IMG/VR virus record: IMGVR_UViG_3300006167_000001
DNA: 33,456 nucleotides
DNA from: a virus
Taxonomy: Duplodnaviria > Heunggongvirae > Uroviricota > Caudoviricetes
Direction: 5' to 3' (one strand)
Part shown: positions 1-33,456 of the stretch, piece by piece
Numbering within the stretch: position 1 is the stretch's first letter
How the letters are laid out: each line of letters starts with the position of its first letter
Position numbers and translations under genes: made by a program
The notes under the pieces: model-generated
What the model saw: the letters and a program-made list of their open reading frames with translations, nothing else
The model's database searches: none
What the model was told of the DNA's origin: nothing

Positions 1-45
1 CTTTGAAAATTCTCCGGGGGATATTTTTTGAAAATTGTTTTGGTC

Positions 46-224
46 TGGGGCGGCATTTGAACGAGCCCACAAGGCGAATATTGGTCGGCGAGTCCCTTTT
101 TAGCTGTTTCTTGCTTTCGTCGGAGACACCTCCTCTCCTATTCACCAAAGCGCGAAAGTTTGAAATGGCTTTTTCTCCCTCGCCGGCGGATTCGTTTATG
201 CGGGCTCCTTCAAATGTCGCCCTA
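46..224 (+). ncRNA. Candidate structured leader RNA (long imperfect rod hairpin) upstream of the packaging operon
   Basis: Manual pairing: 46-61/209-224, 63-68/202-207, 74-79/190-195, 84-92/179-187, 102-110/162-170, 113-120/152-159, and 122-126/134-138 closing loop CACCTCC. Several pairs are G-U. No credible CDS covers the region. Confidence 0.55.
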
Positions 225-291
225 AACCATTTCAAAACCTACAGCATTCCCACAGTATTCATTGCAAAACTAACCGAGAGGAGGTGGCAAG

Positions 292-639
292 GTGGCGAAA
301 GCTGTAAAACCGTCTGGAACGACAAAGTCCCGCACCCCTCTAACCCCGGAAGCAAGAGAAAATCAGATGATATCTTTGGCCATGGACCTTGCCGAACAGC
401 AGTTGCGAGATGGAACTGCCTCTTCTCAGCTCATTACCGAGTTTGTCAAGCGTGGCTCTACAAAGGCCAGGATCGAGAAAGAGCTTTTGGAGAAGCAACG
501 AGATCTTGCAGCGGCAAAGGCCGAGTCCATTAAAGCCGCGGATCGTCTTGAGGAACTTCTGGATAAAGCCATGAAAGCCATGGGCAGGTATCGAGGAGAG
601 GCTGTGGATGATGAGGAGGAGTTTGATGACGGATATTAG
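292..639 (+). CDS. Putative terminase small subunit / conserved first late gene (115 aa)
   Basis: GTG start with RBS GAGAGGAGGTG (276-286). Helical, charged protein with an acidic tail, upstream of HNH and TerL. Function inferred from position only. Confidence 0.45.
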   Translation: MAKAVKPSGTTKSRTPLTPEARENQMISLAMDLAEQQLRDGTASSQLITEFVKRGSTKARIEKELLEKQRDLAAAKAESIKAADRLEELLDKAMKAMGRYRGEAVDDEEEFDDGY

Positions 640-1045
640 ATGCTATTCGGAATTGATGCTCCTCCCAACTTATCAGGCCCGGTACGAGTATCTGCGTCTG
701 AAAGGAGCGGTCGGAAAAGAAACCTTTGGCTTTGACCGTTATATGAACCAGTTCTTTTATCGTTCGCCTGAATGGCGACGTATTCGAGATCTGGTCATCA
801 CAAGAGACGAAGGTTGCGATCTTGGCATTCAAGGCCGAGAGATATTTGGCCGCATTATCATCCACCACATGAACCCCATCCGGCCTGAAGACATTCACAA
901 TCGGAGTGAGCTTCTTCTTAATCCGAAGTATCTCATCACCACAGTTCATGGAACTCATCTCGCAATACATTATGGCGACGAACATCTACTCCTACAAGAG
1001 CCGATTGAGCGCCGACCGAATGACACATGTCCGTGGAAGAGGTAA
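626..1045 (+). CDS. HNH endonuclease (packaging-associated type)
   Basis: Start moved to ATG 626 (RBS GAGGAGGAG 613-621). Motifs RDEGCDLG...IHHMNPI...HGTHLAIH. HNH genes next to terminase genes are typical of cos-type phages. Confidence 0.75.
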   Translation: MTDIRCYSELMLLPTYQARYEYLRLKGAVGKETFGFDRYMNQFFYRSPEWRRIRDLVITRDEGCDLGIQGREIFGRIIIHHMNPIRPEDIHNRSELLLNPKYLITTVHGTHLAIHYGDEHLLLQEPIERRPNDTCPWKR

Positions 1046-1125
1046 CGAAAAGTTTCGCACTCTAAACTGAATTTTTCTCTTTTTGTCCATTCGGCTGTAT
1101 TACATCATGAAGGAGGAAACCAAAA

Positions 1126-1503
1126 ATGCAAAACAACGCTCAGAGTCATCGCGATCAGATTGACCCGAAAGTCGGAATGGCTCGCGAGGAGCCTAATGCC
1201 CGCCCCAACAGTCGAGGCCTTCGCGCCGAGTGTCATCCGGTCGATGATGCTGCCCCCATCGAAGCGAAACAGGAGCTGATCTCTGCAACAAAGAAAGCAA
1301 CGATTTCCGGCGTGGTCACCGACTGCGTAAAGCTCAATGTTCGCAAAGAGCCGAGCCCCGACGCCGAGGTCGTCGCTGTCATCGAACTCCTGTCTGAAGT
1401 TGCGGTTGACATGGACGCCTCCTCCGAGGGCTTTTACAAGATCTGCACTGCGGCCGGTATTGAGGGCTACTGCATGAAGAAGTACATCGCCCTTCCGCGA
1501 TAG
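1126..1503 (+). CDS. Protein with C-terminal bacterial SH3 (SH3b) domain
   Basis: RBS AAGGAGG. C-terminus VVTDCVKLNVRKEPSPDAEVVAVI...FYKICTAAGIEGYCMKKYI matches the SH3b pattern (LNVR.. P...a.vv..l...W/F..v......GY). Confidence 0.7.
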   Translation: MQNNAQSHRDQIDPKVGMAREEPNARPNSRGLRAECHPVDDAAPIEAKQELISATKKATISGVVTDCVKLNVRKEPSPDAEVVAVIELLSEVAVDMDASSEGFYKICTAAGIEGYCMKKYIALPR

Positions 1504-1513
1504 GGAGGGTGCT

Positions 1514-1861
1514 ATGGAGATCACTGAAAGCATCCTGACCTCTATCAAGAAGCTGTTGGGCATTGATGCGGAGTATAAACACTTTGATCCCGATCTCATC
1601 ATGCACATCAATAGTGTGTTTTCGATTCTGACACAGATGGGTGTCGGCCCGCCTGATGGTTTCTCCATTACCGGCGACAGCGAGAAGTGGGAAGCTTTCA
1701 TTGCGAAAGAACCCAACAAATTTTCGCTTGTAAAATCCTATATGCATCTCAAGGTTAAGCTGCTGTTCGATCCGCCGCTCGGCTCCGCTGTTATCGAGTC
1801 TATCAATAGACAGATCAGAGAGTTTGAGTGGCGTCTTGTCGTTGCGGCCGATCCCGTTTGA
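1514..1861 (+). CDS. Conserved phage structural protein, possible head-tail connector
   Basis: RBS GGGAGGG. 115-aa helical protein starting SILTSIKKLLGI, resembling connector-type N-termini. Function inferred. Confidence 0.4.
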   Translation: MEITESILTSIKKLLGIDAEYKHFDPDLIMHINSVFSILTQMGVGPPDGFSITGDSEKWEAFIAKEPNKFSLVKSYMHLKVKLLFDPPLGSAVIESINRQIREFEWRLVVAADPV

Positions 1862-1890
1862 TGAATCAGGCGGAAAGGAGGAAACTCAAA

Positions 1891-2397
1891 ATGGAATTAT
1901 TCCACCACGGTATCAAAGGTCAGAAGTGGGGCGTCCGCCGTTACCAGAATGCCGATGGGTCGCTGACGGCCGAAGGGCAGAAGCGGTATGAGCGGGATGT
2001 TCGTGAGAACAACGCCAAGAAAAAGGACAATCGGGCTATCATTGACGGCCCCGACCCGAAGCGTTGGGCTGCCGAAGATTTGGATCGTTCCAAGCAGGTT
2101 GTGGACGCCCACGCCGATCTTGTGAAAGAGCTGAAAAAGCTTGAACAGACAACGGCTCCGAAGTCCACACCCACGAGGCTCGATTTGTCCAAGATGAGCG
2201 ACAAGGAACTCCGGGATCAGATTAACCGGGAGCTTCTGGAGCAGCAGTACAATAAGCTGTTCGCCGATACTTCGGCAGCACAGGTCTCCAAAGGGCGGGT
2301 TCTTTTACAGGACACTCTCGATGTGGCCGGAAGTCTTCTGGCTATTACCGGTTCGGCGCTGAGTATTGCCCTGGCCATCAAGAAACTGAAGGATTAG
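1891..2397 (+). CDS. HHG-leader protein 1 (MELFHHGIKGQKWGVRRYQNADG...), with hydrophobic C-terminus
   Basis: Start at ATG 1891 (RBS GAAAGGAGG 1873-1881). Leader shared with 2410 and 5070. Ends AGSLLAITGSALSIALAIKKLKD. Confidence 0.75.
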   Translation: MELFHHGIKGQKWGVRRYQNADGSLTAEGQKRYERDVRENNAKKKDNRAIIDGPDPKRWAAEDLDRSKQVVDAHADLVKELKKLEQTTAPKSTPTRLDLSKMSDKELRDQINRELLEQQYNKLFADTSAAQVSKGRVLLQDTLDVAGSLLAITGSALSIALAIKKLKD

Positions 2398-2409
2398 GAG
2401 GGAGCTGAT

Positions 2410-3294
2410 ATGGAACTGTCCCATCACGGTATCCTGAATCAAAAATGGGGCGTGCGACATGGGCCCCCTTATCCTTTGGGCGGCGGGGATTACAGTGCTG
2501 CCCAGAGAAAAGCCATTCGGAACAAGCGGAAATCTGGAAACAGCATTTACAACAAACGGCATTTCGATGAGGTGTTGAAAGCTGATAAAACCACTTTGAG
2601 CACCTTATCGTATGACCGGGATCGAACCAAGAACACCGATATGTTCTATGCAACCCACAACGTCCTCGACAAGCATCAGTATAACGCTTTGTTCAACCGC
2701 CCAATTCCTCAGACCATTTACGATGAGAATGGGAATGCGATCGGCACTGGAAACTTCATGAAGTACCGGATCGACAACTCTCTTAAGAAGGACATCAAAG
2801 TTGCCAGTGAGGATTCCGGCGCTGAAGTGTTTAGGGAGCTGTTCAAGAAAGACCGAGACTTTTACAACTTCGTCATGGACGAGGAACGGATGCAGAGCTA
2901 CTTTGTAAGCGACAAATACAAGTTCAAAGGTTACAGAGAAGTTCGTCAGGTCCTTGAAAAGATGAAGAGCGGCGACTACACTCCTACGGCGGATGAACTT
3001 CAGGTGGTATATCGGATGTTCAACTATGTCATCCCTTACGACGGTGCTGGTGATGCCCGTAAAGGAAAAGACGTGACGACCCAGCGGACTAAGTTCTTCA
3101 AGGCGCTCAAGGAAGCTGGATATGGGGCAGTCCTCGATACGAATGATGCCATTTATGGCGGGTTCAAGGCCAAGTCCCCGGTCATCGTGTTTGACATGGA
3201 GCAGGTCGTACCGAAAGACGTCTACCGTACGAAGATGATCGATCAGAAATTCTCGGATCTCGTGCTTGTCGGCAGAAAGATACTCGGGCAGTAA
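2410..3294 (+). CDS. HHG-leader protein 2 (MELSHHGILNQKWGVR...), with a globular, possibly ADP-ribosyltransferase-like C-terminal domain
   Basis: RBS AGGAGGGAG. Shares the leader. C-terminal ALKEAGYGAVLDTND...SPVIVFD resembles the GYD...vvF ending of ART-like folds (weak). Confidence 0.7.
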   Translation: MELSHHGILNQKWGVRHGPPYPLGGGDYSAAQRKAIRNKRKSGNSIYNKRHFDEVLKADKTTLSTLSYDRDRTKNTDMFYATHNVLDKHQYNALFNRPIPQTIYDENGNAIGTGNFMKYRIDNSLKKDIKVASEDSGAEVFRELFKKDRDFYNFVMDEERMQSYFVSDKYKFKGYREVRQVLEKMKSGDYTPTADELQVVYRMFNYVIPYDGAGDARKGKDVTTQRTKFFKALKEAGYGAVLDTNDAIYGGFKAKSPVIVFDMEQVVPKDVYRTKMIDQKFSDLVLVGRKILGQ

Positions 3295-3305
3295 GGGGTG
3301 AGCGG

Positions 3306-5054
3306 ATGCTGTCAAACACTGCTGTCCCCAAATATTACGGTGCTTTTCGAGACGCAGTAATCAGGGGCGAAATACCCGTGTGCAGAGAGATCGACTTGGA
3401 AATGCATCGGATTGACGATTTGATTGACGATCCGATGTATTACTACGATGATAGAGCGGTTGATGGTTGGGTTGAATTCTGTGAAAATGAATTGACACTG
3501 ACTGACGGCTCCGACTTGCACATGTTGGATAGTTTCAAGCTCTGGGGCGAGCAGGTGTTTGGTTGGTATTACTTCGAGACACGCTCCATTTACGTTCCGA
3601 ACAGGGACGGGCATGGCGGACGATATGTCAACAAGAAAATCAAGAAACGACTGGTGAATAAGCAATATCTGATCGTAGGAAGAGGTGCTGCGAAATCGCT
3701 GTACGATTCCTGCATTCAGGCGTATTCGCTGGTTGTCGATGGGTCTACTACCCATCAGATCACCACAGCCCCGACGATGAAACAGGCGGAGGAGATCATT
3801 AACCCGATCAAGACCGCTATTACACGAGCCCGAGGACCGGTCATCCAGTTCATGACGGAAGGTTCGATTCAGAACACGACCGGAAACCTTATGAATCGCG
3901 TCAAGCTGGCATCCACGAAGAAAGGGATCGAAAACTTCATTTCAGGTTCTCTGATTGAGGTTCGCCCCATGTCTGTGGACAAGCTACAGGGATTGCGCTG
4001 TAAGGTGGCCACCGTAGATGAGTGGCTTTCCTCTGCCGATGCCCGAGAAGACGTCATTGGCGCTATCGAACAGGGTGCATCCAAGTTGGATGATTATCTG
4101 ATCGTTGCCACAAGCTCCGAAGGCACTGTCCGAAACGGAGCGGGAGACACTATCAAAATGGAGTTGATGAACATCCTTCAGGGTGTTGGCAGGCCGATGC
4201 CTCAGGTATCTATCTGGTGGTATAAGCTGGACTCCGTGGATGAGGTTGCCTACCCGGACATGTGGGCGAAGGCTAATCCCAATATTGGAAAGACCGTATT
4301 CTACGATACCTATCAGAAAGATGTAGACAGAGCTGAGACTGCTCCATCTACAAGAAACGATATGCTGGCGAAAAGGTTCGGCCTCCCGATGGAAGGCTAC
4401 ACCTACTATTTCACCTATGAGGAAACGCTTCCCCATCGCCGGCAGAAGTTTTGGCAGATGCCGTGTTCCCTTGGCTGTGACCTTTCACAGGGAGATGACT
4501 TCTGTTCTTTCACATTTTTATTCCCGCTGCGAGGTGGATCGTTTGGCGTAAAAACACGAAACTACATCACCTCGCTGACCCTTAACAAGCTCCCTGCTGC
4601 TATGCGCCTCAAGTATGAGGATTTCATGGCGGAAGGGAGTCTTATTGTTATGGAGGGAACTGTCCTTGATTTGATGCAGGTCTACGAGGATCTGGATGAC
4701 CACATCATTAACCTCGGCTACGATGTTCGTTGCCTCGGCTATGACCCTTACAACGCAAAGGAATTTGTGGAGCGATGGGCATCCGAGAACGGGCCGTATG
4801 GAATAGAGAAGGTCATCCAGGGAGCGAAGACGGAGTCGGTTCCTCTTGGAGAACTGAAGAAACTTTCGGAAGAGCGTATGCTTATCTTCGATGAAGATCT
4901 GATGACTTTCGCCATGGGAAACTGCATAACAATTCAGGACAATAACGGAAACAGGAAGCTGATGAAGAAGCGGTCTGAGCAGAAGATTGACGCTGTTGCG
5001 GCCATGATGGATGCCTATATCGCTTATCGGCATAATCCTGAAGCATTTGAATAG
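3306..5054 (+). CDS. terL: Terminase large subunit
   Basis: Walker A VGRGAAKS, Walker B VATVDEW, RNase-H-like nuclease motifs LGCDLSQGDD and KIDAVAAMMDA; 582 aa. Confidence 0.95.
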   Translation: MLSNTAVPKYYGAFRDAVIRGEIPVCREIDLEMHRIDDLIDDPMYYYDDRAVDGWVEFCENELTLTDGSDLHMLDSFKLWGEQVFGWYYFETRSIYVPNRDGHGGRYVNKKIKKRLVNKQYLIVGRGAAKSLYDSCIQAYSLVVDGSTTHQITTAPTMKQAEEIINPIKTAITRARGPVIQFMTEGSIQNTTGNLMNRVKLASTKKGIENFISGSLIEVRPMSVDKLQGLRCKVATVDEWLSSADAREDVIGAIEQGASKLDDYLIVATSSEGTVRNGAGDTIKMELMNILQGVGRPMPQVSIWWYKLDSVDEVAYPDMWAKANPNIGKTVFYDTYQKDVDRAETAPSTRNDMLAKRFGLPMEGYTYYFTYEETLPHRRQKFWQMPCSLGCDLSQGDDFCSFTFLFPLRGGSFGVKTRNYITSLTLNKLPAAMRLKYEDFMAEGSLIVMEGTVLDLMQVYEDLDDHIINLGYDVRCLGYDPYNAKEFVERWASENGPYGIEKVIQGAKTESVPLGELKKLSEERMLIFDEDLMTFAMGNCITIQDNNGNRKLMKKRSEQKIDAVAAMMDAYIAYRHNPEAFE

Positions 5055-5069
5055 GAAGGAGGAACCGTT

Positions 5070-5642
5070 TTGGATCATCGTAATAAGCCCCCGCCTCAGT
5101 CGTATTTGGCTCATCACGGCATCAAAGGCCAAAGATGGGGTGTCCGCCGTTACCAGAACGCGGATGGAACCTGGACCAAGGCTGGAAAGGAACGTTATGG
5201 CGATTCCGATGATGGAGGCGAGGAACGAAAAGCCTTCAGCAGTACCAAGAAGAAAGTGGCCATCGGTGTTGCGACTGGCGCAGCTGTTATCGCTGGCACA
5301 GTTCTGACGGCCTACCTTGTCAAGAAGCATGGAGCGAAGAGCGTCGCCGATATTGTGGATAAAGCTCCTGCCGGAAAGGAAATTCTTCAGGATTTGCTCA
5401 AATCTACTCCCGTGGCGACAACTCCTGTAAGTCAAATCCCGACACCGAAAGTAGAGCCCAAACAAGTTCTGGAAAAGGTTGTTAAGAGCGCTTCCACCAC
5501 AGCTGCTCCGGTCAGCCAAATTTCAGCACCACGAGTTAGCGTAAGCAAACCATCTTCGGAGATTCCGCCTGCCTACAGCTTTGAATCGCTGATACGGCAG
5601 AACGATGACCTCCTTAAAAAGATGCTTGCTGAGTTGGCTTGA
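5070..5642 (+). CDS. HHG-leader protein 3 (YLAHHGIKGQRWGVRRYQNADG...), with a TM-like segment and Pro/Thr/Ser-rich linker
   Basis: TTG start with RBS GGAAGGAGG (5054-5062). Hydrophobic VAIGVATGAAVIAGTVLTAYLV. Lies between terL and portal. Confidence 0.75.
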   Translation: MDHRNKPPPQSYLAHHGIKGQRWGVRRYQNADGTWTKAGKERYGDSDDGGEERKAFSSTKKKVAIGVATGAAVIAGTVLTAYLVKKHGAKSVADIVDKAPAGKEILQDLLKSTPVATTPVSQIPTPKVEPKQVLEKVVKSASTTAAPVSQISAPRVSVSKPSSEIPPAYSFESLIRQNDDLLKKMLAELA

Positions 5643-5661
5643 GGGAGGTGATGGTTACTGA

Positions 5662-6906
5662 ATGGAAATGTCATTGGGAGCTCGACTGAAACATGCTTGG
5701 AATGTGTTTACGGCGAAGGAGACTGTTGGTGGCCGTTGGGATATTGGCCCCAGCAACTATTATCGTCCGGACCGTCCCATATTCAGTCGGGGAAATGAGC
5801 GCTCCATCATCACATCCGTTTATAACCGAATCGCATTGGACGTAGCGGCAATCACCATCCAGCATGTTCGTTTGGATGATGAAGGCCGCTTTACTTCTGT
5901 TATGGACAGCAGCTTGAACGACTGCCTTTCTCTGGAGGCCAACATTGACCAGACAGGACGGGCTTTTATTCAGGACGTTGTCCAATCCATGCTGGATGAA
6001 GGCTGTGTTGCCATCGTTCCTGTCGACACAGACCTCGATCCGAAAAGCGGGTCATACAAGATCGAAACAATGCGAACCGGAAAAATCCTGGAGTGGTATC
6101 CGCAGCACGTTAAAGTTCGTGTCTACAACGAGCGCACGGGCAGGAAGGAAGATGTTTTGGTGCCGAAACGCACCGTGGCCAGTGTGGAGAATCCCTTCTA
6201 TGCCGTCATGAACGAACCCAACTCCACAATGCAGAGGTTGATTCGGAAGCTCAACATTCTGGACGCTATCGATGAACAGAGCGGTTCTGGAAAACTCAAC
6301 CTGATTATTCAGCTCCCTTACGTCATCAAGACGGAAGCGAGGCGTCAACAGGCGGAAAAGCGCCGTAAAGATATCGAGGAACAGCTATCCGGTTCCAAGT
6401 ATGGTGTGGCATACACTGATGGAACGGAGCATGTGGTTCAGCTGAACCGACCCGTCGACAACAACCTCATGAGCCAGATCGAATTCCTGACGAGTATGCT
6501 TTACAGCCAGTTGGGATTGACCCAGAGCATCATGGATGGTACCGCCGACGACAAGACGATGCTGAACTATCTGACCCGAACCGTCGAGCCGATTCTTTCC
6601 GCCATCGTTGACGAGATGAAGAGGAAGTTCCTCACCAAGACCGCTCGGTCACAGAAGCAGTCGATCCTGTTCTTCAGAGATCCGTTTAAGCTGGTTCCCG
6701 TGGGCGAATTTGCTGAAATTGCCGACAAGATGACCCGTAATGAGGTCATGACCTCGAATGAGATCCGGCAGAAGATTGGCATGACGCCGTCGAAGGACCC
6801 GAATGCGGACAAGCTCCGGAACAGCAACCTGAGTGCTCCCAAAGAGGAATCGACCGAACAAAACAAACCAAAGGAGGACGAAGTTCAAAATGGATCTGAA
6901 GTATGA
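5662..6906 (+). CDS. Portal protein
   Basis: 414 aa, downstream of terL and upstream of protease-capsid. HK97-like portal features (VYNRIALDVAAITIQHV; LYSQLGLTQSIMDG; TVEPILSAIVDEMKRKFL). Confidence 0.9.
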   Translation: MEMSLGARLKHAWNVFTAKETVGGRWDIGPSNYYRPDRPIFSRGNERSIITSVYNRIALDVAAITIQHVRLDDEGRFTSVMDSSLNDCLSLEANIDQTGRAFIQDVVQSMLDEGCVAIVPVDTDLDPKSGSYKIETMRTGKILEWYPQHVKVRVYNERTGRKEDVLVPKRTVASVENPFYAVMNEPNSTMQRLIRKLNILDAIDEQSGSGKLNLIIQLPYVIKTEARRQQAEKRRKDIEEQLSGSKYGVAYTDGTEHVVQLNRPVDNNLMSQIEFLTSMLYSQLGLTQSIMDGTADDKTMLNYLTRTVEPILSAIVDEMKRKFLTKTARSQKQSILFFRDPFKLVPVGEFAEIADKMTRNEVMTSNEIRQKIGMTPSKDPNADKLRNSNLSAPKEESTEQNKPKEDEVQNGSEV

Positions 6907-8767
6907 CTTTAGTGGCTGGGCAACCCGAAACGATCTTGTCTGCGCCGACGGACGGACTATCCGGAAAGGCGCTTTCAAGCATTGCGATGGGATGTCGGTT
7001 CCCATTGTCTGGAACCATCAGCACGACGATGTTGACAACATCCTGGGCCACGCCATTCTCGAAGAGCGCAAGGATGGCATGTACGCCTATTGCTTCCTGA
7101 ATGAGACGGAAAGCGGTAAGGCGGCCAAGCAGATCGTGCAGCACGGCGATGTTCATATGCTGTCTATTTACGCCAATGGCCTGAAGCAGGTCCCCAACGG
7201 CAACGGCAAAGATGTCGTTCACGGGGACATTCGCGAAGTCAGTCTCGTTGTCGGCGGTGCGAATCCCGGCGCGTTTATCGACTTCGTTGATCTGGCCCAC
7301 GGCGATGGCGCTGAACAGGAGGTCATCATTGGAACCGGCGAGGCTCCCAGCCTTTACCATTCCAGTGAGAAGCCTCCTCTTATTACGCCCAAATCTGGTG
7401 AGAAGCCGAAAGAGGACCCGAAACCCACTGAGGAGCCCAAGGAAGACCCGAAGCCCGAGGATAAGCCCAAAGAGGGCGAGACCGTTCAGGACGTTGTGGA
7501 CAGCATGACCGAGAAGCAGCGGACTGTTATGTACGCTCTTATCGCTGCCACCGCGGAAGAGCTGGGCAAGGGTTCCAACAGCGGCTCTGACAAATCTGAC
7601 AAAACCAAAGGAGGAGACAACACCATGAAGCATAACGTTTTCGACCGGGAAGAGACCAAGGACACCGTTCTGTGTCATGCCGCCCAGGGTGAGATCCTGG
7701 CCCTGGCCAAGCAGAACAGCGTCGGCACTTTCCAGAATGCTCTCGGAATCTATCTGGAGCAGAATGAGGAGCTGGCCCACGGCATCGACAACATCGAGGC
7801 GCTGTTCCCCGAGTTCAAGGATGTGCGTCCTGGCGCTCCCGAACTGGTCACCCGCGACCAGGGCTGGGTCACCGTCGTCATGAACAAGGTTCACAAGCAG
7901 CCCTTCAGCCGTATCCGCACCCGCCAGATGGACGCCCGTAATGACAGCATCCGTTCTCATGGCTATAAGAAGGGCGACAAGAAGACCGCCTCCGGCAACA
8001 TGAGCCTGGTGGCCCGGACTACCGATCCTCAGACGATCTATCGTACTGAGCCTCTTAACCGGGACGACATTCTCGACATTACCGACTTCGACGTGGTCGA
8101 GTACCAGTACGGCGAGATGAAGCTGAACCTCAAGGAGGAGGTTGCTGTCTCCATCATGGTCGGCGACGGCCGCGACCCTGGCGATCAGCACAAGATCTCT
8201 GAGGATCACATTCGCTCCATCTGGAACGACAAGGAAATCTACACCATCCATAAGGATGTGGACCTTGAGGCAGCCAAGAAGGAGCTTCAGGGCACCAATA
8301 CCGGCGCGAACTTCGGAGACAAATACGTCTACTCTGAGGCTGTCATTGAGGCGGCGCTGTACGCTCGTGAGGGATACAAGGGCACCGGCATCCCCGATTT
8401 CTACTGCACCCCTCACAACCTGAACACCATGCTGCTGGCCCGTGACCGCAACGGCCGTAAGCTCTACAACGGCAAGGCCGATATCATCACGGCTCTGAAC
8501 GTGAAGGACATCTACACTGCGGAGCAGTTTGATGGTCTGATTCGTACTGATGACTCCGGTAAGGGTCACGAGCTGATCGGCATCTTTGTCAACCTGGAGG
8601 ACTACACGGTAGGCTGCGCCAAGGGCGGAGAGATCACCCGGTTTGAGCAGTTCGATATCGACTTCAACCAGAACAAGCAGATGATCGAGACCCGGCTCTC
8701 CGGCGCTCTGACCAGGATTGCCAGCGCCATTGTCCTGGAGATGCCTGTTTCCGAAGAGGCCGCCTGA
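6890..8767 (+). CDS. Prohead protease-major capsid protein fusion (625 aa)
   Basis: Start at ATG 6890 (RBS AAGGAGG). N-terminal HK97-type protease (FSGWA...GAF...VPIVWNHQH...LSIYA...EVSLV...ANPGA), then a Lys/Glu/Pro linker, then an HK97-fold capsid C-terminus (FEQFDIDFNQNKQMIETRLSGAL). Confidence 0.88.
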   Translation: MDLKYDFSGWATRNDLVCADGRTIRKGAFKHCDGMSVPIVWNHQHDDVDNILGHAILEERKDGMYAYCFLNETESGKAAKQIVQHGDVHMLSIYANGLKQVPNGNGKDVVHGDIREVSLVVGGANPGAFIDFVDLAHGDGAEQEVIIGTGEAPSLYHSSEKPPLITPKSGEKPKEDPKPTEEPKEDPKPEDKPKEGETVQDVVDSMTEKQRTVMYALIAATAEELGKGSNSGSDKSDKTKGGDNTMKHNVFDREETKDTVLCHAAQGEILALAKQNSVGTFQNALGIYLEQNEELAHGIDNIEALFPEFKDVRPGAPELVTRDQGWVTVVMNKVHKQPFSRIRTRQMDARNDSIRSHGYKKGDKKTASGNMSLVARTTDPQTIYRTEPLNRDDILDITDFDVVEYQYGEMKLNLKEEVAVSIMVGDGRDPGDQHKISEDHIRSIWNDKEIYTIHKDVDLEAAKKELQGTNTGANFGDKYVYSEAVIEAALYAREGYKGTGIPDFYCTPHNLNTMLLARDRNGRKLYNGKADIITALNVKDIYTAEQFDGLIRTDDSGKGHELIGIFVNLEDYTVGCAKGGEITRFEQFDIDFNQNKQMIETRLSGALTRIASAIVLEMPVSEEAA

Positions 8768-8790
8768 GCTCCTGGAGGTGAAAATTCAAA

Positions 8791-9105
8791 ATGGCGAAGT
8801 GGTATGGAAAGATCGGCTTCCTCGCTGAACACGGCGATGACCAGGATACCTGTATACCGGAATATATAGAGCGTCCGTACTATGGCGATTTGCTGCGCAA
8901 TACCCGCAGGCTCCAGGAGGCCGGCAAGGTCAACGATGATATAAGCGTCTCCAATGAGCTCAGCATCGTCGCGGACCCGTTCGCCACACAGAATTTTCAC
9001 CGTATGCGATACGCGGAGTTCATGGGCGTCAAATGGAAAATCACCAGCGTGGACGTACAGTACCCGCGGCTTATTCTGACGATGGGGGACCTTTATCATG
9101 CCTGA
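8791..9105 (+). CDS. Head-tail adaptor / head closure protein
   Basis: RBS GGAGGTG, immediately after capsid. Beta-rich (ISVSNELSIVADP...YAEFMGVKWKITSVDVQYPRLIL). Confidence 0.65.
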   Translation: MAKWYGKIGFLAEHGDDQDTCIPEYIERPYYGDLLRNTRRLQEAGKVNDDISVSNELSIVADPFATQNFHRMRYAEFMGVKWKITSVDVQYPRLILTMGDLYHA

Positions 9106-9406
9106 TCGAAGAGAGGAGCTGCGGGATACGCTGCGCGGCATACTCGGCACAAAAAACACATATTTCCAGCCCCCGGAAAATGTAAAAATGCAATACCCCG
9201 CCATCGTGTATGAGCTGAGCGACATCAAGAGCTTATACGCGAATGGCGGGGTTTATTTGTTTGGACGGAAGTATACCCTGACGCTTGTCGACAAGAACCC
9301 CGACAGTCCATTTGTGGACAAGTTGATTTTGCTGCCAACATGCCGCTTTGTCCGGCACTATAGAGCGGACAATCTGAACCACTGGGTATTTACCCTACAT
9401 TATTAA
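9098..9406 (+). CDS. Tail completion / terminator protein
   Basis: Overlaps the adaptor. YFQPP...YPAIVY motif typical of tail terminators; precedes the major tail gene. Confidence 0.6.
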   Translation: MPDRREELRDTLRGILGTKNTYFQPPENVKMQYPAIVYELSDIKSLYANGGVYLFGRKYTLTLVDKNPDSPFVDKLILLPTCRFVRHYRADNLNHWVFTLHY

Positions 9407-9421
9407 ATAAGGAGGATGTCT

Positions 9422-9739
9422 ATGAAAGCAATGCTGTCCCAGCCCATGGCCGGGAAGACTGATGAGGAAATCATTGCAACCAGAGAAAAAGCTATCGCCG
9501 CCCTCACTGAGAAAGGGTATGAGGTCGTCAATACTCTTTTCACGGATGAGTGGTACAGCAGAGAGAGCATGGAGGCCCGCGGGGTGGTTCAGATTCCGCT
9601 GTGTTTCCTGGCCAAGTCCCTTGAAAACATGGCAAACTGCCATGCCGCTTACTTCTGTAAGGGGTGGGAGCAGGCGAGAGGCTGTCGTATCGAGCACGCT
9701 GCGGCCGAAGCATATGGGCTGGACATTATTTACGAATAA
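9422..9739 (+). CDS. DUF4406-like / nucleoside 2-deoxyribosyltransferase-fold protein
   Basis: ATG 9422 fits RBS AAGGAGG (9409-9415). Pattern LSQPMAG...GYEVVN...CHAAYFCKGWEQARGCRIEHAAAEAYGLDIIYE is characteristic of this Rossmann-like family. Confidence 0.7.
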   Translation: MKAMLSQPMAGKTDEEIIATREKAIAALTEKGYEVVNTLFTDEWYSRESMEARGVVQIPLCFLAKSLENMANCHAAYFCKGWEQARGCRIEHAAAEAYGLDIIYE

Positions 9740-9754
9740 AGGAGGATCACAGCA

Positions 9755-10432
9755 ATGAGATGCAAATGGGATGAGATCGGCGAGCGATATTACGAGGCTG
9801 GAGCGGACAGGGGTGTTGTCTATCCGATTCAGTCTGACGGCCTGTATACCAAGGGCGCGCCCTGGAATGGACTGATCGGCGTAAACGAGAGTCCCAGCGG
9901 GGCGGAAGCGAAGGCGCTGTGGGCCAATAACCACAAGTACCTGACGCTCATCAGCGCCGAGGAGTATGGCGGCACCATCAAGGCCTACACCTATCCTGAC
10001 GAGTTCGCCGAGTGCGATGGCACTGCACAGCCGGTGAAGGGCGTGAAACTGGGTCAGCAGAAGCGAAAGATGTTTGGGTTCTGCTACCGTACCCTTCTGG
10101 GCAACGATACTGAGAAAGAGAAGCACGGTTATGTTCTCCATCTGGTCTACGGGGCTCAGGCCTCCCCGTCGGACAAGGAGCACAATACGCTGGATGACGA
10201 TCCGGACGCTATCGAGATGTCCTGGGAGTTCAGCACCACGCCGGTGAATGTGACCGGGTTTGACCCTGTCGCCTCTATGGAGATCGACTCCACTACCGTG
10301 GACGCTGAGAAGCTGGCCGCGTTGGAGGATATTCTGTACGGCAAGGACCCGAATGCTGAGGATGCTGCCGATGGCACCGAGCCGCGCCTGCCGCTGCCCG
10401 ACGAGGTCATCGAGCTGCTCAAAGCGGCCTGA
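9755..10432 (+). CDS. Major tail protein
   Basis: 225 aa with RBS AAAGGAGG. KWDEIGERYYEAGADRGV...PWNGLIGVNESPSGAE...FGFCYRT...LHLVYGAQASPS...MSWEFSTTPV. Confidence 0.85.
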   Translation: MRCKWDEIGERYYEAGADRGVVYPIQSDGLYTKGAPWNGLIGVNESPSGAEAKALWANNHKYLTLISAEEYGGTIKAYTYPDEFAECDGTAQPVKGVKLGQQKRKMFGFCYRTLLGNDTEKEKHGYVLHLVYGAQASPSDKEHNTLDDDPDAIEMSWEFSTTPVNVTGFDPVASMEIDSTTVDAEKLAALEDILYGKDPNAEDAADGTEPRLPLPDEVIELLKAA

Positions 10433-10442
10433 CCGCCTTCGG

Positions 10443-10477
10443 GGGCCGTATTCAGGTAAGCTGGCGGCCCTCTTTTT
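10443..10477 (+). terminator. Intrinsic terminator-like bulged hairpin after the major tail gene
   Basis: GGGCCG(10443-48)/CGGCCC(10465-70), with inner TCAG/CTGG around a GTAAG loop, followed by TCTTTTT. Confidence 0.6.
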
Positions 10478-10499
10478 GTATTTGAAAGGAGAAAAAGTC

Positions 10500-10919
10500 A
10501 TGCTGAAAGAAACGAGAACCTATAAGGACTTTGATGGTAAGGAGCGGACGGAGGACTTTTACTTCAACCTCTCCAAAGCCGAGCTTATGGAGCTGGAGGC
10601 CAGCGTTGACGGCGGTTGGCTGAACTCCATGAAGCGCATTATCTCAGCGCAGAACAACCCCGCTATCATGCGGGAATTCAAAAATATGATTCTCAGCAGC
10701 TACGGTGAGAAGAGCCCGGACGGGAAGCGGTTTATCAAGAGTCCGGAGCTTTCCAAGGCTTTCTCGGAGACGGAGGCCTATTCGGATATGTTTGTGGAGT
10801 TTTTCCAGCATCCGGATCGTGCCGCTAAGTTCTTTGCCGGCATTCTCCCTGCGGAGCTTAAGGCTGAGTTCGCAGACGCTATCGCTGCTGATGGAGCGGC
10901 GCTTCCGGCGCAGAGCTGA
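10500..10919 (+). CDS. Tail assembly chaperone
   Basis: ATG 10500 (RBS GAAAGGAG). Follows the major tail gene; acidic and helical (FYFNLSKAELMELE...). Confidence 0.7.
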   Translation: MLKETRTYKDFDGKERTEDFYFNLSKAELMELEASVDGGWLNSMKRIISAQNNPAIMREFKNMILSSYGEKSPDGKRFIKSPELSKAFSETEAYSDMFVEFFQHPDRAAKFFAGILPAELKAEFADAIAADGAALPAQS

Positions 10920-10948
10920 CTGGAAGTCATAGGGGGGGGGAGAGGGAT

Positions 10949-11491
10949 TTGCTAAAGCTCATTGTCCTGGGTCAGGAACATTGGGATGAAAAAAAGCAGG
11001 AATTTGTCTACAACAAGGAGGTGTCGCTGCAACTGGAGCACTCCCTGGTTTCCCTTTCAAAATGGGAGGCCAAATGGAAGAAGCCTTATCTCAGCAGAGA
11101 GCCGCTGTCCTATGAGGAAACCGTAGACTATATTCGCTGCATGACACTTACCCAGAATGTAGACCAGGATGTCTACCTCCGCCTTACCTCCGCCAACATC
11201 GCGGAGGTAAACCGCTATATAAGGGACCCCATGAGCGCTGCTCGAACACGTAAATCCAAATCGCCTGATGGGCACAGGCCCGTTATGACATCGGAGACGA
11301 TCTATGCTGATATGGTCGCGCTGGGCATTCCGTTTGAGTGTCAAAAATGGCATCTTAATCGCCTTATTGCGCTTATCAGGGAGTGTGATCGACGGAACAG
11401 GCCGCCCAAAAAGCTGAGTAAAGAAGAAATCATGAAGCGAAATATCGCTTTGAATATGGATCGCCGTAAACGGCTGAACACCAGCGGATAA
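10949..11491 (+). CDS. Second tail assembly chaperone (gpT-like position)
   Basis: TTG start after a G9 run, in the -1 frame relative to 10500. Motifs LEHSLVSLSKWEAKWKKP and FECQKWHLNRLIALIR. Confidence 0.6.
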   Translation: MLKLIVLGQEHWDEKKQEFVYNKEVSLQLEHSLVSLSKWEAKWKKPYLSREPLSYEETVDYIRCMTLTQNVDQDVYLRLTSANIAEVNRYIRDPMSAARTRKSKSPDGHRPVMTSETIYADMVALGIPFECQKWHLNRLIALIRECDRRNRPPKKLSKEEIMKRNIALNMDRRKRLNTSG

Positions 11492-11504
11492 GGGAAGGTG
11501 AGTT

Positions 11505-11714
11505 ATGGATAATTCGATTATCAAGAGGCTGGGAAACCTGCTCAGTGTTAAGAGCCTGGTTACTCTGACGCTTACCGTGGTATTCGCGGTCATGGCCCTG
11601 CGGGGGACTATCTCCCAGGACTTTATGACCGTTTATGCCGTGGTCATTGCGTTCTATTTTGGTACCCAGTCGCAGAAGGTGCAGAACGCATTGGAGGGCA
11701 GCGGCAATGGATAG
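11505..11714 (+). CDS. Putative holin (69 aa, two TM segments)
   Basis: RBS AAGGTGAG. Hydrophobic segments SLVTLTLTVVFAVMAL and FMTVYAVVIAFYFG. Overlaps the endolysin start. Confidence 0.7.
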   Translation: MDNSIIKRLGNLLSVKSLVTLTLTVVFAVMALRGTISQDFMTVYAVVIAFYFGTQSQKVQNALEGSGNG

Positions 11715-12393
11715 AGACGTACTGACCATCGCACGGGGAGAGCTGGGCAACACCGAGAACCCCGCAGGGAGCAACCGGACGAAATATGGGGCATGGATGA
11801 AGCTGGACGGACAGCCATGGTGTATGTCCTTTGTCCAGTGGTGTTTTGCGCAGGCCGGGCATCCGCTGCCATTCCGGACTGGCTCCTGCTCTGCCCTGCT
11901 GAACTGGTACAACGCAAACCATCCGGAGTGCGTTGTCACCACCCCCCAGCCCGGTGACGTTATCATCTACAATTTCGGCCACACCGGAATCGTGGAGAGC
12001 GTGCCCGGTGGTAAGATTACCGCTGTTGAGGGGAATACATCCCCTGGTGACAGCGGCAGTCAGGATAACGGAGGCGGCGTGTTCCGGAGGACCAGAAGCA
12101 TGAGCCTCGTCAGGGCGTACATCAGACCGATCAAGAAGGAGGACGACATGGATCAGGAAAAGTTTAACCAGATGTTCAAGACCGCCATGGAGGCGTACCG
12201 GAAGGATCTGAGGGACAACGACAGCGGCCAGTGGAGCAGGGAGGCCAGGGAGTACGCGATTTCTTCCGGTCTGTTCGCCGGCAGCGGCACCACACCGGAC
12301 GGCCAGCCCAACTACATGTGGGAGGATCTGCTGAACAGGGAGCAGGTAGCCCAGCTATTCTACCGCTTCGCCCAGAGAAATGGTCTGGTGTGA
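11707..12393 (+). CDS. Endolysin: CHAP domain plus C-terminal SLH-like domain
   Basis: Start at ATG 11707 (RBS GGAGGG). CHAP Cys in QPWCMSFVQW, His in GHTGIVE, and VEGNT. C-terminal WSREAREYAISSGLFAG...LNREQVAQLFYRF. Confidence 0.85.
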   Translation: MDRDVLTIARGELGNTENPAGSNRTKYGAWMKLDGQPWCMSFVQWCFAQAGHPLPFRTGSCSALLNWYNANHPECVVTTPQPGDVIIYNFGHTGIVESVPGGKITAVEGNTSPGDSGSQDNGGGVFRRTRSMSLVRAYIRPIKKEDDMDQEKFNQMFKTAMEAYRKDLRDNDSGQWSREAREYAISSGLFAGSGTTPDGQPNYMWEDLLNREQVAQLFYRFAQRNGLV

Positions 12394-12668
12394 TGGAATT
12401 TTCTAAGCGTCTGATCTCTGATATCAGAGCACTGCTGTGGGTAGTGACGGTTGGCGGGCTACTGCTGGCCGCCTACTGCATCCGTGCAGATTATTTGGGA
12501 GCTCTTCCGTGGCTGTCCGCTATGGTTGGGCTCCCCTGGACTGCTCATGGGACTGTCTGTGCATTTTATCTTAACATGGCCAAGTCGGACCATAAGGAGG
12601 GCGGCATCACTTTTGAGACGGCAAAAGCTGCCGGATTTCAGGAGAGTGTAAATAGTCCCAGCATCTAA
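12393..12668 (+). CDS. Membrane protein of the lysis cassette (second holin or antiholin-like)
   Basis: ATG overlaps the lysin stop (TGATG). Two hydrophobic segments; 91 aa. Confidence 0.55.
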   Translation: MEFSKRLISDIRALLWVVTVGGLLLAAYCIRADYLGALPWLSAMVGLPWTAHGTVCAFYLNMAKSDHKEGGITFETAKAAGFQESVNSPSI

Positions 12669-12681
12669 GGGAGGTGACTGA

Positions 12682-13059
12682 ATGGTCACTTTCAGGCATA
12701 AGGGCGACTTCTCCAAGCTGACCAGCTTTCTGGTGGACGTGAAGGAGACGGTCCGTCATGTGGATTTAGATAAATATGGGCGCGAAGGGGTAGCGGCCCT
12801 TGCATCCGCGACGCCAAAGGACACGGGTCTGACCGCGTCGTCATGGTCCTATAAGATTGAACAGAAGAACGGTTCTGTGACAATCGCGTTTTACAATTCC
12901 AATATTCAAAATGGGGTTCCTATCGCCATTATCCTGCAATACGGACATGGAACCCGCGGCGGAGGCTGGGTCCAGGGAAGAGACTACATCAACCCTGCGA
13001 TCCAGCCTATTTTTGACAAAATTGCGGAAAACGCGTGGAGGGAGGTTACTAAGCTGTGA
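12682..13059 (+). CDS. HK97 gp10-like neck/tail component
   Basis: RBS GGGAGGTG. ALASATPKDTGLTASSW...LQYGHGTRGGGWVQGRDYINPAI matches the gp10-like pattern (aPvdTG.L..S...EyG...a.pfl.Pa). Confidence 0.7.
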   Translation: MVTFRHKGDFSKLTSFLVDVKETVRHVDLDKYGREGVAALASATPKDTGLTASSWSYKIEQKNGSVTIAFYNSNIQNGVPIAIILQYGHGTRGGGWVQGRDYINPAIQPIFDKIAENAWREVTKL

Positions 13060-16000
13060 GCACCAAGACAGTGGAGGAGCGGGTCCTGGCGATGCGCTTC
13101 GATAATGCTCAATTTGAGCGTGGCATTTGTAAGACCATGTCCTCTGTTAAAAATTTCAAGCGTGAGCTTGACATGGACGGAGCGGCCAGAGGCTTTGGCG
13201 CACTGGATCGGGCAGTGGATGCGGTCCGGGTTCGTTTTTCCGCACTGGAAGTCATGGGTGTCACAGCCCTTGCCAATATCACCAATTCTGCTGTCAATGC
13301 GGGAAAACGGGTTGTCAAGGCGCTGACGCTTGATCCGGTTAAGAGCGGTTTCGACGAGTATGAGACACAGATCAATGCTGTGCAGACCATTCTCGCCAAT
13401 ACATCCGGCAAGGGAACAACTCTGGAACAAGTCAATGCGGCACTGGACGAATTGAACCGTTATGCCGACATGACGATTTACAATTTTACGGAGATGACCC
13501 GTAATATTGGAACGTTCACGGCGGCCGGCGTGGATCTGGAGACTTCCGTCGGGGCGATCAAGGGTATCGCCAACCTGGCGGCAGTCTCGGGCTCCACATC
13601 GCAGCAGGCGTCCACCGCTATGTACCAGTTGTCTCAGGCTCTGGCGGCTGGCACAGTAAAATTACAGGACTGGAACTCAGTGGTCAACGCCGGTATGGGC
13701 GGCCAGGTGTTTCAGGATGCGCTGAAGGACACTGCCCGAGTTCACGGTATTGCTATTGACCAGATGATTGCCGACCAGGGGAGTTTCCGAGAGACCCTGC
13801 AAAAGGGATGGCTGTCCTCCGATATCCTGACGGAGACCCTGAAAAAGTTTACCGGGGATCTGACAAAGGCTCAGCTCCTTGAGATGGGTTATACTGAGGC
13901 ACAGACTGCGGCTATTCTGGAGATGGGAAAAACAGCCAGCGACGCAGCCACTAAGGTCAAGACCTTTACTCAGCTGATCGACACAACCAAGGAGGCCGTA
14001 CAATCCGGCTGGACCGAGAGCTGGGAAACGATCATCGGCGACTTCGAGGAGGCGAAGGGTCTGTGGACCAGGATCAGCGACGTCCTCAGCGAAATGATTA
14101 ACGCTTCCTCCAGCGCCCGCAATGAACTGTTGTCCGGCGGATTGGACTCCGGCTGGTCACAGTTCTTGAACGAGGGCATCACCGATGCGGTTGCCTTTAA
14201 GGAGAGTATCATGGAGGCGGCCCTGGCCCACGGCGTCGCCGTTGGTGATCTGGCGTCGAACACCGATAGCTTTGAGGACAGTTTGAAACAGGGCTGGCTC
14301 ACAGCAGACATTCTGTCGGAGTCCCTGGAAAGTCTCACACAGAAGACACGAGGCCTCAGCAGCGAAGAGCTGAAAAGCCTTGGTCTGAACACCGAGCAGG
14401 CAGAAGCGCTTGATAGATTAAATCAATCTGTCAAGGATGGAACCGTTAATATTGAGGACTACGCCAAGCAGATTGGGCGGCTCTCTGGCAGAGAAAATCT
14501 GATCGCCGCTTTCTGGAATACATGGGACGCCCTCTTCGCGGTCCCGAAAGAGGCTGGAGATCTTGCCGGCTTCTTTTCCACCGTTCAGACAGCTTATCGC
14601 GAAATCTTTCCGGCTACTACATCTGAGCAGCTCTATCAGTTTACCGAGAACCTGAAAAATCTAACCGAAAAATTCAAAATGAGCGAAGAGACCGCCAAAA
14701 ATGTGAGAAACACGTTCAAAGGGTTCTTCGCGCTATTGGATATAGGAAAGCAGGGGCTCTCGGCGATGGTGCGCGTAGTCTCACCGCTGTTTGGCGGACT
14801 TGGAAAGCTCAGCGGCGGCATCTTGGGCGTTACAGGCAGCTTTGGGGAGTGGCTGGTTGATCTGGACCAGGCTGTGCAAAAAGGAAGTACATTCAACTCT
14901 GCTGTCGAACGTACTTCCGAATATGTTTCAGCTGCGACAGAGGCCGTGGAAGATTTTATAAGCGGAATCCGTGAAAAGTTCTCTGCCCCAGGCTTTGAGC
15001 TGTTTCACACAATTCTTGAGCGAGTTCATGCGAGATTGTCCCAGATCGGGGCGGAAGCAGGTGATATGGAGTCCGGTTTTACATCTGCTTGTAATGTTAT
15101 GGGTTCTGCTCTGGAAAACAGTAATTTCTTCAAGCTGCTGAACTCTCTTTGGGAGTTCACGAAAACGATTGGCGGCGGCGCAGCAAAAGCGTTGGGGGAT
15201 CTGACAAGCGGGCTGAGCGAAAAACTCAGCAATGCGAATTTCAGCGGCGTTCTCGATTTGCTAAACGGATTGTCTCTTGGCGGAATTGCATTTTCGGTAA
15301 GTAAATTCCTTACAAATGTGTCCGAGCCAATAGAGGGGTTTACCAATATTCTTGACGGCGTTCGGGGATCTTTGGAAGCTTTTCAGACGCAGTTGAAGGC
15401 CGGAACCTTGTTAAAAATCGCATCTGCAATGGGACTTCTCACCGTATCCATTGTCGCGCTCTCCCTGGTTGACTCCGATAAACTCAGCATTTCTATAGGC
15501 GCTATGGCAGTTATGTTTGCGGAGCTGATCGGCGCTATGGCGGTTATGAATAAGATCGGCGGGTCTATCAAAGGAACCACTCGGGCCTATACCTCCATGA
15601 TCGCTATGTCTGCCGCTATTTCCATCCTGGCTGGAGCAGCGAAAAAACTGTCCGGCATGGATTTGGGAGGGCTTGCTGTCGGCCTTGCCGGTGTTGGCGG
15701 ACTGTTGGCGGAAGTGGATGTTTTTCTGAATACGGCAAAGTTCAGTGGAAAAACAGTCGGCACCGCAACCGGCGTTCTTATCCTTTCCGGGGCGATTAAA
15801 GTCCTTGCTTCCGCGTGCGGGGATTTTGGCAGTATGGACCTGGGACAGATTGGAAAAGGTCTTGCTGGGATAGGCGGGCTGCTGGCGGAAGTGTCATTGT
15901 TCACGAATTTAGCCGGAAATACGAAACATTCCGTTGCTTCTGGCTTAGCTATGATCGAAATCGCCGCAGCGATGAAGATATTTGCTTTAGCTGTCAGTTC

Positions 16001-19000
16001 TTTTGGCGGCATGGATTTGGGACGGCTCGGCATCGGGCTTTCTGCGATAGGGGCAGCTCTTGCTGAGGTTGCCATAGCTGCAAATTTGATGCCGAAAAAT
16101 ATAGCCGGTGTTGGTGTCGGACTTATTGCCGTCGGCGGCGCATTGGAAATTATGGCCCATGTGCTGGGTACGCTGGGAGGGCTCTCCTGGGGGCAGGTTG
16201 CTGTTGGACTGACTGCTATGGGAGTAGCCCTGGCGGAATTGGCTATCAGCCTAAACCTCATGAAAGGTACATTGGGCGGTTCGGCCGCAATGGTGGTGGC
16301 TGCTGGAGCGGTAGCCATTCTCACTCCTGCGCTAAGCATGTTAGGCGCTATGAGTTGGCAGTCGCTTGCGAAAGGGCTTATTTCTATTGCAGGGGCCTTT
16401 GGAGTCATCGGTATAGCAGGGGCAGTTCTGACGCCGCTGATTCCCTCCATTCTGGCCCTCGCAGGCTCGTTTGCTCTTATTGGCGCCGGCGTTCTCGGTG
16501 TTGGAGCGGGTCTTCTGGCCGCAGGTGCTGGTCTTTCCGCATTGGCTGTTGGCCTTACGGCCTTTGCTGCTGCCGGTACAGCTGGAGCGACAGCAATCGT
16601 AGCGGCGTTGTCCGTCATCGTTGTTGGCGTTGCCGGTATGATCCCGGCTGTCATCAGTCAAATAGGCGAGGGGATCGTGGTATTCTGCGAGGTCATATCC
16701 TCGGCCGCGCCAGCTATCGCAGAGGCATTTTTAACACTCATAACAGTGGGATTGAGCGCTCTCGCTACATATACGCCGCAGATCTCTGATTCGCTGCTCA
16801 AAATATTGATTGGTGTTTTGAACAGCTTGGCCGATAATATGCCGGATTTAATTCAAGCCGGCGTAAACCTATTTTCGTCGCTCTTCCGCGGCGTTGCCGA
16901 CGCGCTGGGCGGAATGGATGTGAATACGCTCATTCTTGGGGCCGCAGGCATTGGTCTGCTCTCCGGCATGATGGTGGCGCTCGGTGCGGTGGCCGGACTT
17001 GTTCCAGGTGCTATGGCCGGTGCTGCCGGATTGGGGATGGTTGTGGCCGAGCTCGCTCTGATATTCGCCGCCATTGGCGCTTTTGCCCAAATTCCGGGCC
17101 TTAACTGGCTCATTGGCGAAGGCGGCAAATTGCTGGAGAATATCGGCGTGGCCATCGGTTCCTTCTTTGGAGGGATCGCCGGCGGCTTTATGGGCGGGGT
17201 TTCCAGCCAGTTTCCGAAAATCGGATCGGACCTGTCTGGATTTATGACCAATGCCCGTCCATTCATTGAGGGTGCGTCAAGAATCGACGCTTCCATGATG
17301 GATGGGGTAAAGGCCCTGGCGGAAGCCATCCTGCTCCTGACAGGAGCGGACATATTAAGTGGCATCGCCTCCTGGCTGACTGGAGGTTCTTCACTGGGAG
17401 ATTTCGCGGAAGAGCTTGTTCCGTTTGGCAAAGCAATGGCTGAATACTCCCAGGCAGTTTCCGGAAAAGTCAATCCGGAAGTGGTTGCAGCGTCCGCCAA
17501 CGCTGCGCGGACGCTTACCGAGTTGGCGCGTTCTCTGCCAAACACCGGCGGCCTGGTAAGCTGGATCACCGGGGATAACAATATTGCATCCTTCGGCAAA
17601 AATTTGGCGGATTTTGGCAATCAGATGGGCGTCTATTACGAGAATATCTCCAGCATAGACTCACGCAAGCTTAGCGGCGTCACAGAAACGCTTCAATCGA
17701 TTGTCAGGATCGCGCAGGACACACAGACCTTGGACACGTGGGGGCTGCGCAATTTTGGAGCGTCTCTGGCCGCGCTGGGAGACATGGGCGTCGATGGCTT
17801 TATCTCGGCTTTTGACGGGGCCGAGCTCCCCGTGAAGGAAGCGGGGAAGACGTTGGCGTCTAATCTGGAGACCGGCATTCGTCTCGTCACGCCTAATTTC
17901 CAGAAGGCAGGTCAGGATGCTGCGCAGGGATTTATCAGCGGAATCCGTGGAAAGATGGGCGCAGTATCCAATGCTGGAATGGACATGGGCCGCACCGTAG
18001 TCAGCGCGACGCGAAAGGCTCTGGACAGCCACTCTCCCTCTGTGGAGGAGTACGAGGCTGGCCAGGATGCCGGTGAAGGTCTTCGTTTGGGCATTCAGGA
18101 CAGCGGAAAGAATGTTGCAGATGCAGCTTCCACAGTTGCGGCCGGCGCGGTTGATGCTACCAAATCGGCGCTCAGCAGTATTGTGCCGGACGAATGGCTT
18201 GGCAAAACCGCCAAGGCCGTGGAAGATGTCGGCAAAACCGAGACCAAGACCGCCCAGGAGACCGCGTCCGCTGTGCAGAAATCCTCCAAGGCCAAGACGC
18301 AGGCCGCCAAGAGCGCCTATGAAGCCTTCCTGGACTACATCGAAGAGGAGCGGTACTACAACCGTCTCACCACGGAAGAGGAGCTGGCCCAGTACAAGAA
18401 AGTCCGGGATACATACGTTCTGAACGCTGAGGAACGCAAGAAGGTGAACCGGGAGGTCTATCGTCTGGAGCAGGAGCTGCGGGACGCAGCCTACCAGCAC
18501 TCCATGGACTGGATCGAGCAGGAGAAATATTACCAGCGGCTCTCCCTGGAGGAGGAGCTGGCCGCCTATGAGCGGGTCCAGGCCCGGCATAAACAGGGCA
18601 CTGAGGAGTGGAAAAAGCTGGAGCGGGAGAAGTACCGTGTTCAAAATGAGCTGGCTGAGGCTGCCTACCAACACTCCATGGACTGGATTGAGCAGGAGGA
18701 GGCCTATGACCGCCTGGGCACGGCGGCAAAACTGGCCGCCTATACCCGCGTGCAGCAGCGGTATGCCAAGGGCACCGATAAGCGGAAACAGCTGGATCGG
18801 GAGGTCTATAATCTCCAAAAGCAGCTCTGGCAGGCCCAGAAGGACTACTATGCAGACGTGGAGAAGGTTCAGTCCGACTACCACGAGAAGCGGCTCTCCC
18901 TGGAACAGGAGTACGCCGATAAGGTCAAGTCTGTCAACGAACAGCTGGAGAAGGATATTCAGGATCTGAACGACGCCTATGCCAGCGCCCTGGACAGCCG

Positions 19001-20213
19001 CGCCGACAGCCTGTACAAGGCATACGGACTCTTCGATGCGGTTTCGGAAAAGGAGGAGGTCAGCGGCGAGGAGCTGATGGGCAACCTGATGGACCAGGTC
19101 CATGAGTTTGAGAGCTGGCGGGATACGCTGGACGCTCTGTCCGCCCGTGGCCTGGATCCTGGCCTGGTGGAGGAGTTGCAAGAGATGGGCCCCTCCGCCA
19201 TTGCCCAGCTGAAGGCCCTCAATTCCATGAGTGACTCCGAGCTGGAGAAGTACGCCTCCCTCTGGGGTATCAAGCACGCCCTGGCCCGCCGGCAGGCGAC
19301 GGAGGAGCTGGAGGGGCTTCGCATTGAGACCAACAGCAAAATCGCTGGCCTCCGTCAGGAAGCCGCCGCCGAGCTGGATGAGTACCGGGCAGTGTGGCAG
19401 CAGCAGATGTCCGAGCTGGAGTCCACCACCGCACAGCAGCTGGAGGACCTGAAAACTACCTTTGAGAGGACCGTTGGTATTCTTCCGGAGTATACGGAGG
19501 CCGATTTCTCTGAGATGGTGGAGACGGCAAACAGCATTCTCGGCCAGGCCGGATGGACAGAGCTGGGGGAGCAGATCGTGGCAGGTCTCTCTAACGGCAT
19601 TGAGGCGCAGAAGGCAGGATTTGTGCAGGGCCTTACTGACCTTGCCAACGCCGGGGTAGCTGCTGTCAAGACCACCTTAGACATCCACTCTCCGTCCGGT
19701 GTATTTGAGGAGCTGGGTAATTTCACAGGCATGGGCTTTGTGAACGCGCTGTCCAATTATGCGAACAAGTCCTATGACGCTGGGCGGAATGTGGCGGAGA
19801 GCGCCAAAGACGGTTTGGCCTTCGCCGCCAACGCTGTGTCCGGTATTCTGGAGCGGGACCCTGAGCCGGTGATCCGTCCGGTACTGGATCTGAGCGATCT
19901 GGAGGCCGGGTCCCGGAAATTGGATACGCTCTTCTCCAGAGAGTACGCTCTGCAAATTCAAAATGCGGGATACTCCCGGAACCAACTGGACGGGATCAGC
20001 AGCTTGACCGATACGCTGCGGGATGGGCTATCCTCCGGGGATGACCGGATCGTAAACGCCATCCAGGATCTGCGCAGCGATATGGCCGCCCTGTCCGAGC
20101 GGGTAGGACAGATGCAGATGGTGCTGGATACGGGAGCCCTGGTGGGCGAAATCACCCCGGCCATTGACCAGGAGCTGGGGGATCGGGCAAACTGGAGAGG
20201 GAGGAACATGTAG
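13056..20213 (+). CDS. Tape measure protein (2385 aa)
   Basis: GTG start with RBS GGGAGG. N-terminal tape-measure domain (LNRYADMTIYNFTEMT...AMYQLSQALAAGTVKLQDWNSVVNAG), long Ala/Gly-rich amphipathic repeats, HSPS motifs near the C-terminus. Confidence 0.93.
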   Translation: MSTKTVEERVLAMRFDNAQFERGICKTMSSVKNFKRELDMDGAARGFGALDRAVDAVRVRFSALEVMGVTALANITNSAVNAGKRVVKALTLDPVKSGFDEYETQINAVQTILANTSGKGTTLEQVNAALDELNRYADMTIYNFTEMTRNIGTFTAAGVDLETSVGAIKGIANLAAVSGSTSQQASTAMYQLSQALAAGTVKLQDWNSVVNAGMGGQVFQDALKDTARVHGIAIDQMIADQGSFRETLQKGWLSSDILTETLKKFTGDLTKAQLLEMGYTEAQTAAILEMGKTASDAATKVKTFTQLIDTTKEAVQSGWTESWETIIGDFEEAKGLWTRISDVLSEMINASSSARNELLSGGLDSGWSQFLNEGITDAVAFKESIMEAALAHGVAVGDLASNTDSFEDSLKQGWLTADILSESLESLTQKTRGLSSEELKSLGLNTEQAEALDRLNQSVKDGTVNIEDYAKQIGRLSGRENLIAAFWNTWDALFAVPKEAGDLAGFFSTVQTAYREIFPATTSEQLYQFTENLKNLTEKFKMSEETAKNVRNTFKGFFALLDIGKQGLSAMVRVVSPLFGGLGKLSGGILGVTGSFGEWLVDLDQAVQKGSTFNSAVERTSEYVSAATEAVEDFISGIREKFSAPGFELFHTILERVHARLSQIGAEAGDMESGFTSACNVMGSALENSNFFKLLNSLWEFTKTIGGGAAKALGDLTSGLSEKLSNANFSGVLDLLNGLSLGGIAFSVSKFLTNVSEPIEGFTNILDGVRGSLEAFQTQLKAGTLLKIASAMGLLTVSIVALSLVDSDKLSISIGAMAVMFAELIGAMAVMNKIGGSIKGTTRAYTSMIAMSAAISILAGAAKKLSGMDLGGLAVGLAGVGGLLAEVDVFLNTAKFSGKTVGTATGVLILSGAIKVLASACGDFGSMDLGQIGKGLAGIGGLLAEVSLFTNLAGNTKHSVASGLAMIEIAAAMKIFALAVSSFGGMDLGRLGIGLSAIGAALAEVAIAANLMPKNIAGVGVGLIAVGGALEIMAHVLGTLGGLSWGQVAVGLTAMGVALAELAISLNLMKGTLGGSAAMVVAAGAVAILTPALSMLGAMSWQSLAKGLISIAGAFGVIGIAGAVLTPLIPSILALAGSFALIGAGVLGVGAGLLAAGAGLSALAVGLTAFAAAGTAGATAIVAALSVIVVGVAGMIPAVISQIGEGIVVFCEVISSAAPAIAEAFLTLITVGLSALATYTPQISDSLLKILIGVLNSLADNMPDLIQAGVNLFSSLFRGVADALGGMDVNTLILGAAGIGLLSGMMVALGAVAGLVPGAMAGAAGLGMVVAELALIFAAIGAFAQIPGLNWLIGEGGKLLENIGVAIGSFFGGIAGGFMGGVSSQFPKIGSDLSGFMTNARPFIEGASRIDASMMDGVKALAEAILLLTGADILSGIASWLTGGSSLGDFAEELVPFGKAMAEYSQAVSGKVNPEVVAASANAARTLTELARSLPNTGGLVSWITGDNNIASFGKNLADFGNQMGVYYENISSIDSRKLSGVTETLQSIVRIAQDTQTLDTWGLRNFGASLAALGDMGVDGFISAFDGAELPVKEAGKTLASNLETGIRLVTPNFQKAGQDAAQGFISGIRGKMGAVSNAGMDMGRTVVSATRKALDSHSPSVEEYEAGQDAGEGLRLGIQDSGKNVADAASTVAAGAVDATKSALSSIVPDEWLGKTAKAVEDVGKTETKTAQETASAVQKSSKAKTQAAKSAYEAFLDYIEEERYYNRLTTEEELAQYKKVRDTYVLNAEERKKVNREVYRLEQELRDAAYQHSMDWIEQEKYYQRLSLEEELAAYERVQARHKQGTEEWKKLEREKYRVQNELAEAAYQHSMDWIEQEEAYDRLGTAAKLAAYTRVQQRYAKGTDKRKQLDREVYNLQKQLWQAQKDYYADVEKVQSDYHEKRLSLEQEYADKVKSVNEQLEKDIQDLNDAYASALDSRADSLYKAYGLFDAVSEKEEVSGEELMGNLMDQVHEFESWRDTLDALSARGLDPGLVEELQEMGPSAIAQLKALNSMSDSELEKYASLWGIKHALARRQATEELEGLRIETNSKIAGLRQEAAAELDEYRAVWQQQMSELESTTAQQLEDLKTTFERTVGILPEYTEADFSEMVETANSILGQAGWTELGEQIVAGLSNGIEAQKAGFVQGLTDLANAGVAAVKTTLDIHSPSGVFEELGNFTGMGFVNALSNYANKSYDAGRNVAESAKDGLAFAANAVSGILERDPEPVIRPVLDLSDLEAGSRKLDTLFSREYALQIQNAGYSRNQLDGISSLTDTLRDGLSSGDDRIVNAIQDLRSDMAALSERVGQMQMVLDTGALVGEITPAIDQELGDRANWRGRNM
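18315..18836 (+). repeat. Three tandem 58-aa (174-bp) repeats inside the tape measure
   Basis: Units start at 18315 (AYEAFLDYIEEERYY), 18489 (AYQHSMDWIEQEKYY) and 18663 (AYQHSMDWIEQEEAY), with an exact 174-nt period. Confidence 0.85.
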
Positions 20214-20214
20214 C

Positions 20215-20970
20215 ATGTACCATTCGATTACCTTCGGAGAGAAGAATACCTGGGATGACTGGCGTCTGGTTTCTCCCGTTCTCCCGTCCTTCGCCCCGCC
20301 TACGCAGAAGACCACCTATCTGGATATTCCGGGGGCCAGCGGCGTCATTGACCTGAGCGAGATGCTGACCGGCTATCCGATTTTCAACAACCGGGAGGGC
20401 TCCTTCGAGTTTCTGCGGCTTAATGGTTACGAGTCCTGGCAGGATATTTACTCCGCCATCGCCGACTACCTCCATGGCCGCGCCATGCGCTGTTATCTGG
20501 AGGATGATCGGAACTGGTTCTATGAGGGGCGTTTTTTTATCAAGGACTGGAAAAACACCACCCCATGGACCACCGTGACCATCGGATACAACGTCGGCCC
20601 CTACAAGTGGTCTGTACGGAAGACCTGCGACGACTGGCTGTGGGACCCCTTCAACTTCCAGAATGGGGTGATTACAGCCGCGTTCTTCAAAAACATCCGC
20701 ATCACCAGCGGCGGGGCATGGACCCGGAAGACCTTTCCGCCGGAGCTAGTAGGCTCAGCGCCGGTATGCCCCTCCTTCGCCATTCAGGGGACCGGGAGCG
20801 CCGGTATGGACATCCGGTTTGTAAACCCCACGGTCCATATCGACGCCACCCGGCATCTCCGGGACGGCATCCATCAGATCCCTGATTTTCTCTTTGTCGG
20901 GGGGAGGGAGACCCTGTATTTCAAGGGAAACGGGACAGTCTCCATTGACTTTCACCAGGGGAGGTTATAA
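20215..20970 (+). CDS. Distal tail protein (Dit)
   Basis: ATG 20215, right after TMP. Starts MYHSITFGEKNTWDDW...IPGASGVIDLSE...NREGSFEF, a typical Dit N-terminus. Confidence 0.75.
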   Translation: MYHSITFGEKNTWDDWRLVSPVLPSFAPPTQKTTYLDIPGASGVIDLSEMLTGYPIFNNREGSFEFLRLNGYESWQDIYSAIADYLHGRAMRCYLEDDRNWFYEGRFFIKDWKNTTPWTTVTIGYNVGPYKWSVRKTCDDWLWDPFNFQNGVITAAFFKNIRITSGGAWTRKTFPPELVGSAPVCPSFAIQGTGSAGMDIRFVNPTVHIDATRHLRDGIHQIPDFLFVGGRETLYFKGNGTVSIDFHQGRL

Positions 20971-23192
20971 TGTACAGCATTTATTCGGACGGCATCTGCA
21001 TCCACGAGGACATCTACTCCATGCCGGAGTACAAGGTGGTGGGAGCCAAGCTGACCCTGGAGGAGAACGCCGCCGGGTCTCTCACCCTGACCATCCCGCC
21101 CCAGAATGTGGGCTACACAACTGTGAAGCGGCTCTCCTCCGCCATCAGCGTGCGCCGGGAGGGGGAGGAGATCTGGTCTGGCCGGGTGGTGGACGAGAAG
21201 GAGGACTTCTGGAAACGGCGGATCCTCACCTGCGAAGGGGAGCTGGGCTATCTCAACGACAGCGTACAGCCCCCTGCGGAGTACACGGGTCTGACTGTGA
21301 TCGGCTTTCTCAATCAGCTTCTGAACGTCCACAATTCAAAATGCAAAGAACAATTCCGCCTGGGGGCTGTCACCATGACGGACGACGGCCATACATACAC
21401 CTGGCGAACCAACTACGAGACCACCATGCAGTGCGTCAGCGAGAAGCTGGTAGGGGTATTCGGCGGCCGGGTCCGTGTCAGAAAGGTGGATGGCGTCCGC
21501 TATTTGGACTACCTGGCCGAATACCCCAACACCAACAGCCAGATTGTGGAGTTCGGGAAAAACCTCCTGGATTTCACAAAGACCTGGGATCTGACGGAGC
21601 TGGCGACGGTGGTTATTCCCAGGGGAAAGAAGCTGGACAAATCCCCCATCAAGGATATGGACGCCTATACCACCGTGGAGAGCGTCAACGGCGGTTCCAT
21701 CTATGTGGCCGCTGATACGATCGCCCAGTTCGGACGGATCGAGCAGGTGGTGGACTGGCCGGATGTTTCGGACCCTGCCCAGCTGCTGGAGAAAGCCCGG
21801 GAATACCTGCGGGAGAGCCAGTTTGAGAACCTGGTGCTGGAGGTCTCCATGGTGGACCTGCACCTGATGAGCGGCAGCACGGAGCCAGTGGCTATTCTGG
21901 ACCAGCTCCAGTGCCGTTCCTATCTTCACGGCATGGACAAGGTGTTTCCCGTAACCAAGATCGTTCTACCTTTGGACCATCCGGAGCAGGCGAAATACAC
22001 CCTGGGCAAGAGTGAGCGCATGAGCCTGACGGAGAGCACCAACAAGGCCAGCTCCGCTATTCTGGAGAGGATCGAGGCTCTACCAACCAAGGAGAGTATT
22101 CTGGACGAGGCCCGGAAAAATGCCGACGCGATCATGAATATGGCCACCAACGGCTACATCACCATCACAAAGGGGGAGCACGGCACCAATGAGCTCTATA
22201 TCTCCGATACCAGAAATTACAAGGACGCCACCCGTTACTGGCGATGGAACCTCAACGGCTTGGCCTACTACGACAAAAACAATCCCCGGTATAACAACGC
22301 CAACAGTCTGGTGGCCGCTATCACCATGGACGGAGCTATTGTCGCCAACTTCATTACCGTCGGCACCATGAGCGCGGACAGGGTCCGTACTGGAATACTG
22401 GAGTCCGTCAATAAAAATACCATCTTCAATCTGGATACCGGCGAGCTGACCATGGAGGCGGGTTCTATCAATATCGGCAATAATTTTATTGTTGATAAGG
22501 AGGGAAACCTGACCGCCCGGCGGGGTACCTTCGCCGGTGAGCTGGTGGCAGTAAAAGGCACCTTCGCCGGTGTTGTCCAGGCGGAGGACTTTCTGGACAA
22601 GTACGGCCACAGCATGATGGACGGAATGAAGTTCTCCTCCGAATACCTGGATCTGTATGGTCTGACAGTGCGCCGGCGGGACAACAATCAGGTTTCATTC
22701 CAGATCACCGAGAATGGGGCGGTCTCCATCAACGGCAACGTCACCATGGGGGCTGGGAGCTCCATCAACTGGGCTCAGGTGGGAAACTACAATCTGGACT
22801 ACAATCCCGCCTACAATCTGGCCGCCACCGCCAACGGCGCGGCCGCGCGTGCCGAGTCCGCTGCTGGTGCCGCAAAGGATCTGGCAGCCAGGATCGCCAA
22901 TGGCGAGTATATCGGGGGGACGTTCATCAACGGCAATACCGTGGCGTCGCCAACACTGGCCGGCAACATCGTCGTGGGCGGCACCTTTATCGGCCAGACA
23001 TTTCAGGTACTGGCGGACAGGTCAGGGTCCTTTGTACTGAGTACGGACTCCTATGGTCCTGTTTTGACCATCAATTACCGTGATATGGGCGGCTTTGGTC
23101 CGGAGGCGATTATTCGTGGAAATGGCGGCACGCTGACCTTCTCCAACTGGGCCCATATTGTCGGGCTGGACTCAACCGCTACATTTGCGTAG
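20970..23192 (+). CDS. Tail-associated (Tal / prophage-tail-type) baseplate hub protein with C-terminal beta-rich extension
   Basis: 740 aa after Dit. LTLEENAAGSLTLTIPP...EEIWSGRV...EFGKNLLDF...LATVVIPRG, followed by Gly/Asn/Thr-rich repeats. Confidence 0.75.
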   Translation: MYSIYSDGICIHEDIYSMPEYKVVGAKLTLEENAAGSLTLTIPPQNVGYTTVKRLSSAISVRREGEEIWSGRVVDEKEDFWKRRILTCEGELGYLNDSVQPPAEYTGLTVIGFLNQLLNVHNSKCKEQFRLGAVTMTDDGHTYTWRTNYETTMQCVSEKLVGVFGGRVRVRKVDGVRYLDYLAEYPNTNSQIVEFGKNLLDFTKTWDLTELATVVIPRGKKLDKSPIKDMDAYTTVESVNGGSIYVAADTIAQFGRIEQVVDWPDVSDPAQLLEKAREYLRESQFENLVLEVSMVDLHLMSGSTEPVAILDQLQCRSYLHGMDKVFPVTKIVLPLDHPEQAKYTLGKSERMSLTESTNKASSAILERIEALPTKESILDEARKNADAIMNMATNGYITITKGEHGTNELYISDTRNYKDATRYWRWNLNGLAYYDKNNPRYNNANSLVAAITMDGAIVANFITVGTMSADRVRTGILESVNKNTIFNLDTGELTMEAGSINIGNNFIVDKEGNLTARRGTFAGELVAVKGTFAGVVQAEDFLDKYGHSMMDGMKFSSEYLDLYGLTVRRRDNNQVSFQITENGAVSINGNVTMGAGSSINWAQVGNYNLDYNPAYNLAATANGAAARAESAAGAAKDLAARIANGEYIGGTFINGNTVASPTLAGNIVVGGTFIGQTFQVLADRSGSFVLSTDSYGPVLTINYRDMGGFGPEAIIRGNGGTLTFSNWAHIVGLDSTATFA

Positions 23193-23200
23193 GAGGAAAT

Positions 23201-23797
23201 ATGGCAAGTTTTACCTACTCATGCACAGCCCTCTCCGTATCCATTACGGTTCGTGGTATTTCCAGCGGGGATACGGTCCGCTTTTACGTGCGCAGAAACC
23301 CCGGCTCAGCGGTTGTTGTGGATGAGCAGTACCGATCCTCCGGCTCGTCTTTGACCAAAACTTTCGCCGGGCTCAGCGCATCCACCGGATATGCAGTCAA
23401 CGCCGGCGTTGTCTCCGGCGGCAGTACGGCCTGGATCGGCGCACAGACATTTACTACCCCCAGTCAGAGCGGCGGAGGCGATACCAAGCCGAGGCCCAAC
23501 AACTGGTATTGGCAGAGCGTTGTCAGCAGTGGTGCAACAATCTCTCTTTCCGCCAGCGAGTGGAACGCCTTTTGCGACAGGATCAACGCGTTTCGGGAGT
23601 ATGCGGGTCTCTCTGCGTACTATTTTACCAGTGTCTATCGCGGACTGCCGATTTCTGCCGCTATTGTCAATCAGGCCCGGGACGCCATAGCCGCCGTCAA
23701 CTCCGCCAGAGGAGTGCCTGCCAGAGTGTACAGCGGCGACACCATCAGCGCGGCTTTCTTCCAAAACCTGCAAAGTGCGCTGAATTCTATCAGCTAG
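23201..23797 (+). CDS. Tail tip protein with FN3/Ig-like N-terminal domain
   Basis: RBS AGGAGG. SLTKTFAGLSASTGYAVNAGV resembles the FN3 'tgL.p.t.Y.v.v' motif. C-terminus has repeated ISAA..(N/Q) helices. Confidence 0.5.
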   Translation: MASFTYSCTALSVSITVRGISSGDTVRFYVRRNPGSAVVVDEQYRSSGSSLTKTFAGLSASTGYAVNAGVVSGGSTAWIGAQTFTTPSQSGGGDTKPRPNNWYWQSVVSSGATISLSASEWNAFCDRINAFREYAGLSAYYFTSVYRGLPISAAIVNQARDAIAAVNSARGVPARVYSGDTISAAFFQNLQSALNSIS

Positions 23798-23808
23798 AAG
23801 GGAGCAGT

Positions 23809-24189
23809 ATGAAAAAGACATTCAACAATCTGGAGATGGTGGCGATGGTCCAGGAGCTTCGGCCGCTGCTGTCCCACAGGGATATTGTCGGCTACGCGGC
23901 CGCCAGAAATACCCGCGTTCTCTCCCGGTCTCTTACGGAGTATACGGCTTTCAGGGACCGTCTCGTGGAGAAATACGGAGAACCGGAGACGGATGGTGAC
24001 GCCGGCAGGGAGACTGGCCGGATCGTTCTCAAAATGGATTCTCCGAAGTTTCAGGAATTTCTCAACGAGCTGGAGCCGTTCAATGTCATGGAGCATGAGG
24101 TAGAGCTGATGACGCTGAAATACGGCGATGTGATTGGCGCCCTGTCCGGCGAGGAAATTCTGAGCATCGACTGGATGCTGGAGGACTAG
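23809..24189 (+). CDS. Hypothetical tail-region protein (126 aa)
   Basis: Start at ATG 23809 (RBS AAGGGAG); tightly packed between tail genes. Confidence 0.6.
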   Translation: MKKTFNNLEMVAMVQELRPLLSHRDIVGYAAARNTRVLSRSLTEYTAFRDRLVEKYGEPETDGDAGRETGRIVLKMDSPKFQEFLNELEPFNVMEHEVELMTLKYGDVIGALSGEEILSIDWMLED

Positions 24190-24199
24190 GAGGGGCGAT

Positions 24200-25147
24200 A
24201 TGGCAAACGTATCCACCTATCTGGCGAAAATCCTTGCCGCTGTCTACGGTGAGGAGGTCCGTCAGTCCATTCATGACGCGATTGCCGCGATGAATGTCGA
24301 GTCCTCCCAGGCTATTCAGGACTCATCCAATGCGAAGAATTCCGCTATGGCCTATGCCGCACAGGCCGGTCAGTCAGCTTCTGCGGCTGCTGGAAGCGCT
24401 TCTGCCGCCCACGCCTCGGAGACAAAAGCGAAGCAGTCCGAGACGGCTGCCAAGGCGTCGGAAACTGCGGCTGCCGTCAGCGCGGGCAGTGCGGCACAGA
24501 AGGCCGGCGAAGCTGCCGGGTCTGCATCCGCTGCAAAGCAGTCCGAGACAGAGGCCGCTCGGTTTGCAGCAAACGCGGTGCAAATGGCAGGTGATGCGCA
24601 GGATTCGGCGATACTCGCTCTCGCAGCAGAGCAGTCTGCGCTGGCTGCGGCACGCACGGCTGGGGACAGGGCTTCTGAGGCAGCTGTCTCAGCGGCGGCA
24701 GCCCGGGAGCACCAGGTCAGCGCATCGGCTTCTGCGGAAGCTGCCGCGCAGAAGGCAGCTGATGCGGACAGCTCTGCTAAGCTGGCTCTGCGGTCGGAAG
24801 AGAATGCGCTCAAGAGCCAGACAGAGGCAAAAGCGTCTGAAATCAGCGCGGCCGCTTTCGCGGAGCAGGCCAGGCAGTCTGAAACCTCTGCCGGAGATTA
24901 CGCGCAGACGGTGCTGGAGAAGCTGACGGCGCTGACGGACTATGCTAAGCTTCTGGAGTCTATACGGACGCTTCTGTCTGATTACACCTATGAGCAGATC
25001 CTGCGGGACGCTGGCAACGATCCTGTGCTGGACAGCAACGGGGAGACCATTGGCGTGAAGGCCATTGGATTTGAGGCGTTCATCCAGGTGGTGTTCGAGC
25101 TGGTGGAGCGGGTAGAAGCTCTGGAGGCCATCGTGGGCAATACATAA
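24200..25147 (+). CDS. Tail fibre-like protein with Ala/Ser-rich coiled repeats
   Basis: RBS AGGAGGGG. ASETKAKQSETAAKASETAA-type repeats as in lambda Stf-like fibres; C-terminal coiled coil. Confidence 0.65.
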   Translation: MANVSTYLAKILAAVYGEEVRQSIHDAIAAMNVESSQAIQDSSNAKNSAMAYAAQAGQSASAAAGSASAAHASETKAKQSETAAKASETAAAVSAGSAAQKAGEAAGSASAAKQSETEAARFAANAVQMAGDAQDSAILALAAEQSALAAARTAGDRASEAAVSAAAAREHQVSASASAEAAAQKAADADSSAKLALRSEENALKSQTEAKASEISAAAFAEQARQSETSAGDYAQTVLEKLTALTDYAKLLESIRTLLSDYTYEQILRDAGNDPVLDSNGETIGVKAIGFEAFIQVVFELVERVEALEAIVGNT

Positions 25148-25162
25148 CAAGGAGAATGCGAT

Positions 25163-26584
25163 ATGAAAATCATAGATTATGAGAAGGTCAAGCGGGTTGG
25201 CGCCAACGATGTGCTGCTGCTTGATGGTGAAAACGGAACCAAGACCATCCTGGCGTCTGACTTGGCCGTGGCTTTGATTGACCTGCTGCGTTCGGAGGAT
25301 TTTATCTCCGGTCTGACCATGACGGATCTGACTGCGACCGAGGGCCTTTCGGCAGAGAACATGCTCCTGGTGGGTACGGAAGACGGGAATAAGGCTATCC
25401 CGGCGGATGCTCTGGCTAAGGGGCTGATTACGCTTCTGAGCTCGGAGGAGTTTATTTCCGGCCTTGCGATGGCTGATCTTTCCGCCATCAACACAATTCC
25501 CGCTACAGACCGGCTGCTGGTAGGTACCAACGCCGGCAATAAGGTTATCACTGCGGCCAATCTGGCCAAGAGTCTGGTTGCGGCCTTGAGCTCGGATGAC
25601 TTTATCTCCGGTCTGACCATGAGTGAGCTGACAGATGTCACGACACTGTCAGCGGACAACAACATTCTGGTAGGAACCGCAGACGGTAACCGAGCAATGA
25701 CTGCTTCCAATCTGGCCAAGGCTGTGGTCAGCCTGCTCAGTGCGGGGGACTTTATCGCGGGGGTAAAAATGGCCGATATTCCCCAGGTCAGCGTCATTTC
25801 CGCTGCGGACAGACTGCTTGTCGGCACGGCTGCCGGCAACAAAGCCATCAATGCCAGCGATGCATTCTTCTCTATGCTGGACACGTTCATTGCGCCTGAG
25901 CAGCGTCGAATGACCTTCCGAGGGAAAAACCTTGGCGGCGCGGTCACGACAGCACAGAAGGCGGCCATCCGGGACGGCTCCTTTAAGGGACTCTTCCTCG
26001 GGGACTACTGGGTTATCAACAACGTTACCTGGCGGATTGCCGATTTCGATTACTGGGTCAACTGCGGCGATACTGCCGCGCCGCCCCACCATCTGGTCAT
26101 TGTGCCGGACACGGCCCTTTACAACCATGTGATGAACGACACCCATACCACCGAGGGCGGCTATACCGGCTCCAAGATGCGCATTGAGGGGCTGAACGCG
26201 GCGAAGACCACCATTGTCGCCGCCTTTGGTGATATGGTGCTGACGCACAGGGAAAACCTGGTAAACTCTGTGGCGGATGGGAGACCGTCCGGATGCCCGT
26301 GGACGGACTCCAGCGTGGAGATCATGAGCGAGATCATGGTGTATGGCTGTCACCACTTCGCTCCCACTTCGGACGGAACGATTGTCCCCGGCAACTGGAC
26401 CATCAGCAACTCCCAGTTGGCGCTGATGGCGGTGTGTCCCCGCTTCATCAAGACGAGGCAGGATTACTGGCTTCGTGATGTTGTGTCGGCGGCTAACTTC
26501 GCCCTTGTCGGCTGGGGTGGTTCCTCGGACTGCCGTGGCGCGGCGAGCTCTGTTGGGGTTCGTCCGGCATTCCCTGTTGGTTAG
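25163..26584 (+). CDS. DGR target: putative receptor-binding protein with 50-aa repeats and a C-terminal CLec-fold-like variable domain
   Basis: RBS AAGGAG. C-terminal YWLRDVVSAANFALV...GVRPAF contains the VR that matches the TR except at adenines. Confidence 0.88.
   Translation: MKIIDYEKVKRVGANDVLLLDGENGTKTILASDLAVALIDLLRSEDFISGLTMTDLTATEGLSAENMLLVGTEDGNKAIPADALAKGLITLLSSEEFISGLAMADLSAINTIPATDRLLVGTNAGNKVITAANLAKSLVAALSSDDFISGLTMSELTDVTTLSADNNILVGTADGNRAMTASNLAKAVVSLLSAGDFIAGVKMADIPQVSVISAADRLLVGTAAGNKAINASDAFFSMLDTFIAPEQRRMTFRGKNLGGAVTTAQKAAIRDGSFKGLFLGDYWVINNVTWRIADFDYWVNCGDTAAPPHHLVIVPDTALYNHVMNDTHTTEGGYTGSKMRIEGLNAAKTTIVAAFGDMVLTHRENLVNSVADGRPSGCPWTDSSVEIMSEIMVYGCHHFAPTSDGTIVPGNWTISNSQLALMAVCPRFIKTRQDYWLRDVVSAANFALVGWGGSSDCRGAASSVGVRPAFPVG
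25301..25900 (+). repeat. Four tandem 50-aa (150-bp) repeats in the DGR target
   Basis: FI(S/A)G..M..L.......A....LVGT..GN(K/R) units start at 25301, 25451, 25601 and 25751. TTTATCTCCGGTCTGACCATG is identical at 25301 and 25601. The fourth unit diverges at its 3' end. Confidence 0.85.
26484..26567 (+). repeat. DGR variable repeat (VR)
   Basis: 84 bp collinear with TR 27665-27748; 15 mismatches, all opposite TR adenines. Confidence 0.97.
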
Positions 26585-26591
26585 TAAATCT

Positions 26592-26608
26592 CGGGGCCTT
26601 GTGCCCCG
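26592..26608 (+). other. GC-rich hairpin downstream of VR/IMH (DGR target-recognition element)
   Basis: CGGGGC-CTTGT-GCCCCG, just after the target stop codon. Analogous to the hairpin/cruciform downstream of IMH in Bordetella phage BPP-1. Confidence 0.7.
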
Positions 26609-26635
26609 CGGCGATTTTGAGAAGGAGCATTCAAA

Positions 26636-26944
26636 ATGGATGAAAAAACCTACGCCATTACCCTGGCCGACGGCACTGCGCTTACCGGCCTGCGGCTGAA
26701 CGGCAACAACTATATTTCCGATGCGGAGATCACTCCCGCTATGTTCGCCGGCAACTGCTCTCCTGTGGTTATCAGCGACGGCGAAAACGAAGAAACCCAC
26801 GACAACATGAAGCTGATCCAGATCACCCATGTGGATGAGGAATACTGGTTTGTCCTGCTGGACGTCCCGGAAAGCGAGCTCCGGCGGCTGAAGATGCAGT
26901 CCGATCTGGAGTACCTGGCCATGATGACCGGCGTGGAACTGTAA
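26636..26944 (+). CDS. Hypothetical protein (possible fibre assembly factor)
   Basis: RBS AAGGAG; 102 aa, acidic. Ends MQSDLEYLAMMTGVEL, an ending commonly seen just upstream of XkdX genes. Confidence 0.6.
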   Translation: MDEKTYAITLADGTALTGLRLNGNNYISDAEITPAMFAGNCSPVVISDGENEETHDNMKLIQITHVDEEYWFVLLDVPESELRRLKMQSDLEYLAMMTGVEL

Positions 26945-26980
26945 AATTTTTGAAAGTTCCGTACGCAGGTGACCAAAATG

Positions 26981-26991
26981 TGTGTTACAAT
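26981..26991 (+). promoter_or_regulatory. Extended -10 promoter candidate upstream of xkdX-avd-TR-RT
   Basis: TGTG-T-TACAAT in an 80-bp intergenic gap; no canonical -35. Confidence 0.45.
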
Positions 26992-27023
26992 ACCCGAAAC
27001 TTTAGAAAGGAACTGGTAAGACT

Positions 27024-27164
27024 ATGGAACACAGCAGCAACTATGAAAAGGTCCGGGGCTACTATAGCATGAAGCTGTGGACTGAGACCCGGGTGCGCAA
27101 TGCCGTCAAGATGGGCTGGATCACCCAGGCGGAGTTTGAGGAGATTACCGGAAAGGCGTATTGA
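27024..27164 (+). CDS. xkdX: XkdX-family small protein (46 aa; absent from the ORF track)
   Basis: Manual translation MEHSSNYEKVRGYYSMKLWTETRVRNAVKMGWITQAEFEEITGKAY; RBS GAAAGGA. Classic 'vk.yY...lW....v..aV..gwIT.eey.eITG..Y' pattern. Confidence 0.85.
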   Translation: MEHSSNYEKVRGYYSMKLWTETRVRNAVKMGWITQAEFEEITGKAY

Positions 27165-27165
27165 T

Positions 27166-33456: not shown

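Follow-up and report, generated by a model that had tools for sequence, protein, structure and literature searches.

A conserved hairpin RNA at the head of the late block in 1706-like phages, with a loop complementary to early Shine-Dalgarno sequences

The left end of the genome and the late-block head

The window, a stretch of 33,456 nucleotides, belongs to a temperate siphophage whose DNA occurs in mouse gut runs. Base 1 was taken as the left end of the virion genome because numerous contigs start there and sequenced relatives, which begin at the same conserved element, end in GCATCGCC.., the motif that precedes base 1. In the 57-kb record of this phage (G000), CGCGGCGGT directly upstream of base 1 would form a 9-nt 3' overhang. 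A resemblance to boxA at this end was dropped, the sequence being variable and equal to the cos flank. Compared with G000, the window differs at 13 positions and nowhere else; all of them lie in 26495-26553, where gene 25163-26584 has its 3' end. A diversity-generating retroelement occupies 25163-29052, with its reverse transcriptase at 27859-29052.

The features of the left end are collected in Table 1. The product of gene 292, the first gene of the late block, had no Pfam match, its two-helix model had no PDB fold match, and it can be called a small terminase by position only; the HNH gene of the initial annotation was confirmed by its PHROG match. Between HNH and the head genes lies a small gene with a bacterial SH3 domain (1126-1503), and three genes (1891-2397, 2410-3294 and 5070-5642) start with a HHG(I)xxQKWGVR motif, two of them with DUF7211 matches, a degenerate copy of the motif being present in the upstream polymerase. 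Homologues of gene 292 and HNH were found in 241-243 records of the 1706/Oengus/Mudcat/ReqiPepy6 group, which has a YonO-like RNA polymerase in common (bioRxiv 10.1101/842583); in SPbeta the late genes are transcribed by YonO (PMC5467207). A polymerase gene with the DFDGD motif adjoins cos in 25 of the 26 genomes examined, the remaining one being truncated, and in G000 it lies just upstream of cos.

Table 1. Features of the left end of the window, and the internal start in relatives.
Feature	Position	Strand	Basis
Left end of virion genome, cos cut just before base 1, then conserved A-tract/CCCCGGGG element	1..28	+	Contig starts, relatives' ends
Structured RNA, divergent long family member, one copy per genome	46..224	+	z -9; 52.9 bits, E 3e-9, family model R1
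Rod helices	46-61/209-224, 63-68/202-207, 70-77/192-200, 80-92/179-191, 102-110/162-170, 113-120/152-159, tip 122-126/134-138	+	Folding
5' arm of outer stem conserved in family, pairs with 192-224; near-perfect duplex with pyrimidine mismatch	46..77	+	Two-sided changes at 33/34 pairs, 92% of cells paired
Internal loop, 5' strand, UCCCUUUUU	93..101	+	Lineage-conserved while flanking stems change
Tip hairpin with CACCUCC loop, lineage-specific	122..138	+	127-137 complementary to 276-286
Degenerate family-seed copy, UCUCCUAUUC for UCUCCUUUC, half buried in tip stem	134..143	+	Sequence comparison, fold
Internal loop, 3' strand, UUUUCUCC: fully exposed 8-nt seed complementary to GGAGAAAA	171..178	+	SD/spacer of early genes and internal PolB start in nearest relatives
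3' arm of outer stem	192..224	+	Folding, covariation
RBS of gene 292, GAGAGGAGGTG	276..286	+	Exact complement of 127-137
Gene 292, first of late block, 115 aa, two helices	292..639	+	PHROG 4259 (unknown function); model H19-40, H45-100
HNH endonuclease	608..1045	+	PHROG 4321, E 8e-61
Internal SD and in-frame start	L456:13473-13772; also L469-L501	minus (L456)	Conserved in replication gene of all relatives

A long hairpin begins 45 nt inside the left end. Folding returned a single rod of 64 bp (54 Watson-Crick and 10 G-U pairs), in agreement with the roughly 65 bp of the initial annotation, with an energy of -90.1 kcal/mol and a z of -9.0; none of 200 shuffles was equally stable, and the opposite strand reached -75.3 kcal/mol, some 15 kcal/mol weaker. 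The tip loop CACCUCC (127-133), which the initial annotation had recognized as an exposed anti-Shine-Dalgarno (anti-SD) core, was unpaired with a probability of 0.9. The internal loop was likewise located correctly and is unpaired (probability 1.0), its supposed symmetry being only near (9x8 nt). The outer-stem duplex 46-77/192-224 would be a candidate RNase III site. A perfect 10-bp pairing of 159-168 with 227-236 rivals the inner stem; it is probably incidental, since it is not conserved in the relatives L003 or L082.

Promoter and terminator scans, to which a promoter of a phage polymerase is invisible, detected no terminator-like site behind the hairpin and no sigma-70-like site within 200 nt upstream. 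Contigs of three mouse-gut metatranscriptome runs and of one run of unknown kind cover the hairpin, two of them running on into gene 292; being assembled contigs, these carry no strand, ends or level, and the libraries may contain DNA, so they were weighed on neither side of the question of transcription.

An RNA family common to a large phage lineage

Of 228 distinct loci upstream of gene-292 homologues, 198 held a long hairpin, compared with 6 among 226 coding controls; the loop contained CTCCTT in 181 of the 198 and CTCCTTTC in 152. Compensatory change among homologues had been suggested earlier as a check on the structure, and an alignment of 32 divergent members, in which the stem measures 30-40 bp, contained it: two-sided changes occurred at 33 of 34 pairs with 92% of the cells paired, while the most conserved columns were those of the loop motif. 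The loop retains (U)CUCCUUUC across the family, and over 94 lineages the median unpaired probability of this seed was 0.75.

The G-U pairs of the window had been taken as a sign of structure at the level of RNA, and the family bears this out. Under symmetric scoring G-U outnumbers A-C by 319 to 85 in the family stems, so selection is placed on the plus strand and on RNA; moreover, the plus strand folds better than the minus strand in 76 of 94 lineages.

A family model (R1), built from the 32 shorter homologues with the window excluded, matched 46-224 with 52.9 bits (E 3e-9) on the plus strand and 32.1 on the minus strand. The window has no exposed (U)CUCCUUUC seed; UCUCCUAUUC, half paired, stands in its place, together with the exposed UUUUCUCC and CACCUCC, which makes it a divergent member. 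Novelty had been made to depend on Rfam, and at the gathering threshold Rfam 15 returned no family match in the window or in the 32 homologous loci, where only chance matches of E about 1 or worse appeared. We conclude that the left-end hairpin is a real uncatalogued structured RNA, common to a large phage lineage.

The phages that carry it (1706/Oengus/Mudcat-like) have Clostridia, Lactococcus and some actinobacteria as hosts, and include Lactococcus phages 1706 and P092, FP_oengus, five Arthrobacter phages, Microbacterium phage Damascus and Curtobacterium phage Eevee, with one copy per genome; lytic phages are among them. None of the Streptomyces and Gordonia phages examined yielded the hairpin. 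Most members have it beside cos, where the late block begins and where 25-50 nt commonly separate it from the cos element; in Damascus and Eevee it lies about 2 kb from the genome end.

Further long hairpins were observed near genome ends. Arthrobacter left ends (L126:47-252, L131:52-505, L132:168-273 and L139:447-572) hold one or two more, with other conserved loops, GGUCUCA(A/G)AG and CACGA(C/U)CCGAACG, which suggests a small array of hairpin RNAs. Phages Bing, Kardashian (L413, L419) and Captrips (L416), which have no family hairpin, display a different long hairpin just before cos at the right end, with C/U-rich loops in the Streptomyces phages, a possible analogue of the family hairpin; a search of these three phages for a retargeted (GUCCUUUC) hairpin found none.

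Start sites complementary to the loop

The loop of Damascus reads as the reverse complement of a repeat found before several early small genes, and 13-14 nt are matched at four genes. Matches of a loop to start sites of its own genome reach 20 nt in 1706, 14 nt in P092 and 15 nt at 11 genes in Qui, and are found in several Clostridial prophages with distinct flanks. Among 23 genomes, with early and late classes assigned by gene position and genes called by a simple custom caller, a perfect complement of at least 12 nt to the own loop occurred at 60 of 1146 early start sites and at 7 of 551 late ones (OR 4.3, p 3e-5). Five of these seven late matches fall on one gene at the tail-chaperone position, which may be a deliberate late target of the loop.

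Loops also fitted their own early sites better than those of foreign genomes (+1.65 nt, p 4e-5, 14 lineages), the late sites giving +0.12 (p 0.34); these permutation tests used lineages thinned by k-mer overlap, among which some relatedness remains, and part of the signal could come from an SD preference general to the phage. In three hairpin-less phages, none of 111 early sites was of the GAAAGGAG type. Action in trans, which the initial annotation had offered as an alternative and directed at late GGAGGTG sites (in the window at 5644, 8774, 12670 and 29989; one more copy found here, at 11017, is intragenic), thus suits the family better than action in cis, although the targets that covary with the loop are GAAAGGAG-type RBSs of early and replication genes and not those late sites.

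A repeated promoter-like motif (TCGC, an A-run, then TATA(A/G)T or TTATGG) stands 15-40 nt before targeted early RBSs in the early regions of Damascus, Qui, Correa, Eevee, G001 and G010, and many targeted genes lie behind it. Around the gene at the tail-chaperone position, the window has a GAAAGGAGAAAA RBS at 10483-10499 (gene 10500), and a long hairpin is seen at the start of the gene that follows in six actinophages and one prophage (window 10919-10990; L135/L380 Damascus 11661, LilHuddy 13537, Correa 11530, ProfFrink 11955, Qui 22291, Bing 11854); in the window, nine consecutive G and a TTG start mark the junction, and this hairpin is a possible recoding signal.

One recurrent match of the loop lies inside the replication gene of about 1,300 residues, in which SF3 helicase, primase and PolB are fused (PMC4889955). 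At about residue 600, an SD with an in-frame ATG, GTG or TTG was present at all 55 distinct sites, and valines at this position are encoded by GTG in 16 of 16 cases, where 25% is the background. The DNA polymerase lies downstream of this point, so that use of this start would yield a stand-alone PolB of about 85-90 kDa, a predicted second product absent from annotations. The internal start also occurs in the hairpin-less Bing, Kardashian and Captrips.

For 37 Firmicutes lineages, the loop matched its own internal site over 10.7 nt, compared with 9.4 nt for the sites of others (p<1e-5), and in 17 of the 37 the match reached at least 12 nt, against 21%; in about half of the Firmicutes lineages it is shorter than 12 nt. 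Rare variants are matched between loop and internal site on both sides of the SD (GAAGGGAG, GAGATGTT, GAGAGGA and GAGAAAG). The match to the internal site shrinks to 6-7 nt in members from Arthrobacter and Microbacterium, hence the targets differ by clade.

For the window this target was taken from the relatives L081 and G001, because no replication module is present in G000; the two nearest viral contigs searched, L002 and L004, are incomplete. The related prophage of G001, measured from its integrase to its lysis genes, extends over some 94 kb, well above the 55-63 kb that is usual in the group. Both strands of the internal loop and the tip are nearly invariant in seven members of the lineage, while the stems between them vary yet still pair. 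The complement of the 171-178 seed, GGAGAAAA, occurs at the internal start in both of the nearest relatives that have a replication gene and, in G001, at 6 of 102 early sites versus 1 of 35 late ones; the match to early and internal sites amounts to 8 bp only. GGAGGUG sites, which the tip fits, belong to both classes (7 early and 6 late in G001), and the 11-nt form of the tip prefers the RBS of gene 292 by 4-5 kcal/mol. The loop of the window ranks its own early genes poorly, and a short-seed energy ranking over all start sites of G000 and G001 did not favour early genes overall, for which reason the claim of trans action specific to the window is weak. The window is an informative outlier, in which the seed seems to have moved onto the adjacent gene.

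Proposed action, rival readings and known systems

Taken with little better than even confidence, our preferred reading of these comparisons is that the hairpin is a late-made antisense RNA which damps the translation of early and replication genes in trans. Encoded at the head of the late (virion) block, the hairpin presents on a long covarying stem a pyrimidine-rich anti-SD seed, flanked by sequence that matches start sites of early and replication genes in the same phage; chief among its targets would be the internal PolB start, along with the start-associated sequences repeated at early small genes. After late transcription, probably by the phage YonO-like polymerase, an RNase specific for double strands, for instance RNase III, would cut the hairpin out of the late transcript or stabilise it there; pairing with the target RBSs would then block 30S loading, as for RsaE. 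Early and replication synthesis would be lowered, and most late genes, favouring GGAGG-type SDs, would escape. In the lineage of the window, the 8-nt seed would still fit GGAGAAAA early sites and the new tip seed GGAGGUG, gene 292 best.

The strongest rival places the action in cis, at least in this lineage and perhaps beside action in trans: the tip would open and form an 11-bp long-range pseudoknot with the RBS of gene 292 until stem cleavage or a protein frees it. The initial annotation had advanced such a switch on the ground of an 11-nt complementarity of 127-137 to 276-286, which is exact; four of those 11 bases (134-137) are locked in the tip stem, with an opening cost of 3.9 kcal/mol. 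Within the lineage of the window this proposal found some support. When all called start sites of G000 and of the related G001 prophage were ranked, the tip 11-mer paired best with the RBS of gene 292 (net about -16, the next at -11 to -12 kcal/mol); the tip-RBS duplex, at -20.3, comes near 16S pairing at -21.0; the linker of about 45-50 nt is long enough; and tip and RBS are kept in six of six relatives while the adjacent stems vary, one C-to-U change leaving a U-G wobble. Taken over the whole family, loops favour the adjacent RBS only slightly (-0.56 kcal/mol, p 0.011, median rank 0.44).

As a function of the family, however, the switch did not stand. The GAGAGGAGG-type RBS, almost restricted to late genes, is frequent before gene-292 homologues, including those whose loops have no tip match, so there is no two-sided covariation of tip and RBS. 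Irrespective of the RBS next to it, the loop reads UCUCCUUUC in most of the 94 independent lineages (TCTCCTTTC in 61 of 94), and a perfect match of at least 11 nt to that RBS was present in 5 of the 94, against 2.2% for foreign RBSs. The linker is too short for a loop-RBS pseudoknot in 18 of the 94, several being essentially zero, and its length is uncorrelated with that of the rod. In 1706, P092, Qui, L067 and L011 the hairpin sits at cos, with the gene-292 homologue 0.8-3 kb off, and secondary ACCUCC motifs are unassociated with a GGAGGT neighbour (p 1.0). Furthermore, to form an 11-bp helix the tip stem would have to open and one complete helical turn to pass through the loop, and the nested alternative fold costs 40 kcal/mol. 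The constant loop, the short linkers, the few long matches and the genomes in which hairpin and gene 292 are apart thus argue that a loop-RBS pseudoknot is not the conserved function of the family, and we consider the cis reading unlikely on the whole; in the window, where the canonical seed has drifted and the tip best fits the RBS of gene 292, an extra control of this gene may exist as a derived feature.

Less probable still is a leader for processing or stability that carries a generic mimic of the 16S tail, the stem being an RNase III site or a 5' stabiliser of late mRNA and the loop (compare ...CUCCUUUC at the 16S 3' end in the processing stalk) a decoy for a host factor or nuclease. This would agree with the long near-perfect stem and its recurrent mismatch, with a seed much more constant than any target, and with the position at the head of the late block, close to the cos element, where no terminator follows the hairpin. 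Such a mimic would not predict, though, that the loop flanks follow start sites of the same phage when these are early or internal but not when they are late, and the loops do not conserve the GAUCA of the 16S tail, on which account Era-type 16S mimicry was rejected. Finally, the element could be a cruciform in the DNA that serves packaging or recombination, or else the RBS of a mini-gene on the minus strand (an inverted early-gene start cassette). This reading recalls the place beside cos in most members and the SD-N7-ATG that the minus strand of the loop reads in several actinophages (gene 2 of Correa is annotated from it), but it is very improbable given the G-U excess and plus-strand stability described above, the distance from the end in Damascus and Eevee, the many Clostridial loops that lack a suitably spaced start codon, and the missing conservation of frames on the minus strand; a conserved minus-strand peptide was sought and not found.

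An antisense RNA of the preferred kind has counterparts. The C-rich motif of RsaE pairs with the SDs of several mRNAs and blocks the initiation complex (PMC2790875). With RsaE/RoxS-like sRNAs of Firmicutes the hairpin shares an unpaired UCC-type motif (the seeds of the window are 0.9-1.0 unpaired) directed at the SD of several mRNAs in Hfq-independent hosts, the initiation block being predicted here. It differs in being phage-encoded and one long rod, with the seed CUCCUUUC, predicted targets among the phage's own early and replication genes and no Rfam match, whereas RsaE is a multi-hairpin RNA with its own promoter and intrinsic terminator, neither of which the sequence scans found at the hairpin locus. 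The C4 RNA of P1 and P7 is cut from a longer transcript and its loops pair with RBS regions in trans, one part of a loop covering the RBS and the flanks giving specificity (PMC5320573); a phage RNA with RBS-pairing loops and flank specificity is also what we predict for the hairpin. C4, however, has about 77 nt and three stems, is processed by RNase P and maintains lysogeny, while the hairpin is a single rod of 100-200 nt at the head of the late block, lytic phages included, with no match to the Rfam C4 model. The hairpin would work like RsaE-type and C4-type RNAs, yet by the tests run it belongs to neither family.

Start-associated sequences (SAS) of actinophages and the repeat of Gordonia cluster DJ are conserved repeats at the RBS position before non-structural genes, whose role has been described as unclear (PMC7302621, PMC11008172). 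The sites targeted here are likewise unusually conserved repeats at that position before such genes; what differs is that phages of clusters AM, AU and EL and their relatives hold a complementary RNA in the same genome, the DJ and BI phages examined having repeats without the hairpin. We offer the complementary hairpin RNA as one reason for the conservation of SAS. In T7, gene 4A/4B has an in-frame internal start in a replication gene, and the leaders of T7 and of lambda N contain long hairpins cut by RNase III. The internal start reported here resembles the former, with the difference that it would release a stand-alone PolB from a helicase-primase-polymerase fusion, apparently under an antisense RNA, and the hairpin shares with the latter a long stem in a phage leader, being a candidate RNase III substrate by sequence.

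A literature search that left subscription papers largely uncovered gave no description of the hairpin RNA, and the main text of Fremin et al. 2023, on 10,000 candidate viral structured RNAs (PMC10690425), has no Shine-Dalgarno, HNH or cos-hairpin context. The predicted targets and the internal polymerase start also appear new.

The shut-off of early and replication genes by phages is known for few model phages, mostly via proteins. Here an uncatalogued RNA, spread over phages of two host phyla, co-evolves with their own early RBSs and with a hidden internal start; it gives the start-associated repeats a testable purpose and predicts a second protein missed by annotation. Culturable members are at hand in Lactococcus phages 1706 and P092, Arthrobacter clusters AM and AU and Microbacterium phage Damascus. 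In its widest form, which we put forward as a tentative idea, the antisense RNA would read an SD 'dialect' and so time the early-to-late switch in phages of Firmicutes and Actinobacteria: it would silence GAAAGGAG-type early genes and the internal polymerase start, spare most GGAGG-type late genes, perhaps hit host mRNAs with the same SD, and have been retargeted to the first late gene in the lineage of the window.

Follow-up and report, generated by a model that had tools for sequence, protein, structure and literature searches.

Three head-module genes in the window (the whole 33,456-nucleotide stretch of phage DNA that we analysed, with all coordinates below referring to the plus strand) carry a short N-terminal leader which, judged by its sequence, belongs to Pfam DUF7211 (PF23847), a family of unknown function. 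We propose, with a probability of roughly 0.63, that DUF7211 is a head-loading and protease-processing tag resembling the T4 CTS, cut specifically after a histidine and leaving its conserved part on the cargo. The original prediction of a head-targeting tag of the T4 internal-protein kind is supported, indirectly, by the structural labels of tagged proteins in phage 1706, by the 27-31 body families (toxin and enzyme domains among them) into which the leader-bearing proteins fall, and by the presence of tagged genes in the head module of 63 of 64 loci. With so many body families, the leader is not confined to a single domain.

Gene 1 (1891..2397, 168 aa) is composed of the leader, a basic helical body and a C-terminal hydrophobic helix (2323-2379). 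Gene 2 (2410..3294, 294 aa) exhibits a short leader (2416-2457) followed by a predicted ADP-ribosyltransferase-fold domain (aa ~47-292). Gene 3 (5070..5642, 190 aa), which begins with TTG and is preceded by a strong RBS, combines a leader, a hydrophobic segment (5256-5312), a P/T/S linker and a conserved C-terminal helix. The hydrophobic segments first noted in genes 1 and 3 were recovered at aa 145-163 (KD 2.0) and aa 63-81 (KD 1.95), respectively; the hydropathy check found no such segment in gene 2. No small ORF was found directly after any of the three genes. Gene 1 occupies the slot between the head-tail connector (1514..1861), which delimits the first cargo slot on its upstream side, and the terminase large subunit TerL (3306..5054), which is 73-74% identical to those of Gordonia cluster DJ and Streptomyces cluster BI phages. 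It is homologous to the first module of phage 1706 orf7, and its family is near-core in the lineage (54/64 loci); in the Atlas, its body returned DUF7211 clusters alone. Gene 3 is followed by the portal gene (5662..6906), whose product has a partly conserved L-x-H close to the N-terminus (5686), and by a single fusion of an S78 prohead protease, a spacer and the major capsid protein (6890..8767), in which His43 and Ser92 are invariant. The close TerL, the HNH-connector-TerL-portal-protease/capsid gene order and a DxDGD polymerase place this phage, described as a gut phage, in the 1706/DJ/BI/CC/AU/EL supergroup. DUF7211 is typical of the 1706/cluster DJ-BI-CC siphovirus supergroup.

All three leaders were found as originally quoted, with one correction: the quoted leader of gene 3 starts at 5103, position 5070 being the gene start. 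The leaders of gene 1 (1897..1989, His codon 1903-1905) and gene 3 (5106..5198, His codon 5112-5114) each comprise an L-x-H site and the segment that would be retained. Pairwise alignment of genes 1 and 3 yields a common stretch of 31 aa with 74% identity, longer than first stated; beyond it nothing is alignable, as had been claimed. Gene 2 has merely 16 aa in common with the leader. A six-frame scan detected no further copy in the window. Against the 25-position Pfam model (cut-off 27 bits), gene 3 scores 31.1 bits and gene 1 scores 26.2 bits as a protein and 28.3 bits in a genome search. Gene 2 is matched (E-value ~1e-6, at the near-identical locus L008) by a wider leader HMM built in this analysis, not by the Pfam model. 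Leader-related PHROGs are 32444, 7021, 7502, 14126 and 35934; a full-text search found no paper on DUF7211 or its motif. Three of 301 genomes of one host family exhibit matches, two of them in prophages of the phage lineage. The third is a chance hit below the cut-off in a housekeeping-type gene.

The tag falls into three segments, namely a short acidic propeptide of variable sequence, the invariant L-x-H, and a basic/aromatic stretch that is conserved and precedes the unrelated bodies. In the leader alignment the histidine is conserved at 100% and the leucine at 93%, and the W and G positions remain unchanged in sequences from two phyla. Three alternative post-His tags were found on one body family, and the sole locus of 64 lacking DUF7211 has an alternative tag behind the same L-x-H. 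The DUF7211 model covers neither the RNA-polymerase-type tag nor the third post-His tag.

The L-x-H at the leader start is the same motif as that found in the spacer of the protease-capsid fusion. This spacer (7292..7780) contains five hydrophobic-x-His sites (7292, 7352, 7625, 7670 and 7772), the first of which closes the protease domain and the last of which opens the capsid domain. A residue L, I, M or V stands two positions ahead of 82 of 89 histidines in spacers, as against 6/84 in the capsid domain and 8/58 in TerL. The pattern is repeated in 23 more divergent GTDB prophages (115/128 in the spacer vs 17/138 in the capsid), so that in both sets 90-92% of spacer histidines but 7-12% of those in the mature capsid lie in the motif; these counts are not independent, since the sequences are related. 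The last spacer histidine is such a site in all 23 prophages, and the L-x-H-G at the capsid boundary is invariant among 20 aligned relatives. The protease, portal and connector domains exhibit 40-55% of such histidines, owing to a few conserved positions. Depletion was also sought in the cargo bodies, where the proportion (15%) equals that in TerL, and there is therefore no depletion signal. No solved structure was matched by the sequence of the fusion. AlphaFold modelled it poorly (mean pLDDT 55), and the model is used here solely for the remark that the spacer is of low confidence; a complex prediction of protease domain and leader (score 0.02) is uninformative in either direction.

The residue following the histidine is His or Tyr in the leaders and small (G/A/N/S/D) in the spacer sites, and because of this difference cleavage at the leader sites may be inefficient or absent. 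We consider it unlikely, on balance, that the leader L-x-H is an uncut substrate mimic which loads cargo by binding the protease or spacer, with only the spacer and polyprotein upstream sites being cut. The polyproteins of relatives bear on both sides of this question. Leaders occur 2-6 times in each of 120 long proteins, and the histidine is kept in 284 of 285 internal copies. Extra hydrophobic-x-His sites followed by small residues concentrate in the 45 aa ahead of internal leaders (61/123 vs 36/364), and would be superfluous for splitting if the leader site were cut efficiently. However, many internal leaders have no upstream site, natural leader variants allow D, S, A, R, K, F and W right after the histidine, and two flanking sites would equally fit clean excision of a propeptide.

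The nature of the cargo bears on where the tagged proteins act. The bodies are basic (median pI 9.95), and many are of low complexity or contain a hydrophobic helix. Together with the near-core status of the gene 1 family, these properties would suit assembly proteins that are packaged to form a basic core, condense DNA or tether membranes and are not delivered to the host. This explanation appears less likely again, as the cargo also includes an RNA polymerase, ADP-ribosyltransferase (ART) folds, Ntox50 (E-value 2e-16 in a relative), papain-fold, 2H and GNAT domains. All but the last of these would be sensible only in the cytoplasm, and some of the genes have small immunity-like ORFs downstream. 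Speaking against the head-loading reading, a tagged Ntox50 module was also seen outside the head module, in fusion with an unrelated gene.

A fourth, diverged leader is found at the N-terminus of the phage's own 905-aa RNA polymerase, whose gene starts 3.2 kb upstream of the window. This polymerase is of the DxDGD single-chain type (PHROG 4291, E-value 2.5e-217), and its N-terminus is also tagged in phages 1706, Kenosha and IceWarrior. In Lactococcus phage 1706, only orf7 and orf75 (the polymerase) are tagged, and both were deposited as "structural protein". Outside the morphogenesis module, orf75 is one of three ORFs among 55 with this label; orf62 and orf71 bear it as well. Lists from virion mass spectrometry can contain contaminants, and the labels are depositor annotations; they reportedly derive from virion mass spectrometry, in the 2008 work of Garneau and colleagues. 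A full-text search for virion proteomics of the lineage gave nothing relevant. It would be possible to account for the shared site and the late-operon position by a prohead protease that, with no packaging, switches on or sets free late effectors in the cytoplasm of the producing cell, and toxin-immunity pairs could work in a lysogen. We regard this as improbable, for it leaves unexplained why both tagged 1706 genes have structural labels, why a long segment after the His is conserved, and why the RNA polymerase is tagged.

The original prediction also proposed that leader DNA serves as a recombination anchor, citing an exact 17-mer common to genes 1 and 3. The 17-mer was located at 1933..1949 and 5142-5158. 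It is not beyond chance (P of a run of at least 17 = 0.07), since protein identity accounts for it: 10 of 22 degenerate codons match in the two leaders, compared with 8.9 expected. With codon identity at chance level, the 17-mer was rejected as a conserved DNA anchor. Breakpoints of body swaps do fall within the leader. Gene 3 itself is a chimera, combining parts of the two genes that stand first and second after TerL in close relatives, and its inferred crossover lies within the leader. Conservation of the DNA does not exceed what the protein demands, and the sequence comparisons suggest an anchor role solely as a by-product. The idea of swappable cargo likewise stands in part, borne out by the unrelated bodies and by the swaps inside the leader but qualified by the near-core gene 1. 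That the leader is maintained as a recombination site at the end of a DNA cassette, the peptide being incidental, is highly improbable and largely refuted despite the swaps and a higher synonymous identity of leader copies within genomes (48%) than between them (35%), because the copies differ mostly synonymously, the W and G positions are invariant, and codon usage shared within a genome confounds the excess seen there.

For gene 2, the predicted structure (pLDDT 91) points to an ART beta-sheet core. ART-fold matches occur at Z 6-7.6, and most of the top VIA rows are ART/RES/PARP folds, the best having a middling Z of 7.6 (rmsd 4.0, 127 aligned residues). Conserved residues are T65, D87, Y91, D243, N245 and D246. 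Foldseek returned nothing at E 0.001; its top row, a lead only, is a cyanophage pre-ejectosome protein (E 0.05).

Taking DUF7211 as a processed head-loading tag, we infer loading, cleavage and ejection of the tagged proteins as follows. They would be synthesised late and attach to the interior of the assembling prohead, probably to the spacer or the protease domain, both of which, through their fusion to the capsid protein, number in the hundreds. The S78 protease would cut after hydrophobic-x-His, freeing the capsid protein; the same cut would strip the propeptides of cargo and split the relatives' polyproteins into single cargoes, the conserved post-His segment remaining as the new N-terminus. 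The basic cargo would be delivered together with the DNA. The RNA polymerase would likely serve early transcription, and gene 2, from its modelled fold, would likely be a T4-Alt-like ADP-ribosyltransferase. Genes 1 and 3 are likely membrane-inserting ejection proteins, and the cargo of relatives likely includes toxins with immunity genes. The repeated leader would supply homology for the swap or deletion of bodies.

A broader picture can be offered tentatively, with less than even confidence. A siphovirus lineage across Firmicutes and Actinobacteria may use a His-specific prohead protease and a portable tag of 15-30 aa to load an open-ended range of proteins: a virion RNA polymerase, ART and anti-defence enzymes, and antibacterial toxins, some as protease-split polyproteins. 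This cargo would be ejected through a long non-contractile tail, the retained tag being the ejection signal. If true, DUF7211 would have a function, and a prohead protease cutting after histidine is predicted; we know of no such His-specific cleavage by the prohead proteases of other phages. A two-barrel RNA polymerase would be packaged in virions of common gut, soil and dairy siphoviruses, temperate ones included. Hundreds of unknown proteins would become candidate injected host-takeover or anti-defence factors, and the short tag would offer a CTS-like tool for Gram-positive hosts. Phages in culture that are suited to testing these readings are 1706 and those of Gordonia cluster DJ and Streptomyces cluster BI.

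Three known systems invite comparison. In T4, the CTS is carried by IPI-III and Alt and is processed by gp21, which cuts after Glu (logo such as LIE), the targeting part being removed (PMC9026906, PMC7411985). Like DUF7211, the CTS is a short N-terminal peptide heading basic proteins that are otherwise unrelated. In both systems one type of site recurs in the scaffold, the capsid precursor and the cargo (here by sequence only, in a phage encoding an intact prohead protease), and the cargo includes an ADP-ribosyltransferase (here by predicted fold). However, the two have no sequence similarity. The predicted DUF7211 site has His as its last residue, with a variable propeptide ahead of it and, behind it, a conserved segment that would be retained. 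The present phage further differs in being a siphovirus with a protease-capsid fusion, polyproteins in its relatives and an RNA polymerase that bears the tag. The MuF class of polymorphic toxins (PMC5576092) is similar in its head-module position near portal and terminase, its occurrence in temperate Firmicutes phages and its Ntox50 and ART cargo, and small immunity-like genes downstream are a further parallel in relatives of the present phage. In contrast, no MuF domain (PF04233/PF06152) was found in the three window genes or in ~30 related cargo proteins; the tag is a peptide of 15-30 aa and not a folded domain; there are 1-8 tagged genes per phage, against one; and most cargo is not recognisably toxic. 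Finally, the tagged polymerase resembles the N4 vRNAP, the crAss-like two-barrel vRNAP and the PHROG 4291/1706 orf75 family in being a DxDGD single-chain polymerase. In the part of the source available to us, the orf75 family is presented as a signature putative RNA polymerase, and its description there includes neither packaging nor an N-terminal tag (bioRxiv 10.1101/842583).

The three leaders predicted in the head module were all found in the sequence, at the N-termini of genes 1 (1891-2397), 2 (2410-3294) and 3 (5070-5642), as were the hydrophobic segments claimed for the bodies and the 17-mer common to genes 1 and 3 (at 1933 and 5142). Position 5070, given for the third leader, is correct for the gene start (a TTG codon), but the leader itself lies 11 codons downstream. 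Genes 1 and 3 have 31 aa in common (74% identity) and no similarity beyond them; gene 2 shares 16 aa of leader with the others. The leader matches the Pfam family DUF7211 and several PHROGs without annotation. A full-text literature search for the family name or the motif returned no paper. The leader is a real feature, already known as an unannotated Pfam family.

DUF7211 consists of a variable propeptide, L-x-H and a conserved basic/aromatic segment. In the gene fusing the prohead protease (S78) to the major capsid protein (6890-8767), all five histidines of the spacer between these domains have L or M two residues earlier. The first such site coincides with the end of the protease domain, and the last with the start of the capsid domain. 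Among 14 dereplicated relatives, the pattern fits 82 of 89 spacer histidines versus 6/84 in the capsid and 8/58 in the terminase large subunit (TerL), and in 23 more divergent prophages 115/128 spacer histidines versus 17/138, related sequences inflating the counts. The final spacer histidine is such a site in every one of these 23 prophages, in which the catalytic His and Ser of the protease are invariant. In the protease, portal and connector, 40-55% of histidines fit, owing to a few conserved positions. The spacer is also the lowest-confidence part of the fusion's structure model. Since prohead proteases remove such spacers (PMC7411985), hydrophobic-x-His is most simply read as a putative cleavage site with a terminal His. 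At the portal N-terminus (5662-5700), L-x-H plus a small residue is partly conserved (7/15 divergent portals), possibly marking a further protease site.

A search for longer relatives yielded proteins that span 300-1870 aa and contain 2-6 leaders; the internal copies keep His in 284/285 and Leu in 277/285 cases. Extra sites are enriched within 45 residues upstream of internal leaders (61/123 histidines versus 36/364), and certain modules match bodies found standing alone elsewhere. Such a layout is what a polyprotein split by a protease should show; were the leader a mere N-terminal domain, proteins with several leaders and crowded sites would be hard to account for.

A genome search revealed a weak match to the leader on a 905-aa frame (G000:C1:37382-40099, minus strand, in genome coordinates reaching beyond the window), whose ends lie 3.2 and 0.45 kb before window position 1. 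This frame encodes the single-chain RNA polymerase of the lineage (DxDGD motif; PHROG 4291; HTH ends). Its N-terminus exhibits L-x-H-Y-G and a basic segment with terminal W-G, a type of start shared by the polymerases of phages 1706, Kenosha and IceWarrior and most complete GTDB homologues. Two gene 2 homologues carry this polymerase-type tag, and four further ones a third post-His tag. The latter, beginning F-N-P-N-H-D after L-x-H, takes the place of DUF7211 in prophage locus L145, between connector and portal, and on proteins P0252, P0255, P0261 and P0263; it is the tag on the genes in these slots in the sole locus without DUF7211; a Pfam scan of two third-tag carriers matched no family. With alternative tags behind a constant L-x-H, L-x-H is the fixed element, and the segment after it has interchangeable versions.

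In phage 1706 the tag occurs on orf7 and orf75 only, both deposited as "structural protein" (EU081845); orf75 is encoded away from the morphogenesis module, and just 3/55 ORFs outside that module carry this label. Gene 1 has a homologue in the first module of orf7 (E-value = 6e-10). The structural labels of 1706 are said to come from LC-MS/MS of virions by Garneau et al. in 2008.

We consider it probable (roughly 0.6) that the tag directs the loading of the prohead and that the protease cuts after L-x-H. The tag would bring the protein into the prohead, the prohead protease would cleave after L-x-H, and the conserved segment would be left as the new N-terminus of the cargo. That the cargo enters the host together with the DNA is less certain than loading plus cleavage. 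A main doubt comes from the residue following His, bulky in leaders versus small at spacer sites.

The idea of swappable cargo agrees with a catalogue of leader-fused domains, which holds many unrelated bodies (27 and 31 families in two locus sets; median pI 9.95). The gene 1 family is near-core (54/64 loci). The predicted structure of gene 2 is confident (pLDDT 91) and resembles ADP-ribosyltransferases in fold (best Z 7.6), with RES and ART-PolyVal as neighbours in the Atlas; DUF7211 is present on 105/121 full-length gene 2 homologues found by the body alone. Cargo domains in relatives include Ntox50, papain-fold, 2H phosphoesterase, GNAT and nuclease-like domains. Some of these genes in relatives have small immunity-like ORFs behind them; none was seen next to the three window genes. 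In the TerL-portal interval, at L055:11792-12400 and L078:2492-3070, tagged genes for nuclease-like toxins precede small acidic ORFs that look like immunity genes. At two other loci, L178 (1123-2055, minus strand) and L180, an unrelated 180-aa gene carries a leader and an Ntox50-like module at its C-terminal end, 15-37 kb away from the head module; this is a displaced cargo cassette. In Kenosha gp13 (L004:6352-8064) and ReqiPepy6 gp013 (L007:10681-12276), a 2H phosphoesterase, which may be packaged to counter host defence or repair RNA, is fused upstream of a gene-1-family module, with several L-x-H sites separating the two.

The tagged genes neighbour those for the connector, TerL, portal and protease-capsid fusion. 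Of the GTDB loci whose head block is complete, 63/64 have 1-5 tagged genes, and 141/143 tagged genes occupy the connector-TerL or the TerL-portal interval. The TerL of this phage shares 73-74% identity with those of Gordonia cluster DJ and Streptomyces cluster BI phages, which groups it with Lactococcus phage 1706 in one supergroup (see bioRxiv 10.1101/842583). The nearest prophages are in Oscillospiraceae and other gut Clostridia. A leader search matched 142 phage records, from the genera of the 1706/DJ/BI supergroup plus gut phages, with 5 copies in Kenosha, 4 in IceWarrior, 8 in ReqiPepy6 and two within orf7 of 1706. Elsewhere in the window are an SH3_3-domain gene ahead of the connector (1126-1503), a DUF4406 gene ahead of the major tail gene (9416-9739) and a CHAP-domain gene within the tail block (11635-12393). 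A diversity-generating retroelement (25163-29052) comprises a reverse transcriptase (27859-29052; RVT_1 E-value = 3e-15), a template repeat (27665-27748) and a variable repeat (26484-26567) with which the 473-aa target gene ends; the N-terminal half of this gene contains three to four 150-bp repeats (25213-25761). About 1-2.3 kb past the window end, a 411-aa ORF on the opposite (minus) strand resembles an integrase gene in position and size, which would fit a temperate phage.

The original prediction that leader DNA serves as a recombination anchor holds in part. Judging from the sequences, recombination does use the leader: in relatives 97% identical, the ribosome binding site and propeptide of gene 3 are those of the first post-TerL gene, its distal leader and body are those of the second, and at least six body families carry the first-slot propeptide. 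However, the DNA is not conserved beyond the need of the protein. At the codon level, the leaders of genes 1 and 3 agree no more than by chance, and a 17-base run is reached in 7% of simulations, so that selection acts on the peptide.

What is new here would be a variant of capsid targeting coupled to protease processing. The analogy drawn with MuF toxins (PMC5576092) extends to the head-module slot and the cargo types, but not to the MuF domain itself, which is absent from the tagged proteins. The tag system would work like the capsid targeting sequence (CTS) of T4, of which the cargo includes the ADP-ribosyltransferase Alt (PMC9026906). In contrast to T4, the putative site is another one and the conserved part would be kept on the cargo; the DUF7211 tag is not a member of the T4 CTS system.
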